A DNA stretch of 64,000 bases, from positions 1 through 64,000 of the IMG/VR virus record IMGVR_UViG_2061766007_000015. The stretch is one strand, 5' to 3'. This DNA comes from a virus (lineage: Duplodnaviria; Caudoviricetes). This document shows, one piece after another, positions 1-64,000 of this stretch. A model generated the notes under the pieces. That model had not been told where the DNA came from and made no database searches. It worked only from the letters and a program-made list of their open reading frames with translations. Within the stretch, counting starts at the first letter, position 1. Every line of letters starts with the position of its first letter. The position numbers and the translations under genes were made by a program.

Positions 1-768
1 CCTCCCCGGCTGGTACCCACCGTGTTTCTTCTTATATATAATATGGCGGGTACCCACCTGATTCTGCTAAGGTGCCGGCAGCATAATCAATCTTCCTCTC
101 CGGCGAGAGCGGTCAAGGTTGTATGTATATATAAGGCCCTAACCAGGAGTAGGCGAAGCCTTAGGTGAAACCTAAATAAGAGAGAGATGGGCATGTAGGA
201 AGAGGATTGGTCTTTTATCAGTATATTATATCCTATATATAGGAGAAATACACACTCACTTTATGCCCATATTTTATGCCAAAATGCTTAGGAATCGCTC
301 AACCACGCGGGTTGGCACCCTCCCATTGGCTTTTCGGCCACATGCCAATTGGTCTTTTTTGGTACATGCCAACGTGCCCATTGGTCTTTTCGGGCACATG
401 CCCATCCTGAGTAGCAAAAGGCTCTGGCACCAGCCATACTGCTGTACGATATATCGTACACCTCTTGGTTGTATGCATACAACTTTGACCCTCTGGATTG
501 CACCAACCACGCGGGTTCCCAAGGTTCCAGTTAACAAGTTGTACGCATCTTCCCTTACCGTGATACAAGTTCAGATGTTCGGATGTTTGGCTATTGGCAT
601 GTGGCTAGGTACTGGGTGCTGATATGCTATCCTACTAGATTTATAACCTATCTATATGGTATCCTATATTATATATTCCTATATATATCTGGTATTGGCA
701 CATGGGCTTTTCACTTCTCCGCCTATTCTCCGCCTTTTGCGCGGAGCCAACCCATTCCTAGCATATGC
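1..768. other. Non-coding left terminal region (possible genome end / packaging or origin region)
   Basis: No ORF with SD or protein-like composition; AT dinucleotide runs, short direct repeats, two GGTACC-centred palindromes. Confidence 0.5.
325..403 (+). repeat. Three imperfect 23-24 nt direct repeats ATTGG(T)CTTTT(C/T)GG.(C/T)ACATGCC
   Basis: Units at 325-347, 348-371, 380-403. Confidence 0.75.
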
Positions 769-800
769 AAAAAACAGGAGCGAGATTTTACTCTCGCCCC
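769..800 (-). terminator. Intrinsic terminator
   Basis: GGGGCGAGA/TCTCGCTCC stem followed by TGTTTTTT on minus strand. Confidence 0.75.
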
Positions 801-831
801 TATCTTTGAAAGGATGACATATATGATGGAA

Positions 832-1479
832 TTATGCTGTCTTGGTTTTCTTTGCAGGCTTTTTCTCTGTCTTAGGCTTTTCTGCTACAGGCTTCTTTTC
901 TGCTTTAGCCTTTTCTTTCTCTGCCTGCTTCTGTGCCTTAGCCTGTGCTTTGGCTTCTTTTGCTTCTGCCGCCGCTTTCTCAGCCTGGGCTTTTGCTTCT
1001 GCCTTAGTCGCATTGAACTGGCTGTATGTATTTACCAGTATCTGCAATACCTTGATGGCATCTGCATGTGCCACACGGTAGTTGTAGTAACTTACCTTAC
1101 CACTACCCTTGGGCTTCTCTACCGCCTCACGGTTAATCATGGGGTTCGCGGGAATTAATGCATCGATATTCTTACCTACCACATAGATGATACCTGTACT
1201 GCTGATGTATGCCTGGAAGCAGTTCTTAGTTGTACCCTTACGGAAGATGTGGATGTAACGGTAGTCGTTCTCACCGGTGGCTCTAGGGCCTTCCTGCAAC
1301 TCTGTGTCAAATACCAAGTCCACTACGGGGCTGTCTTTGAACGCATCGATTACGGTAGTACCGAAATCCTTATTGCTGAACTTAGGGGTAGCAGGCTTCT
1401 TCTCTACGGGCTTCTTAGCCTCTGCCTTCTTCTCTGCTACGGGGTTAACGGGTGTCTGGTTGTTAGTTTTCTTACTCAT
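832..1479 (-). CDS. Lys/Ala-rich basic protein with central globular domain (histone H1-like tails)
   Basis: AAGGAGG SD before MSKKTNN; KPVAEK/KPAKK-type repeats at both ends. Confidence 0.8.
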   Translation of the reverse strand: MSKKTNNQTPVNPVAEKKAEAKKPVEKKPATPKFSNKDFGTTVIDAFKDSPVVDLVFDTELQEGPRATGENDYRYIHIFRKGTTKNCFQAYISSTGIIYVVGKNIDALIPANPMINREAVEKPKGSGKVSYYNYRVAHADAIKVLQILVNTYSQFNATKAEAKAQAEKAAAEAKEAKAQAKAQKQAEKEKAKAEKKPVAEKPKTEKKPAKKTKTA

Positions 1480-1548
1480 TATAGTTTCCTCCTTGAGTGT
1501 GGGGAGCACGGCGATAGAGTCGCTTGCTCGTTGTTTTATTGTAATTAC

Positions 1549-1583
1549 ATTATAGCATCCTGTTGAACATTATACAACAGGCA
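1549..1583 (-). promoter_or_regulatory. Class I sigmaA-like promoter
   Basis: TGCCTG-TTGTAT-17-TATAAT with TGn. Confidence 0.85.
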
Positions 1584-1653
1584 TCTCTCAATGCCCACAT
1601 CCTATCCCCGCTGGTCTCACCGGTGCGACACACGGGTGCCCGCCTACACAGAC

Positions 1654-1682
1654 AAAAAAGAAAAGGGATACCTTAGTATCCC
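1654..1682 (-). terminator. Intrinsic terminator
   Basis: GGGATAC/GTATCCC stem + T tract. Confidence 0.75.
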
Positions 1683-2170
1683 AAAGCCTTGAAGTCTACA
1701 AGGTCGCCAAGATATATCTTGGACTCTCTGCGCTCTTTGGCCTTCTTCATCTGGCGCTCTCTCTGCTCCTGCTTACGCATTTCCCTTCCAGCGAGTGTTA
1801 CCTGATGGCTCTCTGCATAACGCTCACGGAGAATACGATTTACTCCCGCAAGTGTGCTGGCTATAGGGTCACCATCATAGTCGTTCATGTAGTAACCGGG
1901 AACAGCACATGCCATCCACTCTTCCTGACCCTTTGGAGCGTTGAGTCTCACAACACAACCTATCCACAGAACGTTGCCATTTTCATTGTAGCAGTCTGGC
2001 TGACTGTCCATGAACTTCATTACGGCTTCGTCAAGCGTGGTAGCCTGGACAGTAACATCTTCATGCTCTGCCACTCTGTCATAGTTGGGATAGTTATGCT
2101 TTTCATCCCAGTCAAAGAAAGAGATGGCATTGTCATTGTAGTAAGCGGAACGGATGTTGTAAGTTTTCAT
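1673..2170 (-). CDS. Hypothetical protein
   Basis: 165 aa ORF, AAGGAG SD, own promoter and terminator. Confidence 0.8.
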   Translation of the reverse strand: MKTYNIRSAYYNDNAISFFDWDEKHNYPNYDRVAEHEDVTVQATTLDEAVMKFMDSQPDCYNENGNVLWIGCVVRLNAPKGQEEWMACAVPGYYMNDYDGDPIASTLAGVNRILRERYAESHQVTLAGREMRKQEQRERQMKKAKERRESKIYLGDLVDFKALGY

Positions 2171-2218
2171 GGTTTTAGTCTCCTTTCAAGACGGTGCGTG
2201 TTTTCTTTATCTAAGAAC

Positions 2219-2253
2219 ATCTTAACATCCATACAAACATTATACAACAGGCA
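2219..2253 (-). promoter_or_regulatory. Class I promoter
   Basis: TTGTAT-17-TAAGAT. Confidence 0.8.
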
Positions 2254-2281
2254 TTTCATCATCCCGTTTTCTGTTGTCATC

Positions 2282-2295
2282 GGTAGGTACCAGCC
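2282..2295. promoter_or_regulatory. Imperfect palindrome GGTAGGTACCAGCC (candidate operator)
   Basis: Recurs at 8-21, 3332-3345, 5927-5940, 7083-7096. Confidence 0.6.
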
Positions 2296-2306
2296 GTATT
2301 CTATCT

Positions 2307-2339
2307 AAAAAGGAAAGGCAGATTACTCTGCCTCTTCCT
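2307..2339 (-). terminator. Intrinsic terminator
   Basis: GGCAGA-GTAA-TCTGCC core stem + TTTCCTTTTT. Confidence 0.75.
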
Positions 2340-2448
2340 CTGTTTCTGCATAGTACCTATCTTCTAAGTCCATATAGTCCTCATCCGATAAGCCACTAGG
2401 GTCAAACCCCATATAGTATGTTTTATCTAACCATTCACGGAATGTCAT
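2323..2448 (-). CDS. Small highly acidic protein (41 aa)
   Basis: Hand-translated MTFREWLDKTYYMGFDPSGLSDEDYMDLEDRYYAETEEEAE; start overlaps upstream stop. Confidence 0.65.
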   Translation of the reverse strand: MTFREWLDKTYYMGFDPSGLSDEDYMDLEDRYYAETEEEAE

Positions 2449-2657
2449 TACTTCACCCCCACGATATATCCGTTCTGGACTTTGCACTCAGCATACCATC
2501 TGTGAGGCTCAGGATAATGCGGGCCTTCTACGCAGATAGTGCCATCTGTGGGTTCATTTCCACCGAATGGACCGGGCTGATAATAGGTAATCTTCTGTCC
2601 AGCGGCTACGGCTTCTTTAAGTGCCTTCTTAGTTTTAAAATTGATTGTGGTATACAT
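2448..2657 (-). CDS. Small phage hypothetical protein
   Basis: SD AAGGAG before MYTTINFK; GPHYPEPHRWY segment. Confidence 0.8.
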   Translation of the reverse strand: MYTTINFKTKKALKEAVAAGQKITYYQPGPFGGNEPTDGTICVEGPHYPEPHRWYAECKVQNGYIVGVK

Positions 2658-2675
2658 TAGTAATCTCCTTTCCAT

Positions 2676-2900
2676 TTAACCAAAATTATGCATCATATGT
2701 TCTTTAATATCCAACAATTGTTTGCTCCACTCTTCACATTCAGCCTGCACTTCTTTTAATGTGCCTAAGCCCTTTTCCCAACAACAACCGTCGGCTGAAT
2801 AGATTTTATAGGCTTTTATATATCGATGCTTAAGTGGATTGTAGTAGCCATCATCGGCTATCTTTATACCATACTTTAACTCTAATGCCTGCTTAGTCAT
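2676..2900 (-). CDS. Hypothetical protein
   Basis: 74 aa ORF coupled to upstream gene. Confidence 0.75.
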   Translation of the reverse strand: MTKQALELKYGIKIADDGYYNPLKHRYIKAYKIYSADGCCWEKGLGTLKEVQAECEEWSKQLLDIKEHMMHNFG

Positions 2901-3130
2901 CAGAACTCCTCCTCTTCCAAGAAATCATCGTAGTCATCAAAGCCGTTCCATGCATCATCGAACAGTACATCCAAGTCACTGTTAATTACCATAGCGGGTA
3001 CTGAGTCTCCATCGTTCTCTGACTCTACCAGATACAGTGTTTCGCCATCGTAATCTCTCTCATCGATTACATACCATCTACCATATCTTCCCTCAATTCT
3101 GATTCCCTCTCTTCTGGCTATTGTGCTCAT
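2900..3130 (-). CDS. Acidic hypothetical protein
   Basis: GGAGG SD before MSTIARR; acidic C-terminus FDDYDDFLEEEEF. Confidence 0.8.
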   Translation of the reverse strand: MSTIARREGIRIEGRYGRWYVIDERDYDGETLYLVESENDGDSVPAMVINSDLDVLFDDAWNGFDDYDDFLEEEEF

Positions 3131-3259
3131 TTTGTCATCCTCCAATTAGTTTTTATAGGGTTTATAGTTTCCATAGAGTCTTGCTACTTTTCAATGCCCC
3201 TCAGATTGTATCAACCGTCGGAACATTTACTTGCTTCGCTTAGTTCTCTATCTGTATAC

Positions 3260-3294
3260 AGCATAGCATCCTTGATAACATTATACAACAGGCA
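3260..3294 (-). promoter_or_regulatory. Class I promoter
   Basis: TTGTAT-17-TATGCT. Confidence 0.8.
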
Positions 3295-3331
3295 GTTTAT
3301 GATATTTCTCAGGCCTTGCTATATCTACCTC

Positions 3332-3345
3332 GGCTGGTACCTACC
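3332..3345. promoter_or_regulatory. GGTACC-centred palindrome (opposite orientation)
   Basis: GGCTGGTACCTACC. Confidence 0.6.
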
Positions 3346-3362
3346 TAGCACAGCAGTAAATG

Positions 3363-3385
3363 AAAAAGCAGGCGCAAGGCCTGCT
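3363..3385 (-). terminator. Intrinsic terminator
   Basis: AGCAGGC/GCCTGCT + TTTT. Confidence 0.75.
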
Positions 3386-3569
3386 AATTCACTCTTTTAA
3401 GATTAGCCCGTGTTTCATTATACCATTCCGTGAAACTATTATACCCGCCTAAACAAGGGTCTGAGGCATAATTCTCATTCCAATATTCAATTAGGTCTCT
3501 GTCTGATATTAAATCTCCTGGTACTCCAAATAGTCCTCGCTCATCAATATAATACCAAATCTCCGACAA
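3384..3569 (-). CDS. Hypothetical protein (TTG start)
   Basis: GAGGT SD before TTG of SEIWYYIDE. Confidence 0.65.
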   Translation of the reverse strand: MSEIWYYIDERGLFGVPGDLISDRDLIEYWNENYASDPCLGGYNSFTEWYNETRANLKRVN

Positions 3570-3573
3570 TCGC

Positions 3574-3870
3574 TTATACCTCCGTGTCCACTTTGTAAGT
3601 ATTGCGACTTGTTTCCACTCTGATAATTTTGTGGCCAGTCTCAGGGTCAATGTATGCCCAGCCTACTGTGAAGTTCTGGTCATTGAACGAACAGATGTGG
3701 AAGTTGCTTGCCTCGTTATCTTCATCATACCAACGCTGACAGTCATTCCATGCTCCACGCTTTGAGGAACTATATCTACCATAAACATCATCGAGATAAT
3801 AGCCAGCGTACCTGTTGTACATGTCAATAACTCTCTGTCCTTTTGCTGTGCTAGCTTTAATATATGCCAT
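3574..3870 (-). CDS. Hypothetical protein
   Basis: 98 aa, GAGGAGG SD. Confidence 0.8.
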   Translation of the reverse strand: MAYIKASTAKGQRVIDMYNRYAGYYLDDVYGRYSSSKRGAWNDCQRWYDEDNEASNFHICSFNDQNFTVGWAYIDPETGHKIIRVETSRNTYKVDTEV

Positions 3871-3892
3871 ATTAGCCTCCTCGTATCACGTT

Positions 3893-4051
3893 TTAGTCGG
3901 CGTAAAATGCCTGCTTGCAGTGCTTCTTGTATCCTTCTTCTATAGTACCAAGTAACCTTCTATCTCCCTTATGCTGGCGATAGTATGCCTTTGCCTCAGT
4001 TGTATTCATACCGAATGTCCATTGAATGGCATCTAATAGTCTCTGGCTCAT
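3893..4051 (-). CDS. Small hypothetical protein (52 aa)
   Basis: Hand-translated MSQRLLDAIQWTFG...; AGGAGG SD. Confidence 0.7.
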   Translation of the reverse strand: MSQRLLDAIQWTFGMNTTEAKAYYRQHKGDRRLLGTIEEGYKKHCKQAFYAD

Positions 4052-4062
4052 TTATGCACCTC

Positions 4063-4695
4063 CTACAGTTCCTTGTACTCGTTGAAGAGTTCAGCCACAT
4101 CCGGGAACAGTTCTGCATATTTCTGGTAGGTCTGCATCTCGCTCTTGGATGCGATGATAGCGTCCATCTTCTTACGAAGTTCAGCCTTCTTCTCTCGATT
4201 AGCCACCCTTGCATCATATGCTGTAGTATCCACAACTGATACTACCTCACCGGCAACGATAGCGGTATAATCAGCGTTATCATAAACACCTTTTACCTCG
4301 AGTAAAACCAAGCCTCGGGTCTTAATCTGGCCCACTATAAGTTTGTTCTGCAGGTCCTCTGTTGCGGCGTTATCATAGTCGTACAATGCTAACCTAAACA
4401 ATCTAGAACCTCCTACTTCCTGTGCCATTACTGTCTTCTTGAATAATTCCATTTCTTTGTCCTCCTGATTGTTGTTTATTGTAGATGTTGCTACCTGTAC
4501 TGGTGATAAATACTGATGTTTGTAGGTACTACGTTCCCATGGGTCATTGGGAAGTTCTACTTCGTAAACGTATCCATATGCGTTTTTCCTAACCTTCTTG
4601 ATTCTCATTATCTTGCCAGCATACTTATAGTCCGTATTAGGGTCAACTAACACTAAATCGCCTATTTGGTATGCATACATGCTTGTTGTAATCAT
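4063..4695 (-). CDS. Hypothetical protein (N-terminal SH3/KOW-like segment)
   Basis: 210 aa; YQIGDLVLV...GKIMRI pattern. Confidence 0.75.
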   Translation of the reverse strand: MITTSMYAYQIGDLVLVDPNTDYKYAGKIMRIKKVRKNAYGYVYEVELPNDPWERSTYKHQYLSPVQVATSTINNNQEDKEMELFKKTVMAQEVGGSRLFRLALYDYDNAATEDLQNKLIVGQIKTRGLVLLEVKGVYDNADYTAIVAGEVVSVVDTTAYDARVANREKKAELRKKMDAIIASKSEMQTYQKYAELFPDVAELFNEYKEL

Positions 4696-4949
4696 TCAAA
4701 CACCTCCTGTATAAGTTTTAATCTCTCCCACACTCCATGACCTCTGTTGCCATTAACGAAAGAATCATCTGCGTAAAACTCCTCTTCGGTATAGTAGAAC
4801 GCACAGTTAAGGGTATTCTCAGCCTTGTCGGGATGTGCGAGTCTGAAAACTGCGATGGCTGTTTTCATGTCAGGCGCTTCTACTTCTGTCCACCCACCTT
4901 TGAATGGATAACTCTCTGATGTTCCGTAAGTAAAATAAAATTTAGGCAT
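4692..4949 (-). CDS. Hypothetical protein
   Basis: 85 aa, AAGGAG SD. Confidence 0.8.
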   Translation of the reverse strand: MPKFYFTYGTSESYPFKGGWTEVEAPDMKTAIAVFRLAHPDKAENTLNCAFYYTEEEFYADDSFVNGNRGHGVWERLKLIQEVFE

Positions 4950-4994
4950 ATGTGTCTCCTTTCATAAAACACGTTAACTATTGTTTATACTCTA

Positions 4995-5029
4995 AGTATA
5001 AGCGCCTATTACAATATATGCAACAGGCA
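4995..5029 (-). promoter_or_regulatory. Class I-like promoter
   Basis: TGCCTG-TTGCAT-17-TATACT. Confidence 0.8.
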
Positions 5030-5041
5030 CTATACTATACC

Positions 5042-5575
5042 CTAGTAGTTATCGAGTCTTATTAGTGTGGAATAGTCACCGGTAAATAAACTACTGCCCA
5101 TCTGTAACCAATCCATGTCCTTTGTACGCTTATTCGCGCCACGGTCCCACGAATCAAATCGTCTTAATCCCCGTGGTGTAAGTTTTTTCACCTCACAAAA
5201 GTTGTTACCGTCATGGTGACTACAGCGCACATACAGATGTCCCTTATCTGAATATACCTTAAAGTAATCACAATCTTTACCAAAATCTGCTATGAATCTA
5301 CGCCAATCGGGATAAGTCTCGTATCCGTAATTTGTACCATTCCAGCTACCTACACTGCCTTTGACAATGATATTATCGCCATCAAGGATACTATCAATAC
5401 GGGTTTCTAAATCATCCCAATCTTCCTGTGCGTACTCATAGGCTACGTCTCTTACATCCAGTTCGTCCGGGGTAACTGAGCCATCTTCTGAAAGTGATTC
5501 TCTGGCTATCTCTTCATAGCCGTCCATATCATAGTTATCGAAGTATACTATCTCCTTCTGCTTGGGCTTAGGCAT
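5042..5575 (-). CDS. Hypothetical protein (acidic N-half)
   Basis: 177 aa ORF with SD. Confidence 0.8.
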   Translation of the reverse strand: MPKPKQKEIVYFDNYDMDGYEEIARESLSEDGSVTPDELDVRDVAYEYAQEDWDDLETRIDSILDGDNIIVKGSVGSWNGTNYGYETYPDWRRFIADFGKDCDYFKVYSDKGHLYVRCSHHDGNNFCEVKKLTPRGLRRFDSWDRGANKRTKDMDWLQMGSSLFTGDYSTLIRLDNY

Positions 5576-5577
5576 AA

Positions 5578-5817
5578 TTAGTCCCCCTTCTTCAACAACT
5601 CATTGTAAAACTTCTCCAACTTAGCAAAATCGCTGGCGCTGAGACCAAACACCTCGAAATACCCATAGTGGTAACAAATATCAATGGACAATCCATCTTC
5701 ATCGTAGATATTGTCCATCGGGTCGCCCACGACATTTCTGGAATCAAATATGCCGTATCTAGCATCGTCCAAATTTTCCTCGATTACCTGTTTCGCTCTT
5801 TCTAACTTGTTTTCCAT
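5578..5817 (-). CDS. Hypothetical protein
   Basis: AAGGAG SD before MENKLE. Confidence 0.8.
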   Translation of the reverse strand: MENKLERAKQVIEENLDDARYGIFDSRNVVGDPMDNIYDEDGLSIDICYHYGYFEVFGLSASDFAKLEKFYNELLKKGD

Positions 5818-5863
5818 TTTTGTATCTCCTTTCAAGAAACTTTTGTTTTATCGTTACAAGTAC

Positions 5864-5898
5864 ATTGTAGCAACCAAATAAACATTATACAACAGGCA
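5864..5898 (-). promoter_or_regulatory. Class I promoter
   Basis: TTGTAT-17-TACAAT. Confidence 0.85.
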
Positions 5899-5926
5899 GT
5901 TAGTGTGACCCGCTTGGCATCACATT

Positions 5927-5940
5927 GGTAGGTACCAGCC
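5927..5940. promoter_or_regulatory. GGTACC-centred palindrome
   Basis: GGTAGGTACCAGCC. Confidence 0.6.
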
Positions 5941-5952
5941 TGTACTCAGAGC

Positions 5953-5979
5953 AAAAAAGATAGGCAGATTTCTCTGCCC
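5953..5979 (-). terminator. Intrinsic terminator
   Basis: GGCAGA/TCTGCC + ATCTTTTTT. Confidence 0.7.
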
Positions 5980-5991
5980 ATCTTCTCTGCC

Positions 5992-6207
5992 TTATTCTGC
6001 CGACTTATCGAACAGTTCGCGCATTATGGCTGGTACAATCATCATACTGGTCAGCATAAACATCATTCCCGCATCAGCAGGAGCATTGGGGTCCGACTTT
6101 AAATCGGATACGATGTTCTGAACTGCCTCTGAGCTTGCCTGCGCAAACTGCTCCTTTGTAATTGTGATTGTGTCGCTTGCCTGGGTTGTTGTAGTTTTTC
6201 TAGGCAT
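5992..6207 (-). CDS. Small hypothetical protein
   Basis: AAGGAGG SD before MPRKTTTTQ. Confidence 0.75.
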   Translation of the reverse strand: MPRKTTTTQASDTITITKEQFAQASSEAVQNIVSDLKSDPNAPADAGMMFMLTSMMIVPAIMRELFDKSAE

Positions 6208-6208
6208 A

Positions 6209-6502
6209 TTAATTTTCCTCCTTATTATCATCCCACTTCCACTCAAAGTGTCCTTTGTCATAGAAGTAAGGCTGTTTATCGATTTCAAACTTACTGGATA
6301 CTGGAAATGCCACACAGCCGTTGACTGTCAAGCCAAACGCTACCTCTCTGGCATAGTCTAAATCCATCAAATAGGGCGCTTCTTTTTCATCCCAAAACGC
6401 GGTCTTGCGTTCACCGAATCCAGTAACGAATTTGGGGCCCTCAGAGGTTAACACTAAGATGTAATTGTAACTTTTAGGTTGTTTAGATTTTTTAGTTGCC
6501 AT
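6209..6502 (-). CDS. Hypothetical protein
   Basis: 97 aa, AAGGAG SD. Confidence 0.8.
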   Translation of the reverse strand: MATKKSKQPKSYNYILVLTSEGPKFVTGFGERKTAFWDEKEAPYLMDLDYAREVAFGLTVNGCVAFPVSSKFEIDKQPYFYDKGHFEWKWDDNKEEN

Positions 6503-6541
6503 AATATTGCTCCTTTCAAGTGCGCTTCTTATTGTACTTAC

Positions 6542-6576
6542 AGTATATCAAGCCAATAAACATTATACAACTGGCA
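6542..6576 (-). promoter_or_regulatory. Class I promoter
   Basis: TTGTAT-17-TATACT. Confidence 0.8.
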
Positions 6577-6577
6577 T

Positions 6578-6697
6578 CTATTCGTTTTCTTCATCCTCCT
6601 TGCTGTTCTTAATATCCTGAATAATCTCGTCTACCACTCTGAAAGAGAATAGGGTAAAAAATATCAGCAATGCTACTCCAAATACCACGAATTTCAT
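6578..6697 (-). CDS. Small membrane peptide (39 aa)
   Basis: Hand-translated MKFVVFGVALLIFFTLFSFRVVDEII...; ATGA overlap. Confidence 0.6.
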   Translation of the reverse strand: MKFVVFGVALLIFFTLFSFRVVDEIIQDIKNSKEDEENE

Positions 6698-6987
6698 TCT
6701 TCTTTCTCCTCCAATTCATACCAGCCTTCTTCAACTCTCGCAGTGCAACCTGTAAGGGTATCGTCTGTCTTAGGTCCGTAGCAACACCAATCCATAGCGA
6801 AACTTAAATCAGTACCATTGGCTTTATAATGCTCCAGCACAATGTCATAGACTGCCTTAGACACGTATACCTTATTAGGCTCATACATTCTTACGTCCTC
6901 ATCGGACACACCAGTCAGTCGGGCAATCTCTTTATATATTGAGATGACGCCGCTGATGTTTTCGGGATTAAGTTTTACAATTTCCAT
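6694..6987 (-). CDS. Hypothetical protein
   Basis: 97 aa, AAGGAG SD. Confidence 0.8.
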   Translation of the reverse strand: MEIVKLNPENISGVISIYKEIARLTGVSDEDVRMYEPNKVYVSKAVYDIVLEHYKANGTDLSFAMDWCCYGPKTDDTLTGCTARVEEGWYELEEKEE

Positions 6988-7019
6988 ATTGAATACTCCT
7001 TTCGTGTTCTTGTGATTTT

Positions 7020-7054
7020 ATCGTAGCACACATCTAAACATTATACAACAGGCG
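7020..7054 (-). promoter_or_regulatory. Class I promoter
   Basis: TTGTAT-17-TACGAT. Confidence 0.8.
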
Positions 7055-7082
7055 CTATTCGACCGCTCAAATTTGAGCACTC

Positions 7083-7096
7083 GGCTGGTACCTGCC
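7083..7096. promoter_or_regulatory. GGTACC-centred palindrome
   Basis: GGCTGGTACCTGCC. Confidence 0.55.
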
Positions 7097-7111
7097 AGTA
7101 TCTGAGCACAG

Positions 7112-7147
7112 AAAAACAGCAGAGCCAAGGGGAACTGAACTCTGCTG
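7112..7147 (-). terminator. Intrinsic terminator
   Basis: CAGCAGAG/CTCTGCTG + TTTTT. Confidence 0.7.
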
Positions 7148-7212
7148 TCTTCCATAGAGGGGGTTGGGGGTGTTTGGAATATTGTTACCTGTATATTATA
7201 TCACAGGATAAC

Positions 7213-7755
7213 TTACTTTTCAACATAGTCTGAGTGGCACAGGTCTAATATCTTCTGCCAATCGGCTTTATCAATAGGTGTGTACAACCAAGCATGACCA
7301 TACTTATACATGCCATTGTACTCAAGCCCATGATATTCTACTTCATATAGGCCTATGGATTCAAGATATCTGCAGGCACTACTATAATCATACTTATTGC
7401 CTGCTTCTTTCCACTCTTTTATTGCGGCCTCTTGCTCAGGTGTACCGGCGGTTAAGTCGTTAAGATGGTATTTCTTCCACATATCATATATGGTATCAAA
7501 GACGTATCGGTCTCGTGCATCATAGTTAAATCTATCCCTATACTCATTTATGATTTCAAGACATTGACCACAGCATACACAACCGCTTGACCAGTTATTC
7601 AGAATCTTTCCACTAGCACTAAAAGTGGGTCTGTCAAATGTATCTACACCAAGTGTAACTTCAAGTTCTACTCCGTTACTCCTTCTACCCGGTGTGCGGT
7701 AATCTATCTTATTGCTTAACCTGAACTTGTATTTCTCTTCCTTAACTCTAGCCAT
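7213..7755 (-). CDS. Phage hypothetical protein
   Basis: 180 aa; CVCCGQC and HLNDL..G motifs. Confidence 0.8.
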   Translation of the reverse strand: MARVKEEKYKFRLSNKIDYRTPGRRSNGVELEVTLGVDTFDRPTFSASGKILNNWSSGCVCCGQCLEIINEYRDRFNYDARDRYVFDTIYDMWKKYHLNDLTAGTPEQEAAIKEWKEAGNKYDYSSACRYLESIGLYEVEYHGLEYNGMYKYGHAWLYTPIDKADWQKILDLCHSDYVEK

Positions 7756-7787
7756 ATGTTGCTCCTTTCTGTCTCATTGACAAGTCA

Positions 7788-7822
7788 ATCTTAACATACC
7801 AAGAAACATTATACAACAGGCA
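7788..7822 (-). promoter_or_regulatory. Class I promoter
   Basis: TTGTAT-17-TAAGAT. Confidence 0.8.
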
Positions 7823-7854
7823 TATACACGCGCGTATTATATTAATGAAGCAAC

Positions 7855-8790
7855 TCATTCGCCATCATATCCACCGAAATGTTCTGAGATTTTAGTAGTA
7901 TCGCCCTTATAGAATACGAGGATATTCTGATGATGCTTGCCTATCTTTCGACTCTGGTCAAAGTACTTAGGTGCTCGGATAGGAAGACTACCAATATTAT
8001 TCTCTAGTATAATCTCATTATAATAGTATAATCCTGCCCTCTGCAAGATATTTATAGTATCAGACACAAATCCATAATATGAGCCTGTCTTCGGATTACG
8101 TATCTCTGAAACCACTATTACAAAGAATCTATTATCCTTTAAGTTATTTGCCGCAGTATTCAGACAGTGGAAATACCTATCTAAAAACTCAATGTACGTA
8201 GGCTGATTACTTAAGTCACGAGAATCCTCTGAATACTTTTCAAGATTATAATAGGGTGGACATGTAAAGACCATATCAGATGTACATTCAGGTAATACTA
8301 TACTGGAACTATCGTCACATATCCAACACACTCTATTCTTTAGTGGCTCACCCATCTCTTCCACCACTCTCGCTAACTGGTCTTCATTTGCTACAACTTG
8401 TGAATGGGATAAGTCTATGCCTACATAATCATGACCAAGTATTCCTGCTACGATTCCTCTTACACTGCCACCAGCAAAAGGGTCTAGTATCACACCGCCG
8501 GACGGGCAGAACCATCGGTACATGAGTTCGCTTAATACTGGGTCAAATGTACTTGTCCTCTCTGGTGTCTTTGCTTGCTCACCTCTAGCACTGAATGTAT
8601 TTACAGGCATGGCGTTATTTCTTTTAACGTCTCTGCCTAATGTGCTCTCTATGCCTAAACTTTCCCACATATCTTTTCTTCTCTGCCATGCCGCTGAGAT
8701 TGTATTCAGAATAGAGAACGGAGGCACTATATACTTATCCGCGAGTAGTCTTTTTGTTGTATCTGATTTTTCCATTTTGAATAAAGGCAT
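7855..8790 (-). CDS. SAM-dependent amino-(N6A/N4C) DNA methyltransferase-like protein
   Basis: ILDPFAGGSVRG SAM-binding motif and FTCPPY catalytic-like motif. Confidence 0.8.
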   Translation of the reverse strand: MPLFKMEKSDTTKRLLADKYIVPPFSILNTISAAWQRRKDMWESLGIESTLGRDVKRNNAMPVNTFSARGEQAKTPERTSTFDPVLSELMYRWFCPSGGVILDPFAGGSVRGIVAGILGHDYVGIDLSHSQVVANEDQLARVVEEMGEPLKNRVCWICDDSSSIVLPECTSDMVFTCPPYYNLEKYSEDSRDLSNQPTYIEFLDRYFHCLNTAANNLKDNRFFVIVVSEIRNPKTGSYYGFVSDTINILQRAGLYYYNEIILENNIGSLPIRAPKYFDQSRKIGKHHQNILVFYKGDTTKISEHFGGYDGE

Positions 8791-9817
8791 TTTCTATCTG
8801 TCCTTTCAATATCGAGTCTGCTATAGGATAACTGATATACTCATCCCACACATCTTGCACTGATACTTGGTATTCATCCTGCTCCCGTCGTAGTGTTTTA
8901 CCTAACACTTCAAGACAATGGATATAGTATGCATCATCGGAACTTATGAGATGTTTGTCCATGAGTGTTATACTTTCTTGGCAACACTTCCAACAGCATC
9001 CACACCGGTGCGGTAGTAGTGTTATACCGTACTTATTCTCCGTACGCTTCTTCCAATGCTCTCTGAAACGATAGGGACTTATGCACGACATTGAGGCCTG
9101 TATCAGATTCATATTTCGACCAAGCATCAAATATGTGTCGGCTTGTGTACGTAATGGTAACTGTATATGAAAATCTGGTAACATTCGCCGTACTATCTTG
9201 TCGAAAGCATGCCACATTTCAGGACTATCTCCACCGCAAACATCAAATGGCATATTTTCTAACTTGCTGTCACTAAAATTACCAAATGCAATGTTCGGTG
9301 CCACGCAACTGTGAACTGCCCAAGAAATTGCTCCCCATGCGATTATATAGTTCTTAAGAGGATGTTCTACAAAGTCGTGAGTACCTGATAACGTACACTC
9401 GTCAATCACGTAGGGCAAATTAAGTATCCTTGCAATCTCTTCAACTGCTTTATACTCATCATAATATACCTTATTTATACCATGCAAGTGGTAGAGATAT
9501 ACGTTGTAGCCCAACTCCTTGTAGTACAATGCTGTAGCAATACTATCTTTGCCGCCTGATATGCATACTACAACCTCATCCTGTCTAGGTGTATAACCTA
9601 AAGGAAATACTAACTGCTGTATGTTGCTGTCGACCATCTCTCTACGCTCATACCACGGCACTTTACAATCTAGGATATCCTGTATGTCTGCAAAACTCTT
9701 ATCATAAGGCATCTGAATTAACTTCTTTGTGTCCGCACTTGATACATAAGCATACAAGTCCAAAAGTTGTACGTACAACTTGTTGGGTATAGGATTACTT
9801 AGTGTTACTGTCTGCAT
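8735..9817 (-). CDS. QueC-like PP-loop ATPase
   Basis: SGGKDS PP-loop; C-terminal SC...CGCCWKC Zn motif; extra N-terminal region. Confidence 0.75.
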   Translation of the reverse strand: MQTVTLSNPIPNKLYVQLLDLYAYVSSADTKKLIQMPYDKSFADIQDILDCKVPWYERREMVDSNIQQLVFPLGYTPRQDEVVVCISGGKDSIATALYYKELGYNVYLYHLHGINKVYYDEYKAVEEIARILNLPYVIDECTLSGTHDFVEHPLKNYIIAWGAISWAVHSCVAPNIAFGNFSDSKLENMPFDVCGGDSPEMWHAFDKIVRRMLPDFHIQLPLRTQADTYLMLGRNMNLIQASMSCISPYRFREHWKKRTENKYGITLLPHRCGCCWKCCQESITLMDKHLISSDDAYYIHCLEVLGKTLRREQDEYQVSVQDVWDEYISYPIADSILKGQIENAFIQNGKIRYNKKTTRG

Positions 9818-9953
9818 ACTTTCTCCTAAATAAAAGGTTCTTATTGTCACGCTTAGACTTTTCTAGGCAAGTCTTTCCCATGCCTACTTTTCGATACTCG
9901 GGATTCTTTAATCTGCGACCACACCGCAGACAGTAAATATATTCTTTTTCCAT
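9795..9953 (-). CDS. Small Zn-finger protein (DUF6011-like, 52 aa)
   Basis: Hand-translated CLRCGRRLKNP...GMGKTC. Confidence 0.65.
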   Translation of the reverse strand: MEKEYIYCLRCGRRLKNPEYRKVGMGKTCLEKSKRDNKNLLFRRKYADSNTK

Positions 9954-9960
9954 AGTCACC

Positions 9961-10911
9961 TCACAGAATGTTGGTTAACACATAATCAACTGCTACGTCC
10001 TCATCTATCTTACCAGACTTGATACCGCTCTCAACTGACTGAATCGTTCTTATGAGCCACACCAAGTCTCCGTTACGATATATTCCTGCTTTGCTCTTGG
10101 CTACTTTAATCTGCCAAGGTGTAAGTCCAGTGCTATGAGCAACATCACCATCACCGCACGACTGTACTTGAAGCAATTGCTTGGCATTGGTATACAATAC
10201 TGACAGCAACGCTAGTGGATGCTCCCCAATAGCATTACAATTCTCCAATAATGTATATGCTCGCCTAACCTGATGGCGGAGCACTGCATCTACAAAATCA
10301 AAAATAGCATCATAAGGCTTCTGTCGAATAGTGCCGTCACTTAACAAATCTCTAAACGCCTCATCATACGTCATATCGTATCCATGTTCTTCGCCAAAGC
10401 ATGCATACTGCTTTACCTTGTCAGCCTCTAAAAACATTCTTGAATAGTCGTTATCGCACACCTCAATTAACTTCTCAATGTTGCTGTCTGACAATGCTAT
10501 TTCACGCTTCAAATACACGCTTAGAATTGACGAATTTAAGCGTGTAAACTCTACAATAGTGTTAGAGTACGTCTTATAGAATTTAGAGCGTTTATCGAGC
10601 GTGTAGAACGCTAAAATCAGTATGTTATTTTTCAGTGCTTCGCCGTTTATAAATCTATCCCAAACTTTCTCTTCCTTTAAGAAATCAGTATCGTCATGTA
10701 TCACGTATACTTTACGCTTATTGAGTATGGAAGAGCCAGCACTAGTCTGTACTATACTTGACACGGTATCAGCGTATACCAACTGAGCGTTTGCCACTTC
10801 CGCTATCTTCTTTATATAGATGGACATTATACCAATCTCTTCACCAGTAAAGATATAGCAAGGTGATAATTCTCGACTCTTTATTTGGTGTTTAACATCA
10901 AGTAATGTCAT
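9961..10911 (-). CDS. holA: DNA polymerase III delta-like clamp loader subunit
   Basis: YIFTGEE N-terminal motif, C-terminal IKSGKID helix, adjacency to holB/dnaX-like genes. Confidence 0.75.
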   Translation of the reverse strand: MTLLDVKHQIKSRELSPCYIFTGEEIGIMSIYIKKIAEVANAQLVYADTVSSIVQTSAGSSILNKRKVYVIHDDTDFLKEEKVWDRFINGEALKNNILILAFYTLDKRSKFYKTYSNTIVEFTRLNSSILSVYLKREIALSDSNIEKLIEVCDNDYSRMFLEADKVKQYACFGEEHGYDMTYDEAFRDLLSDGTIRQKPYDAIFDFVDAVLRHQVRRAYTLLENCNAIGEHPLALLSVLYTNAKQLLQVQSCGDGDVAHSTGLTPWQIKVAKSKAGIYRNGDLVWLIRTIQSVESGIKSGKIDEDVAVDYVLTNIL

Positions 10912-11743
10912 AGAACTGCATCCATTCCTTTCGTATGTCTAATATCCACATATCTATCAAACTCTGCTTTGAAATGCCTGTTACCTTTAACGACTGCAAA
11001 GTTTTGGAAGTAATCTTTATCGCCGTCGCATATTTACTTACATCTTCCCGCAATCTGTTACTGCACTCAGTAATGAAGGCTTTTAAGAATATTCTTATAT
11101 CGTATCCTTCGCCGTCATCTTTCATCTTAAGTTTATCCGCAATCTTAAAGCAGTTTGCACCACTTACTGTTGCTATGTTGTCTACCACAGTATTCACAAA
11201 CTGATAGAACGTGGGCACTCCGTATTCTTTAAGAAGGTCTACTTCTCCTGGTGTCTCGCACACGTTTGCAATTACTGGCATTTCGTCAGTGCTGAATTTA
11301 TACCTCTCAGCGTACTGACCAATCTCAGTAGGAGTGTACGGTTGCATGTTTATTACAGTTGCTCGGCTCTGTATCGTTTCAAGTGTATTGTTTATATCCT
11401 CAAGGGACATCATAAAATATACGTTCTGCGGAGGTTCTTCTACAATCTTCAACAGTGCATTTTTAGCCGCAGGTGACATTTTATCCGCATCAGGAAACAT
11501 ACAGAATAACGAGTCAACCTTAACTGTATTGGCCAATTCGATTGACTTACGTACATCATTTACAGATGTGCCGAACCAAACATCACTTGCAGTGTTACCT
11601 CTGCGCTTGTACAAATTAAGTGTCTCATGCATTAATGTATGCCTACCACTACCACGACCACCCACAAGTACAATGAAGTTCGGTAATCTATCATCCATAA
11701 TTAATGTTTCAAGATAATCTAATATTGCGTTCTGACCTATCAT
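10898..11743 (-). CDS. holB: DNA polymerase III delta-prime-like subunit
   Basis: Degenerate P-loop GGRGSGR; NALLKIVEEPP; TIQSR. Confidence 0.75.
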   Translation of the reverse strand: MIGQNAILDYLETLIMDDRLPNFIVLVGGRGSGRHTLMHETLNLYKRRGNTASDVWFGTSVNDVRKSIELANTVKVDSLFCMFPDADKMSPAAKNALLKIVEEPPQNVYFMMSLEDINNTLETIQSRATVINMQPYTPTEIGQYAERYKFSTDEMPVIANVCETPGEVDLLKEYGVPTFYQFVNTVVDNIATVSGANCFKIADKLKMKDDGEGYDIRIFLKAFITECSNRLREDVSKYATAIKITSKTLQSLKVTGISKQSLIDMWILDIRKEWMQFYDIT

Positions 11744-11753
11744 AAGTTCTCCT

Positions 11754-11936
11754 CTACCATCTAAATGTCACACCGCAGTGGGGACACGTATCAGGTAATT
11801 TTTCATCAATCACCTCAAATATCCCACCGCAGTTGTTACATGTGTATTCTTCTACCTTTCCTTTCGCAAGCATCTTATTTCTGTATAGTTCGTCCTTACG
11901 TTTCTTAAACTGCTCAAACTCTACGATTGTGCCCAA
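11754..11936 (-). CDS. Small Zn-ribbon protein
   Basis: CxxC...CPHC. Confidence 0.65.
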   Translation of the reverse strand: MGTIVEFEQFKKRKDELYRNKMLAKGKVEEYTCNNCGGIFEVIDEKLPDTCPHCGVTFRW

Positions 11937-12967
11937 AGTTTTCTGCTCCTCTCAATGAATGATATCAAAGTAGCCTCTATCAAAGCCTTCGCATTGGTCT
12001 CCCACTTTAAATCTGCATTGAGTTGAACAATCACATCCAACAAGTCCGCTGTCGGTACTGTTACATGAGCAAATGATGTTACCTGCGTCTTATACGTACT
12101 AGGTATTCCTGTATATTCAAGTGTGCCAGTAATCTGATACTTTCTCATATCCAAAACGAATACCATAAATGACTTCATAAACTGCTTCAAATCTTTACCG
12201 TCAAAGTACAATCCCTCAGTTATCTTAATTACCTCGTCATCGTTTGTGTCGAGAATGGACTTGTACAGATTGAACATTGTGTTGTAGTCAACCGTACCAA
12301 GGGCTTTAATAACCGCTTCTATGTCTATGTTACTATCATATGATAACACTTTATCTGTGAGCGTTAAAGCGGCTCTCATTCCACCATCAGCCAAGGATGC
12401 GATATAATTAAGAGCCTCATCAGTATACTGAATATTTGCTCCTGCTTCGTTTTCCCATCTGATTACGTCTTTCAGTCTGTCAATAATGACATCAATGGGT
12501 ATTCTCGCAAAGTCAAATCTCTGGCAACGAGACAAGATAGTGTTAGGCACTTTCTGAATGTCTGTTGTTGCTAAAATGAACACTGTCTTTGCCGGGGGTT
12601 CTTCAATAAGTTTCAGCATTGCCGCCCATGCTCCTGCGGACAGCATATGTACCTCGTCAAGGATATATACTTTATATTCGCTGTCAAGACTCTTTGTTTT
12701 AGCCTGCGCTGTAATCTCTCGTATATTATCTACGCTGTTGTTACTTGCGGCATCAAGTTCGATGGGATTTCCGTGCCCATTATTTATCTCATTCGCAAGT
12801 ATTCTGGCACAAGTCGTTTTACCACAACCAGCAGGCCCAGTGAAAATGTAGGCCTGCTTGAATGTGCGAGTGAGTATCTGGTTTTCAAGAATTGCTGTAA
12901 TGCTACCCTGGCTACATACATCACTGAATGTTGTCGGGCGATATTTGATTGCTAATGACTGCATCAA
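11921..12967 (-). CDS. dnaX: DNA polymerase III gamma/tau-like clamp loader ATPase
   Basis: LAIKYRP, GPAGCGKTT, DEVHML, SRCQ motifs. Confidence 0.9.
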   Translation of the reverse strand: MMQSLAIKYRPTTFSDVCSQGSITAILENQILTRTFKQAYIFTGPAGCGKTTCARILANEINNGHGNPIELDAASNNSVDNIREITAQAKTKSLDSEYKVYILDEVHMLSAGAWAAMLKLIEEPPAKTVFILATTDIQKVPNTILSRCQRFDFARIPIDVIIDRLKDVIRWENEAGANIQYTDEALNYIASLADGGMRAALTLTDKVLSYDSNIDIEAVIKALGTVDYNTMFNLYKSILDTNDDEVIKITEGLYFDGKDLKQFMKSFMVFVLDMRKYQITGTLEYTGIPSTYKTQVTSFAHVTVPTADLLDVIVQLNADLKWETNAKALIEATLISFIERSRKLWAQS

Positions 12968-13176
12968 TCATTCTCCTTATATATGTATTTGGCATACTGA
13001 CAAGTGTTGCCGTATCTATCGGTTGCTTCAATCATCATAGTGTCGATGTCCATCGTCTTTCTCAGATTGAAAATGATGGCTGATAATCTTGTAGCGCCAT
13101 ACAAATCAATGGCTTCCCAAGATGTAATGCTACCAAACTCCTGCAAGTGTTTTTTAACTAACTGGTGCTTGTTCAT
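12964..13176 (-). CDS. Winged HTH protein
   Basis: HL...GSITSWEA...YGATRLSAIIFNLR pattern. Confidence 0.7.
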   Translation of the reverse strand: MNKHQLVKKHLQEFGSITSWEAIDLYGATRLSAIIFNLRKTMDIDTMMIEATDRYGNTCQYAKYIYKEND

Positions 13177-13369
13177 TCTCTTCTCCCTCCTCTAACAACT
13201 TCTGTAACATCTTTACACGGTCACGCACATAAATAAGTTCTTCAAGTATTGAACGTGTTTCTATCGTTGCCCAGGAGAACGGCAATTCGCTATATTCAAT
13301 ATCAGGTAACTTACCAACTTCTGCAAGTACCTCTGCGATGTATCCACAAATGCGGGTCTGTAACGTCAT
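13154..13369 (-). CDS. Hypothetical protein
   Basis: 71 aa coupled ORF. Confidence 0.65.
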   Translation of the reverse strand: MTLQTRICGYIAEVLAEVGKLPDIEYSELPFSWATIETRSILEELIYVRDRVKMLQKLLEEGEENEQAPVS

Positions 13370-13710
13370 ACGTCCTCCTTTAAGTAGTTTACAAGTTTGC
13401 GGAAAAGTTTCTCATTAATCACATAGTAGTTTGGCTTATCAGGTCCAAAGTTAAATGCTAATGCTGAGTAATCTTTTCCAACAGCGAAGGCTTCTTCTGT
13501 ATTCTTATCGAGCCATTCTTCTTTTATGCTGAAAGACTTTTTATCTTCCATACAGGTCTTACATTCGATAAGAAACATTTCGGTATTTACATCGCCCTTC
13601 CTAAAAGCAGTAGCGCCGCTGTTGGCGACTACTTTGCCACCAACAGACTTTGCTACTTTATTCTCTTGCCTTCTGCTGAAATACCGAGTTGACTCTTTAT
13701 TACTTGTCAT
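13366..13710 (-). CDS. PD-(D/E)xK nuclease, Holliday junction resolvase-like
   Basis: QE...SGAT..KGDV...LIECKT. Confidence 0.75.
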   Translation of the reverse strand: MTSNKESTRYFSRRQENKVAKSVGGKVVANSGATAFRKGDVNTEMFLIECKTCMEDKKSFSIKEEWLDKNTEEAFAVGKDYSALAFNFGPDKPNYYVINEKLFRKLVNYLKEDV

Positions 13711-13718
13711 ACTGCTCC

Positions 13719-14135
13719 TTATTTCTCAACATACCAAAACTCGTAGGTCTCATCGTATCTCAGGCTGTAGTCACCAATGAAGTTGTTGAGCACTTTGGTC
13801 TTTTCATTCTCAATCACGATTACATTCTTGTTCGTGTGAGTACTGCCATAGAACTTACGACCATGACCAGCAACACCGGGTCTGAAAAGAACACGATTCT
13901 TCATTACTGTCATCTCGATATACTCGCCAAACTTCTCATCAGTCTTATTGCGGAAAGTAATGCTGTAACGATACTTACCTAAATCTTCTTTCTTCGCATG
14001 TGTCGCGGGCTTTACTCTGCTGATAGTCACATCTGCATTTGACCTGCCGTTACGGGATGAGTCGAAATCCCACCAATCAAATAACTCATTCTGAATTGCT
14101 CTGGTTGCTTCGTCAATCTTCTTATTAGGTTGCAT
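13719..14135 (-). CDS. Hypothetical protein
   Basis: 138 aa ORF with SD. Confidence 0.75.
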   Translation of the reverse strand: MQPNKKIDEATRAIQNELFDWWDFDSSRNGRSNADVTISRVKPATHAKKEDLGKYRYSITFRNKTDEKFGEYIEMTVMKNRVLFRPGVAGHGRKFYGSTHTNKNVIVIENEKTKVLNNFIGDYSLRYDETYEFWYVEK

Positions 14136-14138
14136 AGT

Positions 14139-14465
14139 TTAATCTTCCTCCGTAGATTCTGTTTCCTCAGTTTCATAATCACTCCAGTCAAGCGGTGCAT
14201 AAACTGCAAGTACTTTTCTTAACGGCCACTGCTCTGTGCAGGATACCTTCATGGCCATTCTTATCGTATCATCCTCGGGGTCATTATTAACTCCTGACTC
14301 ATAATCGATTACTACAGCCAACTTACCCTCGTCTGAATTTTCAGTATCTTCGACTAGAATATTCTGACCTACAGTAATGCTTGACCAACGGGGTGCTCTG
14401 AACAACTGAGGCATTTCACCTTCAGGCTTAGCAACTACTAAGCCGATGTAATTTGAATAACTCAT
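14139..14465 (-). CDS. Hypothetical protein
   Basis: AAGGAG SD before MSYSNY. Confidence 0.75.
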   Translation of the reverse strand: MSYSNYIGLVVAKPEGEMPQLFRAPRWSSITVGQNILVEDTENSDEGKLAVVIDYESGVNNDPEDDTIRMAMKVSCTEQWPLRKVLAVYAPLDWSDYETEETESTEED

Positions 14466-14513
14466 AAATATTCTCCTTTCATGAAGTTCTTGAGTTCTCT
14501 TGTTTATAGTAAC

Positions 14514-14546
14514 ATTATACAACACGTTTTAAGTAAAAGCAACAGG
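14514..14546 (-). promoter_or_regulatory. Class II sigmaA-like promoter
   Basis: CCTG-TTGCTT-17-TATAAT. Confidence 0.85.
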
Positions 14547-14550
14547 CAGT

Positions 14551-14736
14551 TTACTTTTTATTTTCGTTTAAATCTCGTCCGCATTTAGGGCAATGCGTAA
14601 TTGTTGTACGATAGACATTTGTCCCGTACTTCACCACCAACTCATGCTTATCAATATCTATCCAAGCATGATGGTTTATTAGATGTGTAAAGCATTTACA
14701 GCCATCTTCATAATCGTACTGACAATAATAGCACAT
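14551..14736 (-). CDS. Small Cys-rich protein
   Basis: CYYC...CPKCG. Confidence 0.65.
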   Translation of the reverse strand: MCYYCQYDYEDGCKCFTHLINHHAWIDIDKHELVVKYGTNVYRTTITHCPKCGRDLNENKK

Positions 14737-14738
14737 TA

Positions 14739-15020
14739 TTACACCTCCTTACCACTAAGTACAGCAACCACGCGTCTAAATCTCTGCTCATATAACTGCT
14801 GTGCCGCATCTACTTTCTTAGTAGTTTCAGCAGTCCACTTCTCGGTGTAGTACTCAATAAGTGCGTTCTCCTTTTCCATGCGACATGGACTTTTCTTGGG
14901 TCTGCCATTCTTACCGAGTACCACGAGATTATACTCGTTAAAATAATAATCAATATCTCCAGCACACATATAAACCCATACTCTTGTCTGTGCTCTATCT
15001 AAGGCTTCTTCTCTTGTCAT
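14739..15020 (-). CDS. Hypothetical protein
   Basis: 93 aa, GGAGG SD. Confidence 0.75.
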   Translation of the reverse strand: MTREEALDRAQTRVWVYMCAGDIDYYFNEYNLVVLGKNGRPKKSPCRMEKENALIEYYTEKWTAETTKKVDAAQQLYEQRFRRVVAVLSGKEV

Positions 15021-15153
15021 TTTTCTTCCTCCGTTTTCTTATCCATTTTTCAATTTTTCTGAGTGCCCAGTCAAGGAACATAGCAAGTCCTACAAAAAAC
15101 AGACCGAGGGGAATACCTACAGCAAAGCATAAAATCGCCTCTATTAGGGACAT
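14995..15153 (-). CDS. Small membrane protein (52 aa)
   Basis: Hand-translated hydrophobic N-half, basic tail; GAGGTG SD. Confidence 0.55.
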   Translation of the reverse strand: MSLIEAILCFAVGIPLGLFFVGLAMFLDWALRKIEKWIRKRRKKNDKRRSLR

Positions 15154-15332
15154 TCTGTCACCTCCTCAAGAAATTTTTGTAATTTGATTTCATTCATGCA
15201 ATCGCTACAATAAACGCCTTCTTTGCCTTCAATCTTGTACAAGAAACACATCCAGTGTCTATTCCACTTTCCGCGCTGTTCACACAATCTGCATTGTCCT
15301 TGTCCTTCACCCTTTGCTCTAGTTATTTTCAT
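15144..15332 (-). CDS. Small Zn-binding protein
   Basis: CRLC...CSDC. Confidence 0.65.
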   Translation of the reverse strand: MKITRAKGEGQGQCRLCEQRGKWNRHWMCFLYKIEGKEGVYCSDCMNEIKLQKFLEEVTECP

Positions 15333-15586
15333 TCTTCACTCCCGTATTCAAAATGTTCGTCAAAATCAAAACCACAGTCATCGTACCAGGTAATCCAGTC
15401 CTCTACATCTTCGTCCCACTCTTCAAGACCTGCCGCACTGCAATGGTCGGGAAATACTCCCTCATCAACTTTTGTGTTAACAAAATCTGCAATGGCATCA
15501 ATCATGGTCTTTGCTTCTTCCGGAGAAGATACCTCTTTGTAGTAGGGTTTTGTTCCAAGTATAAAATAGTACATTCTTAATTTCAT
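15329..15586 (-). CDS. Acidic hypothetical protein
   Basis: 85 aa coupled ORF. Confidence 0.75.
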   Translation of the reverse strand: MKLRMYYFILGTKPYYKEVSSPEEAKTMIDAIADFVNTKVDEGVFPDHCSAAGLEEWDEDVEDWITWYDDCGFDFDEHFEYGSEE

Positions 15587-15798
15587 TCACTCACCTCCTT
15601 TATATACTGCTCAGAATCAGACCAAGGACCACAATATTCCCTGGCTACACAGTAAGAGTGCAACTCTTCAATGGAATGTATCTCCACGTTTTCAGGAAAA
15701 TCATAATATTCCATCCAATCCATAAAGAAATGACGTTCAAGTGGTCTTGGATAGTTAGCAATAAATATAGCAAACTCGTCCCGATTAACCTTTTTCAT
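15583..15798 (-). CDS. Hypothetical protein
   Basis: 71 aa, AAGGAGG SD. Confidence 0.75.
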   Translation of the reverse strand: MKKVNRDEFAIFIANYPRPLERHFFMDWMEYYDFPENVEIHSIEELHSYCVAREYCGPWSDSEQYIKEVSE

Positions 15799-15968
15799 AT
15801 TTCCTCCTTATAATCTAAAAGTAATTGAGCATCCTTAAGCATACTTTCAAATTTCTCCTTGCTATCGTTATCTGAATCTTTCGGATTAGAACATGAAAAT
15901 CTGCCAGTGGAAGTAAACAAATTAAACTCGTTAGCGATTACTGATATAGGCTTAATCTTCTCCGTCAT
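15795..15968 (-). CDS. Small protein (57 aa) with TSTGRFSCSNP motif
   Basis: Hand-translated; ATGA overlaps at both ends; GAGGAGG SD. Confidence 0.7.
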   Translation of the reverse strand: MTEKIKPISVIANEFNLFTSTGRFSCSNPKDSDNDSKEKFESMLKDAQLLLDYKEEI

Positions 15969-16408
15969 ACTTCCTCCTCATCCTCGGGTTTATCATGGAT
16001 TAAATCACATAACTCGTCATCGGTAAGACCGATAAACTCTTTGCTTATTCTGATTACCTCCCTTAATAAATCCTTTACCTGTTTCTCTCCCCATCTTCTT
16101 CCTAACTTCCTGCCATCAGCGAAGCCTTTATAATACTGCTCTCTGTCTCCCTCAAGAGCCTTGAGCAGTCTGTCTTTATCAACATCCACACCCACCTTCA
16201 TGCAGGTCTGAACAATCATGTTCCCCAAATCGTCATCATATTGCTCCGTCATTGGTTCTACCAAATGGCTGATTGATATGGGACTCTCATACATGGGTTT
16301 TTCCTCCTTCTCTACCGTTACCTTGGGTACTTCCATCAGGATGTTTCTAAACTCATTATCCTGTGGAAATCTGCCTTCATAGAATGCTCTTAACAACTCG
16401 GTTTTCAC
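15965..16408 (-). CDS. Hypothetical protein
   Basis: 147 aa (GTG start). Confidence 0.7.
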   Translation of the reverse strand: MKTELLRAFYEGRFPQDNEFRNILMEVPKVTVEKEEKPMYESPISISHLVEPMTEQYDDDLGNMIVQTCMKVGVDVDKDRLLKALEGDREQYYKGFADGRKLGRRWGEKQVKDLLREVIRISKEFIGLTDDELCDLIHDKPEDEEEV

Positions 16409-16959
16409 TCTACTTCCTCCTTATCAACTATCGCACTCTTTATTATCCAGCCTGACCATTCTATCTTGGCTAAATCTTCTTTGATGCCATCAACATCTTC
16501 AATGTCTCTGCTTATTCCCATTTTGCTGAGACAAATGGGACCTATGCCATAGTGTCTTGATACTGGATTGGTTAACTCTTTACCACACACTGCACAAGTT
16601 ACTGTAGGATAACCAAAGCCGTGAAGATTCATATACACCATGCCTCGAGTTTCTTTCTCGGTCTTGCCAATCATAGTTCTCATGGGCATTGGTACATTGT
16701 TATTCCACTTAAGCATAAAATCAAACTCAGGCGATGCAGGCTTAGTCATGTACTGCTTAACTGTTATCTTTACTTCGTCAGAATGTGCTTCTTGCACTGT
16801 CTGAGACTCATTAACAGCGTTTTGTTGCTTGCATAGTAACTTTATACATGTAGACTCGTTAAAGTCGCCTGGAGAGCGTTGGAGAGCGTCCTGTATGCTG
16901 TTGTAATGCTGACCGTCTATCTCTACTTCACCGGGCCAGTTCTTCAACTGATTAATCAT
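16405..16959 (-). CDS. Protein with DUF6011-like Zn finger
   Basis: CAVCGKELTNPVSRHYGIGPIC. Confidence 0.75.
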   Translation of the reverse strand: MINQLKNWPGEVEIDGQHYNSIQDALQRSPGDFNESTCIKLLCKQQNAVNESQTVQEAHSDEVKITVKQYMTKPASPEFDFMLKWNNNVPMPMRTMIGKTEKETRGMVYMNLHGFGYPTVTCAVCGKELTNPVSRHYGIGPICLSKMGISRDIEDVDGIKEDLAKIEWSGWIIKSAIVDKEEVE

Positions 16960-16992
16960 CTTTTGTTCTCCTTAAACATTATACAACGCGGG

Positions 16993-17208
16993 TTATTTGG
17001 AAATTTCTGAATTTTTTACCGGCGAGTTTTCAGCATCTTCCTCATCTTGCTCTTCTTCTTCGACTATCCAATCTTCATCGAAATCTTCACCGCCACAACA
17101 AGGACATGTGTAACTGTACATTGGCACATTACTTCCCCAAAACTCTACCCAATCTGTATACTTTCTGGGTTCATCGAAATATTCTTTGCAATCCCTGCAC
17201 TTGTACAT
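16993..17208 (-). CDS. Zn-ribbon protein with acidic tail
   Basis: CRDC...CPCCG. Confidence 0.7.
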   Translation of the reverse strand: MYKCRDCKEYFDEPRKYTDWVEFWGSNVPMYSYTCPCCGGEDFDEDWIVEEEEQDEEDAENSPVKNSEISK

Positions 17209-17242
17209 CTTTAGTTCCTCGCTTTCTTTATCTTACAAGAAC

Positions 17243-17271
17243 ATTATACAACGTATTTATCTTAAAATCAA
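17243..17271 (-). promoter_or_regulatory. Class II promoter
   Basis: TTGATT-17-TATAAT. Confidence 0.8.
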
Positions 17272-17300
17272 GAGGACGCTTTATGCGCCCTCTTTTTTTT
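17270..17300. terminator. Terminator hairpin (possibly bidirectional)
   Basis: AAGAGGACGC/GCGCCCTCTT; T8 on plus side. Confidence 0.65.
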
Positions 17301-17769
17301 ATTCTGCAGGCTCTATGCCGTCCTCGCCAATCAAATAACAAGTTTCGTTATCACTAACAGCTGACTGAATATAGTAGAGCATCCTCGCACTCTCATACGA
17401 ACCATGCGGCGCTTTTGCTAAAACTCGATACTTGGCACCTTTATAAAGTTCATCCTGCAATCGATACGATACGGCGAGTTTCTTATCCTCAACGTGCTCA
17501 ACTACCCAATCAGTGTAATATTCATACTGACTTCCGGGGTTAGTAATTACAACGATATCACCGACTTCTATTTCAGCAGTCTTGTCAAACCAACGATTAC
17601 GACATTCCTCACAAGTTGCACTATCATCCTCGAACTGACAATTATTACAAGCCATCTCATAACAGTTTTTTAAATTGCCACTCCTATCAACTGCAACCTT
17701 ATACTCACGATATACTATCTGCTTAATAAGTTCATCATTTCCTTTGATGTACTTTTCGTAATTTGTCAT
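17299..17769 (-). CDS. Hypothetical protein (Cys cluster + SH3-like domain)
   Basis: 156 aa. Confidence 0.75.
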   Translation of the reverse strand: MTNYEKYIKGNDELIKQIVYREYKVAVDRSGNLKNCYEMACNNCQFEDDSATCEECRNRWFDKTAEIEVGDIVVITNPGSQYEYYTDWVVEHVEDKKLAVSYRLQDELYKGAKYRVLAKAPHGSYESARMLYYIQSAVSDNETCYLIGEDGIEPAE

Positions 17770-17781
17770 TTAAAGTTCCTC

Positions 17782-17991
17782 CTACTCTACTTTAAGTTCA
17801 ACCTTCCCATCTCTTTCCCATTTAAACAGTAAAACTGAGAAATCACTTAAATCATCAGCAAAATAACTCTCTACGGATTCATCATCCAGCATTGTATCTG
17901 CAATATTGCCAACAATATTGGCAACTCTTGCTAATGCCTGTCTATCATAGTCATCAAATGTAATAGTGCAAACCCTATCGCCTATAATCAT
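17782..17991 (-). CDS. Hypothetical protein
   Basis: 69 aa. Confidence 0.7.
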   Translation of the reverse strand: MIIGDRVCTITFDDYDRQALARVANIVGNIADTMLDDESVESYFADDLSDFSVLLFKWERDGKVELKVE

Positions 17992-18401
17992 TCTAAGTCC
18001 TCCTTCAATTCGTTGGCTGTAATCTTAACCGGCACAAGTGTCTGAGGCATAAACTCGATTTCATAAGCATAGGGTGAAACATTAACACCTGATACATCTT
18101 CGACGGTGTACATTGTCCACTCATTCAGGTAAATGTAATGCTTCTGATAAATCTGCTTAGCCTTATCAATTTCCACAAGTACTGCGATGCCGTCAGTAAC
18201 ATCCTCAATGGAAATCTTGCCCGTCATCTGCAGGATGCACTTATCAGTTCTTGTGTTGATTACCGTAACTCTTCTTGTGACATTAAAGTTATCGGCTTCT
18301 TTACTTACATTGTATGATACTCTGTGAGCCTCTCTTTCCAGAAAGCATCCGCTCATAATCAATGTTGCTAAGATTAATAGGGTTAAAACTGTTTTCTTCA
18401 T
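17988..18401 (-). CDS. Putative lipoprotein
   Basis: Signal peptide with lipobox-like MSGC. Confidence 0.75.
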   Translation of the reverse strand: MKKTVLTLLILATLIMSGCFLEREAHRVSYNVSKEADNFNVTRRVTVINTRTDKCILQMTGKISIEDVTDGIAVLVEIDKAKQIYQKHYIYLNEWTMYTVEDVSGVNVSPYAYEIEFMPQTLVPVKITANELKEDLE

Positions 18402-18436
18402 TTGTGTTCTCCTTTGTTTGTTTATCTTATGAAAAC

Positions 18437-18469
18437 ATTATATAACATATTCAAGTAAAAATCAACAGG
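18437..18469 (-). promoter_or_regulatory. Class II promoter
   Basis: CCTG-TTGATT-17-TATAAT. Confidence 0.8.
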
Positions 18470-18752
18470 ACGAATCGTCCTCGTCATCGGGAATAATCGG
18501 TGCTATCAGCATATTAACCTTTCGGTCAACTTCTTCCAATTCTTCTTCAATCTCGGCAAGATTCTCATGCACCTGCGCTGTGCTGTCTGCGAGGTCTTTA
18601 AGCATCTTCAAATAATCCATGCCCATCTTCAAATAATTGGTATTCATTATGTTGAAAGCCCGAGTTATACTAGAACGCCAATAACCAGTTGCAATTACTG
18701 CTGTAAAACCTAGTGTCACTAATACGATTAACATTAACTTTTCGTCTGTCAT
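18462..18752 (-). CDS. Membrane-anchored coiled-coil protein
   Basis: N-terminal TM helix. Confidence 0.7.
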   Translation of the reverse strand: MTDEKLMLIVLVTLGFTAVIATGYWRSSITRAFNIMNTNYLKMGMDYLKMLKDLADSTAQVHENLAEIEEELEEVDRKVNMLIAPIIPDDEDDSSC

Positions 18753-19192
18753 ATTTTTTCTCCTTTTATCGTTTCTGCGTTTACTGCTATTACTTTCTGT
18801 AATGCTTTTTCGATTGGTTCATCGGGTACAGCAACCCTTATCTTTGCACTTAAGTAGGTATCAAAAGTACGATAATCCTTCTCAGCATAAATTTCCATAC
18901 ACGGGATTATGCGCTCAGCCATACGTTCTGCCATCTCGTGCAGACTAAATTCAAATGCCTTTTCGGGGTCTGTTCTCATAACCATGAATGGTATTTTTAC
19001 TCTCTCAGCAAATGTTGCAGTTCTAAACTGCATCATCTCAATTCGTAATGGTGCGGCCCAATCATCATCTACCTGATACTCAGTACCACAATATTTACAC
19101 TTGCTTATACCAGTATGTGAGATTGGTAACATCTGACCGCAGTTCGCACATCTAAATGCTTTAGGTTCGTTCATTTTCTTCTCCTGTCTCAT
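18749..19192 (-). CDS. Zn-ribbon protein
   Basis: CANCG...CKYCG. Confidence 0.75.
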   Translation of the reverse strand: MRQEKKMNEPKAFRCANCGQMLPISHTGISKCKYCGTEYQVDDDWAAPLRIEMMQFRTATFAERVKIPFMVMRTDPEKAFEFSLHEMAERMAERIIPCMEIYAEKDYRTFDTYLSAKIRVAVPDEPIEKALQKVIAVNAETIKGEKI

Positions 19193-19361
19193 ATAAGATT
19201 ATAAACGCTTGGTCTGTATGTCCGGGTATTTTATTAACTTTTGTTTCTGTGACACTTAACACTTTATATCCTCTATTTTGAATTGCGCTTAATGCTTTTT
19301 CAAGTTCATATGCTACTGGTTCGTAGGATACTATCTGGTTAATTATTCTTGTCTCAATCAT
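19161..19361 (-). CDS. Hypothetical protein
   Basis: 66 aa. Confidence 0.7.
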   Translation of the reverse strand: MIETRIINQIVSYEPVAYELEKALSAIQNRGYKVLSVTETKVNKIPGHTDQAFIILYETGEENERT

Positions 19362-19516
19362 TCTTCCCCCTTATCTGCCATGATTTTCAACTTCCGTCTT
19401 GTGGCTTTTGAATTGAGTCTCTTTTCCTTTTTCCAACTATGCGGATGGTTTTTTGCTCCGCAACAATACTTCTTGTAGAATCGGTCAAGAAAGGCTAACT
19501 TTTTCGTGCTTCTCAT
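19358..19516 (-). CDS. Small basic protein (52 aa)
   Basis: Hand-translated; flanked by 21-nt direct repeats. Confidence 0.6.
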   Translation of the reverse strand: MRSTKKLAFLDRFYKKYCCGAKNHPHSWKKEKRLNSKATRRKLKIMADKGEE

Positions 19517-19533
19517 TCTTCCCCCTTATCTGC
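19358..19533 (+). repeat. 21-nt exact direct repeat TCATTCTTCCCCCTTATCTGC
   Basis: Copies at 19358-19378 and 19513-19533. Confidence 0.9.
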
Positions 19534-19785
19534 TTCAATCACACTCGGAGCGACACAATTTATTATTTTTACGTTCATAAGTGGGTGAGTTGTTATGCTG
19601 AAATACTTTCTAAACGTTTCTTCGTTTTCCACCACTTTATCAATGTCAATCAATCTTCCGTGTCCTTTTGGAAGTTCTATGCCGTTCCAGACAATCTCGT
19701 CCATCTCGGTAGCCATGCCAAACTTAATGCGTTTCTCAAGATATTTGTACACTTCATCGGGTATCTTAATAACAATCTCTTTCAT
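19513..19785 (-). CDS. Phage hypothetical protein
   Basis: NGIELPKGHGRLID motif. Confidence 0.75.
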   Translation of the reverse strand: MKEIVIKIPDEVYKYLEKRIKFGMATEMDEIVWNGIELPKGHGRLIDIDKVVENEETFRKYFSITTHPLMNVKIINCVAPSVIEADKGEE

Positions 19786-19788
19786 CGG

Positions 19789-20043
19789 TTACTCTCCTTT
19801 CTGCCAAGGCGAAACATACGGCGGTTTTGTTGGAACTTCGTTTTCGTATTCATCACCTTTACGCAATCCCTCGGAATGTTTCTTTAATTGGTCGAAGTGA
19901 CCTCTCATAAAACGTCCGTACTGATTGTGATTGTGCGTTGTTCTGCTTTCAAAATCCAAGTACAAACAAATTGTGGCAAGCGTTTCAAGAATCTCTATAA
20001 CCGCTTTTTTGTAGGTCATAAGTAATTTAAACTTTTTTATCAT
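19789..20043 (-). CDS. Hypothetical protein
   Basis: 84 aa with SD. Confidence 0.7.
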   Translation of the reverse strand: MIKKFKLLMTYKKAVIEILETLATICLYLDFESRTTHNHNQYGRFMRGHFDQLKKHSEGLRKGDEYENEVPTKPPYVSPWQKGE

Positions 20044-20046
20044 CGG

Positions 20047-20163
20047 TTACTCTCCTTTCAATCTGCGTACCTTTTTGCCGAGTCTTATTGCTTTACGCAA
20101 CTTCCACTCAAACTTTATCTTTCGCCATAATGACTTATGGGGATATATGAATTTATTTATCAT
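20047..20163 (-). CDS. Small basic protein (38 aa)
   Basis: Hand-translated MINKFIYPHKSLWRK...KGE. Confidence 0.55.
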   Translation of the reverse strand: MINKFIYPHKSLWRKIKFEWKLRKAIRLGKKVRRLKGE

Positions 20164-20174
20164 CGGTTACTCTC

Positions 20175-20564
20175 CTATTCAAATTCTGTGTAATCACTAA
20201 ATCCGTTCACGTCAAGATTAAGGTTTATTGGTGGCTCTGTTCTCCTATTCCATGCTTCGATTGCTTCTTCTTCTGTAGAAAAAAGTCTGCTTTCTACTTT
20301 AACCATCGGTTCATCGAACCCCTCACATATATGCATGAATCCATGTACAGAGTTATCTCTCTCAGAATACATCTGTACTTTTTTACTTCCACAAAAAGGG
20401 CATGGTTTTAATTCTGTCATCCTTCCTTCGCTTTCTGTCCTTTGCTTTTCAAAACATTCGTCGGTACAAAGCACATAAGGCTTCTTGTCGATACGAACAG
20501 TAACAGGCTTGTCAATGAACAACGTTGCTACATCATCTTGGTTTAAAACAATAAATTCAGTCAT
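20175..20564 (-). CDS. Lar-family restriction alleviation-like protein (C-terminal part)
   Basis: ELKPCPFCG...EAIEAWNRR signature. Confidence 0.75.
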   Translation of the reverse strand: MTEFIVLNQDDVATLFIDKPVTVRIDKKPYVLCTDECFEKQRTESEGRMTELKPCPFCGSKKVQMYSERDNSVHGFMHICEGFDEPMVKVESRLFSTEEEAIEAWNRRTEPPINLNLDVNGFSDYTEFE

Positions 20565-20770
20565 TCCTTGTCTCCTCTCAAAATATCCTGGATTACATCT
20601 AATCTGCCTATATCGGCAAACTTCTTTATGAGTTTCAAGTTGGTGTTTGCTTCGCTCAAATCTGCTGTTAAGTTATTCAACTTGGCCAGAATAATAAAGT
20701 GTAGAATCTCGTATACATCTTCTACCAAATCATTCTTAACGGCTAACGTTGCGATTTCTTCTTTGGTCAT
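20561..20770 (-). CDS. Hypothetical protein
   Basis: 69 aa. Confidence 0.7.
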   Translation of the reverse strand: MTKEEIATLAVKNDLVEDVYEILHFIILAKLNNLTADLSEANTNLKLIKKFADIGRLDVIQDILRGDKE

Positions 20771-20889
20771 TCTTCATCCTCGCTATCTGCTTCATCATCA
20801 GGTATCATGATGTATCTTTCGGGCGGTGCAATTACTTCCATTTCGTCCTCTTCGATAAATTCCTCTGCAAATGTATCGTATATTTTCAT
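20767..20889 (-). CDS. Small highly acidic protein (40 aa)
   Basis: Hand-translated MKIYDTFAEEFIEEDEMEVIAPPERYIMIPDDEADSEDEE; ATGA overlaps. Confidence 0.6.
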   Translation of the reverse strand: MKIYDTFAEEFIEEDEMEVIAPPERYIMIPDDEADSEDEE

Positions 20890-21092
20890 TTTTTCTCACC
20901 TCCTACTTCAATCCAATTTCGTTTAAACTCGTCCTTGGATATGTCGATTGATACACTCTTGTTTGTTAAGTGAACAATACTTCCTGTTTCGTGTAAAAGT
21001 GTCCATCTGCTTTGTGGGTGACACCAAATATGTGCCGTATAAAATGTTCCATAAGCGTACATTATCTGTGTTTTTGGTCTATACTTCTTCAT
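20886..21092 (-). CDS. Hypothetical protein
   Basis: Coupled ORF. Confidence 0.65.
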   Translation of the reverse strand: MKKYRPKTQIMYAYGTFYTAHIWCHPQSRWTLLHETGSIVHLTNKSVSIDISKDEFKRNWIEVGGEKK

Positions 21093-21381
21093 TCTTCGCC
21101 ACATCTCCTTCAAACAGTTTGTCAAAATCTTTTTTCCACATAACTTCTACGATTAATTCACCATCACCGCAGAGCATTGTCTGTAAGATAACGATTGGTT
21201 CAAGAACTTTCCAACCATTGTCTTTGTGATGTAAATACTGCGGGTCTTTAGAAAAAATATCATCTGCCAAGTTGCTTCGTATATGGAGACGAATAAAGAA
21301 AGAATCTCTATAACTCTTTATAAGTGTTCCACTAACTGCGTTTATATTTACTTTGTTATTGGCTTCATAAGTATTAAACAT
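21079..21381 (-). CDS. Hypothetical protein
   Basis: GGAG SD before MFNTY. Confidence 0.7.
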   Translation of the reverse strand: MFNTYEANNKVNINAVSGTLIKSYRDSFFIRLHIRSNLADDIFSKDPQYLHHKDNGWKVLEPIVILQTMLCGDGELIVEVMWKKDFDKLFEGDVAKNEEV

Positions 21382-21386
21382 TTTCG

Positions 21387-21665
21387 TTACCACTCCAATC
21401 TGCACTTGCCTTCAACTAATTTCCTAGCAACATCAATTGCTGTATGTTTATTTATCTGGTATTTATTCTCGACTTCAATTGTTTTGTCAGGTACAAGGTC
21501 ATCCCCAAGCCATCCAAGATGGTCATACCCTCTATCCACTCTCTGCCAAGTCACTACAGAAGTTTCTTTAACAATGTAGGTTCTACCTTGTAGATTCTTT
21601 CTGTAAAAATCGAGCCATTCTTCTATGGCGGCTTTATCAACTGGTTGACTAATATTTACTCTCAT
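21387..21665 (-). CDS. Hypothetical protein
   Basis: 92 aa, AAGGAG SD. Confidence 0.75.
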   Translation of the reverse strand: MRVNISQPVDKAAIEEWLDFYRKNLQGRTYIVKETSVVTWQRVDRGYDHLGWLGDDLVPDKTIEVENKYQINKHTAIDVARKLVEGKCRLEW

Positions 21666-21702
21666 AATAGTTCACTCCTTCTTGCTTTCATCTTACAATA
21701 AC

Positions 21703-21735
21703 ATTATACAACGTGTTTAAGATAAAAGCAACAGG
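21703..21735 (-). promoter_or_regulatory. Class II promoter
   Basis: CCTG-TTGCTT-17-TATAAT. Confidence 0.85.
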
Positions 21736-21763
21736 CAAGACAAATCTTAGTATCTTGCCTGTT
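21730..21763 (-). terminator. Terminator of the RNA array
   Basis: 11-bp AACAGGCAAGA/TCTTGCCTGTT stem + GCTTTT. Confidence 0.75.
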
Positions 21764-21770
21764 AGTTAAA

Positions 21771-21905
21771 TCGGTGAGATGGGATTTGAACCCACAAATA
21801 TCTGATAAGTACTTCTATATCCGGACTCTATTTTCCTCGTCATCGATACATTACTGAGTTTAACCGGTTCTCAGTAAACGACTCTACCTCTTCGTCCACT
21901 CACCT
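21771..21905 (-). ncRNA. Oversized tRNA-like RNA (135 nt)
   Basis: Acceptor GGTGAG/CTCACC, Leu/Ser-type D arm, T arm GTGGG-TTCAAAT-CCCAT; anticodon/variable region replaced by two long hairpins. Confidence 0.7.
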
Positions 21906-21907
21906 AG

Positions 21908-21979
21908 CGGGAACAGAAGGATTCGAACCTTCAACCAGACGATTAACAGCCGCCTGCTCTACCATTGGGCTATGTTCCC
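21908..21979 (-). tRNA. tRNA-Asn (GTT)
   Basis: Canonical cloverleaf GGGAACA...GGCGG-CTGTTAA-TCGTC...GAAGG-TTCGAAT-CCTTC-TGTTCCC. Confidence 0.92.
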
Positions 21980-21980
21980 T

Positions 21981-22125
21981 GGTCGGTTTAAGTAACCGAA
22001 ACTGCACATCTTCCGAATTTGGCCTGCTCGTATATTAAGACAATCCTTTGAACTTACCGTTTGCACGGCTGTTCGTCTTAATATCTTACACTGGGTCACG
22101 GTAACATTTGCTCTCTAACCCTCGC
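21981..22125 (-). ncRNA. Structured RNA between tRNAs
   Basis: Perfect 10-bp stem 22032-22041/22075-22084 enclosing GAAC..CCGT-GCAA-ACGG..GTTC (GNRA loop). Confidence 0.5.
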
Positions 22126-22214
22126 TGAGAACAAAAGGACTCGAACCTTTGTCTGGACTATCCATCGATATCTTCGGATTTCAAGTCGTATTTTACCAAT
22201 TAAACTATGTTCTC
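22126..22214 (-). tRNA. Degenerate tRNA-Ser(TGA)-like, 89 nt
   Basis: Perfect acceptor and T arms, CT-TGA-AA loop, long variable arm; anticodon stem with 2 mismatches; A73. Confidence 0.55.
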
Positions 22215-22217
22215 GGG

Positions 22218-22306
22218 CACCCCGTAGTGGACTTGAACCACGATATGGCCATACTGAGTTTGTCTGTTACTAAGACCAGCGTACTCGACTCTTGCGCTCA
22301 CGGAAT
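22218..22306 (-). tRNA. Degenerate tRNA-Leu(TAG)-like, 89 nt
   Basis: Acceptor ATTCCGT/ACGGGGT, GCG/CGC D stem, CT-TAG-TA loop, GTGG-TTCAAGT-CCAC; weak anticodon stem. Confidence 0.45.
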
Positions 22307-22405
22307 CTATGGTTTCTTTTCACATTACACTATACGGGGTATATTAATTTTTAAATTTGTCGGTCTCTCACAAACAGTTTATCAACTGCGGCACATCTCG
22401 ACTAC

Positions 22406-22606
22406 TACCTTGGGTGAGGATTCGCACCTCACATGGACTTCATTGACGGACGTGGCACTCATTAACTGAGGACTTGCTCTATTCTCTACGTCAATGATTG
22501 ATTGGTGGAGGCGTACTATCTGCTTTACCCACGTTTTTTATGAGCCTACAACACGCACCATTTCCTATTAGCGATATTTAGCGTCTACCTATTCCGCCAC
22601 CAAGGT
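22406..22606 (-). ncRNA. Giant tRNA-scaffolded RNA (201 nt)
   Basis: Perfect acceptor ACCTTGG/CCAAGGT, Leu-type D arm GGCGGAATAGGTAGACGC, T arm GTGAGG-TGCGAAT-CCTCAC; about 125-nt multi-hairpin insert. Confidence 0.75.
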
Positions 22607-22673
22607 ACTGTCTTTCATAAAAGGAGTCAATATATGTCGTGAAGCGTATCATTCTCGTTCACTTCACAATAAC

Positions 22674-22706
22674 ATTATACTAAATATTTACTGATATTGC
22701 AACAGG
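22674..22706 (-). promoter_or_regulatory. Class II promoter driving RNA array
   Basis: CCTG-TTGCAA-17-TATAAT. Confidence 0.85.
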
Positions 22707-22708
22707 TA

Positions 22709-23749
22709 CTACATGTTCATCTGCTCGTTAAGATAATCCTCAATCATGGTAAGAACTTCGCTATTGGTATCATCATCGAAGAACTCTCTTACACTTGCCT
22801 GTCCCTGCAACTTTGCAATCTGTTCTCCTGTTGTGGGATTTATGATTGCGAACCATGCACCGCTCTTATCTACAGCGCCATATTTAATTGCAAGGTCTAC
22901 TAAGTCGGCTATGTAGTCTACGCCGTAATCATAAGTAAGTGTATAGTATCCTGTTCTTCTTGTAGGCGGACAAGTCTTATTCTTCTCCATCGATACTGAA
23001 ACTAAATTGCCTGCAGGTGATTCTGAACTTCTCTTTATCTCGTTGCCCTTATCATCAATGAATGAACCACGGGAGAATCTGAGTCGTACAGAGCAAGCAT
23101 GTTTCCATGCTCTACCACCGGGAGTCTTTACTGCACCTGCCCACTGTGCGCTTAAGTCATCTCGTATCTGATTAATACCGATTAATGTGCATCTGTACTT
23201 ATGACAAGCCATCTCTGCTTTGCCGCTAAATGCTGTAAGTGCCTGAGATATACCTGCGTAGGTCTTATCTTCTACAGTCTTTTCCATAGCCTGCTGAGAT
23301 ACTAACATACCAATGCTATCGAGCACTACTAATCCAATCTCGCCTGTTTCAATCATATCCAAGATGAACTGGAATATTTCTTCGGCTGAATGTGATGTGG
23401 GCTTAAATACAATCATGTTGTCTACATCGACACCAAGTTTTCTTGCCCACTCAACATCTAATGTATTCTCTGCATCAACGTACAATACCTTCTTAGCATC
23501 GGGTAATGCCTGATAGTTGGCTATGATATCGAGTGCTGTCGTAGTCTTACCACCATGCTCTTCACCATAAAACTCAATGAGTTTGCCTATAGGAAGTCCA
23601 CCGAATGTCATGTAGTTAAGTCTTGGACTAGTAAACGGTATACGGTCAAAGTTATAGTCAGTAATACCTATCTGCACTACTTCTTCCATAGACTTTTTGT
23701 TCATGGCTTTCATTACTTCGTCTAAAGTCAGTTTCTTATCTGCCATCAT
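22709..23749 (-). CDS. recA: RecA/UvsX-like recombinase
   Basis: GEEHGGKTT Walker A, VVLDSIG, INQIR, TPGGRAWK. Confidence 0.92.
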   Translation of the reverse strand: MMADKKLTLDEVMKAMNKKSMEEVVQIGITDYNFDRIPFTSPRLNYMTFGGLPIGKLIEFYGEEHGGKTTTALDIIANYQALPDAKKVLYVDAENTLDVEWARKLGVDVDNMIVFKPTSHSAEEIFQFILDMIETGEIGLVVLDSIGMLVSQQAMEKTVEDKTYAGISQALTAFSGKAEMACHKYRCTLIGINQIRDDLSAQWAGAVKTPGGRAWKHACSVRLRFSRGSFIDDKGNEIKRSSESPAGNLVSVSMEKNKTCPPTRRTGYYTLTYDYGVDYIADLVDLAIKYGAVDKSGAWFAIINPTTGEQIAKLQGQASVREFFDDDTNSEVLTMIEDYLNEQMNM

Positions 23750-24312
23750 TTCTCTCCTTTATAGCAAAAATACATTCCTTCAAATGCTTCATATAAACCA
23801 TCGCCCTGCTCAAAATTAGCCTGATATACTACATTCTCGGGTATTTGTGAACCGTGTGTCAGTAAGTACTTTGCACAATTATAGGCTCTCTCGTTGTACT
23901 CATAGTCAATCATACCATTCCATGTACAACTGTATTGACCTTTCTGATACACGACTGCGGGTAATGTGTCGGGATAATCTTTGTGTTTCACACGATTCAA
24001 TACTACACTGCCTACATACAATTGAAGTTTATCTGAGCACCAGTCACTTCCTGCTTCTGCGTATATCAGATGTGCCAGCAACTCACACTCGTACTCATCT
24101 ATAATAATCTTTGGCGGTACTACTATGTGTACTACACAGGTTACATTTATAACAGGCTCTTCAGGTTCTACTTCAACTAATGGTTGCTCTTCTAAGACAA
24201 TAGGCTCAGAAACAATCTCATCACCTCTATGTGATTCTAAAATTGCCACAACCGAGAGAAGTATAAGTGAACCTATGGTTATAATGCCTTCAATTAATTT
24301 TCGGACACTCAT
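23746..24312 (-). CDS. SleB-like cell wall hydrolase (Hydrolase_2) with N-terminal anchor
   Basis: LAHLIYAEAG...VGSVVLNRV...VVYQKGQYS. Confidence 0.85.
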   Translation of the reverse strand: MSVRKLIEGIITIGSLILLSVVAILESHRGDEIVSEPIVLEEQPLVEVEPEEPVINVTCVVHIVVPPKIIIDEYECELLAHLIYAEAGSDWCSDKLQLYVGSVVLNRVKHKDYPDTLPAVVYQKGQYSCTWNGMIDYEYNERAYNCAKYLLTHGSQIPENVVYQANFEQGDGLYEAFEGMYFCYKGEK

Positions 24313-24839
24313 CGTCCACTACCGCCCATGCGTGTAAGTTCCATGTTAGCAAGTCTACGTGAAAGTACTTTCTTACAACTGCTTAACAATTCCTGTGCCG
24401 CTTCTACTTTAGCCTTTACTGTTTTGTAGGCTCTTGCATAGCATATAGCCACCACGTTCTCTTTCTGAGCCTCAAGTTCCGCAAGTGAGTTTTTATCTGC
24501 TACTGTACCTTCATCAATATTGGAACGAACTGTATGGTACATCTCTTTGTAGACTGCCTCAGCAATATCATCTCTTATGCCGAGTCTCTCACACATACCG
24601 CTTGCGAAGTAAATGTACGTAGACAGATTCATTACAAAATCATCCAACTCTACATCAGTAGGTGGATTCTGACCGTCAGCAAGTAGGCCACGGATAAAAT
24701 CAACATAGTTATCCAAATCCTTAGTGTAATCTGATATGATGCTGTCTACGATTTCATCCATCTGTTTTGAATTGGCTTCTACTCTTGCCTTTATACCGTC
24801 AATCTCTTTTAGGTCTTCCGTATCGAACTGAAATTTCAT
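24309..24839 (-). CDS. Helical hypothetical protein (possible recombination mediator)
   Basis: 176 aa helical ORF between recU and recA. Confidence 0.7.
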   Translation of the reverse strand: MKFQFDTEDLKEIDGIKARVEANSKQMDEIVDSIISDYTKDLDNYVDFIRGLLADGQNPPTDVELDDFVMNLSTYIYFASGMCERLGIRDDIAEAVYKEMYHTVRSNIDEGTVADKNSLAELEAQKENVVAICYARAYKTVKAKVEAAQELLSSCKKVLSRRLANMELTRMGGSGR

Positions 24840-25401
24840 CTAAAAATGCCTCCATATCATAGTCAAAGAACACACGCTTCTTAGTGCCAGGTATTTCAAT
24901 AAGTGGATTGTATTCGTCATATTCCAAAATCCTTATAACACCCTTATCAAATTTGGGATACTTACGCATAGAATACTCGGTATCATAACGAATACTTTTA
25001 ATATCTGTCCATTCCCGTAAATGGTCTAAGAACTGAATTGGTATGAACTTTGTAACATCTTTATCTACCCACCAACACAGTACGCCAGCAATTACACCAG
25101 GCACTTTAGACTTCTCTAAAAGTCCTGTCCACTGCGTATCTGTAATGTTGCCATAAAAACCATGAAGTACGCCACGCTTATCAGGCTTAGGATTACTGTG
25201 AATACTTAGAGTGTTACCGTGTACAGATTTACACTCGATATGATATTCTAATGGCTCTCTGTATACAATGAAGTCGCAGTGGTTGGTACTTCCTATATAG
25301 CCAGTAGTCTGGTCGTGCAGTCTGACGATACTTGTGTTCGGTACTTTTTCAAATGCCGCTTCTACAACATCCTCAAATTGTTTACCTCTATTTACTGCCA
25401 T
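24799..25401 (-). CDS. recU: RecU-family Holliday junction resolvase
   Basis: NRGKQFE...CDF...IECKS. Confidence 0.8.
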   Translation of the reverse strand: MAVNRGKQFEDVVEAAFEKVPNTSIVRLHDQTTGYIGSTNHCDFIVYREPLEYHIECKSVHGNTLSIHSNPKPDKRGVLHGFYGNITDTQWTGLLEKSKVPGVIAGVLCWWVDKDVTKFIPIQFLDHLREWTDIKSIRYDTEYSMRKYPKFDKGVIRILEYDEYNPLIEIPGTKKRVFFDYDMEAFLDEISVRYGRPKRD

Positions 25402-25580
25402 TAGTTTACTCCATATTCTTCCATCAACTCATCGTAATGGTCCATAACGTAAAAGCAATTCTCCTTAGTAAGACCTGTGCGAGATAAAGCACACACCATG
25501 GTTAAGTCAAACATGTTGGTTCTCCCGCTCTTCTGGATTCTTACATAATCTTTAAACTGCTCACTTGTAGGTTTATTCAT
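25401..25580 (-). CDS. Small protein, DUF5049-like (59 aa)
   Basis: Hand-translated IQKSGRTNMFD motif; AAGGAG SD. Confidence 0.6.
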   Translation of the reverse strand: MNKPTSEQFKDYVRIQKSGRTNMFDLTMVCALSRTGLTKENCFYVMDHYDELMEEYGVN

Positions 25581-25636
25581 TTCCGGTTCTCCTTTAGTCT
25601 CCTAGTAATGCACAAAGTAAAATTCTCAGGATAAGT

Positions 25637-26434
25637 CTAATCATTATCGCACCTCCATTTGTAGCCACAGTACGTGCAGGCCCTTGCAGGTAAATTAGGC
25701 TTAGGCGGTACTTCATCTTTCTGCACATAACTGTCTACCGCTTTGATATTGTTTACGAGTTCCTCTCTCATAGCATCCGTCACATGAAACATGTAGGGCT
25801 TCATATCAAGTATATCTCGGTTGATGTAAATAAAGATTACATCATCTATGCCAAACTCATGTGAGTACGCTGTGCCTTGATTATGATGCTTAGGGTCTAC
25901 ATCACTTCGGCTATTAAACTTAAAACTTGCCTCAGTCTTTAACTCTAAGATATAATATTTATCCTTGTACCTGATTATACCGTCGCATAAGAAACTCATG
26001 TTAAGGTTTTTATCGTACAACTTGGTTTCGTAATCTGTATGCTCAAAGTCAGGCTCTTTTACTACATCCAGATAATCGAGATTTCGGCTTCTGACATAAT
26101 CAGATACCTTAATATACTCACAGTCGAATCCGTTCTCTTTCATATCAAGAACTGCCTGCTGTATACGCTGGTGAATATCTGAACCGCTGTTACAAATACC
26201 TACACTTGTATAAGTCTGACTCTCTTGAGGCTCTACACCTTTAACCTGATAGTACATGTTTCTTGGACAATTCATACTACTAGGCTTGTATGTCTGAGAA
26301 GGTAATCTCTTATTCTTCTCCGCTGTCAATTCGATACTGCGCTTCAAATCGGCTAAGAACGACTGCTCTACAGGTAATTGACTGTTGGCTTCATCAACCA
26401 TTCTCAGTACTGATTTTAAACTCTGTCTACCCAT
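25637..26434 (-). CDS. Solo Cas4-like PD-(D/E)xK exonuclease
   Basis: PSS..CPR..YY, DGII..ELKT, QxxxY, C-terminal CxxCxxxxxC. Confidence 0.75.
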   Translation of the reverse strand: MGRQSLKSVLRMVDEANSQLPVEQSFLADLKRSIELTAEKNKRLPSQTYKPSSMNCPRNMYYQVKGVEPQESQTYTSVGICNSGSDIHQRIQQAVLDMKENGFDCEYIKVSDYVRSRNLDYLDVVKEPDFEHTDYETKLYDKNLNMSFLCDGIIRYKDKYYILELKTEASFKFNSRSDVDPKHHNQGTAYSHEFGIDDVIFIYINRDILDMKPYMFHVTDAMREELVNNIKAVDSYVQKDEVPPKPNLPARACTYCGYKWRCDND

Positions 26435-26457
26435 ATGTTATCTCACTTTCTATAAAC

Positions 26458-26485
26458 ATTATAGCACATATTTTAAAGAAATCAA
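26458..26485 (-). promoter_or_regulatory. Class II promoter
   Basis: TTGATT-16-TATAAT with TGn. Confidence 0.7.
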
Positions 26486-26486
26486 C

Positions 26487-26513
26487 GGGAGCAACACACT
26501 ACATGTTGCTCCC
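26487..26513 (-). terminator. Terminator-like hairpin
   Basis: GGGAGCAACA/TGTTGCTCCC 10 bp. Confidence 0.6.
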
Positions 26514-26520
26514 ACATTGA

Positions 26521-27600
26521 TTATTCGTTAAACAGACCAAGCACCTGAACTGTAATGCCGTCTACAAGTTTAAGTGTATTTTCTGTACCGTACTGAATGG
26601 TTACTTCGTCTACAGAGTTAACTTTGACCTGAGTCTTGAACATCTCAACATCAATCATGCACTCAAAATTTGTTTCGCCGCCACTCATACAGTCAAGAAC
26701 CTCAGAACCAACTGATTTCTTATTTTCCATAGTAAGCGAGCCACCACCGAATGTCAACTTAATGACATTACGGTCATAATCACCGACGAATACTGAAAGT
26801 CTGTCAAGTGCCTGCAGTAACTCATTCTTCTTGACCGTACAAGTATTTGTAAACTCAGTATTCACAAGACTGGACACGAGGTCAACATCATACTCATCAG
26901 CGTTACCATCGGCTTTCGTAATAAGTCTGCAATCAGCAGTAGTAAATACCAGCTTATCATCTTCTCTTACATAGTCAATTAGGCCTTCCTGACCGTTTGG
27001 CATAAGTTCAAGTAAATCAACAGTTGCCGCACTTAACAATACTGGCTCTTCTGCGAACTTCTTGTTAATGGAACAAATCTTTTCTCCGTCTGTACTGAAA
27101 ATGCACTCGCCTGCGTAATATGATGTAAGAGCAATTACGTTAGGGTCTGTACACAGAGCCGTCTTTGCTGTAGAAATCATGGTATTAATAAGACCTACTG
27201 ATACCTTCTCAGGTGTAATGCCTTCCGGAACAGGAGGTGCAGTAAGTTTAACAAATGTGCCATCAACATCAAGCGGTAATTCAATCTTGTACTTACTCTT
27301 GCCGCCGAGTACTGTAAGACTGTCTGCTTCGATATCCAATGTGATGTTCTCGCAGGTCATCTTAGAAATCAATTTTGCAAAACTGTCGGCTAATACTACT
27401 ATGCTGAACGTGTCAGCAGTATCTACCGCTGTCGATACCTGAAAGTAGTTTGTTGTGTCTGTGGTGGTCAAAACAAGTCTTTTACCTGCTAAGTCAATTG
27501 CCATAAGACTTGTGATGGGTAAAAGTTTGTTGTTTGATGAACCCTTTACTGCTTTTGCTACGAGTTCCTGAAATTTGGTAGTGTTAATTGTGAATTGCAT
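26521..27600 (-). CDS. dnaN: DNA sliding clamp (beta subunit-like)
   Basis: About 360 aa three-domain pattern; LVLTTTDT, TDGEK, ELLQALDRL motifs; AAGGAGG SD before MQFTIN. Confidence 0.8.
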   Translation of the reverse strand: MQFTINTTKFQELVAKAVKGSSNNKLLPITSLMAIDLAGKRLVLTTTDTTNYFQVSTAVDTADTFSIVVLADSFAKLISKMTCENITLDIEADSLTVLGGKSKYKIELPLDVDGTFVKLTAPPVPEGITPEKVSVGLINTMISTAKTALCTDPNVIALTSYYAGECIFSTDGEKICSINKKFAEEPVLLSAATVDLLELMPNGQEGLIDYVREDDKLVFTTADCRLITKADGNADEYDVDLVSSLVNTEFTNTCTVKKNELLQALDRLSVFVGDYDRNVIKLTFGGGSLTMENKKSVGSEVLDCMSGGETNFECMIDVEMFKTQVKVNSVDEVTIQYGTENTLKLVDGITVQVLGLFNE

Positions 27601-28456
27601 TGTGTCCTCCTTTTGCATAGTTGCCACTTATTATTTTAGGTACTGCGTGTTCCCAATCTATTATGTGATGGTAACGCTTATTTGAAACGCCCATGGTTGC
27701 TACTTTAACACATGATGGGCAATTCATAACTGTGTAGAATGATTTAACATACGTACCGTTATCTAGATACGATTCAGTTAAACCGCCAGAAAATGCTTGT
27801 GTCGTACACTGGTCTAATGAGACATTTGCTGTAGTAAGAAATAGCTTTCCTCTACTGCCGTGCAACACATATGCGGTTGTATCTTCATTGATTCTGCCAA
27901 TGAAATCAAATGGTCTATCCGTCTTACAAAAGAACGAGTTCATGGCCTTTCGTGCAAGTTTCTTCTTCCACACATTGGAACCTTTGCCACCAATGAAATC
28001 ACCTGTTTGGGCAAATGCTACAGTATGTGCTCCTGATTTCTCAAGAAAGTTTATGTACACATCAATAATGGAATCTAAGTCTCGCACATAGATTGTACCA
28101 AACTTACCAGTCTCATCTTCATACCTGCAACGAAACTCTTGGTAATCATCATCAAGTTCCAAGAAGTAAGTTAAGCCAAGTTCTTTTGCTATTCGATGAC
28201 ACTGATTACGTGCAAACAGTACTATGTTTCTTGCGGGGTTTAAGTCGCAAGTGTCACTGGTTTTTGAGGCTTCAAGTTTATCGAACTGTATGACTTTATC
28301 GCCATACAATCTTCTGTACTCATCTTCCTGTTTGTCCTCATTGTCAATGATGATATAGTACTTTCCTGTATAACCACATTTCTTTAACGAGTCTACGGTT
28401 ACAACTCTATCTGCTCTGCCATGAGACAGAATGAATACCGCAAAATCATTTCTCAT
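27584..28456 (-). CDS. GT-A fold glycosyltransferase (TAGT/GREB1-like)
   Basis: FILSHGRAD, FLELDDDY, GRINED, HH.I.W..AVPKI. Confidence 0.75.
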   Translation of the reverse strand: MRNDFAVFILSHGRADRVVTVDSLKKCGYTGKYYIIIDNEDKQEDEYRRLYGDKVIQFDKLEASKTSDTCDLNPARNIVLFARNQCHRIAKELGLTYFLELDDDYQEFRCRYEDETGKFGTIYVRDLDSIIDVYINFLEKSGAHTVAFAQTGDFIGGKGSNVWKKKLARKAMNSFFCKTDRPFDFIGRINEDTTAYVLHGSRGKLFLTTANVSLDQCTTQAFSGGLTESYLDNGTYVKSFYTVMNCPSCVKVATMGVSNKRYHHIIDWEHAVPKIISGNYAKGGHNAIHN

Positions 28457-28842
28457 TTTGTCTTTTCCCCGCTAGTCCGCATAATCTCGTCAATGTCTTT
28501 GGACAACTGTATGTAGCCGTTTGCTATTGCATCGTCAATGTCGATAAGCACCAACGCACTCTTCTCCATTAAATTCTGCATTTCTTCCCCGGCATGCGCA
28601 TAGTAATCGGCAATCTTGGCATAATTAAATACGATATGTCTTGTTGCCGCAAGTCGTAAAAACTGCTTCTCTTTCTCCGACACATTTGAGTCATTGATTT
28701 CCTTTAACAACTGTGAATACTTACCATACTGATAAAGAGACTCAATAGGTGGTGCTACTGCACTTGGCTCATACTGCGGTATTGCTGACTTCTTGGTGTA
28801 AATGTTCTCTTTTGCAGTTTGCTTGACGTTAAATAATGCCAT
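28453..28842 (-). CDS. Small helical protein associated with phage glycosyltransferases
   Basis: YTKK..IPQYEP...FLRLAATRHIVFNY..IADYYAH; AAGGAGG SD before MALF. Confidence 0.75.
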   Translation of the reverse strand: MALFNVKQTAKENIYTKKSAIPQYEPSAVAPPIESLYQYGKYSQLLKEINDSNVSEKEKQFLRLAATRHIVFNYAKIADYYAHAGEEMQNLMEKSALVLIDIDDAIANGYIQLSKDIDEIMRTSGEKTK

Positions 28843-29662
28843 TTGTACCTCCTTTCTTATAGTGACCACTGATTATTTTGGGTGTAAAGTTCTTATATGG
28901 TATTCTTAGTTTGTCGTAATTTTGTGGTGTACCATTAGTAAGAATTACATGGTGTTCCACATACTCTAGTCTAGTTATGCCTTTGTAACAATCGCCAGTT
29001 GCCATGGGTGCTCTACAGTTCACTTGCATGCCGAATGGATATAATCCAATATTGCCACGCTTATTGTTGTCGAGAACAATAGTCATATCCTCAAGCACAC
29101 TTGCTTTATACGGGCCTATCGGCTTCTTCACATCATACACAAACATATTGCCGTAATGTGAAGCAAATTTATAGGTATCTTTATTTATGCCGATATAGTA
29201 TGATGCACTTGGTGGACCAACTATACCTACATGCTCACTGCAATTTAAGAAACGGATATAAGCATCGATTACACGCTCAAAATCAAACTTCTTTGTACTA
29301 CATATTTTATCATCTTTACTCTGCCATCTCAATTGGACGCTCTCAATATCATCAAACATAAAGCAGATGTATCTTATTCCATTTGCTTCGGCATACTCAT
29401 CGATAAATTGTCTGGCGTATGTACACACCTTATGTGTATAATTGTACGTACCAACGCTATCGACTTTATCGTAGTAATCTTCCTTCTTAAATCTGAGAAC
29501 CTTATAATCAACACCGTCCACATAATCGTACAGTTGTGGGTCATCCTCACCAACAACAACGTATATTGGATGACTCACATGATACGACCTGAGTAATTCA
29601 AGTGTTGGTATGTACTTTGCTTTACCGTAACTCGGTATAAAATATGCTACATTATCTATCAT
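28829..29662 (-). CDS. Second GT-A glycosyltransferase paralog
   Basis: FIPSYGK, MFDDI, LED, TPKII; ATGA-coupled to polA. Confidence 0.65.
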   Translation of the reverse strand: MIDNVAYFIPSYGKAKYIPTLELLRSYHVSHPIYVVVGEDDPQLYDYVDGVDYKVLRFKKEDYYDKVDSVGTYNYTHKVCTYARQFIDEYAEANGIRYICFMFDDIESVQLRWQSKDDKICSTKKFDFERVIDAYIRFLNCSEHVGIVGPPSASYYIGINKDTYKFASHYGNMFVYDVKKPIGPYKASVLEDMTIVLDNNKRGNIGLYPFGMQVNCRAPMATGDCYKGITRLEYVEHHVILTNGTPQNYDKLRIPYKNFTPKIISGHYKKGGTNGII

Positions 29663-31974
29663 ACTTTTATTGATTCTCCGTACCAAGACTTAGATACTTC
29701 TACATCACAACTGAATGGCATATGAAGTATCTTCTGTGCCGCATCACTCATTACCTGAGCAAGCAACTCTGAACATTCCTTAGCGTTTTCTTCAGGACAT
29801 TCTGCGATTACTTCATCGTGTACTGGTATAAGCAATCTAAAGCCTAACTCTTTCAGCCTTGCATTGTTATGCAAATCAATCATGGCTAACTTTGTTAAGT
29901 CTGCGGCACTACCTTGGATTCTTGCATTTACTACCTGTCTTGTTGCTTCTGCTATCTTCTTTCCGTTGTCAATTATCCAAATACCTTCTTCGTTGGCTTC
30001 TTCAAATATCCTACGTTTCTGATTGAATCGACAATTAGCAAGTTTAGCCAAATAGTATTTTTGCTTGTTCTCGGGTACAGGTGCAACTGAATCATCTGAA
30101 TCAAAGTCAAGCACATCCCAATTCACTAATGCGCTAGAGTCTGACCATTTAAACTCGTACTCGGGTAACTGCATATCTGGCAATCTTCTCTTACGTCCGC
30201 ATACAGTGGTTACATAGCCTAATGTTCTAGCCATCTCTAATGAGGTATCTTCAAATATCTTTATCTCAAGATACTTCTTATATAGGTTGGCTTTCAACTG
30301 CTTCGCTCTATCCAAAGTTATATGCATGCCATCAGCAACACTTTCATCACCACGTCCATACAAAATACCTAACAACACTGGCTTTGCATCACTTCGTCTT
30401 TGCTTGTACTCTTTAGGGTTCTTATTACCGTTCTCGTCAAACTCTCGGCACATCTCGTATGCCACTTCAAAACATGCGCTGGCTACGTGGCTGTAAATAT
30501 CATCGCCTCGTACTCTTGCTTCGTACAATGCTGTATATCCCAACTCATTACAGAATGAAGCCAAGCATGACGGCTCTTGCTGACTATAGTCCGATGACAA
30601 TAACACACATCCGTCACTTGCGGTAAACATCTGTCGAATGTCTGTAATGTGAGATGGTATGTTCTGTAAGTTAGGTTCGCTACTAGACATTCTACCTGTG
30701 TCTGCACCATACTGATTAAACTTACAATGTATTCTTCCATCATTCGGATTTACACACTCAGGTAGTTTATCAATAAACGTGCTGACTATGGTTGAGAACT
30801 CTCGATAGTCTAGTATGGCTTTCGCAACGTCGTTATCTATCGCCTTAAGACTTTCTTCGTTGGTACTTCTTGACGGCTTCTTCGTCTTTTTATCGACAGG
30901 CTGTTCACACCCTAATATATCGTAGAGTATGATTGCTAACTGTTGAGGACTCTCGATATTAATCGGGTCACTTAGTTTGCAGTCGTGCTTGTGTATGCTT
31001 TTATAACGCTCAATATCGTTGCTGTAACGCTCTAGAACACTGTAGAAAGCGTTTACACGCTCTTCTAATAGTGCATGATACTTTTCTTTTAATTTAGCGT
31101 TATATTCGAAATCAAACTTAACACCAGCGTCTTCCATATCAGCCACAACTTCAACTAGTGGCATCTCAATGTTAAAGAATACCCAAGCAAGTTTACGCAT
31201 ATCTTCTCGGTCGGAGTCTGACCTTAGATACTGACTCTGGTACAAATAGAACTCATAGGTAATTCTCGGGTCATGAGCCGCATATAAAACTGCTGTCTGT
31301 AATGGTATGAGTGTAAATGGTATGCCTTTAAACAATTCATCGAAAGTAAACGCATCTTCTTTTCCATCCAATACATACTTCTGATGTAATGGCTTCAATC
31401 TGTTCACAGGCTCGTTCTCATTCAACAACCGCTGTGCTAAATAACAATCCCACGAACAGTATATACCTTTAACACCTACCATGTTTCGCATTACTCGTAT
31501 ATCGAAATCCGCATTGAACATTACGATAAACGGCTTTGCTTCCAACATGCGCTCAAACTCTTGGCGTATCAGTTCGATTGGCAATTGTCCATCAATCTTA
31601 CTGTTAGTCATGTAACTAACATGATTGATTGGTATATACGCTTCATTCAGTCCAGGTGTGTAAATACATATACCAGCAACTGTATCAAGCAGTGGATTAA
31701 GTCCCGTTGTCTCAGTATCGATACTTACTACACCGTTCGCAATAATCTTATCAATATATTGTTTTAGGGTCTCTTCGTCCTGGATTAAAGTGCAGTTATC
31801 TCGATATTTGCCTAAGTACTTCTCAACCGTGGCTATTGCAGTCTGTACTCTGGCCATTAAACCCCCACTACCCTTGATGGTAATGGGGGCTTTGTAAGAT
31901 GCACTATTTGCTTTTTTCGCTACCGAAACATCCTGCGCCCTGCTGGGTCTACTCGGTATAGTGAAAAGTGCCAT
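29659..31974 (-). CDS. polA: Family A DNA polymerase with 3-prime-5-prime exonuclease
   Basis: IDTETTG exo I; TGRMSSSEPNLQNIP; DYSQQE; AKPVLLGILYG; PVHDE. Confidence 0.92.
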   Translation of the reverse strand: MALFTIPSRPSRAQDVSVAKKANSASYKAPITIKGSGGLMARVQTAIATVEKYLGKYRDNCTLIQDEETLKQYIDKIIANGVVSIDTETTGLNPLLDTVAGICIYTPGLNEAYIPINHVSYMTNSKIDGQLPIELIRQEFERMLEAKPFIVMFNADFDIRVMRNMVGVKGIYCSWDCYLAQRLLNENEPVNRLKPLHQKYVLDGKEDAFTFDELFKGIPFTLIPLQTAVLYAAHDPRITYEFYLYQSQYLRSDSDREDMRKLAWVFFNIEMPLVEVVADMEDAGVKFDFEYNAKLKEKYHALLEERVNAFYSVLERYSNDIERYKSIHKHDCKLSDPINIESPQQLAIILYDILGCEQPVDKKTKKPSRSTNEESLKAIDNDVAKAILDYREFSTIVSTFIDKLPECVNPNDGRIHCKFNQYGADTGRMSSSEPNLQNIPSHITDIRQMFTASDGCVLLSSDYSQQEPSCLASFCNELGYTALYEARVRGDDIYSHVASACFEVAYEMCREFDENGNKNPKEYKQRRSDAKPVLLGILYGRGDESVADGMHITLDRAKQLKANLYKKYLEIKIFEDTSLEMARTLGYVTTVCGRKRRLPDMQLPEYEFKWSDSSALVNWDVLDFDSDDSVAPVPENKQKYYLAKLANCRFNQKRRIFEEANEEGIWIIDNGKKIAEATRQVVNARIQGSAADLTKLAMIDLHNNARLKELGFRLLIPVHDEVIAECPEENAKECSELLAQVMSDAAQKILHMPFSCDVEVSKSWYGESIKV

Positions 31975-31976
31975 TG

Positions 31977-32645
31977 TTAGAATCTATCTCCTCTTGCAGG
32001 AGTTCTTCTAGGATAACTCTCTGCTGTGCCGGCGCTTCTTGAAGGTGCGCTGTTTGTGAATGAGGTCTCGGTTTCTTCAGGAAATTCGCCTGTATGTAAG
32101 TAGTAATTCATATCATCTTCGGTCTTGCTAAGAACTAAACCACCAATAATATCACCGCTCTCGGGTAAATCTTCAAGCGTAGTGTTATCCGGAACACCGA
32201 TAGGATAAATGCCGTATGTAGTCTGAGTATCTTTGGGTTTACCATTACGTTCAATCTCGTATACCTGAGCACACATGGGTGCACCTTCAGGAAGTCTACG
32301 ACATAATCCCTCTAACTGAGTGAAGAACTTTTTACCGCGTTCCCAAATCTGAACTTCCTGAGTATCAACTCTATACACAGGAATGAACATCTTTGCTAAC
32401 TGTGCCTTGCCTGCCTTGCAGAAAGGACAGTCATCAACCGGCGAATTGTAACTCTCTCTCTTACAGTCAACGTATCTCTTCTTGCCGTTTACCTGCACTT
32501 CATGTACTGCATAGCCTGAAATGTCATCCAAACTGTTATAAAGGAAACGCACCTTTGCGACTTCCTTATCTTCCTTTAATGAAAAGAAGCCATGGCCGCC
32601 TTTGCCGCCATAATTGTCTGCTTCATTGTAACTGAATCTTCCCAT
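31977..32645 (-). CDS. Single-stranded DNA-binding protein (gp32-like)
   Basis: FFSLK...VRFL, H..C...CPFC Zn site, flexible tail ending DRF; adjacent to polA. Confidence 0.7.
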   Translation of the reverse strand: MGRFSYNEADNYGGKGGHGFFSLKEDKEVAKVRFLYNSLDDISGYAVHEVQVNGKKRYVDCKRESYNSPVDDCPFCKAGKAQLAKMFIPVYRVDTQEVQIWERGKKFFTQLEGLCRRLPEGAPMCAQVYEIERNGKPKDTQTTYGIYPIGVPDNTTLEDLPESGDIIGGLVLSKTEDDMNYYLHTGEFPEETETSFTNSAPSRSAGTAESYPRRTPARGDRF

Positions 32646-32647
32646 TC

Positions 32648-33385
32648 TTAGTTTTCCTCGCTTTCTTTTACAAATGATAATACTTCGATAAATGCCTCTC
32701 TATACTCTTCCAAATACTGAGTTAAGTCAGTGAAATGGATTGAATGAGACTCGGTAAAATGACCGGTGGTCTTAGCATTATGATGCTTACACTTGAACAA
32801 CTCAACGTTGTGCTGGACTGAACTTGCTAACTGCGGTAAAGTTACACAATAGACTTCCTGCTTCTTCGCTCTTGAGTACATCATAAGCATTAGTCTACCG
32901 TTAATCTTAACACCGCAAGCACACTTGTACGGGTTCTCTGCAACCTGTACTCCGAGATTACCGAATGACTCGACATACTTCATTACCTCTAAAAGTAACG
33001 AATTGTAACCATCGAGTTTTCTCTGAGAAATTGCTTTAGCCTCTTTCTCTGCGGCTTCGGCTGCCTTACGTGCTCTCTTAGCCTTACGCTCGGCTTTCTT
33101 CTCAATCTTCTCGGCCTCATCAGCAGTCAATTCCTGCTCTGTGAGTTCTACCTCTGCGTATGCTTCTTCTGCTGTCTCTTCTGGTCCATCTGTATTAACT
33201 TTTCTTAAATTGGAACGAAATGTACTGTACGTACATGTAGCCTGTAGAAAAGGCTTACCTTCGACGGGTTCAAATGCAAGAGTCTTGTATTTGGTATCCC
33301 TTGAGACTAATCTTCCAGATTTACCGTTTCGTCTATCTTCATAGACCTGGCCGATAATGCCAACTTCATCGTTTGTGCTTTTCAT
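32648..33385 (-). CDS. Hypothetical protein with charged K/E/A linker
   Basis: 245 aa, AAGGAGG SD. Confidence 0.75.
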   Translation of the reverse strand: MKSTNDEVGIIGQVYEDRRNGKSGRLVSRDTKYKTLAFEPVEGKPFLQATCTYSTFRSNLRKVNTDGPEETAEEAYAEVELTEQELTADEAEKIEKKAERKAKRARKAAEAAEKEAKAISQRKLDGYNSLLLEVMKYVESFGNLGVQVAENPYKCACGVKINGRLMLMMYSRAKKQEVYCVTLPQLASSVQHNVELFKCKHHNAKTTGHFTESHSIHFTDLTQYLEEYREAFIEVLSFVKESEEN

Positions 33386-33445
33386 CTTTTCCTCCTTCTT
33401 AGGGTTTATAGTACAGCGTGTTCATAGTCTCTTGACTATAAATAC

Positions 33446-33478
33446 ATTATACATCTTACTTAGATTCGATACAACAGG
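33446..33478 (-). promoter_or_regulatory. Class II promoter
   Basis: CCTG-TTGTAT-17-TATAAT. Confidence 0.8.
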
Positions 33479-33627
33479 TAATGCAAGTATTCTTTAACTA
33501 TCTGCAATTCTAATACTTGCTCTATTGGCATGCCTTTTGACTTGCTGTATCTTTGTACGTACTCGGCAAACTCTTCATTAACTACATATGCCTCGTACAT
33601 ATCTGCGCTATCGTAATTCATCGCCAT
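33460..33627 (-). CDS. Small hypothetical protein (55 aa)
   Basis: Hand-translated NEEFAEYVQRY...; GGAG SD. Confidence 0.6.
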   Translation of the reverse strand: MAMNYDSADMYEAYVVNEEFAEYVQRYSKSKGMPIEQVLELQIVKEYLHYLLYRI

Positions 33628-34694
33628 CTCTCCCAATCTTTTATATTTTTGATTTCCTCAGATGAGCACTCACCTACATCTTTACGATTTGAAGGAAATC
33701 TTATCTCTGTTATTATCTTACTTTTGAGAGCGGTGCGCAATACTTTTCTTGCATCTTCACCTGCTTTATCGTTGTCCGTACAAAGTATATATTTTCTCAC
33801 AGGCAACTCGCGCAGTACTTCTAACTGAGATGCTGAGCCTAAACCATTAAGCGCAAAAGCATAGAATCCTGCTTGCCACAACAATAGTGCATCAATCATG
33901 GACTCACAGATAAACACTTCACTCAATTTTTGCATGGTGTAGGTTTTTCCATTACTACGACCACCGCGGGATTCAACTGCTTGTTTCCAAGCCATTTTAT
34001 ACTCGTATAATCCATAGATAGGTTTTTCTGCTCCGGCTGGATAATTAAAGTACTTTGTGTGCACTGACCGTCTTGCAACAAACAAAGTATTTCCATCAGC
34101 ATCTCGTACGGGAAAGGTGATGGTTTCACTCTCAGCATCATATCCCAAATCGAATATTTCCAAGATTCGCTCACTTGTTACTCCTCGTTTTGCCCAATAT
34201 GGGTGGACGTATCTGTATCTGTCAAGTTCTTCTTCCGAAACAAACTTTTTATCTTGTCCATCAGCCTTATCATCAGATACAGAATTGACGGCAGTATTAT
34301 GAATATTACTATTAGTGCTAGCCACAGCACGTCTTCCAAAGTCAATATCAACATTTTTTCTCTCCTCTACTGAAATACTTGCAAAATTCTTTAATAACCA
34401 ATTCCACCCAAATCTGTCGAACATCTCATAATGCCCAAAACAATGTGAAATCATCTCGTCCAATGAATGTGTCTCGCCACAGGCTAAACAATGAAAAGTG
34501 CCGTCACTTTTCTTTATACCAGCACTTGGTCTACGCTCTTGTCCACCTTTATGGTAAGGACAGCAAACTTGCACGTTCTTAGGCGTATCGATTATTTTGT
34601 TTAACAAAGGAATACCATTTGCGTGTAACTGATTCTGTAACTCACTTACTATTGTATAGCAGTCATCCGCAAATGTCACATCTTTTATTGTCAT
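33618..34694 (-). CDS. dnaG: DNA primase (CHC2 Zn finger + TOPRIM)
   Basis: CPYH...FHCLAC; ICES..DAL; DNDKAG. Confidence 0.9.
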   Translation of the reverse strand: MTIKDVTFADDCYTIVSELQNQLHANGIPLLNKIIDTPKNVQVCCPYHKGGQERRPSAGIKKSDGTFHCLACGETHSLDEMISHCFGHYEMFDRFGWNWLLKNFASISVEERKNVDIDFGRRAVASTNSNIHNTAVNSVSDDKADGQDKKFVSEEELDRYRYVHPYWAKRGVTSERILEIFDLGYDAESETITFPVRDADGNTLFVARRSVHTKYFNYPAGAEKPIYGLYEYKMAWKQAVESRGGRSNGKTYTMQKLSEVFICESMIDALLLWQAGFYAFALNGLGSASQLEVLRELPVRKYILCTDNDKAGEDARKVLRTALKSKIITEIRFPSNRKDVGECSSEEIKNIKDWERWR

Positions 34695-34888
34695 TGGTTG
34701 TCCTCATCAATAACACGAAAGTATATGAGCAGAAACAGAGTGAATACTTCTAAACCTGTTCCAGTTACAAGAAGAATTTTAATAAGCACATCGTATTGTA
34801 ATGCAAAACTTATACCAGTTACAATAGGTATTGCAAAGAGTACAAATACAAATATAATTTCTCCTATAACCATTAATAGTTTTTTCAT
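34691..34888 (-). CDS. Small membrane protein (2 TM)
   Basis: Hydrophobic 65 aa. Confidence 0.7.
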   Translation of the reverse strand: MKKLLMVIGEIIFVFVLFAIPIVTGISFALQYDVLIKILLVTGTGLEVFTLFLLIYFRVIDEDNQ

Positions 34889-34902
34889 ATTGTATCTCCT
34901 CT

Positions 34903-35085
34903 TTATATTCGGTGCTGAGCATCAAAACGCTGTCTCAGTATCCTGGTCGCATTAATACTGATTCTGGCTCTCATTATCATCGCCTTAAAGATTTTGCTTG
35001 GCTCGCCTTTAATCTTAATTGTTTCATTAACTAACTTATCGTTGTTTAAAGTCTTACCTAATGTTTTTAAATTCTCAGTAGTCAT
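34903..35085 (-). CDS. Hypothetical protein
   Basis: 60 aa, GGAGGAG SD. Confidence 0.65.
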   Translation of the reverse strand: MTTENLKTLGKTLNNDKLVNETIKIKGEPSKIFKAMIMRARISINATRILRQRFDAQHRI

Positions 35086-35095
35086 TTACTCCTCC

Positions 35096-35212
35096 TTACC
35101 ATGTGATGTTTATCCCAAAACACAATACCTGAATTGACAGAATATCTTCCTGATAGATGATACTTACCCCAAACACAAATTGGTCAAGGGTTATAAACGG
35201 AAATATTTTCAT
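35096..35212 (-). CDS. Possible small hydrophobic peptide (38 aa)
   Basis: Hand-translated; AAGGAG SD; overlaps upstream gene end. Confidence 0.4.
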   Translation of the reverse strand: MKIFPFITLDQFVFGVSIIYQEDILSIQVLCFGINITW

Positions 35213-35381
35213 GCATTATCTCCTTTATCCTCGCTATCAAGTCATCCTCATACAAATCTCCGACTCTCGGAAAAATCTTTTCTTGAACATAATCAATTTC
35301 TTTTTCTGTGCCATGAATTGTAACGATAATATCAAGTCGATATGGACTTACTCGCTTGTAATTAATCTGTTCTCTCGTCAC
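35184..35381 (-). CDS. Hypothetical protein
   Basis: 65 aa. Confidence 0.65.
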   Translation of the reverse strand: MTREQINYKRVSPYRLDIIVTIHGTEKEIDYVQEKIFPRVGDLYEDDLIARIKEIMHENISVYNP

Positions 35382-35384
35382 CGC

Positions 35385-35615
35385 CTACTCTCCTTTCACC
35401 TCGTTAACCTTTCTGTCGCACTCCTTTAACACTTCAAAAACCTTTGCTTTGCTTGGCAAAATCGCTTCGACCTCAATCAACGGGCAAAGAGGATGCCTTC
35501 CACAATTTGCACACCCGTTAAATATCAACTGGCATCCATTTAAATTCCTTATGCCCATTGATTGACACTCAACACAATCTTTAGGCATTGATGGAATTTC
35601 AATAACTACGTTCAC
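35385..35615 (-). CDS. Cys-rich hypothetical protein
   Basis: MPKDCVEC...CPL. Confidence 0.7.
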   Translation of the reverse strand: MNVVIEIPSMPKDCVECQSMGIRNLNGCQLIFNGCANCGRHPLCPLIEVEAILPSKAKVFEVLKECDRKVNEVKGE

Positions 35616-35617
35616 GC

Positions 35618-35920
35618 TTATTCTCCTTTCACCTCTGCTATCTTCCGGTCAATTATCGCCAAGCAATCTTCATACTCACTTATATTGCGGTCATCGTATC
35701 GGTCAATCTGTTCTTCTATCTCTGCCCTAACATCTTCAAGGGCTTGAATTATCTCGGCATTTCTGAAAAACGTCCTTTGCGCTTTATAATTGGCAATAAA
35801 TTGTTTAACTCTTTCTTCTTCAATTTTGAAGATAAAACACTCTTTGCAAGGGAGGTCACGTTCTTTTGGTTCGAGCATCTTGTTTACCATCTGTTCGTGG
35901 AAATAATCACTCATGTTCAT
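35618..35920 (-). CDS. Hypothetical protein
   Basis: 100 aa. Confidence 0.7.
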   Translation of the reverse strand: MNMSDYFHEQMVNKMLEPKERDLPCKECFIFKIEEERVKQFIANYKAQRTFFRNAEIIQALEDVRAEIEEQIDRYDDRNISEYEDCLAIIDRKIAEVKGE

Positions 35921-36425
35921 ACTCCTTTACCGCTTTGTCGATTATCTCAAGCACCGCTTTAAAATGCTTAGTTTCTTCTGAACAATCATCTTTTTTCGCC
36001 CAAATATTATCCACGAAGTATTTTTCTACGTCGTACTTAATATCCTCTATCACCGATAAGGGAACGGCTTCAACTGGTAGTGCATTCTTAATCCAATCTT
36101 CGAACAACCCCCACATATTTAGCATATCCGTTGTATAAGTATTGCCATATTCAGACAAACTTTGCTGAATCCATTCAAGTACTGATTGCCTGCTTATAAC
36201 ATCTTCGCAAGGTTCTTTATGTGTTAATTCATGCAACTTAAACTCCGCATCTTTTCTTCGATAATATTCTGAATCATAGACTTCTTTAGATACAGTTTCT
36301 GCGGATAGTGCTTTGATTGCTTCGTCAAGAGCGCTGTCCATAGGTATCAACCATTCTTTCGGCATATAGACATATATTTCACTTTTTAATCTGTATAACC
36401 AATCAAGGTTCTCTGCGTTTGTCAT
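35907..36425 (-). CDS. Hypothetical protein
   Basis: 172 aa; EPCEDVISRQ motif typical of small Firmicutes phage genes. Confidence 0.75.
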   Translation of the reverse strand: MTNAENLDWLYRLKSEIYVYMPKEWLIPMDSALDEAIKALSAETVSKEVYDSEYYRRKDAEFKLHELTHKEPCEDVISRQSVLEWIQQSLSEYGNTYTTDMLNMWGLFEDWIKNALPVEAVPLSVIEDIKYDVEKYFVDNIWAKKDDCSEETKHFKAVLEIIDKAVKEYEHE

Positions 36426-36437
36426 GCTTCACCTCCC

Positions 36438-36734
36438 CTACAACCAATAATCAAACCAAAAGTAATTTCCTTTTTCTGTGGGATAATAATACTGTCCGTA
36501 GTAACTATCTTCTCCGTATGTGCCTTGATTGCAATACTCACCACATTCTTGTTCCTCTCCTTTTGGCTCGTCCGTAAACTCGTACTGGTCGTCATGCTCA
36601 TAGTTGCCTATGTATTTTTCGTAACAATGCTTTGAACCATCAACATCAATGTTTTTATAAAGCCATTCATCAATCTCTGCCATTAATGAATTCACTTGCT
36701 CCATCTTTTCGACTATTTCTTTAGGTATCATCAT
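36438..36734 (-). CDS. Acidic hypothetical protein
   Basis: 98 aa. Confidence 0.75.
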   Translation of the reverse strand: MMIPKEIVEKMEQVNSLMAEIDEWLYKNIDVDGSKHCYEKYIGNYEHDDQYEFTDEPKGEEQECGEYCNQGTYGEDSYYGQYYYPTEKGNYFWFDYWL

Positions 36735-36736
36735 AC

Positions 36737-36985
36737 TTATTCACCCCACTTTCTGTTCCACCAAGCCTTATCAAATGGATGATTGCATTCTTCTATGTTT
36801 ACAAAAACCACATAAGATTCTTCTGTAATCTTTGCATAGGGAAACATCTTCTGTATAATCTCTCCGTTGGTAAGTCCGTCAAAAACAATGCCACTGTCTA
36901 TCGCCTTTGCCATAGCAGACCTGCATTGTTTAAAGTATTTAAAAGTCTCAGGTACATCAATCAATACTTTTGACATCTTATTCAA
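36737..36985 (-). CDS. Hypothetical protein
   Basis: TNGEIIQKMFP motif. Confidence 0.7.
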   Translation of the reverse strand: MNKMSKVLIDVPETFKYFKQCRSAMAKAIDSGIVFDGLTNGEIIQKMFPYAKITEESYVVFVNIEECNHPFDKAWWNRKWGE

Positions 36986-37190
36986 TCACCACCTTTGCAT
37001 TAACAGGTACTACTTTCTGGTCCGCATCAAAAGAAGTTGGATAATCTGCAACCAAATTAAAAGCATTTCGACGTATACCTGAACATTCTGTCTTGATATA
37101 GACTTCGCGATTATATACGAAAGCATCTCCTATGTTGATGTCGCAAAAGTGTACGGCGTCTTTAACTAGTCTGTTATCTTCGATTTTCAT
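36978..37190 (-). CDS. Small beta-rich protein
   Basis: 70 aa, GGAGG SD. Confidence 0.7.
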   Translation of the reverse strand: MKIEDNRLVKDAVHFCDINIGDAFVYNREVYIKTECSGIRRNAFNLVADYPTSFDADQKVVPVNAKVVIE

Positions 37191-37194
37191 TCAT

Positions 37195-37440
37195 CTACCT
37201 CCTCATCAATGTGTCATTATGTATTCTTAAATATGGACAATCCATACATGTAGAAGCCATATAATCTTGTGTTTTGTCGCAATCTAACATGCCGTAACAA
37301 TTACCATCTTTACTTTTATGTTCATCCCAACACTTATATCTGGCATTGTTTTCGCATGTTAACTGCCTGCAAGTTTGTTGAATTACTTTACTTACTAAAG
37401 TATCCTTTTTACATGCTTCACAAATCTTTATATCTCTCAT
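37195..37440 (-). CDS. Cys-rich hypothetical protein
   Basis: 81 aa. Confidence 0.65.
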   Translation of the reverse strand: MRDIKICEACKKDTLVSKVIQQTCRQLTCENNARYKCWDEHKSKDGNCYGMLDCDKTQDYMASTCMDCPYLRIHNDTLMRR

Positions 37441-37460
37441 CGGCTCACCACTGCTTTCTA

Positions 37461-37970
37461 TTACTCCACTCCGAGATAATACTTCTTGATTCTATCTTCA
37501 CCTACTGCTTTTATAGCCTCCTGTGCTGTATACGCATCTGCAAAATACAATACACCTGCAGTTCTAGCACCACAATCAGATGTAGTATCCAATAAATCAT
37601 CTGTAGTTAAGTAGATATAACAAATCGAGTTGTAAAAGCGAGCGGTATCAACTTCCTTCTGGCTCATAGCAAACTTCTTGAGTTCTGCAATAACCTTACG
37701 GCGCTCTACTTCAAGGCTGGCTTCTTCGAGGGTTTTAAAAATGTTACCAACACATGCGTGGTTACGGTCGATAGAATCGTTGTGCCAAGACATACTAATC
37801 ACAGAATTGTCACCACTAATATACCAGTATATATCTCCGCACTTTGGCCATTCAGCCTGCTTTGCTTCTTCGATTTTCTTCTGCACTTCCTCAATCTTAG
37901 CCTGCAGTTCATCAAGTTCCTTGTTAAGTTCTTCAATCTTGTTAGTCATTCTTTTTCTCCTCTCTGTCAA
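37461..37970 (-). CDS. Hypothetical protein with N-terminal coiled coil
   Basis: WPKCGD.YWYI...GNIFKT.EEA motif. Confidence 0.75.
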   Translation of the reverse strand: MTERRKRMTNKIEELNKELDELQAKIEEVQKKIEEAKQAEWPKCGDIYWYISGDNSVISMSWHNDSIDRNHACVGNIFKTLEEASLEVERRKVIAELKKFAMSQKEVDTARFYNSICYIYLTTDDLLDTTSDCGARTAGVLYFADAYTAQEAIKAVGEDRIKKYYLGVE

Positions 37971-38139
37971 TGATAGCAGTTATTCCAATAATGAAATCGT
38001 ACATTTCCATTTCAGTTGCTTCCTGTACGTCCTGCTTGTCTGACCAAAAGTCTTCGACTACTTCTGTAATGTCGTTAAGTTTGTTGTCCGTATTTGGGAG
38101 TACCTTAACTTCTACTCCATTAATGATTTTAGTTTTCAT
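37942..38139 (-). CDS. Hypothetical protein
   Basis: 65 aa. Confidence 0.65.
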   Translation of the reverse strand: MKTKIINGVEVKVLPNTDNKLNDITEVVEDFWSDKQDVQEATEMEMYDFIIGITAIIDREEKKND

Positions 38140-38359
38140 TCTTTTTCTCCTTTAATAAATTTATTTTCTGTTCAATTGACGTAGCAAATATTGCATCTCC
38201 ACCTGCACAGCGTTTCTTTAAATCAAGTTCTTCACTTAAATCGGATAAAGCGGCATTATAGCCCTCACTGAAAGCCCGGTTAATTGCAGTCAGCACATCA
38301 CCTGTCCTTGGTTTTGGTATCTTTTTTACTTTCAATCTTTTGCTCCTTTCGTAGTTCAT
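38129..38359 (-). CDS. Hypothetical protein
   Basis: 76 aa. Confidence 0.65.
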   Translation of the reverse strand: MNYERSKRLKVKKIPKPRTGDVLTAINRAFSEGYNAALSDLSEELDLKKRCAGGDAIFATSIEQKINLLKEKKNEN

Positions 38360-38370
38360 CTTACATGAAT

Positions 38371-38403
38371 ATTATACAACGTATTTTAATGAAAAGCAAC
38401 AGG
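38371..38403 (-). promoter_or_regulatory. Class II promoter
   Basis: CCTG-TTGCTT-17-TATAAT. Confidence 0.85.
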
Positions 38404-38425
38404 AGAGAGCAAAAACTCTCTCCTG
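38400..38425 (-). terminator. Terminator-like hairpin
   Basis: CAGGAGAGAG/CTCTCTCCTG 10 bp. Confidence 0.65.
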
Positions 38426-38431
38426 CCCGTT

Positions 38432-38551
38432 CTATTCTTTCTTATATTCGTAACTTCCCTGGTATCGCCAGTTCTTAAATACGTGGCGTTTGTTCTTGAA
38501 TGTAATGTACATCTCAAGTTGACCAAAGGCATCTCTTGTGAAACTAATCAT
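38432..38551 (-). CDS. Small protein (39 aa)
   Basis: Hand-translated MISFTRDAFGQ...; AGGAGGTG SD. Confidence 0.5.
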   Translation of the reverse strand: MISFTRDAFGQLEMYITFKNKRHVFKNWRYQGSYEYKKE

Positions 38552-38596
38552 ATCCTCACCTCCTTGTTGTTGACTTTATTTTGATGATTATGGTTT

Positions 38597-39886
38597 TTAA
38601 AAAACGTCAGCACGGTCCTTAAACTTGCTCTTAATGTCCACTATCTTATCGTCTCGTACTTGTGCAGGTGCGGCATCATCATATGAAGGTATCCAAGTAA
38701 ACTGTCCTAAGTCTATATCCCATACATACTTCAACTTACCACCTACTTTTCCGAAACGCTGTTTCTTTATGCCAAGTTCAAGCACATTATCTTTTTGTCG
38801 GATTGCTATAACTTTACTTGCGTTATGTGAGATACCGTCACTATCTCTTATGCTTTCAAGTTCTGGTGTATCGTCACTCTCTTTATCAACAACACCACTT
38901 CTATTCGCCTGCACTACGACTAAAATAGGTACATGCATTTCCATTGAAAGTGACATTAAATCCTCACTTATATTTGTAAGTGCTGTAGTCTTATTATCAC
39001 CGCGCTTCGCTCTTTCGTCCGTCAGATATGTTATACCATCAACAGCAAGTACATCAAGTTTATACTGTTGGATATACTTCTTTAACTTGGATACTGTTAT
39101 GTGCTTATTAAAGTCATTGGGTGTTGATACAATAAACTTATGTCCTGCTAATGAGTCGATGTAGTTTTTGTACTCGCCATTGTCTACTTCGCCATTTCCC
39201 CACATAAGAGCCTTATTACTGAAATGTTTATGCAAAGTATCAAATCTATATCCTACGCTACTCGCACTCATTTCGGGTGAAATGTATCCTACGTTAAAGC
39301 CTAATTCCCATATGTGCTGACAGATAAACTCTAGTATCCAAGATTTACCTTGGTTAGTTCTTGCAAACAGTACAAACAGTTCCTCTGTTCTCTGTATACC
39401 GTGAACGATATCGTCAAGTTCTTGAAAGCCTGTAGTAAAGTACCAATCACTCTGATGTTCCTGTCTGTCAATGAATTGGTCATATCTCTCTTTAGCATCA
39501 GATATAATATCTGTACCGCTTATACGATACTCAGGCTGTAAGTCCTTCATTGCATTTCGCATATACTCTACTGCCGCGTTTGAGTCTGATTGCATTAACT
39601 CGGCAATCTTCTTCACAACAGGCACAGTGCGCTGAAAGAGATTTTCTTCCCTTATTGTGTCTACTAAGTACCTATCGGACTCAGTAACTTCTACCAACTC
39701 ATCGCCAGGAAACTTCGCTAAGAATGTTGCTTTATCAGGTACGTTACCATATTCTTTGTGATGATTAATAATGAAGTTGTACTCATCTTCATATCCAACG
39801 AAATATTCTTCTGTAAGTAGATTGTCCTCGATAAGGCTGAGACTGCCAGTTGCTATTGTCTTGCTTATAACCTGTAACTGAATCAT
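38597..39886 (-). CDS. dnaB: Replicative DnaB-like helicase
   Basis: ARTNQGKS, ISPEMS, VDGITYL, KQRFG. Confidence 0.9.
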   Translation of the reverse strand: MIQLQVISKTIATGSLSLIEDNLLTEEYFVGYEDEYNFIINHHKEYGNVPDKATFLAKFPGDELVEVTESDRYLVDTIREENLFQRTVPVVKKIAELMQSDSNAAVEYMRNAMKDLQPEYRISGTDIISDAKERYDQFIDRQEHQSDWYFTTGFQELDDIVHGIQRTEELFVLFARTNQGKSWILEFICQHIWELGFNVGYISPEMSASSVGYRFDTLHKHFSNKALMWGNGEVDNGEYKNYIDSLAGHKFIVSTPNDFNKHITVSKLKKYIQQYKLDVLAVDGITYLTDERAKRGDNKTTALTNISEDLMSLSMEMHVPILVVVQANRSGVVDKESDDTPELESIRDSDGISHNASKVIAIRQKDNVLELGIKKQRFGKVGGKLKYVWDIDLGQFTWIPSYDDAAPAQVRDDKIVDIKSKFKDRADVF

Positions 39887-40533
39887 CTTTTATCCTTCCC
39901 GTAAAACTGTATTACTTCGCTAGTATGCCAAATTCTACTTGATAATCTACTGCCCAAGGCTCGCTCTAAATCTGTCTCGCCTAAATTGCCAGTAAATATG
40001 TTTGATTTCCTTGCCAGCACTCTCTGGTCTATGTACATAAGCAACTGAGATAGGTCATAGTTACTGAGACCATTACTTCCTATATCATCCCAAACTACTA
40101 AGTCTATGTCAAGCAATTTGGATTTTAACTCTTCAAACTCAGCATCTTTATTGTTAAAGTCCTTGCACTTAAGTAGAAATGTCGGCACATGTATAAATAC
40201 TGCTCTCGCATTAAGACCGTTGCCAGCCCATATCTCGTCAAAGTACTTAAGCATCAACTTTATAGACCATGTAGTCTTACCATTACCCGTATTCGTACTG
40301 AATAGATACAAATTGTTACCATCTTCAACAAATGCTTTAATGTCCGACTTAATCTGTGCGAGTCTGCAAAAGGCTTGATAGTCGCAATCTTCGGGCACTA
40401 AAGAAATAATTCTCTGCATGCTCTTTGGTATATTACTCTGGTCGAGTAGAGATTTCATTTCAATGTATCTGACACAAGCCTCATTACAAGGTTCATTTGT
40501 GCATACATCTTTATATAAACAGTCCATATTCAC
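39883..40533 (-). CDS. dnaC: DnaC/IstB-like helicase loader ATPase
   Basis: TGNGKTT, VWDDIG, R..SRI. Confidence 0.85.
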   Translation of the reverse strand: MNMDCLYKDVCTNEPCNEACVRYIEMKSLLDQSNIPKSMQRIISLVPEDCDYQAFCRLAQIKSDIKAFVEDGNNLYLFSTNTGNGKTTWSIKLMLKYFDEIWAGNGLNARAVFIHVPTFLLKCKDFNNKDAEFEELKSKLLDIDLVVWDDIGSNGLSNYDLSQLLMYIDQRVLARKSNIFTGNLGETDLERALGSRLSSRIWHTSEVIQFYGKDKR

Positions 40534-40536
40534 CTC

Positions 40537-41295
40537 TTAAAATTCAACTTGCTTGCCTGCTTCTCGCATCTGCTCTATAAACCTGCTTTGTGCTTCTTGC
40601 TCTTCTTCTGACATAGTAGCACAAGATACATTCGCTTCACAAGCGGCTGACTTAACGTTGCTATAGGTAGAACGTGCAATAGGATAAAAACTGAGATATC
40701 CCTTATCAATACTTTGCTGTATAATCTGTAGTGCTTCGGTTTTACTCTCTGTTAGTTCTCTGAGTTTATTAAGTATGCCTCTAAACTGATTGGCATACAA
40801 TGGCTTATCTTTTATTTCAAGCCTGAAACGTAAATAGTTATCTAAGCAATCTCTTACCTCGATATCATCTGTAAACTCTTCTATAGCAGAAAAGCATTTC
40901 TGATAAAGATTAGGTTTAGATGATTTAGGCTTTTTCTCTACTAATACGATAGTATTAGTTTTATTTTCTTCTTTAATATCTTCTTTATTATTGATTAAAC
41001 TCAGTTGAATAGGGGTATTAAACTGAGTTGAATAGTATTCAACTACTTTAACATTGTTAACTAACTTTTCTTCTTTGCCAATAAGTCCTCTGTCTAAGAG
41101 ATTTTTGAGATTCTTGAGTATACCTTGTTTAGTAGCACCACACCAATCTGCGAGATACTGTAAACTGCCAGTAAATCTCTGATTTTCAGTCTGACTGTAG
41201 CCATATATTACAGCATACACTATCAAGTCATTTCCTTTAAGGTCTAATTCAGTTCTCATCCAGCCTTGTACTGTGACATAGTTTTCAGATTTCAT
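40537..41295 (-). CDS. Phage replication initiator (N-terminal wHTH)
   Basis: NYVTVQGWM..L.LKG..LIVYAVIYGYSQ; upstream of dnaC/dnaB. Confidence 0.8.
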   Translation of the reverse strand: MKSENYVTVQGWMRTELDLKGNDLIVYAVIYGYSQTENQRFTGSLQYLADWCGATKQGILKNLKNLLDRGLIGKEEKLVNNVKVVEYYSTQFNTPIQLSLINNKEDIKEENKTNTIVLVEKKPKSSKPNLYQKCFSAIEEFTDDIEVRDCLDNYLRFRLEIKDKPLYANQFRGILNKLRELTESKTEALQIIQQSIDKGYLSFYPIARSTYSNVKSAACEANVSCATMSEEEQEAQSRFIEQMREAGKQVEF

Positions 41296-41313
41296 GTAAT
41301 CTCCTTTACAATT

Positions 41314-41460
41314 AAAAACTCTTGCATCTGAAAGTTCACGGCAATCAGATACAAGAGTCTTATGTTGGTCGATATTTTATTAGCATCGATTGACACCGTG
41401 AACATCAACCAACGTTGTGTGAATAACAAAACAATCTTTAGGAGGACTGTTATCATTCAT
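41314..41460 (-). promoter_or_regulatory. Structured 5-prime leader with terminator hairpin upstream of initiator
   Basis: 13-bp stem + T5 at 41314-41357; 10-bp stem 41364-41413; complementary 8-mers in the two loops. Confidence 0.6.
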
Positions 41461-41469
41461 CATATAAAT

Positions 41470-41502
41470 ATTGTAACACATGTTTACTGAGAAGTAAACA
41501 GG
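41470..41502 (-). promoter_or_regulatory. Class II promoter
   Basis: CCTG-TTTACT-17-TACAAT with TGn. Confidence 0.7.
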
Positions 41503-41511
41503 AAACAGACA

Positions 41512-41733
41512 TTAATTGTTGCTGAAACAACGCTTAATATCGTTAGCCTGGTCATCTACTACAGCGTTCACATCGTCCCAAAGAGCCTTACGCTCTGCTT
41601 CAATGTTAACATCTTCTTCGTCCGGTATACTTCTCTTCTCAGTGTACTCTACGGTATAAAAATTGTCCTTGATTTTAAGGGCTACTCTTGATACCGCCTG
41701 AATTTCTACTACTTTTGCCTTAGATTCGTACAT
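41512..41733 (-). CDS. Hypothetical protein
   Basis: 73 aa. Confidence 0.7.
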   Translation of the reverse strand: MYESKAKVVEIQAVSRVALKIKDNFYTVEYTEKRSIPDEEDVNIEAERKALWDDVNAVVDDQANDIKRCFSNN

Positions 41734-41736
41734 AAC

Positions 41737-42138
41737 TTATTCTCCCTTCGCTTTCGTCACTTTAAGTACTGTAACCTCTTTTACCTCTTTGCAGTCACCG
41801 ATTTTAGGTAAATTCTCAGCAGGAATTACATTGTTGAAAATCAATGACTCAAGTACATCCATATCAACGTACTCTTTAGTTTTAATGGCGTCTGTTGCGC
41901 CAATGTTTTTGAGAGTTTCAAGAAGTTTACCTTCGTTGAAGGACTCTCGTTTCTGAATCGTAATCTTGGCTGTATAACCGTTTGTAGTGTAACTTGACAC
42001 ATCTGTCATCTTAGCCTTGATGTCCGCATTCATTTCATCGCACAATTTCTTGCACGAATCCATTTCTTCTTTGACCGAAAAGTACTCTGGTATCAATTCA
42101 TCCAAAGTCTTTTCGGTCTCGCCGTTCAGTTGTCTCAT
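41737..42138 (-). CDS. Phage hypothetical protein
   Basis: 133 aa, AAGGAG SD. Confidence 0.75.
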   Translation of the reverse strand: MRQLNGETEKTLDELIPEYFSVKEEMDSCKKLCDEMNADIKAKMTDVSSYTTNGYTAKITIQKRESFNEGKLLETLKNIGATDAIKTKEYVDMDVLESLIFNNVIPAENLPKIGDCKEVKEVTVLKVTKAKGE

Positions 42139-42154
42139 TTGCTATTCTCCTTTA

Positions 42155-42421
42155 TTATTTTTTAACGTATTTCTGAGTAGTTTCACCCAAGATACCATTA
42201 CGTCCGTGAGGAAGTGACTGCTTGAACTGAATTAACTGCCATGCATCAGACTGTTTCCAGTATCTAGTCTGTCTCGGGCCGCTCTGCTGAAAATCAGGCA
42301 AAAGACCTGCGAGTTCATGGTCAGTATGGGTACGTTTCCAACGATACCAAATGTTAATTGTAGGTGCTGAAACTCCAACAATTAATGCAATTTCTTCTAC
42401 CTTACATAACTTCTCTGACAT
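42155..42421 (-). CDS. MerR-like HTH protein
   Basis: EEIALIVGVSAPTINIWY...TRYW. Confidence 0.7.
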   Translation of the reverse strand: MSEKLCKVEEIALIVGVSAPTINIWYRWKRTHTDHELAGLLPDFQQSGPRQTRYWKQSDAWQLIQFKQSLPHGRNGILGETTQKYVKK

Positions 42422-42438
42422 TGTTTACCTCCTTTAAC

Positions 42439-42993
42439 TTAATTATATTTGAAAATCATATTATTATACGATTTACAATTACCTTTACAAATTGCCGAGA
42501 TTTTTCCATGAGGAACTTTCGTTGCTCGTTCAGCGGCCATTGTTGATTCAAATTCTCCAATAAATTCTCCATTAACTTTATAAGCCTTAACAATTTTACC
42601 TTGCTTTTTTAAAATTGAAGCACGTATACGTTCCTTAGTTCGGTCAGGACAACCTCGTCTTGAGTTCGCCAAACGAATTTTATCTGGTCTACTTCCATAT
42701 GTATTGTTGTACAACGCTGTACACCACTCCAAATTAGTCACATTATTGTTGTCCTTATGCTCATCTTTATGATTAACCTGTGGTAAATTATTAGGATTTG
42801 GTATAAATGCTTGGGCTACAAGACGATGTACTCTAAACTGAATATGTTTTCCAGAGGTACTTCTGAGTGCAACAACTTTATATCCATTTACATTACTTTG
42901 TTTGAGTTCCTTACTGTCTCGATATACTCTACCAAAATTAGATATATAATATTGATACATAAATCCGGTTATAGGCATAAGTGTTTCTTGCAT
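42439..42993 (-). CDS. Free-standing HNH endonuclease (NUMOD4-HNH-NUMOD1 type)
   Basis: YYISNFGRV, VHRLVAQAFIPNP...VNHKDE.K.NN...NLEW; C-terminal GEFES...A. Confidence 0.85.
   Translation of the reverse strand: MQETLMPITGFMYQYYISNFGRVYRDSKELKQSNVNGYKVVALRSTSGKHIQFRVHRLVAQAFIPNPNNLPQVNHKDEHKDNNNVTNLEWCTALYNNTYGSRPDKIRLANSRRGCPDRTKERIRASILKKQGKIVKAYKVNGEFIGEFESTMAAERATKVPHGKISAICKGNCKSYNNMIFKYN
42463..42490 (-). promoter_or_regulatory. Promoter inside HNH 3-prime end
   Basis: TTGTAA-16-TATAAT. Confidence 0.5.
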
Positions 42994-43003
42994 CAGTATC
43001 TCC

Positions 43004-44740
43004 TTATGATAATAAAAATTGTAATAATTCATCTTTATTGCCGACAATTTGTCCATCAACTACTGCATCTGAGATAGCACCTTTCTTCTGCACTAATTCC
43101 CAAACTCTTTCATCAATAGTATTTTTTGTTAACAAGTTATATATTGTAATTTTATTCGTCTGACCTATTCTGTGACAGCGGTCTACAGCCTGGTCATATA
43201 GTGCTCTGTTCCACGGGTGGTCAAGAAAAATCATAATAGTGCCTGCTGTAAGTGTGAGACCAGTACCCATAGCACCGATAGTACCTATAAGTACATCTAT
43301 TCCATTGTATTTTCTGCTATGTAACGCCGCATTACTTTCAGTATCTTGGAATTGAAATACTACTTCCTGTCTTTCTGAGTCTTTTGTATTTCCTGTAATT
43401 TGGCCTACTTTGTACTTCTTATGTAGTCTCTCAAACACCACATCTGTTATCTGTGTCCAGTTAGAGAAGATAACTACTTTTTTACCATTACTAACTGCTT
43501 CTTCTACAAGTTCTTCCATGCGGTCAAGTTTTGCTGACTCTTTAATCATGCTTGAGAGAATACCTGTATAGCCTGTAGCCTGTCTCATTCGGATTAACTC
43601 TGCTAAGGGATTACTTGCATTTTTAACCTGGTCAATATTGGCCTTAATGTCTGTCGTAATCTCTTTGTATATCTGAGCCTGCTTGGCTGTCATCTCAACA
43701 TATTCATCTACGTACAACTTCTCAGGTAAATCTAATACTTCTGATTTAAGTCTACGTAACATAATCTCATTTAGTCTTTCCTGTAACTCATCAAGATATC
43801 TATAACCGACAACTTCATAGCCACCAAAACCACCCATGACACAATAATGATTTCGGAAAGAATAGAAAGCATGTTTCTCATAGCCTAACCATTTAAGTAT
43901 CATGTATAAGTCTAAAGGCTGATTCATAATAGGTGTACCAGTCATAGCAATCATTGTCTCTGCCTGCACCTTCAATATGCCTTTACCTTGCTGACTTGTG
44001 TGGTCTTTCGCTTTATGACACTCATCAAACGCTATCATGTTGATATCGCCTGACTGCGTTAATTTGACGATTTCAGCGACTATTTTTTCGTCTCTGAAAG
44101 TTTCTACGTTAGTTATGATAAAGTACTCTTGGTGAGCGTCCAGGAGCGTCCTATCGCTATGTCTGAGTTGCAGTACATCTTCTAATTTATCTTTATTGCC
44201 GCCTACAACTAATCGACCGTCTCTTCTGACTCTCTGACCAAGTATTCGGCACTGCTCATCTGAGTGAGTTTCAATCTCATTCTTCCAGTTCCACTTAAGA
44301 CCATTAACACCGCAAATGATAAGACAATGCTTATATCCTAAAGTACGTTTCTTATCCACTGCAATATCAATAATCTGCTTGGTCTTACCTAAGCCCTGCT
44401 CATCTGCAAGTAACCACTTATCGTGATTAAGTCCATATAAGACACCTGCAATCTGATGTTTGAATGGCTTAGTCTTGAACTTAAAGCCGTCAGGAAGTTC
44501 AGTAAGTTCTTCCTTTTCTGCAACATAACCATTGATAGTGAAATCGAAATCAGTCAATCTCTCAGTAATATAACCTAACTTCTTAACAGGTATTTCCCAT
44601 TCTTTTGTATTTACATTATAAGAACGCTCTGACAGTTCTTTAATAGTATCCACTATCTTGCTGTTATAATCGAATGATACAAATAATGAGTATTCATAGT
44701 TAGTTAATTTCTGAGACTTTTGAATATTTATAGTTATCAT
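43004..44740 (-). CDS. SNF2-family helicase
   Basis: LADEQGLGKT, FDECHK, MTGTP, QAVDRCHRIGQ; AAGGAG SD before MITINI. Confidence 0.9.
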   Translation of the reverse strand: MITINIQKSQKLTNYEYSLFVSFDYNSKIVDTIKELSERSYNVNTKEWEIPVKKLGYITERLTDFDFTINGYVAEKEELTELPDGFKFKTKPFKHQIAGVLYGLNHDKWLLADEQGLGKTKQIIDIAVDKKRTLGYKHCLIICGVNGLKWNWKNEIETHSDEQCRILGQRVRRDGRLVVGGNKDKLEDVLQLRHSDRTLLDAHQEYFIITNVETFRDEKIVAEIVKLTQSGDINMIAFDECHKAKDHTSQQGKGILKVQAETMIAMTGTPIMNQPLDLYMILKWLGYEKHAFYSFRNHYCVMGGFGGYEVVGYRYLDELQERLNEIMLRRLKSEVLDLPEKLYVDEYVEMTAKQAQIYKEITTDIKANIDQVKNASNPLAELIRMRQATGYTGILSSMIKESAKLDRMEELVEEAVSNGKKVVIFSNWTQITDVVFERLHKKYKVGQITGNTKDSERQEVVFQFQDTESNAALHSRKYNGIDVLIGTIGAMGTGLTLTAGTIMIFLDHPWNRALYDQAVDRCHRIGQTNKITIYNLLTKNTIDERVWELVQKKGAISDAVVDGQIVGNKDELLQFLLS

Positions 44741-44771
44741 TGTTACTCCTTTCGTCTCTACTTCTATAAAC

Positions 44772-44800
44772 ATTATACAACATAATTCTTGCGTTGTCAA
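44772..44800 (-). promoter_or_regulatory. Class II promoter (consensus)
   Basis: TTGACA-17-TATAAT. Confidence 0.9.
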
Positions 44801-44812
44801 CGTTTATTTTAA

Positions 44813-44847
44813 TAAAAAAGTGCCTCGACTGAAAAATCGAAGCACTT
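44813..44847 (-). terminator. Intrinsic terminator ending the post-lysis cassette
   Basis: AAGTGCTTCGA/TCGAGGCACTT + TTTT. Confidence 0.75.
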
Positions 44848-44864
44848 CTTATTATTAACACTAT

Positions 44865-45281
44865 TTAGTTCTGCTCTAACTGCTTAATCCAAGATTTAAT
44901 CATCTGACGAGATTCATCGTCTTTGGCATCCATCTGTAAGTCTTTGAGACCATCAAGCAATTCATCTTTCGCTTCGGCTCTGCTGTAGCCACGGCGTCTT
45001 GAATAGTCATAAGAACCATCATAAGAATCGTCATATGAGCCGTCATCTCTAGAATATCTGCCGCGAGAATCTCTTCTTGCATTTCTGCCACGACCTCTTG
45101 CTCTACTATAAGAATCATAGGAGTAGTCAGCCTCTTCCATTGCTATGATTGTGTCAATGGATTTAATCGAGTGAGTAAGTTTGTCGATAATGTCAAGGCT
45201 TGTTGTTGACATTTCATCCTTCTTAGTACACTCGTTAAGTTCGTCCATGAGCATTTCTCTTAACTCTTCCAACTTATGCAT
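44865..45281 (-). CDS. Protein with helical ends and central R/G/S/Y/D low-complexity region
   Basis: YSYDSYSRARGRGRNARRDSRGRYSRDDGSYDD. Confidence 0.8.
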   Translation of the reverse strand: MHKLEELREMLMDELNECTKKDEMSTTSLDIIDKLTHSIKSIDTIIAMEEADYSYDSYSRARGRGRNARRDSRGRYSRDDGSYDDSYDGSYDYSRRRGYSRAEAKDELLDGLKDLQMDAKDDESRQMIKSWIKQLEQN

Positions 45282-45294
45282 ACTTTTCTCCTTC

Positions 45295-45747
45295 CTATGC
45301 GATTCTGGTAATTACAAGGTTTGAGTTCTGTACATCGATAGTAGGTGTAGGCGTAACTGCAGGGTCGTCAACTGTTGCATCAACATATCTTACTGCTACT
45401 GAGAAACAGCATCCCTTAGGTACAGTTACGATTGCAGTAGAGGTCACATTACCGAAGGTATCAACTACTGTAGGCGTGTAGATTGCCTCGCTTGTAGGTC
45501 TTGCCTCACCATTAACGCTGATTGCTACTGCTATGGGAGTTATGGCGCCACCCGTAGGTATTGCTATATTGCCATTATAAGTTACCTGATATCGTGCAAA
45601 ACAATTGTTAGTGATTCCACGGAGAATAAAAATTCCTGTTTCGTCCTCATGATATACACATCCTTTGGTACAAGGGATAGAAGCAGTAAACAGTACTGGA
45701 CTATTAAGTGCTACTGCCTGTACTGCATTTGCTAAATATTCTGCCAT
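45295..45747 (-). CDS. All-beta protein (BclA C-terminal/jelly-roll-like)
   Basis: Beta-strand pattern; VTVPKGCC; NSNLVITRIA terminus. Confidence 0.7.
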   Translation of the reverse strand: MAEYLANAVQAVALNSPVLFTASIPCTKGCVYHEDETGIFILRGITNNCFARYQVTYNGNIAIPTGGAITPIAVAISVNGEARPTSEAIYTPTVVDTFGNVTSTAIVTVPKGCCFSVAVRYVDATVDDPAVTPTPTIDVQNSNLVITRIA

Positions 45748-45759
45748 AGTTTCACCTCC

Positions 45760-46554
45760 TTACATTCCACAACCGCATCCACCATTGTTGCAAGTGAAGA
45801 TGGGAGTTCTGCCATAAACCGGAGTAGTGGGAACAGGACAGTTGTTAAGTCTGTTATACAACTGGTCAACCTCGTTAGCAAAGCCCTGCTGAATAAATGC
45901 GTTCTGAGCAACCTGAGATTCACGAAGAGAAGCCATAGATAACTGTCTTTCGAGGTCTGCGATTTTCTCGTTCTTAGCATCAATCTTGTCCTGGCACATC
46001 TGGTCAAGGATTCTCTGAGTGTTTGCTGTCTGGTTTGCGAGTAAGTCACGAACACCCTCATTGATTACCTGTCTGTCTGCACAGTTCTCGGTAGCAACTG
46101 TGTACTTAAGGTCTGCAATGCCCGCACGATTTTCGCAACAACAGTTCTGAAGTGCGCTCTGTACGCCAAAAATGCTCTGCATATTAGCCATCTGACGAGC
46201 GTTTGCACCCTGCTCAACTCCTGCGAAGCCGTTGCAAAGAGCCATCTGTACATCACCGAAGCCGTTACATAACTGAGTAGAAATGCCAGTAATACCGTCA
46301 CGAATGGAAGTGATGTTGTCGTTAAGCATCTGATTCTGGAAGCCGTTGCTGGTAAGGTTAGCCTGATTCATCCAAGGATAAATGTCGTTGCCTACACCTC
46401 CACCGAAGCCGCCGCCCCATCCGTTGTTGCCCCAACCGAGTAAGAGCAAAAGAATAATCCATGCCCAATCTCCGCCAAAGCCATTACCGAATGCGTTGTT
46501 GCCGCCTGCGGGACCTACAAGCATTGTGGTGTTCATTCCACTTTCGTCTGTCAT
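45760..46554 (-). CDS. Gly-rich TM + coiled-coil + Cys-rich protein
   Basis: GGDWAWIILLLLLGWG; LCNGF repeat; QNCCCE; C-terminal CNNGGCGCG. Confidence 0.85.
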   Translation of the reverse strand: MTDESGMNTTMLVGPAGGNNAFGNGFGGDWAWIILLLLLGWGNNGWGGGFGGGVGNDIYPWMNQANLTSNGFQNQMLNDNITSIRDGITGISTQLCNGFGDVQMALCNGFAGVEQGANARQMANMQSIFGVQSALQNCCCENRAGIADLKYTVATENCADRQVINEGVRDLLANQTANTQRILDQMCQDKIDAKNEKIADLERQLSMASLRESQVAQNAFIQQGFANEVDQLYNRLNNCPVPTTPVYGRTPIFTCNNGGCGCGM

Positions 46555-46586
46555 TTTGTTTTCCTCCTTTAAACTATTAAGGTTAG

Positions 46587-46610
46587 CGACTCATCAAATT
46601 TGATGAGTCG
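46587..46610. repeat. Perfect 24-bp palindrome
   Basis: CGACTCATCAAATTTGATGAGTCG. Confidence 0.9.
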
Positions 46611-46633
46611 GATATATAAAAGTTGCGCCACTT

Positions 46634-46846
46634 TTATTTCTTGAATAACTGCTGAATTATTGGATTGTTTCGCATTTGCATAGCACGATTGACTTGTGCT
46701 TGCGATACCTGACCGGTATTAAGAAGGTGCTGAATAATCTCATTTGGATTATTTAGATTCTGTGGTATATTATATCTCTGAGATAACAACTGTATAGGAT
46801 TTGACTGAAACTGTTTAGCCAGTTCAAACATATTATTCATCGTCAT
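46634..46846 (-). CDS. Small Q/N-rich protein
   Basis: 70 aa; NPIQLL...NPNEIIQHLLNTGQVSQ. Confidence 0.8.
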   Translation of the reverse strand: MTMNNMFELAKQFQSNPIQLLSQRYNIPQNLNNPNEIIQHLLNTGQVSQAQVNRAMQMRNNPIIQQLFKK

Positions 46847-47273
46847 CTTCTATAATCACCTCACGCTTTACTTTCTTTAACTTAGCCAAATCAGTTTTAA
46901 CTGTCTTAAGTTCATTCTTGACAGCCTCAAGTTCTGCCTTTTCTGCATAATCAACTTTCTTTTCAGGCTCGGCTGTCTCTGAGTCCTCTTTTATGAGTCT
47001 ATACTTTTCAAAACGAGGAGGCTCTAATTGAGAAAAGCCCATCGTCTTTGTATATATGTAAGGTGCTGACTCATCTTTAAACGTAATGCTGTTACCCAAT
47101 GCGACAGGATAGTTTCTTGCATCAGCCTCACTAGGTATTCCTATAAGACCGTTGGTCTGAGGTGTAGGCTGTAATTGTGCCTGTGGCATCTGAATCTGCT
47201 GTTGGCTAGGGTAAAACTGCTGTTGCTGTTGGGGATAAAACTGTTGCTGTGGATAAAAATTAGGATAGGGCAT
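46833..47273 (-). CDS. Protein with Q/P-rich N-terminus
   Basis: YPQQQFYPQQQQQFYP repeats. Confidence 0.8.
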   Translation of the reverse strand: MPYPNFYPQQQFYPQQQQQFYPSQQQIQMPQAQLQPTPQTNGLIGIPSEADARNYPVALGNSITFKDESAPYIYTKTMGFSQLEPPRFEKYRLIKEDSETAEPEKKVDYAEKAELEAVKNELKTVKTDLAKLKKVKREVIIEDDDE

Positions 47274-47276
47274 TAT

Positions 47277-47657
47277 TTACTCCTCTCTGTACCAATAATA
47301 AATTGGTGTCTCATCACCTGAGTCCCACGAATCGTAGTAATCTCCGTCAATTACCGCAACTACATGGGTACCAGTACCTACAATGTATGTGCCTGTAAAA
47401 TGCTCACCACAGAAGTCTCTTATTGTGTAGCATTTCGGACAAGTGTCGGGCAACATACGACTACGAAAACCGTAAGACTTGAGAAGTTCAGCCCATACTC
47501 GATTTGAAGATGGCATATCGCACATAGCGAAACCTTGTACCACTAATTCTATATAGGTAGAATACCAATCTTGGTCAAGTGCTATAGATAATGCTCTAAC
47601 GACACAATCGCCGACATATGAACCATACGGGTTGGGATTTACTTTAATAAATGCCAT
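47277..47657 (-). CDS. Putative papain-like (Cys-His-Asp) peptidase
   Basis: GDCVVRA...THVVAV.DG.YYDSWDS; AGGAG SD before MAFIKVNPNP. Confidence 0.65.
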   Translation of the reverse strand: MAFIKVNPNPYGSYVGDCVVRALSIALDQDWYSTYIELVVQGFAMCDMPSSNRVWAELLKSYGFRSRMLPDTCPKCYTIRDFCGEHFTGTYIVGTGTHVVAVIDGDYYDSWDSGDETPIYYWYREE

Positions 47658-47747
47658 GGCTGTTCTCCTCTCTTCAATTAAATCATAACAATAATTAAAA
47701 CAGAGTGAGTGCCAGTATAGATGCATTGATGGACCATTTATGTGCAA

Positions 47748-47780
47748 TAAAAAAAAACACCAAGATTATTTCTTGGTGTT
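47748..47780 (-). terminator. Strong intrinsic terminator
   Basis: AACACCAAGA/TCTTGGTGTT + T tract. Confidence 0.85.
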
Positions 47781-48005
47781 CCATAGAATTTTATTAAATA
47801 ATTCTGTTTCTGCCTTGTACACGATTCGTTTCATTTGCGAGTAGGAATAATCAAATTCAGCCGCTAACTCGTATAATAACAAACCGTCTAATAGGTGCCG
47901 CTTTAGTATCGCTCGGTCTCTTTCTGAGAATATGTACAAATCAATTAACTCGGACAACTCAGCAGTTGTGTACAGTGTAATTTCAACTGGTTTCTTTCGT
48001 CTCAT
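47766..48005 (-). CDS. Sigma70 region 4-like HTH protein
   Basis: SERDRAILKRHLLDG..LYELAAEFDYSYSQMKRIV. Confidence 0.75.
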   Translation of the reverse strand: MRRKKPVEITLYTTAELSELIDLYIFSERDRAILKRHLLDGLLLYELAAEFDYSYSQMKRIVYKAETELFNKILWNTKK

Positions 48006-48121
48006 TTCTTAATTTTTACTCTACCAGTTCCATGACACATATTACATTTACGATAACCAGTCTTACCGCCGGTTCTTCGTCTATGTGTAGTTCTAGTTAT
48101 CCGTACCTTCTGTCTCGCCAT
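48002..48121 (-). CDS. Tiny basic protein with single CxxCxGxG motif (39 aa)
   Basis: Hand-translated MARQKVRITRTTHRRRTGGKTGYRKCNMCHGTGRVKIKK. Confidence 0.6.
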   Translation of the reverse strand: MARQKVRITRTTHRRRTGGKTGYRKCNMCHGTGRVKIKK

Positions 48122-48365
48122 TAAGTTCTCCGTTTATGATATAATTGCTACCAAATGTATCAGCATCCTGCTCTGCTTCAATCACTGTGGTGTCGGTATT
48201 ATAACTACTTAGCAAATCATTATATGCTATAGTCCAAGCCAGATTAGTTATAATAAACAAGGCGAGTATAACCATCTTCTCTATGAATGACCGTCTGTTT
48301 GTTCGCTCATGCGAAGCCACAAGAGCATCAATAAGATATGCCTTAGGCATGTCTCTCTCGTTCAT
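48093..48365 (-). CDS. Single-pass membrane protein
   Basis: TM MVILALFIITNLAW. Confidence 0.7.
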   Translation of the reverse strand: MNERDMPKAYLIDALVASHERTNRRSFIEKMVILALFIITNLAWTIAYNDLLSSYNTDTTVIEAEQDADTFGSNYIINGELNGETEGTDN

Positions 48366-48612
48366 TACTTTTTAACTCCTTAACCTCTGTTTTCAGTACT
48401 GCAATCTCATTCTGCATGGCATAGACAATGGACCTTAGGTCTTTATTATCCTGCACTATCTCTTTAATATCATTGCTGATACTTTCAAGTTTTGCCATTA
48501 AAGAAGCAATCGTGGCTACATTTTCTTTGGTATCTTTCTTACTTGCTGTCCACACTGCAAATGCAAATGAAGCAAATGATATTACCCATGGTATAATCTT
48601 ATCTATCGTCAT
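48343..48612 (-). CDS. Holin-like / XhlA-like membrane coiled-coil protein
   Basis: N-terminal TM + coiled coil, directly after endolysin. Confidence 0.6.
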   Translation of the reverse strand: MTIDKIIPWVISFASFAFAVWTASKKDTKENVATIASLMAKLESISNDIKEIVQDNKDLRSIVYAMQNEIAVLKTEVKELKSNERERHA

Positions 48613-49868
48613 AGGCTTGCCTCCAAATCTGCAAGTTCTTTCTGTAAGGTAGCAATCTGCTCTTTCAGATAAGAAATGCGGTTGAGTACATCCTCGTTGG
48701 CCGAGGGTTTGTTATTCTTTAACTTTAAGCCCCATAAATTAACGATAAATTCACAATGAGCCTTAGCGCACTGATGAGCAAATTCATCTGTAATGATAAT
48801 TGGCTCATCTACGGTTGAATCCATAAATCCATGCTCGATTAAAAGCGCATCTGCCTTAGGCATCCTTACTTCGTATAACTCAGTTGTAGGTATAATCTTA
48901 CGAGACCTATCACCTACAAGTCCTGTATACTTAATAAGCGTGTTATATAACTCTGTAGCCTGCTTTTCGTTTCTTGCCAACGGGTAGTGGAATACTACAA
49001 TACCACCACCATTGAAGATACGACCTGCCGCATTGTGATGAAATGCCAAATACATATCTGCTTTAAGTTTGTCAGACTCTTTGGCTCTTGTTGCAAGAGG
49101 TACATCAGTTCTACCTGTTGTGTCATCAAGTCTGATAACCTTAATGCCATCATATTTTTCTAATTCCACTTGGGTGTAACAAGCAATACGCTGGTTTAAA
49201 TCCCATTCACGAATGTCATTAGGATTAAGTTCAAGAGGTATTCTCTTACCTGCTGTATTATGACCATGTCCTGCTGAAATCACAAGAATCTTCTCGGGAG
49301 TAGTTTGAGTGCTCTCGGAAGCGGCAAAATACTTATCATAGAAGTGTCTAGCGTAATCCGCTCTCAACTTCTGCTTTGCAGGGTCGTCCTTTTTAGCAGG
49401 TCTCTCAAACTTCACCATGATAAGTATTGCGGCTTCCTCAGGAGTTTTACATGCCATTAATTCATTCATCAATGACTTACTGCTCGATAATTCTTCCCAA
49501 AACCAATCCATCTGAGTGCGAAAATCTGCAATAGATACGGCACGTGCTTTAGCAAGATTATACAGTCCTTCTTTTCTACCAGCAGAGGTCCACTGACACA
49601 GACCAAAACCTATAGAGTCATGTACAAAGTCTTTGCCATTATCAGGTCGTTTCCAAGTGCCAGCATCTACCTGACGAACATATTCCGCATCAGTTGTTTT
49701 CAATGTCGCCATTGGACCGTTCTGTGCGTTGCCTGGGTCAAGTGCAGATTCCGCAAGTTTGTTGGCTAAATCACCAGAGATGATGATACCGTTGAGACCT
49801 TTGCTGGTTTCATATGCAATTATGTCCTTAGCAACTTTCTCATTGTATGCAATCATCTCATATCCCAT
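48609..49868 (-). CDS. Endolysin: phage-tail-lysozyme-like domain + N-acetylmuramoyl-L-alanine amidase (Amidase_3)
   Basis: AESA...GFGLCQWT..RK; ISAGHG...E...HHNA...EHGFMD. Confidence 0.85.
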   Translation of the reverse strand: MGYEMIAYNEKVAKDIIAYETSKGLNGIIISGDLANKLAESALDPGNAQNGPMATLKTTDAEYVRQVDAGTWKRPDNGKDFVHDSIGFGLCQWTSAGRKEGLYNLAKARAVSIADFRTQMDWFWEELSSSKSLMNELMACKTPEEAAILIMVKFERPAKKDDPAKQKLRADYARHFYDKYFAASESTQTTPEKILVISAGHGHNTAGKRIPLELNPNDIREWDLNQRIACYTQVELEKYDGIKVIRLDDTTGRTDVPLATRAKESDKLKADMYLAFHHNAAGRIFNGGGIVVFHYPLARNEKQATELYNTLIKYTGLVGDRSRKIIPTTELYEVRMPKADALLIEHGFMDSTVDEPIIITDEFAHQCAKAHCEFIVNLWGLKLKNNKPSANEDVLNRISYLKEQIATLQKELADLEASL

Positions 49869-50074
49869 CCATCTTCTGCAACTTTTTCATTGGTACTGTC
49901 AGCAAGACCTTCGCCAATAATGTACGCAACTACTGCCGCGCCCTGCATGATAAGACCAGCGACTACCTGCGCTTCTTTATCATGACCAGTAGCAGTAATA
50001 ACACCTGAAACAAAAAGTGCTACTGCCATCCAAAATTTTCTTGAAGTAAGTTTTCTTTTCCAATCAATCTTCAT
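49853..50074 (-). CDS. Holin
   Basis: KIDWKRKLTSRKFWMAV...AYIIGEGLAD; two TMs. Confidence 0.85.
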   Translation of the reverse strand: MKIDWKRKLTSRKFWMAVALFVSGVITATGHDKEAQVVAGLIMQGAAVVAYIIGEGLADSTNEKVAEDGWDMR

Positions 50075-50100
50075 GTTATTTACCTCCTTACTTTAATTAA

Positions 50101-50129
50101 ATATTAACACATATTTGCCAAATTGTACA
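50101..50129 (-). promoter_or_regulatory. Possible lysis promoter
   Basis: TGTACA-17-TAATAT with TGn. Confidence 0.4.
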
Positions 50130-50164
50130 GTGTTTTTGCGAAATTAGTGGTATGATTTCTCATT

Positions 50165-50194
50165 AAGGGGGTAGGGTTCTCAACTCTACCCCTT
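50165..50194 (-). terminator. Terminator-like hairpin after tail operon
   Basis: AAGGGGTAG/CTACCCC(C)TT. Confidence 0.6.
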
Positions 50195-50213
50195 TATTTT
50201 ACCGAGTACAGAT

Positions 50214-52571
50214 TTAGGTGTTAACGTAGCCTATCTGTATTCTTGCCTTAATTGTACAAGGGAATGTAGCGGTAGAACTCGAACTTGACTTGCAAGCCAC
50301 CGAAACAAGAGGGTGTCCACTCGATGTTTCCATGTCTGCGTTGTTGTCAGTTTTAAGTGCCGTCCACGAGCCCGATGTATAACTGTAATATGGCTGTGCT
50401 TGCTTGTAGAATTTGCTAGATTCATTACCTACACCAATTCCGAAGCCGACTTTGCCCGAGTAACTTAATCCCGTATCAGAAAGAAGTCTTACAAATAATG
50501 GTTTGCCTTGTGCGGTTGCGTTTGTCTCTACCGTAGCATTTGCTCCGCTTATTGTTATTCCGCTTAACATTGTAGTAATGCTATCACCGCTCATGCTACT
50601 GCCCTTAGATGCAATTGAACCATCCCACTCAGCATCGAAGATTACTGTATAACCACCCGTATCGGATGATACTGTGATTCCTACCGTTGCCGTAGCGGTA
50701 ACTCCGTTTTCGATGTAAGTCACAACTATCGGATATGCACCCGCAGTAGTCATGTCAACTTGCGATGTATCAAATTCCAAATCGCCGTTGGCTATGTTCG
50801 CCGTGGTATTGTCCGAATAAGTAGCCACTCCCGTGATATCCGAAGTTGATAAGGACTCATTGACTGTATATGCCGTGGTCACTTTTGAAGCGGTGAGTGA
50901 AGCAAGTGTCTTAGTCTGCGGTCTTACGCTTGATGTAACTTGAACGCTTGTAGTTTCCGTGTCTTCGCCATAAGTGTACGAAATACCGATTGAGTAAGCA
51001 CCCGCCGTTGTAAGGTCAACATTGGATGTATTGAACACCACATCGTTATTGTTAACCACGCTTGTAGTGTTGTCGCTCCATGTTGCGGTTACTGTAATAT
51101 CTGCGGTACTCAATGTCTCATCAGTATAGTAACTTGTCTTGCCCTTAGTTGCGGATATGCTTACCAAAGTCTTACCGCTTGCCGGAATCGTTACGGGCGT
51201 TGTGTCGATAATGTACTCGCAACTGCCGTAGAACTTTTCATCGACAAAATTACGGCTTCTTAAACGAATGTGATTCTCGTAGACTTCGCACAATGTACCC
51301 TCGGACTCAGCATAGATTAAACCTGTGGCTGACCCATCGATAATATCTCTCGGAACTACCAAAGACGATAAGTGAACAAACCTCGCACCGCCTTTGTATT
51401 GGAAGATGTTAAGATGCTTCCATACACTCTGATACTGATACTTAATGTGTGAATGTCCACTTAACCAAATGACATTTTTGTAATGGTCAAGAAGATTCAA
51501 AAATCTCGTTCTGTCGCTCTTTGATGTACCCCAAAGGTCAAGCGTGTATGCTCCGTTGCCATTGCCAAAGCCTTGGTAATTGCCGTTTTGCTTCATGTCT
51601 GCCAAACTCCATAAAGGGGGAATGTGCATTGACAAGAACACACGCTGATTGCGGTAAAGCTCTAACTTCTCCTCAAGCCAATCAAGGGAAGCCGATGTAA
51701 GCATTGTGTTACCGCTTCCGTGAGTAGTACCCTCAAACACCGACATGTAGATGTAAATGTCTCCGCCGATTTCCTTGAGGAAGTAATTCTCAGTTTCGTT
51801 TGTCCAATCGGTATCAAGGTACTTTCTTAATCCCGTAGGATTTTTTGTCATTATTGCGTTTGCAGAACCCGCTTCATGGTTACCACCGCCCGTATGGAAC
51901 GGCACATCGCCTCTATATGTATCTCTGAGCGTTAACCATGCATCTAATTCCGATGTGTAGCCGTTAGCGGTCAAATCACCCGCTCCGACAAAAGCAACTA
52001 CCTTTTCGTTGTCTCTGCCGTATGTGAGCATTCTCTGAATATCATCAGATGCGGTTTCATACCCATAGTGCCAATCGGACACCCATAATGTGCCGTATTC
52101 ACGCTCTCCGTAATATTCATCGTCCCACAATTTATCCGCCGGAATATTGAACGATGTAACAATCGTGCCGTTCTGAACAGCACAAAGCCTTGTAGCGTAC
52201 TTGGGAATGGCATTATATTCCATTAATTCAATGCTACCCATTGTCTTATTGTTGGCTACGTCAAGAGTAAGCGTGTCAAGCTTGGAATAATTACTCATTA
52301 CTCCGTTGGCATCGCCCCACATAATATCGTAGTCACCGCTATACTCAGCTTCCTTGGCTGATAAGACTATCTCGCCATATGCGATTGACGGGGTATTATT
52401 CTTAAAGGACATCGATAGCTTTATGGGAGACGAATCTCCGCTTATGCTTTCAACCTCGCTCGGAAAGTCTGACGGGTCGATTAAGGACGATGTACCCTTT
52501 TTTGCTCTAATTGCATCGGCGGTGTCACAAAGTAAGCCGTAGGATATAGTCAACTTGTCATTTCTGTTCAT
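50214..52571 (-). CDS. Putative virion-associated calcineurin-like metallophosphoesterase with two Ig-like repeats
   Basis: SDWH, GDL, GNHE, HIPP, GHSH motifs; two ~80 aa Ig-like repeats; N-terminal TADAIRAK motif. Confidence 0.8.
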   Translation of the reverse strand: MNRNDKLTISYGLLCDTADAIRAKKGTSSLIDPSDFPSEVESISGDSSPIKLSMSFKNNTPSIAYGEIVLSAKEAEYSGDYDIMWGDANGVMSNYSKLDTLTLDVANNKTMGSIELMEYNAIPKYATRLCAVQNGTIVTSFNIPADKLWDDEYYGEREYGTLWVSDWHYGYETASDDIQRMLTYGRDNEKVVAFVGAGDLTANGYTSELDAWLTLRDTYRGDVPFHTGGGNHEAGSANAIMTKNPTGLRKYLDTDWTNETENYFLKEIGGDIYIYMSVFEGTTHGSGNTMLTSASLDWLEEKLELYRNQRVFLSMHIPPLWSLADMKQNGNYQGFGNGNGAYTLDLWGTSKSDRTRFLNLLDHYKNVIWLSGHSHIKYQYQSVWKHLNIFQYKGGARFVHLSSLVVPRDIIDGSATGLIYAESEGTLCEVYENHIRLRSRNFVDEKFYGSCEYIIDTTPVTIPASGKTLVSISATKGKTSYYTDETLSTADITVTATWSDNTTSVVNNNDVVFNTSNVDLTTAGAYSIGISYTYGEDTETTSVQVTSSVRPQTKTLASLTASKVTTAYTVNESLSTSDITGVATYSDNTTANIANGDLEFDTSQVDMTTAGAYPIVVTYIENGVTATATVGITVSSDTGGYTVIFDAEWDGSIASKGSSMSGDSITTMLSGITISGANATVETNATAQGKPLFVRLLSDTGLSYSGKVGFGIGVGNESSKFYKQAQPYYSYTSGSWTALKTDNNADMETSSGHPLVSVACKSSSSSTATFPCTIKARIQIGYVNT

Positions 52572-52574
52572 AGG

Positions 52575-52898
52575 CTACACCTCTAATCCTTCTGCGGTAG
52601 GCAACTCTGCTATAACAAGGTCCGCAATGTCGGCCTTATCCTGTGCGGTGAGCACATAGTCATCGCCGGGGTCACCCTTTGCGCCTGGGTCGCCTTTTGC
52701 GCCGTCTTTACCATCTTTAACAACATACGAAGAGGTTTGAGTTTCATCGTTATCATTCTTCCATGTATAAGTATTACGATGACCATCAGACGTTTCCGTA
52801 GCACTAAACTGACAGTTTGCTCCCTTTAATCCACCGAACTGATTGGCTGTATCGTCTGTATACTGATTACTTAATATGTAAGCATCTACTGCTTTCAT
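52575..52898 (-). CDS. Short collagen-like tail accessory protein
   Basis: GKDGAKGDPGAKGDPGDD; TAQDKADIA. Confidence 0.75.
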   Translation of the reverse strand: MKAVDAYILSNQYTDDTANQFGGLKGANCQFSATETSDGHRNTYTWKNDNDETQTSSYVVKDGKDGAKGDPGAKGDPGDDYVLTAQDKADIADLVIAELPTAEGLEV

Positions 52899-52909
52899 TA
52901 CACACCTCC

Positions 52910-53083
52910 TTATACCCACTGAGTGCCGTTAAACATTAATCCAGAGTGAGTATCAGTATTGATGCCCGTTTCGCCCTCTTTAGGCACGTATTTGTTTCCA
53001 TCAATAATGATTTCATCTGTTGGTAATGTCTCACCATTGTGGTAATACCAAGTTTTTGATTTACCGTCTACTTCTACTCTCAT
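52910..53083 (-). CDS. Small protein (57 aa)
   Basis: Hand-translated MRVEVDGK...FNGTQWV; AAGGAGG SD. Confidence 0.65.
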   Translation of the reverse strand: MRVEVDGKSKTWYYHNGETLPTDEIIIDGNKYVPKEGETGINTDTHSGLMFNGTQWV

Positions 53084-53102
53084 CTTTATCCTCCTTATTC
53101 GA

Positions 53103-53840
53103 TTACTCCCATGCTATGGGATTGCTTAATACAAGTGATGCTACGTAACATCTTAGTTCTTGTGTGTTACGCGCCGAACCCTCATTAGCCGTGTGTCCAA
53201 TCGTCCTCAATGTATGAGTGCCATTTGCTATATTTGTAAATGTCCTTGAACTGTTTTTGGCAACATCGTTACCATCAAATTGACCGTATCCATAAGGCTG
53301 GTCATTATCCTCTTGCCCTGAATATATGTTGCTTTGATGTACGGTAACTACGTTGTTTTGGTACTCTCTCATATTTAATGTAAATGATGTAGACGAGTCC
53401 AAACTCTGACCACCCACATAATATGGAGTCTCTGCGTGTGAAGTGTATGTGCTTCCACTTATATATCTCGAATTGCTTACCACGTTAAGACTATTAGGTA
53501 AATACAGCGCATACAAATTCATTTCTTCTCCAGTAGCAACCAGCGAAGTAACCTGCTTGTTTAAGTTATTGGGTTCTGTTGACCATCCTATTAATGTGTA
53601 ATTACTCTTAGTTGTAGTAATTGACGGATGTAATACATCCTCACCTTCATCAACTTCCTCTGTACCTAATAAAGTTGTATTATCATAATAGTGTACGACA
53701 CTGGCACCGCTCCACACATGAATGTATACACCATTCTTGTACACCCAGCCGTTACGCATCCTGTGGTGACTACCATTTTTGAAAAATGACATATGCTTTA
53801 TTTTATCTTTGTCAATGCTGAAATATCCATGTGCGCTCAT
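53103..53840 (-). CDS. Tail fibre / receptor-binding-like protein
   Basis: N-terminal GWVYKNGV, B-repeat-like YTLIGWS...LYALY segment. Confidence 0.65.
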   Translation of the reverse strand: MSAHGYFSIDKDKIKHMSFFKNGSHHRMRNGWVYKNGVYIHVWSGASVVHYYDNTTLLGTEEVDEGEDVLHPSITTTKSNYTLIGWSTEPNNLNKQVTSLVATGEEMNLYALYLPNSLNVVSNSRYISGSTYTSHAETPYYVGGQSLDSSTSFTLNMREYQNNVVTVHQSNIYSGQEDNDQPYGYGQFDGNDVAKNSSRTFTNIANGTHTLRTIGHTANEGSARNTQELRCYVASLVLSNPIAWE

Positions 53841-53849
53841 ACTTATCTC

Positions 53850-54140
53850 CTAGAATGTCGTTAGATACAATCTGTCCTCTACGCCAATCGTTGGTAATGG
53901 GCCTGAAGTTAGTATCTGAATTGACTTAACATCTAAGGTTAATCCATTAACCAATGCATTAGATTCATTGAGTTGTGCCGCAGATATAACATCACCCTCT
54001 TGCTCATACTCAGTAATTTCTTCAAGGTACACATCGGCTTCCACAATCTGATTGTCTGATGTACGCCTAACATTGTATCTACGTACAGTATTCACTGTTT
54101 CATCCAAAATATCATTTTTCAAATTCGTAGGTAAACTCAT
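53850..54140 (-). CDS. Tail accessory protein
   Basis: YEQEGD.ISA..LN motif, position in tail operon. Confidence 0.7.
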   Translation of the reverse strand: MSLPTNLKNDILDETVNTVRRYNVRRTSDNQIVEADVYLEEITEYEQEGDVISAAQLNESNALVNGLTLDVKSIQILTSGPLPTIGVEDRLYLTTF

Positions 54141-54544
54141 GTTTTAACTCCTTTCGTATTACCCAGTGTAACAGGTAATCTGTTAAGTATGCTTATGTTA
54201 GTATCCAATTTCTCCTTTATCTGTTTCAAAAGTGATTCAATCCCATTAAAATATGTGCCTGTAGGAGTACTGCCATTTGCAACAAACGTAGGAAATTCTG
54301 AAACTGGAAGTTTAAATGTAGCATCATTTAATGCTAACGTGTTCTGAGTAATCTTATTAAAATCACTGGCATAAATATCGTCAGTATAGCTTAAATTCAA
54401 CCTCATACTCGCATAGTTAGGAGGATTGAACATAAGACTGCTGTGGTCTTTTAAAAACAAAAGATTATCTTGGATTCTATTTACATCAGTTTTATCCCAA
54501 CGAGTATTTTCTGTCCAGTCTGTTTTGGGTGTAATCCAACTCAT
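54137..54544 (-). CDS. Tail/baseplate protein
   Basis: MSWITPKTDW...D.NRI..N pattern. Confidence 0.75.
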   Translation of the reverse strand: MSWITPKTDWTENTRWDKTDVNRIQDNLLFLKDHSSLMFNPPNYASMRLNLSYTDDIYASDFNKITQNTLALNDATFKLPVSEFPTFVANGSTPTGTYFNGIESLLKQIKEKLDTNISILNRLPVTLGNTKGVKT

Positions 54545-54546
54545 AA

Positions 54547-54774
54547 TTATCCCTCTTCTGGTTCACCAAAAATTTCAATATACTTGGCTATATCGTAAGT
54601 ACCTAATAGATTTTTGATATAACTCTCAGTAACAGTTTCTATGGCATTGTTACTAAAATATGCAAAAAATCGTTTATTAGGTGTCATATAGTATAACCGC
54701 ATTTTTGCTAAATCTTGATATATAAGTTCTGCTGTATCAGTATCATATATATAACCATCAATTATTCTCTGCAT
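54547..54774 (-). CDS. Hypothetical protein
   Basis: IIDGYIYDTDTAE motif. Confidence 0.7.
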   Translation of the reverse strand: MQRIIDGYIYDTDTAELIYQDLAKMRLYYMTPNKRFFAYFSNNAIETVTESYIKNLLGTYDIAKYIEIFGEPEEG

Positions 54775-56804
54775 TATTCCTCCTCGTTGGTATATCCAAC
54801 TCGATGTAATTCTAACTTACCTGAAAACGCACCGTTAAACGAGAATATAGTTTTTTCCACATTTACGTTTATATCTTTAAACGGATTGGTCATTCTGATA
54901 ATATCACCTGCTCGTAACGATGGCTCACCTCTAAATGAAGCTGAGTAATCCACATTGGTTTTATAATACTGGGCTAACCAATCTGCTACTGCTTGAGCCT
55001 GTGCTGAATTACTTATTAACTGATTTTCACAAGTCTTATCTATACCAGTTAGTGCTAACACCTTAGTCTCGTATGCCTCATCCTCAACCTCACGAGGTTT
55101 TTGGTCTTCGTCATTTTCAAATGTATATACTTTAACTCGGATATTTCGTACCCGTTCGTCTATATATACCTGTGTGTTATCTGTTAATAACTCATCAGAA
55201 AGTACATAACCTGATGTGTTATCAAAACTAACCTTAGTCACATAGCATCTAGCATTAGGTTCGGTTTCCAATAATTCAATAAATATATCATCGAACGGGT
55301 CGTAATTTTCCAATATAAATATATTATCTTCTTGTATATTGGTAAACTCTTGACTTCCTACTAAATGACCACCATCCGATTCATAAGCAGAAATTCTTAA
55401 TCTATGAGGCGGTACTCCTGCAAACGACATATAGACCGCATGGAAATTAAAGTGTGCAGGAAATATAAAATCGAGTAACCACTCATCTTCCATCGTTCCG
55501 TCATTATATGCTATATCACCTGTAACCATACCAGTATTCTTTACATATTGCGAAGGAGTCTCAGGTAAAAATATCTGGTGACCATCACTAATATTCATGC
55601 CTGCACTTAAGTCACTATATTCGTTATAAGCACCCGACACAATACTTTTATAATCTGACCAGTGTGTCATATAAACCGGACTTATTAGAATGTCAGTAGG
55701 CGCCACACTGTTAGCAAAATTTGCCACTATTTGCAGTATTCCATTTTCATCTTCAAAAAAGATACATCTTGTAGCATTACATACTAATTGAATGGCTTCT
55801 CTGTGTAAACACTCAGGCACTGGATTAACTAAAATTATGCTTTCCAAATAATCGTCAATCTCATATTCATCTCGCTCAAAACCGGCATCCTGTAAAATTG
55901 CCTCGAGTTCCTCATAGGCGGTCCTTGTATGAATTGTATTACCTAAACTGTAGTTATTTTTTAATTGAGACAATCGGTCGGTTGCAATCAAGGTTAATAC
56001 ATTTTTCTTTAAATTCCATGATTGTAAATATACTGAACCAAGTTTTACCCATTCGATGGAAGAATCGTCTAATTCTAAGCCTACAGACAAGTCAACTTTT
56101 TGCATAGGTTCCAGAAACTGCATAAAACTTGCTGGATTATCTATATCGAACTGATGCTGTGTATCATACACGTTTATGGTGTGTTTTTGATAACTTACAT
56201 TCTTTGCAATTGCCGAAACATAAGTCTCACTTGTTATACTCTGAACAGTAGAATCATCAAAATACAAACCAACGCCCATCTTCATTTCGCGTATCTTTAA
56301 ACGCTGATTTGTATATAGCATGGTAGTAGGTATGATTATCATGTATGTAATATTTGATAAAATAATCGAGGTGTTTACATACAAAGATTTATCGTTGGTT
56401 AAAATATAACTATTGTTATTGGTCTGTATTGTGAATTGTGTAGGATAATTGGTACCAAAGTCAATAGTCAATCCTTTGATAGTATACGCTTGGTTAAAAT
56501 TGATTCTTATTGGGTCTCCTATATTTACAGCACTAATGCCATTATCTTTATATTGCTGTGTTTCTGGCATAAACACCATTGAACCATCACACGGCACAGA
56601 TTTTTCTTCTAGTGTGGCATATTCTACCTTCTCGGTATTCTTTGGTTTGAATATACTACCAGCACTCCACTGAGCCACTGCACTTGTAACTTTGGCTCCC
56701 TCTTGTGCAAGTGAATTAACAACACCCAATGAGACAGAGACATAACCGCGGTTACGCAATTTCTGTGCCATTATTCTTTTGTATGCAGAACTTGTATGAA
56801 CCAT
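54774..56804 (-). CDS. Baseplate hub / Tal-like tail protein
   Basis: 676 aa; C-terminal FRGEPSLRAGDII. Confidence 0.75.
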   Translation of the reverse strand: MVHTSSAYKRIMAQKLRNRGYVSVSLGVVNSLAQEGAKVTSAVAQWSAGSIFKPKNTEKVEYATLEEKSVPCDGSMVFMPETQQYKDNGISAVNIGDPIRINFNQAYTIKGLTIDFGTNYPTQFTIQTNNNSYILTNDKSLYVNTSIILSNITYMIIIPTTMLYTNQRLKIREMKMGVGLYFDDSTVQSITSETYVSAIAKNVSYQKHTINVYDTQHQFDIDNPASFMQFLEPMQKVDLSVGLELDDSSIEWVKLGSVYLQSWNLKKNVLTLIATDRLSQLKNNYSLGNTIHTRTAYEELEAILQDAGFERDEYEIDDYLESIILVNPVPECLHREAIQLVCNATRCIFFEDENGILQIVANFANSVAPTDILISPVYMTHWSDYKSIVSGAYNEYSDLSAGMNISDGHQIFLPETPSQYVKNTGMVTGDIAYNDGTMEDEWLLDFIFPAHFNFHAVYMSFAGVPPHRLRISAYESDGGHLVGSQEFTNIQEDNIFILENYDPFDDIFIELLETEPNARCYVTKVSFDNTSGYVLSDELLTDNTQVYIDERVRNIRVKVYTFENDEDQKPREVEDEAYETKVLALTGIDKTCENQLISNSAQAQAVADWLAQYYKTNVDYSASFRGEPSLRAGDIIRMTNPFKDINVNVEKTIFSFNGAFSGKLELHRVGYTNEEE

Positions 56805-56825
56805 GTTATGCCTCTCTTTAAACTC

Positions 56826-56854
56826 ATTGTAACATATTTACCAACCGCAGTCAA
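56826..56854 (-). promoter_or_regulatory. Internal promoter for tail-tip genes
   Basis: TTGACT-17-TACAAT with TGn. Confidence 0.65.
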
Positions 56855-57215
56855 TTAAATTGAATTTGGTCTCTTTGAATCTAGTGTAGTTTAAACCCTC
56901 TACATGACTAGGTTGAGCGGTCTTATCGCCAGGATACATATACACTGTAACTCTCTCATTAGTGTCTGTTGTGAATGTAACTGGTACGAAGAATGGTTTA
57001 AGTGCTTGTCTCATTTCTTTCCAACTCTGAACGTCTAGGTTACTCCACTGTAAATTCTCTATTTTCCACAGAGGTCTTCCTATTACCTGACCAACAACGC
57101 CTCCGCTGGTATTTCTACCAGCGTTAACGTTTATGGAATCTCTGATTATGTAACCGACATCTGGTGAAGGAAATGCTACACCATTTACTATAATTAATTC
57201 ATCAGGATTGCGCAT
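56838..57215 (-). CDS. Distal tail protein (Dit-like)
   Basis: NGVAFPSP...NAGRN...; follows tape measure. Confidence 0.75.
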   Translation of the reverse strand: MRNPDELIIVNGVAFPSPDVGYIIRDSINVNAGRNTSGGVVGQVIGRPLWKIENLQWSNLDVQSWKEMRQALKPFFVPVTFTTDTNERVTVYMYPGDKTAQPSHVEGLNYTRFKETKFNLIDCGW

Positions 57216-57227
57216 ATTTTTCCTCCT

Positions 57228-60200
57228 TTATCGTATGAGTGGCAAGCCTAACTGACTTGAACCTCTTGCACTTGCCATTGCTATCTCTCTGTCACCTATA
57301 TAAGTACCGTAGTCCTTCTCTGTGAGTATCTGAGTATTATCTGCAATCTGTCTGAGATAAGGCTCTAAGACAGTTGCAACGGCTTCCTGTATTGTGCTTA
57401 AAGGTGCCTCGATATTAGTTCCCTGCTTCTGGTCACCTAATACTGCTAAGAACTGATTGTTAGGAGGTATTACAGCGCCTTGTGCAAGATAAGGAATCTT
57501 AGGAGCAGACCAACGAGTTAAGTTCATTGCAACTTTGCCACCACCCAATACATCAGGTACATCAAAATTAAAAGTATTGAAGGCATCTGCAACTGAATTT
57601 TGCATTGTCTGAACTGCTTCAACGAATCTATTCAGATAGGTTATCATAGTATTTATAGGCGCTTTAACTGCTACTGTTAATTTTTGCCAAATGCTTGTGA
57701 ACTGTCCTATGAAGCCTGAATTGAACGGTAACAAGAACCCATCGATAACATGTTGACCTATCTGTCTGAATACTTTTGAAGGAGAATGGATTTGAAGTCT
57801 CTTTTCTACGCTGTCAGTCATTTCTTCAAACTCTTTTGAAGCCTTATATGGCATATCTACGCTTTGTAAGCCTTCAACAAATCCTTCACCAGCATGTGTA
57901 CCACTGTCCGCAATCTCATCTACAAGGTCGTACACAATATCACCAAATGTCGTTATGATATCATCCTGAGCACCGGCAACCCAAGCACCTACAGAATCTT
58001 CAACGATTTTTTCTCCATCAGCCTGTTTAAGGCCAAATACTGTCTTAAAGTTGTCTACTATGTTATCCACAAAATCTACAACGAAATGTTTACCGCCAGT
58101 CGTGGTTTTTTCAGGATTTAGTCCAATCATCTTTTCTAAAGTAGTACTCATATTTCTATGAAAATCACTTTCAAGATAAAGTTTACCTAATTTACCAAAA
58201 ATGCTGATAGTCACTGCGGCTAAAATTCCTAAGGCAATAAGTGCTCCTCCTGTTGCTATACCATGCATAGCGGCTACACCAGCAGATGCCCCGCCTAAAG
58301 CAGTTGCGAGTTTGGTAGATAATAGTGCTGATGTAAAACCTACAATCATCTTACCTAACGTCCACACAATAGGAAGTAAGATAAGTGTAACCTTAGAAGT
58401 CGTGCTGAAATTAGTCCATGTATCTTTAAACACCTGCACTATTCTGCTCCAATTAATTCTGGTTACAGCAGTAATAAGTGCGGTTTCAATACCTTCGATT
58501 ACAGCATTAATAAAACCTGCTAAATCTTCAGGATTGATGTTTTCTACAAATCCATTTATGCCTTCCGCAACAAATGTACCAACATCTTCCCAATTTACTG
58601 TATTGAAGAAGAGTGTAATACTTCGTATACCAACACCAATAAGTTTCGCTATAGTTTCACCGATTGTGTAGCCTAAGTTAATATTTCTGTCAACTGCTCC
58701 GTTGATTCCAGTTGCTAATGATAATGCTACTTTGTTACAAAAATCTTCTATACCCGGCAGATTGTTCTGTACCGTAAGTAATGCGTTCTTAAACTTGGTT
58801 GCAAGAATCTGACCGATTTCGGTAAAGTCTGCGTTTTCCCAGGCTTCTTTGAGTTTTGCGAATATACCCTCACCGACTTCTACTAACTCATAGCCAATAT
58901 TCTCAGGACTGAACGTACCGCTACCAGAACTCTTATTGTCGTTGAGCACGTTTAATTCATCAATACCTAACAGATTATTAACTGCTTTAGCCGCACCGTT
59001 TACACTGTCTGCATAATCGACCCAAGCGGACGATGCTCTGTAAATATAGCCTTGACCTGTAATTGTTGCGAACAATTTACCTACCCATTCCATTGCAGTC
59101 TGAGCGGCATGGGCTAATCTGTCAAACGCAGGCACAACCCACTTAAGTAGAGGCTGAACCATTGTCGCAAGATTAGCCTTCACAAGATTAAAGTTGGTTA
59201 CTAATGAGGAAACCTGCTGATTAACTTCTGGTATCTCTTGCGCCATAATCTTGAAGGCTTCTTTAGTAGCGTTTCTCAATCTACGGAATAAGAAGTACAG
59301 AGAACGAACACCAATTCCATACCTCATTATATTACGTAAAGCGTTTCTAAAGCCCTTTCTTGTATCTGCAAAAAGACCCTTACTACTCTTATGCAACTTA
59401 GAGTGATGTGTGGAAGCATGTCTGATTGCATTTGCAAAACTACGCATGAGTAATGCGGCCTGTTTGGTATTTTTACCTATATTCTTGGTGTTCTTTTCAA
59501 TCTTTTCAGTCGGTGCGTTTACAGCCTGCGCTTCTCTCTCTAACGCAAACATATCCGTAGCTAGTTCTCGTACTCGATTGTCCACTTCCGGTGCAATACC
59601 TACATATGCAAATTTACCATCCGTGCGTGCCAAATCTTCTTGAGCATTTTTTAAAGCATCAATCTGTTGAATGTTGTTCTTAATAGCCTTATTCTGCTCA
59701 AAAATCGCTAAGACTTCCTTTTCAACTAAATCCGTAGTGGGCTTAAGTCCTTGACTATCTAAATCTATCAATGCTCGCTTGTATGCGTTGATGATATCGA
59801 CATAAGGTGCTTTTAACTCAGCAATTTTGTTTCTTGTATTCTCTATTGCCTTACGCCAGCCTTGAATATGGGAATCAAGTTCAACATTGACTGTTTTAAA
59901 AGGATTTACTGCATCCTTATTTCCTACATTTGCAATTTCCCACTGCCGTGCTTCGTCATTTTTTGCTTTTAACTTAGCCTTGAGAGTATCAATAGCCTTT
60001 TCGGTTCTTTCGATATATTTCTGATACTTCTCCTCCTGTGCAATTACAGCCTCTATTTCCTTGCGGTTCGCTTCATATGTCTCAACTGCCCTTACAGCGT
60101 TTACGTTTTGTTTGGACTGAGACTGAGCCTTTTCATATGCTCTCTGTAATTCCGTAACCTTTTGAAGTTCGTCTTCCAAGGCTTTATATGGTGCAGTTAA

Positions 60201-60509
60201 CTGTTCCGTAACTCTATTGCCCATAGCCTGATTACTGTTATATACCCGCATAAACTCAGCACTGGCTTTAGCCACTTTACGAGCCTGGTCATACATGGGC
60301 TTAGTAATATCCGTAGACCCTGCAAGAACTTTTTTCTGCATTTCTGCAAAATTCTTGAGGTTTGCCTGAGCATGATTGAGTGCGTCACTCAGTTCTTTTT
60401 CCAAAGTCTTACCAGTAACAGATGAGGCTTTGGTTATTTTATTAAACAGACTTTCCGCATTAGACGAAAACTCCATATCAAATGAAATTACGTTTTTTCT
60501 TCTTGCCAT
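57228..60509 (-). CDS. Tape measure protein
   Basis: 1093 aa helical, hydrophobic middle, C-terminal IPYLAQGAVIPPN. Confidence 0.9.
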   Translation of the reverse strand: MARRKNVISFDMEFSSNAESLFNKITKASSVTGKTLEKELSDALNHAQANLKNFAEMQKKVLAGSTDITKPMYDQARKVAKASAEFMRVYNSNQAMGNRVTEQLTAPYKALEDELQKVTELQRAYEKAQSQSKQNVNAVRAVETYEANRKEIEAVIAQEEKYQKYIERTEKAIDTLKAKLKAKNDEARQWEIANVGNKDAVNPFKTVNVELDSHIQGWRKAIENTRNKIAELKAPYVDIINAYKRALIDLDSQGLKPTTDLVEKEVLAIFEQNKAIKNNIQQIDALKNAQEDLARTDGKFAYVGIAPEVDNRVRELATDMFALEREAQAVNAPTEKIEKNTKNIGKNTKQAALLMRSFANAIRHASTHHSKLHKSSKGLFADTRKGFRNALRNIMRYGIGVRSLYFLFRRLRNATKEAFKIMAQEIPEVNQQVSSLVTNFNLVKANLATMVQPLLKWVVPAFDRLAHAAQTAMEWVGKLFATITGQGYIYRASSAWVDYADSVNGAAKAVNNLLGIDELNVLNDNKSSGSGTFSPENIGYELVEVGEGIFAKLKEAWENADFTEIGQILATKFKNALLTVQNNLPGIEDFCNKVALSLATGINGAVDRNINLGYTIGETIAKLIGVGIRSITLFFNTVNWEDVGTFVAEGINGFVENINPEDLAGFINAVIEGIETALITAVTRINWSRIVQVFKDTWTNFSTTSKVTLILLPIVWTLGKMIVGFTSALLSTKLATALGGASAGVAAMHGIATGGALIALGILAAVTISIFGKLGKLYLESDFHRNMSTTLEKMIGLNPEKTTTGGKHFVVDFVDNIVDNFKTVFGLKQADGEKIVEDSVGAWVAGAQDDIITTFGDIVYDLVDEIADSGTHAGEGFVEGLQSVDMPYKASKEFEEMTDSVEKRLQIHSPSKVFRQIGQHVIDGFLLPFNSGFIGQFTSIWQKLTVAVKAPINTMITYLNRFVEAVQTMQNSVADAFNTFNFDVPDVLGGGKVAMNLTRWSAPKIPYLAQGAVIPPNNQFLAVLGDQKQGTNIEAPLSTIQEAVATVLEPYLRQIADNTQILTEKDYGTYIGDREIAMASARGSSQLGLPLIR

Positions 60510-60514
60510 AGCCT

Positions 60515-61108
60515 CTACTCCTTCTTATTCCAAAGTGACCGAACATACTCATCCATAGCAAGTTCGTCGGCTGTTTTACTGTTCCAGTTAAAGTACTGAG
60601 GATTGTCTGCTTTGAATCGTTTTTCGTAATCCTCAAGTTTCTTACCATTTATCATTTTATTTCTAATACCCACTACAGTAGATAACACACTTTCTCCTAC
60701 TGACAGATAGTAACCCATAAATGTGAACCAATGAATGTATTCAACACTTCTTACTTCCATATGGGCCACATTATTTATTGCGGCAACTATAATTTGCTCA
60801 TCACCTTTCCAATCTAAGAGTTTTCGATTAGTATTGCAACCAACTCCCTCAGGTTGATTACAATTGAAAAACTTGAACATCTCTTTAGATAACTCAGTGA
60901 GTGTGTCCTCATCATACTGTGCTAGGTCATCAAAGTCGTTAAACTCGTTGTAGAATATTAACAAAGAAGCGAGGACTCTTTCGTCCTCGCTCAACTCTGC
61001 GTCCTCTATTGCCTCGAAACATCTAAGAACTACTCTGTAGTCCCCTCGGTCGGTTATCGAGAACTGCCTGCCGTCAGCAATTGTTATGGCTGTAGGTAAA
61101 CCGTACAT
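60515..61108 (-). CDS. Gp15-like tail assembly protein
   Basis: LPTAI...DYRVVL...LDW..D...I..A...HWFTF. Confidence 0.8.
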   Translation of the reverse strand: MYGLPTAITIADGRQFSITDRGDYRVVLRCFEAIEDAELSEDERVLASLLIFYNEFNDFDDLAQYDEDTLTELSKEMFKFFNCNQPEGVGCNTNRKLLDWKGDEQIIVAAINNVAHMEVRSVEYIHWFTFMGYYLSVGESVLSTVVGIRNKMINGKKLEDYEKRFKADNPQYFNWNSKTADELAMDEYVRSLWNKKE

Positions 61109-61116
61109 ACAACTCC

Positions 61117-61650
61117 TTATTTCTTAGCCTTAGCGTATTTATTAACCTTATCCCGTAACTTTTTGTATTCCGACTTAATGTTGTCAGAATACATATTCAT
61201 AAATTTTTCGATAACATAATCATATCGAAACTGGCCGTCAAGCAAGTCGTACATTGTACCGCCGTCAGTACACTTGGATGAAACATCGCCGTCAAATACA
61301 AAGTCGATGATTTCACACATTTCCTTGTTGATTTCATCCAGGTCTTTTGCAAAAGACTTAAGCGCCTTATCCGGGTCATCTTCTTTAGCCGCGTTCTGTC
61401 CTATAGCAATTGCTTTTTCCTGCAACTTGTTAAGTCGAGGTGTAGCCTCAGAGATACGAGATACAATTCCCATATCTGAGATATTAAGTTCGATTATAAG
61501 GCGATTGTCTCCGTTGAGTCGAAACTTCTTACGCTTAATCGGAGTCAGGTCGATATCGATTATATCTTCAACCGGTGCTTCGATTGGAGTTTCAACCTTT
61601 TTAGCCTTTGTTGATACCTCTTTGGTATCCTGAGCAGTTGTCTTAATCAT
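61117..61650 (-). CDS. Tail assembly chaperone
   Basis: Position between major tail and Gp15-like gene. Confidence 0.7.
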   Translation of the reverse strand: MIKTTAQDTKEVSTKAKKVETPIEAPVEDIIDIDLTPIKRKKFRLNGDNRLIIELNISDMGIVSRISEATPRLNKLQEKAIAIGQNAAKEDDPDKALKSFAKDLDEINKEMCEIIDFVFDGDVSSKCTDGGTMYDLLDGQFRYDYVIEKFMNMYSDNIKSEYKKLRDKVNKYAKAKK

Positions 61651-61668
61651 GCTATTTCTCCTTTACTC

Positions 61669-62313
61669 TTAAATGTCCTGCGTAAACTCAAAGTTATCTG
61701 CGAGTACATCAACTTTACCAGTAACAAGGTCGTTACTGAAATATGCTGTGATGGGCATATTAACGTTTACATCGCCGCCGATAGAGTTATAAAGGATAGT
61801 GCAGTTAACGTGCTTTTCTGCTTCATAACCTTCGACGCTGTTACCGATAAACGCTGTGATGATGTACAGAGTGAACTGGTTAAGTTCTGTAATGGCATTT
61901 CTTCTACGAATGTCATTAAGTTTTGCACCCAACTTACTGCCGCCAAGAACGAGGTAGGGGTCAAATTCCTGCTGAGGCTGAGTCTTAGTTAAGTCACTAA
62001 AGTTATGACCTCTGATATCAGTAGAAGTCTCGATATCACCGTTGTAGTCGATGCTGGAATCAGGAGTTCTTGTACCAAGAATCTCTCTTTCCGTAACAGC
62101 CTCATAGTAAGTGTTGGTAGCAAAAGTAGGAGCCTCAGTAAAAGCGTTCTTGATGTACACGTTATCATTCTTAGTGTAATAATCATTGTACTTAGTCGAC
62201 CAATCTGAAGGAGCAGAAGTTAACAAATTGTATTCATTCCACTCGGCTACAGTAAGGAGCGACTTACGCTCGGCTCTCTGACCTTCAGCCAGATTAAACT
62301 GTTTAACACTCAT
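61669..62313 (-). CDS. Major tail protein
   Basis: AAGGAG SD before MSVKQF; position and size. Confidence 0.75.
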   Translation of the reverse strand: MSVKQFNLAEGQRAERKSLLTVAEWNEYNLLTSAPSDWSTKYNDYYTKNDNVYIKNAFTEAPTFATNTYYEAVTEREILGTRTPDSSIDYNGDIETSTDIRGHNFSDLTKTQPQQEFDPYLVLGGSKLGAKLNDIRRRNAITELNQFTLYIITAFIGNSVEGYEAEKHVNCTILYNSIGGDVNVNMPITAYFSNDLVTGKVDVLADNFEFTQDI

Positions 62314-62330
62314 GTTGTTTCTCCTTTCAA

Positions 62331-62807
62331 CTATCCCCAAATTTTATTTGAGGTGTCAAGATATGTTATTCGTATAACAACTTGGTACTGTGCTAACGGA
62401 GGCTGTACTTCATTATTTACGCCCCGTAAAGTAGGTCGATTTGTAGTTGGTTCTACACTATCTATTATACACGATGTACCAAAATTTGGAAATACTTTAT
62501 TTTTATTTTGTGTTACAAGCCAATCAATTAATTCCTGAATGTCTGAAACATCAGCAACATTCGCATCCACTAAGTTGTCAACTTTGACTATGGGATTGTA
62601 CGTAACAGCCTTGTAGATGAGCATAGTGAAAGTAAATACCTTCATAACACTTCCGTCTATATAGGTCTCATCTAAGATAGTGTCATCTCCATGAGTAACT
62701 ATCTGTGTGCTGTTGTCCGACTCTTCTGCAAAGTTGAAAAATAAGGAGTTACCACTTACAGCAGGATAGTTCAATAGATATTCAATTACTGCTTGATTTT
62801 TATCCAT
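62331..62807 (-). CDS. Tail terminator-like protein
   Basis: Position; AQYQV.IRITY. Confidence 0.65.
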   Translation of the reverse strand: MDKNQAVIEYLLNYPAVSGNSLFFNFAEESDNSTQIVTHGDDTILDETYIDGSVMKVFTFTMLIYKAVTYNPIVKVDNLVDANVADVSDIQELIDWLVTQNKNKVFPNFGTSCIIDSVEPTTNRPTLRGVNNEVQPPLAQYQVVIRITYLDTSNKIWG

Positions 62808-62808
62808 C

Positions 62809-63243
62809 TCATTCTCCTTTGTAAATGTGGTCTAGAATTATGTTTGAGATTTCCTTAAATACTTCGTCATCATAACTAATGTCGTAAGCGTAGGTGTAAT
62901 TATACATGCTGTATTGGCCGTAATCTCGGTCGTATTCGTCTATAGGTGAGATTGTAATACCTTCTGGACCTATCGAACTATATGCGTAATGAGTTTTACC
63001 TGTACGTTGACTAGTATACGCTTTACCATTTACGCCATTACCGCCGTGTCTAACTGCTTCTAACGACGCTTTTGTAGCACCAGTATCAGGACCCTTCGGC
63101 TCTAAAAACGTTTTAGAATCAGCAACATCTCGGTAGATTGCGAGTCGTATCTCAGGGTCTTGCGTTGAAGCGTATATACCCTTTTTTGTTCTTCGTAGGG
63201 TATTTACAAAATCACGAAAGTCTAAATGAACTCTGCTTCCCAT
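62809..63243 (-). CDS. Tail completion / neck protein
   Basis: Position; P..TGA..AS motif. Confidence 0.6.
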   Translation of the reverse strand: MGSRVHLDFRDFVNTLRRTKKGIYASTQDPEIRLAIYRDVADSKTFLEPKGPDTGATKASLEAVRHGGNGVNGKAYTSQRTGKTHYAYSSIGPEGITISPIDEYDRDYGQYSMYNYTYAYDISYDDEVFKEISNIILDHIYKGE

Positions 63244-63244
63244 A

Positions 63245-63694
63245 CTACTCACCTTCTACGTAATAATGCTCATTACATCTTCCACCACCGACATTTATTA
63301 CGAATTTGGATACTACTAAGCATCCGTCTAAACCTTTGTATTTCTTTAATAAATCGTTTGACCTGTAGCCTTGTGAATACTCGTTTATCTCATCTAAGGA
63401 TTCACCTTTGACAATTATATCACCCTTGGTTAGGGTGAAGTGCTCTGCTTTGGCTTCATTAGAAAGTTCTATCCATTCGCTTCTTGTAAGAAATGCTGAG
63501 TCTTTGCGGATACGACAAATAATGTCATTTGTGCCAACAACTACGTTGTTAACCGCAATTTTATTACCAGTATCTTTCCAAAAAGCATTGTGGATAACAT
63601 GCCTAAACCATGTAACCAATTGGGTTGTAGGGTCTGTATACTTATTGTACACAGTAAGAGTTTCGTTCCACCAAGATGCATAAAAGTTAGCCAT
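63245..63694 (-). CDS. Head closure protein
   Basis: TLTVYNK, TKGDIIVKG, HYYVEG. Confidence 0.65.
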   Translation of the reverse strand: MANFYASWWNETLTVYNKYTDPTTQLVTWFRHVIHNAFWKDTGNKIAVNNVVVGTNDIICRIRKDSAFLTRSEWIELSNEAKAEHFTLTKGDIIVKGESLDEINEYSQGYRSNDLLKKYKGLDGCLVVSKFVINVGGGRCNEHYYVEGE

Positions 63695-64000
63695 TACTCA
63701 CCTGGGTATAAGCCCCGATAGGTTAGTGACTGACCAAGACTATTCTTTAAGCCATTCAGATACATTCTAACCATATCGCCTAACTTCTTGTCATTGGTAT
63801 ATTCCATGATTGAACTTGCTGACAGACTGTTAAACTCAATGGATACTCCATCGTTTGCCTGTCGTGTGATTGCTCCACCGGTTACTTCACCGATCTCATT
63901 AACAAAATTGTTACTCAAAGCATCCATACGAGCCTGAATCATATTGATAAGAACATACATCAGACGGGTTAACGCTTCGGGATATTCAATTTCATCTTTG
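63694..64000 (-). CDS. Head-tail adaptor (5-prime truncated by window edge)
   Basis: Frame open to the edge; ANDGVSIEF...LTYRG. Confidence 0.65.
   Translation of the reverse strand, partial: KDEIEYPEALTRLMYVLINMIQARMDALSNNFVNEIGEVTGGAITRQANDGVSIEFNSLSASSIMEYTNDKKLGDMVRMYLNGLKNSLGQSLTYRGLYPGE

Follow-up and report, generated by a model that had tools for sequence, protein, structure and literature searches.

A portable six-gene operon of rumen and gut phages encodes a predicted papain-fold peptidase and a BclA/C1q-type jelly-roll protein

A six-gene cassette in the window, by which we mean the whole 64,000-nt stretch of the IMG/VR virus record IMGVR_UViG_2061766007_000015 analysed here, is one autonomous, portable phage operon, found again in thousands of phages from the rumen and the gut. 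Its first gene is predicted to encode a minimal papain-fold Cys-His-Asp enzyme and its fifth a stand-alone jelly roll of the C1q/TNF type, nearest to the Bacillus proteins BclA, F-BclA and ExsF (Z 15-18), both assignments being supported by structural models. We propose that the six products jointly form a non-enzymatic assembly, and not a pathway. In our preferred reading, to which we give a probability of about 0.35, they would build a multi-protein assembly of knob-on-stalk type very late and in step with lysis; the peptidase would mature it, and lysis alone would expose it.

Organization of the operon

Inspection of the sequence and of its open reading frames confirmed six co-oriented genes on the minus strand, at 44865-47657 of the window. 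They are preceded by a holin-like gene and by an endolysin gene whose product has Phage_lysozyme2 and Amidase_3 domains. The features of the region, in the direction of transcription, are:

48093..48365, minus strand: p90, a membrane protein with a single TM span, which accompanies the module
48002..48121, minus strand: 39-aa basic peptide ORF with CxxCxGxG, its stop overlapping the reg79 start codon (ATGA)
47766..48005, minus strand: reg79, a sigma-70 region-4-like HTH protein, final gene of the lysis operon
47754..47782, minus strand: upstream intrinsic terminator (12-bp stem, 5-nt loop, T-run), closing the lysis/regulator operon
47658..47753, minus strand: putative leader and promoter region, as read from the sequence
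47277-47657, minus strand: pep, 126 aa from ATG, ribosome-binding site GAGAGGAG
46833-47273, minus strand: QP146, ORF confirmed
46634-46846, minus strand: QN70, ORF confirmed, overlapping the end of QP146
46587..46610, minus strand: perfect 10-bp hairpin with no U-run, between QN70 and TM264 (gap of 79 nt)
45760-46554, minus strand: TM264, ORF confirmed
45295-45747, minus strand: beta150, ORF confirmed
44865-45281, minus strand: RGSY138, ORF confirmed
44815..44847 (about), minus strand: downstream terminator read from the sequence, closing the cassette
44800-44772, minus strand: promoter of the SNF2 helicase gene, a perfect TTGACA-17-TATAAT (score 12/12)

The initial annotation had described a separate unit between terminators, and both of them were found, at 47782-47754 and at about 44847-44815; the consensus sigma-70 promoter of the SNF2 early operon follows just after the second. 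With a terminator on each side, a variable genomic position and a promoter inferred from sequence only, the cassette has the make-up of an autonomous transcription unit of the moron kind. Its genes are linked by overlaps and translational coupling (QN70 starts within the end of QP146), and five of the six have a GGAG-type ribosome-binding site, that of QN70 being a weaker GAGGTG. The hairpin between QN70 and TM264, together with a second one, falls in a 96-nt stretch of predicted folding energy -22.5 kcal/mol (z -3.75), and could serve in RNA processing or stability, dividing the operon into two halves.

All six products match PHROG families, each of them without an assigned function. No Pfam, NCBIfam or PADLOC family was matched by any of the six at E <= 0.1, the rows weaker than that being coiled-coil noise, and the Pfam and NCBIfam scans gave no known enzyme family.

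Conservation as a unit

Co-occurrence of the genes as a block in other genomes had been set beforehand as the test on which the unit should stand or fall, and the block held. Gene order is maintained in 80 IMG/VR loci, 23 MAG loci and GenBank phages, well beyond what chance would give. It is identical in 71/71 related loci with full flanks, among which TM264 and beta150 are present in 71 each, pep in 68, RGSY138 in 64, QP146 in 53 and QN70 in 52. The order is also kept, at 35-55% identity, in Butyrivibrio phage Ceridwen, Dulem viruses and human-gut phages, and the cassette is found in gut phages from humans, lemurs and rodents. Because searches with TM264 and with beta150 each returned at least 8000 clusters at 90% identity, the cassette ranks among the more frequent conserved modules of several genes in Clostridia phages of rumen and gut.

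The surroundings of the unit are variable. Most loci have endolysin, TM-protein and HTH genes upstream, and the downstream neighbour is SNF2 in 16 loci and an opposite-strand integrase in 14. The post-lysis position that gave the cassette its first description is thus the usual one and not universal, since the unit may lie after the lysis genes, beside the integrase or inside the head module, as in the human-gut phage MT835516, where it sits between Phage_min_cap2 (minor capsid) and Phage_scaffold. Both virulent-type and temperate phages are carriers, and in the virulent-type ones the cassette is directly upstream of the early replication genes.

In a rival reading, the cassette would be a set of unrelated accessory genes (morons or anti-defence functions) linked only by a shared insertion hotspot and promoter. 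The slot between lysis genes and integrase is a classic moron site, and pairwise comparison of the distance matrices shows hardly any correlation between cassette genes (rho 0.05-0.31), so that TM264 and beta150 give no signal of co-evolution. Moreover, pep has relatives that stand alone, in Geobacillus GBK2 and in Bacillus Tsamsa-like phages, where they lie in early regions close to an ocr-like anti-restriction gene; the peptidase can therefore exist outside the cassette. However, order and content persist down to 35-40% beta150 identity and across loci of 31-62% GC, the genes are translationally coupled and overlapping, and none of the products has a meaningful match to the known anti-phage defence systems of PADLOC. 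Each full cassette, in addition, has exactly one peptidase-like gene, either the papain-fold one (68 loci) or a small HExxH protein (3 loci), never both and never none. The peptidase hence appears integral to the unit, as had been supposed, and this rule with its non-homologous replacement argues for functional coupling. We regard a mere gathering of unrelated genes as quite improbable.

Leader region and candidate regulator

The pep leader holds an extended -10-like element, TGTTATGAT, at 47690-47682, and four possible repeat hexamers (TTGCAC, TGGTCC, TGCATC and TGGCAC) with 11-bp phasing, starting at 47747, 47736, 47725 and 47714. Of 24 reg-to-pep intergenic regions examined, about 7 contain exact 11-bp direct repeats, and several others have inexact repeats of a similar kind. 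The gene preceding this leader, reg79, has sub-threshold matches to TIGR02937 and to Sigma70_r4-type families, and is a candidate dedicated regulator of the cassette. An HTH gene about 200 nt upstream of pep belongs to the reg79 family in 39 related loci and to a second family in 19, while a TM protein of about 92 aa homologous to p90, for which domain-family scans gave no match, lies upstream in 40.

A predicted papain-fold peptidase

The product of the first gene, which belongs to phrog_3754 (E 5e-28), gave an AF2 model with pLDDT 94 and a predicted papain-like alpha+beta fold. In a structure search, the best 50 of 48,161 chains were all papain-fold cysteine peptidases (Z 7.0-3.8), and the best Foldseek match was Josephin-2 (E 0.03). 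Residues D17, C18, R21, H98, D109 and S113 are invariant in 57 pep sequences, and at least 90% of them also keep N7 and N9, a pattern that would supply the catalytic Cys, His and Asp/Asn of papains with the upstream oxyanion Asn/Gln. The peptidase-like character initially assigned to this gene is therefore borne out by a papain-like fold with invariant Cys, His and Asp. No signal peptide was detected in pep.

The spacing of about 80 residues from Cys to His, then Asp, resembles that of the peptidase domains of ComA and LahT. The C39 peptidases LahT, PCAT1 and ComA are among the structural neighbours of pep (Z 6.3-6.7), tied with staphopain, Josephin and AvrPphB. An assignment to peptidase C39 found no support: the probability from an hhalign comparison with nine PF03412 domains was 0.2%, none of 57 pep members had a Pfam match, C39 included, and pep is not fused to an ABC transporter, nor does the cassette contain a transporter gene.

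The stalk candidate TM264 and the low-complexity proteins

TM264 (phrog_16490, E 2e-38), for which no Pfam or PDB relatives were found, consists of an acidic N-tail, a hydrophobic anchor flanked by Gly and Trp, and a long Q/N-rich helical region. It carries the conserved Cys motifs STQLC, CCCENR, ENCADR and LDKLC and a conserved tail, CPVPTTPVYGRTPIFTC..GCGCG, and the window copy has 13% G, the CCC and the GCGCG tail. Among 65 distinct N-tails, 64 are free of K and R. This leader is conserved, 17-38 aa long and GG-rich at its end, in front of the Gly/Trp-rich hydrophobic core; in some subtypes it has hydrophobic residues at -4, -7 and -12, and it may be of the GG type. With regard to an exosporium leader, the LVGP in the N-tail of the window copy is a four-residue coincidence. 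TM264 is a candidate for a membrane-anchored, cysteine-rich stalk, its topology being predicted from charge counts.

These features would also suit a membrane-active lysis or killing factor, in which the peptidase strips the acidic leader of TM264 and exposes a Gly/aromatic-rich inserting segment on a coiled coil, with beta150 for targeting; GG-leader bacteriocins, class I fusion proteins and the T4-type single-TMD holin are the models for it. The leader with its GG-rich end, the double-glycine C39 peptidases among the neighbours of pep and the adjoining holin and endolysin genes all fit, but the C39 matches are no better than those to the other papain folds and vanish at the profile level. 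Besides, the phage already has a holin and an endolysin, the reason for a bacteriocin in virulent phages is unclear, and three low-complexity proteins are left with no role, all of which make this factor rather improbable in our view.

The compositions initially described are borne out: YPQQQ repeats in QP146, a Q/N-rich QN70, CCC and CGCG (within GCGCG) in TM264, and RG/SY/D in RGSY138; the label "prion-like" may be kept as a statement of composition only. In QP146 (phrog_21718; 12% Q, 10% P), an N-terminal tail rich in Y, P and Q precedes a conserved core of about 45 aa (YPVAPGNSVTFKDE..PYIY.KTMGFSQLD), and the C-terminus is a charged coiled coil; the PDB matches of this protein are coiled coils only. 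RGSY138 (phrog_28802; 11% R, 12% S, 14% D) shows a disordered segment (RGRG.NARRDS.GRYS / SY / D-rich) between two helices, with no Pfam or PDB relatives. QN70 (phrog_22984; 17% Q, 17% N) is a small Q/N/M-rich helical protein whose family gave sub-threshold matches to STI1-HOP_DP in 9 of 37 members and to XPC-binding in 1. The best of them, when tested against PF17830 and PF09280, reached E 1.3e-4 and 21.9 bits, versus a cut-off of 26.4, and a PDB profile search for an STI1/DP identity found nothing. As a lead only, QN70 could be a "helical hand" of the STI1/DP kind, able to hold hydrophobic segments.

The jelly-roll protein

The AF2 monomer of beta150 (pLDDT 95) is a predicted ten-strand jelly roll superposable on BclA-CTD or gC1q. 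In VIA comparisons its best match was the C-terminal domain of F-BclA (9h38; Z 17.8, rmsd 1.8 A over 125 residues), followed by BclA (1wck; Z 15.6), BxpB/ExsF (14.9), EDA-A1 (14.4) and the C1q family (about 14), and Foldseek gave E 2e-7. The protein initially noted as all-beta can thus be placed, from AF2, VIA and Foldseek, among the jelly rolls of BclA/ExsF/C1q type. At the sequence level there was no Pfam match at E <= 1, BclA_C (PF18573) and C1q (PF00386) included, and the nearest atlas clusters with BclA_C or C1q scored only 0.89-0.92, a lead only. The protein, which has a conserved GCC motif, is the most conserved of the cassette (pN/pS 0.21, versus 0.37-0.50 for the other genes), and keeps 67-84% identity between loci whose GC ranges from 31 to 62%. 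Among 514 clusters at 50% identity it stands alone, with essentially no fused forms, and its closest structural matches in BFVD are likewise jelly rolls that stand alone (130-145 aa), in records that bear the labels Sipho-, Myo- and Podoviridae.

This kinship with exosporium BclA, BxpB and ExsFA is in line with the initial idea of a modified host spore surface, or else of an intracellular condensate, compartment or occlusion body embedding virions. The Cys-rich, Q/N-rich and RG/Y-rich compositions resemble those of coat proteins, and many Clostridia with prophage copies may sporulate. The cassette is, however, retained by Ceridwen, a phage isolated lytically that plaques on Butyrivibrio fibrisolvens DSM 3071, and since B. 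fibrisolvens is not known to form spores, the spore-surface idea is weakened. No TIGR03720 exosporium leader was found in the six products at E <= 1 in the NCBIfam scan, nor any BclA_C match; the unit adjoins the lysis operon, not sporulation genes, and virulent-type phages carry it next to early replication genes. Disulfide cross-linking in the anoxic rumen is doubtful as well. We consider spore modification, or a condensate, compartment or occlusion body, very unlikely.

A more serious competitor, though unlikely in our estimation, is an accessory appendage of the virion, where TM264 would form a trimeric coiled-coil fibre and beta150 a separate receptor- or glycan-binding knob, the small proteins and the peptidase acting as assembly chaperones and maturation enzyme, and the whole attaching to finished heads or tails. 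Knobs of the C1q/TNF type are frequent at phage fibre tips, and the structural matches of beta150 include the short tail fibre of cyanophage A-1(L) (8ke9), the A4 tail complex (9k09) and the central spike knob of phi812; the late position and strong ribosome-binding sites of the cassette also speak for it. The appendage stays a live rival because one human-gut phage, MT835516, has the cassette inside its head module, a position that fits a virion role and portability equally. On the other hand, flanks, genome position and host GC all vary, so that a docking site on one particular virion is hard to picture, and the closest BFVD jelly rolls come from records with three different family labels. 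The Trp-flanked core of TM264 looks like a membrane anchor, the unit has its own regulator and terminators outside the structural operon, and its PHROGs have no structural annotation.

A proposed knob-on-stalk assembly

The preferred knob-on-stalk assembly would proceed as follows. The gene of the sigma-4-like HTH regulator closes the holin-endolysin operon, and its product could switch on the cassette very late, from its own activator-dependent promoter. TM264 would insert in the cytoplasmic membrane with its short acidic N-tail outside and its Cys-studded helical stalk in the cytoplasm, as the charge distribution suggests, and the other products, which have no signal peptides, would also be cytoplasmic. 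The beta150 protein would form the trimer usual for its fold. In the exosporium, the ExsF trimer holds leader peptides in its inter-subunit clefts, and residues 1-19 of BclA are removed by cleavage (PMC12357932). By analogy with ExsF, which docks the cleaved BclA/F-Anchor leader, beta150 could be the knob and docking hub for peptide segments of its neighbours. The peptidase would trim a partner, the best candidate being the conserved N-terminal leader of TM264 with its GG-rich end; QN70 may hold the hydrophobic segment of TM264, and QP146 and RGSY138 would supply coiled-coil and disordered linkers. The finished complex would reach the outside only once holin and endolysin open the cell, and then, on membrane debris or released, would bind a conserved ligand. 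Adhesion, debris cloaking and protection of the progeny phage are candidate purposes.

A bolder version, which we judge unlikely, would see in the cassette a split, membrane-anchored C1q/TNF-like "ligand" assembled in the style of the exosporium nap, made in the last minutes of infection and forming a conserved adhesive or protective coat on membrane remnants or progeny phage at lysis. The peptidase would cut a leader, and the new end or tail would dock in trimer clefts of BclA/ExsF type. This would be an undescribed kind of phage-built structure, and a bacterial-virus counterpart of the "very late" occlusion or coat genes.

The module is common and conserved, yet its products have no Pfam or NCBIfam family and fall in PHROGs without assigned function. 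It is kept as a unit despite free recombination of its genes, variable position and variable host GC, and its knob protein is far more constrained than the neighbouring genes; this retention and constraint suggest that phages of gut ecosystems have a general, so far unrecognised task at the close of their life cycle. Ceridwen and its cultured host make the question directly testable. If true, a coat or adhesin exposed at lysis would be a new class of phage late function and would extend the docking principle of BclA/ExsF beyond spores.

Comparison with known systems

Within the minimal papain folds of clan CA (C39, Josephin-type and staphopains), pep has the same predicted fold in 126 aa, but differs by an extra conserved CPxC motif and by the lack of similarity to the PF03412 profile.

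The nap/F-ENA module of the Bacillus exosporium shares with the cassette the C1q/TNF jelly roll (Z 14.9-17.8, rmsd 1.8-2.1 A over 123-130 residues in the model), which in ExsF/BxpB as in beta150 is a stand-alone protein of about 150 aa. The exosporium module also has a proteolytic step and Cys-rich partners (PMC12357932), as does the cassette, where the step is predicted from the genes. Nevertheless, beta150 is only 15-18% identical to exosporium proteins and has no Pfam BclA_C match, and the cassette is without a collagen-like stalk, a TIGR03720 leader or an ExsY/CotY homologue; a helical protein with a TM anchor, from a gene of its own, is the candidate for its stalk. The cassette is furthermore phage-encoded, adjoins lysis genes, and at least one of its hosts is not known to sporulate.

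The ligands of the TNF superfamily and the C1q family (EDA-A1 and C1q-like proteins, for example) are built of an anchor at the N-terminus, a stalk that is trimeric and a jelly-roll head at the C-terminus. The gene order of the cassette, with TM anchor, helical stalk and jelly-roll head, follows the domains of type II TNF ligands. These TNF and C1q families reach structural Z scores of 13-14.4 to beta150, with no sequence relationship; in the cassette, stalk and head are separate polypeptides, and there is no signal peptide or positive-inside signal for surface display.

Finally, like phage morons and the type 10 secretion-like loci of Clostridia, which combine a regulator, a holin and cargo, the cassette is bounded by terminators, follows lysis genes and has a small sigma-like regulator. 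As in the lysis-dependent release of cargo, its products have no signal peptides and would leave the cell only through lysis. It differs from such cargo loci in being a six-protein, structural-looking set, not a toxin or enzyme, with no homology to known cargo, and in being carried by virulent-type as well as temperate phages.

Genomic context of the cassette

The window comes from a complete phage genome of 73.6 kb whose genes are nearly all on the minus strand. The six-gene cassette follows the lysis genes in this arrangement:

49853-50074, minus: holin-like gene
48609-49868, minus: endolysin with domains Phage_lysozyme2 and Amidase_3
48343-48612, minus: first of two small membrane or coiled-coil proteins
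48093-48365, minus: second of the two small membrane or coiled-coil proteins
48002-48121, minus: 39-aa ORF, strongly basic, with a CxxCxGxG knuckle of the DnaJ type
48005-47766, minus: 79-aa sigma-70 region-4-like HTH protein
47782-47754: strong intrinsic terminator, 3' of the lysis/HTH run
Between this terminator and the six genes: cassette leader, ~95 nt
47657-44865, minus: cassette of six genes
About 44847-44815: second terminator

The genes from the holin to the HTH protein abut or overlap, with no strong terminator within that run, and the HTH gene is the last of the lysis operon; the cassette has its own leader past the terminator. The 39-aa ORF shares an ATGA with the HTH gene, its stop codon running into the start codon there, so that the zinc-knuckle peptide and the regulator may be translationally coupled. 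The cassette genes are, in order of transcription, pep (a 126-aa Cys-His-Asp protein), QP146 (Y/P/Q-rich), QN70 (Q/N-rich), TM264 (a Cys-rich candidate for a membrane-anchored stalk), beta150 (a candidate knob) and RGSY138 (RG/SY/D-rich). They are tightly packed, with successive intergenic gaps of 3, -14, 79, 12 and 13 nt. The ribosome-binding site is of the GGAG type in all but QN70, which has GAGGTG. Directly after the second terminator, a perfect TTGACA-17-TATAAT promoter precedes a SNF2 helicase and replication genes.

Read from the sequence, the leader of the window carries an extended -10-like element, TGTTATGAT, downstream of four hexamers (47709-47747, minus strand, 11-bp phasing). Exact 11-bp direct repeats, such as TGCACGAA..TGCACGAG, occur in the pep leaders of six related loci (L016, L031, L038, L055, L071 and L073), and L005, L013, L057 and L061 are among the relatives with a terminator-like hairpin just downstream, with a recurrent TTCATTGT-type loop. 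At these hexamers, repeats and hairpins the HTH protein may bind as an activator or act in antitermination, and the layout fits a dedicated, activator-dependent unit, whose very late timing we infer.

Within the cassette, the one gap of any size separates QN70 from TM264 and contains a 10-bp hairpin with perfect pairing and no U-run (46587-46610, minus strand; folding z of -3.75 for the 96-nt stretch that contains it), which could give the two halves of the operon different levels. At this same place, the cassette of Dulem virus 33 is split by an opposite-strand gene labelled 'endonuclease' in its record (L002, 7040-7591), which separates the pep-QP-QN half from the TM264-beta150-RGSY half.

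Conservation and distribution

Gene order and orientation are the same in the 80 IMG/VR loci retrieved through beta150 and in 23 MAG loci, and the order is kept in the Butyrivibrio phage Ceridwen, in Dulem viruses of lemur and in human-gut phage contigs, where beta150 identity is 35-55%. Flanking DNA was sufficient for 71 loci: all of them have TM264 and beta150, 68 have pep and 64 have RGSY, followed by QP (53) and QN (52), two low-complexity genes that are hard to detect. The cassette is therefore one unit, as the initial annotation had claimed, and every particular of the anatomy read there in the sequence (genes, flanking terminators, position after the lysis genes) was correct. The PHROG families matched by the six products are all of unknown function, and beta150 and TM264 are each represented by at least 8000 clusters at 90% identity in a large protein collection.

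The flanks are variable. In most loci, the upstream flank consists of an endolysin, a ~92-aa TM protein and an HTH gene from either of two families. The downstream flank has SNF2 in 16 loci, an opposite-strand integrase in 14 and other genes elsewhere. In Dulem virus 39 the cassette is placed after an integrase. In MT835516, a human-gut phage, the cassette lies entire, together with an HTH gene, between Phage_min_cap2 and Phage_scaffold. This position in the head module of one phage keeps alive the alternative that the products form a virion appendage, which we consider unlikely.

Prophage copies were found in MAGs of Lachnospiraceae, Ruminococcus, Oscillospiraceae and other Clostridia, and the GC content of the loci spans 31-62%. 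A reading of the 61-62% GC loci as belonging to another phylum was withdrawn, because one of them sits in an Oscillospiraceae MAG. One Ruminococcus MAG (G004) encodes two diverged beta150 genes (C202:4816-5265 and C171:74231-74686), with 73% and 47% identity to that of the window, which implies that a single strain carries two distinct prophages with the cassette. In 37 of the 71 related cassettes, the RGSY gene is followed by a seventh conserved gene of 104-134 aa, absent from the window (for example L019:8853-9167, L064:9163-9567 and L124:6829-7155); it shows the motifs C..L..Y.I.DH and SEFL..DEL, and had no match in Pfam, PHROG or PADLOC.

Predicted folds and peptidases

Apart from coiled-coil noise for TM264, none of the six products had a match at E <= 0.1 in Pfam, NCBIfam or PADLOC, and PDB sequence and profile searches with all six likewise gave coiled-coil noise only. 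Undetected by sequence families, beta150 is predicted to adopt a C1q/TNF jelly roll (pLDDT 95). Its nearest solved structure is the F-BclA tip-fibrillum head (Z 17.8, rmsd 1.8 A over 125 residues), followed by the BclA C-terminal domain (Z 15.6), BxpB/ExsF (14.9), EDA-A1 (14.4) and C1q family members (about 14). The protein is almost always stand-alone (135-155 aa), has stand-alone viral look-alikes in BFVD, and is under the strongest constraint in the cassette, with a pN/pS of 0.21 versus 0.37-0.50 for the other genes and a median identity of 78%.

For the predicted fold of pep (pLDDT 94), the best 50 of 48,161 chains were all papain-fold cysteine peptidases, at modest Z (up to 7.0), and included staphopain, Josephin, C39 leader peptidases, AvrPphB and PeiR; residues C18, H98 and D109 are invariant. 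Both the papain-like Cys-His-Asp protein and the all-beta, jelly-roll protein of the initial annotation find support in the predicted models. Member-by-member Pfam scans of the pep family gave nothing consistent. Profile comparison with PF03412 was negative, so that C39 membership is rejected at that level, and the protein is placed, on its predicted fold, in a small new family within clan CA. No pep is present in three divergent cassettes, those of L064, MT835516 and Dulem virus 39, and in each a small HExxH protein, with weak matches to DUF6782, SprT-like and M78, lies directly 3' of the RGSY gene. Across the 71 full loci, the papain-fold and HExxH types never occur together, and no locus lacks both. 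This pattern of one peptidase type per cassette is the best internal evidence for proteolysis as part of the function, and is suggestive, with only three HExxH cases.

TM264 begins with an N-tail of 17-38 aa that lacks Lys and Arg and carries one to four acidic residues, followed by a Trp-flanked hydrophobic core within Gly-rich segments, a long Q/N-rich helical region carrying conserved Cys motifs, and a strongly conserved, Cys-rich C-terminal tail (CPVPTTPVYGRTPIFTC..GCGCG). Its only neighbours in the protein atlas, which has no structure for either TM264 or beta150, are viral and unnamed, and member-by-member Pfam scans of the family gave nothing consistent. That such a protein acts as a leader-activated membrane-active factor seems distinctly improbable.

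In QP146, QN70 and RGSY138, which are coiled-coil or low-complexity proteins, the conserved cores are short. A tblastn search of RGSY138 and QP146 against GenBank phages gave nearly no matches, probably because of low-complexity masking. The sole recurrent family signal for QN70 is a sub-threshold STI1/DP or XPC-binding one in 10 of its 37 family members, and a role of QN70 as a 'helical hand' holding hydrophobic segments is at most a lead.

A tentative model

We propose, with a probability of roughly one in three, that the cassette products join into a multi-protein complex, a knob on a stalk. This complex would form on the inner membrane face or in the cytoplasm and be processed by the peptidase, and lysis alone would expose it. 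The gene-by-gene distance matrices within the cassette are uncorrelated, including no mirror-tree signal for TM264 and beta150 (rho 0.14), and thus give no co-evolution support for a contact between these two proteins. By these comparisons, the cassette genes exchange alleles freely. A collection of functionally unrelated morons, against which the constant gene order speaks, is quite improbable.

Like the uncorrelated matrices, the pep relatives found on their own, outside any cassette, count against the knob-on-stalk reading. One is gp15 of Bacillus phage Tsamsa (L106, 4965-5360), in the early region near an ocr-like anti-restriction gene, and a second is found in Geobacillus phage GBK2_35 (L107, 4977-5366).

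Relation to known systems

A literature search for phage BclA/C1q cassettes returned nothing relevant, and the Ceridwen paper lists the cassette genes as hypothetical, giving neither function nor proteomics. No description of the cassette was found. It combines two known folds, and the cultured pair of Ceridwen and Butyrivibrio fibrisolvens DSM 3071 makes its function directly testable.

Among known mechanisms, that of the exosporium nap comes closest: once the first residues of BclA or F-Anchor have been cleaved off, the N-terminal leader of either protein docks into the clefts between the subunits of the ExsF trimer (PMC12357932). The cassette is alike in fold and logic but not in membership: it lacks the exosporium leader motif in an NCBIfam scan, a collagen stalk and an ExsY/CotY homologue, and it is carried by a phage of B. 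fibrisolvens. This host is not known to sporulate, and the spore-surface or condensate versions raised in the initial annotation are very improbable. The gene order of the cassette, from anchor to stalk to head, mirrors the domain order of the TNF and C1q ligands.
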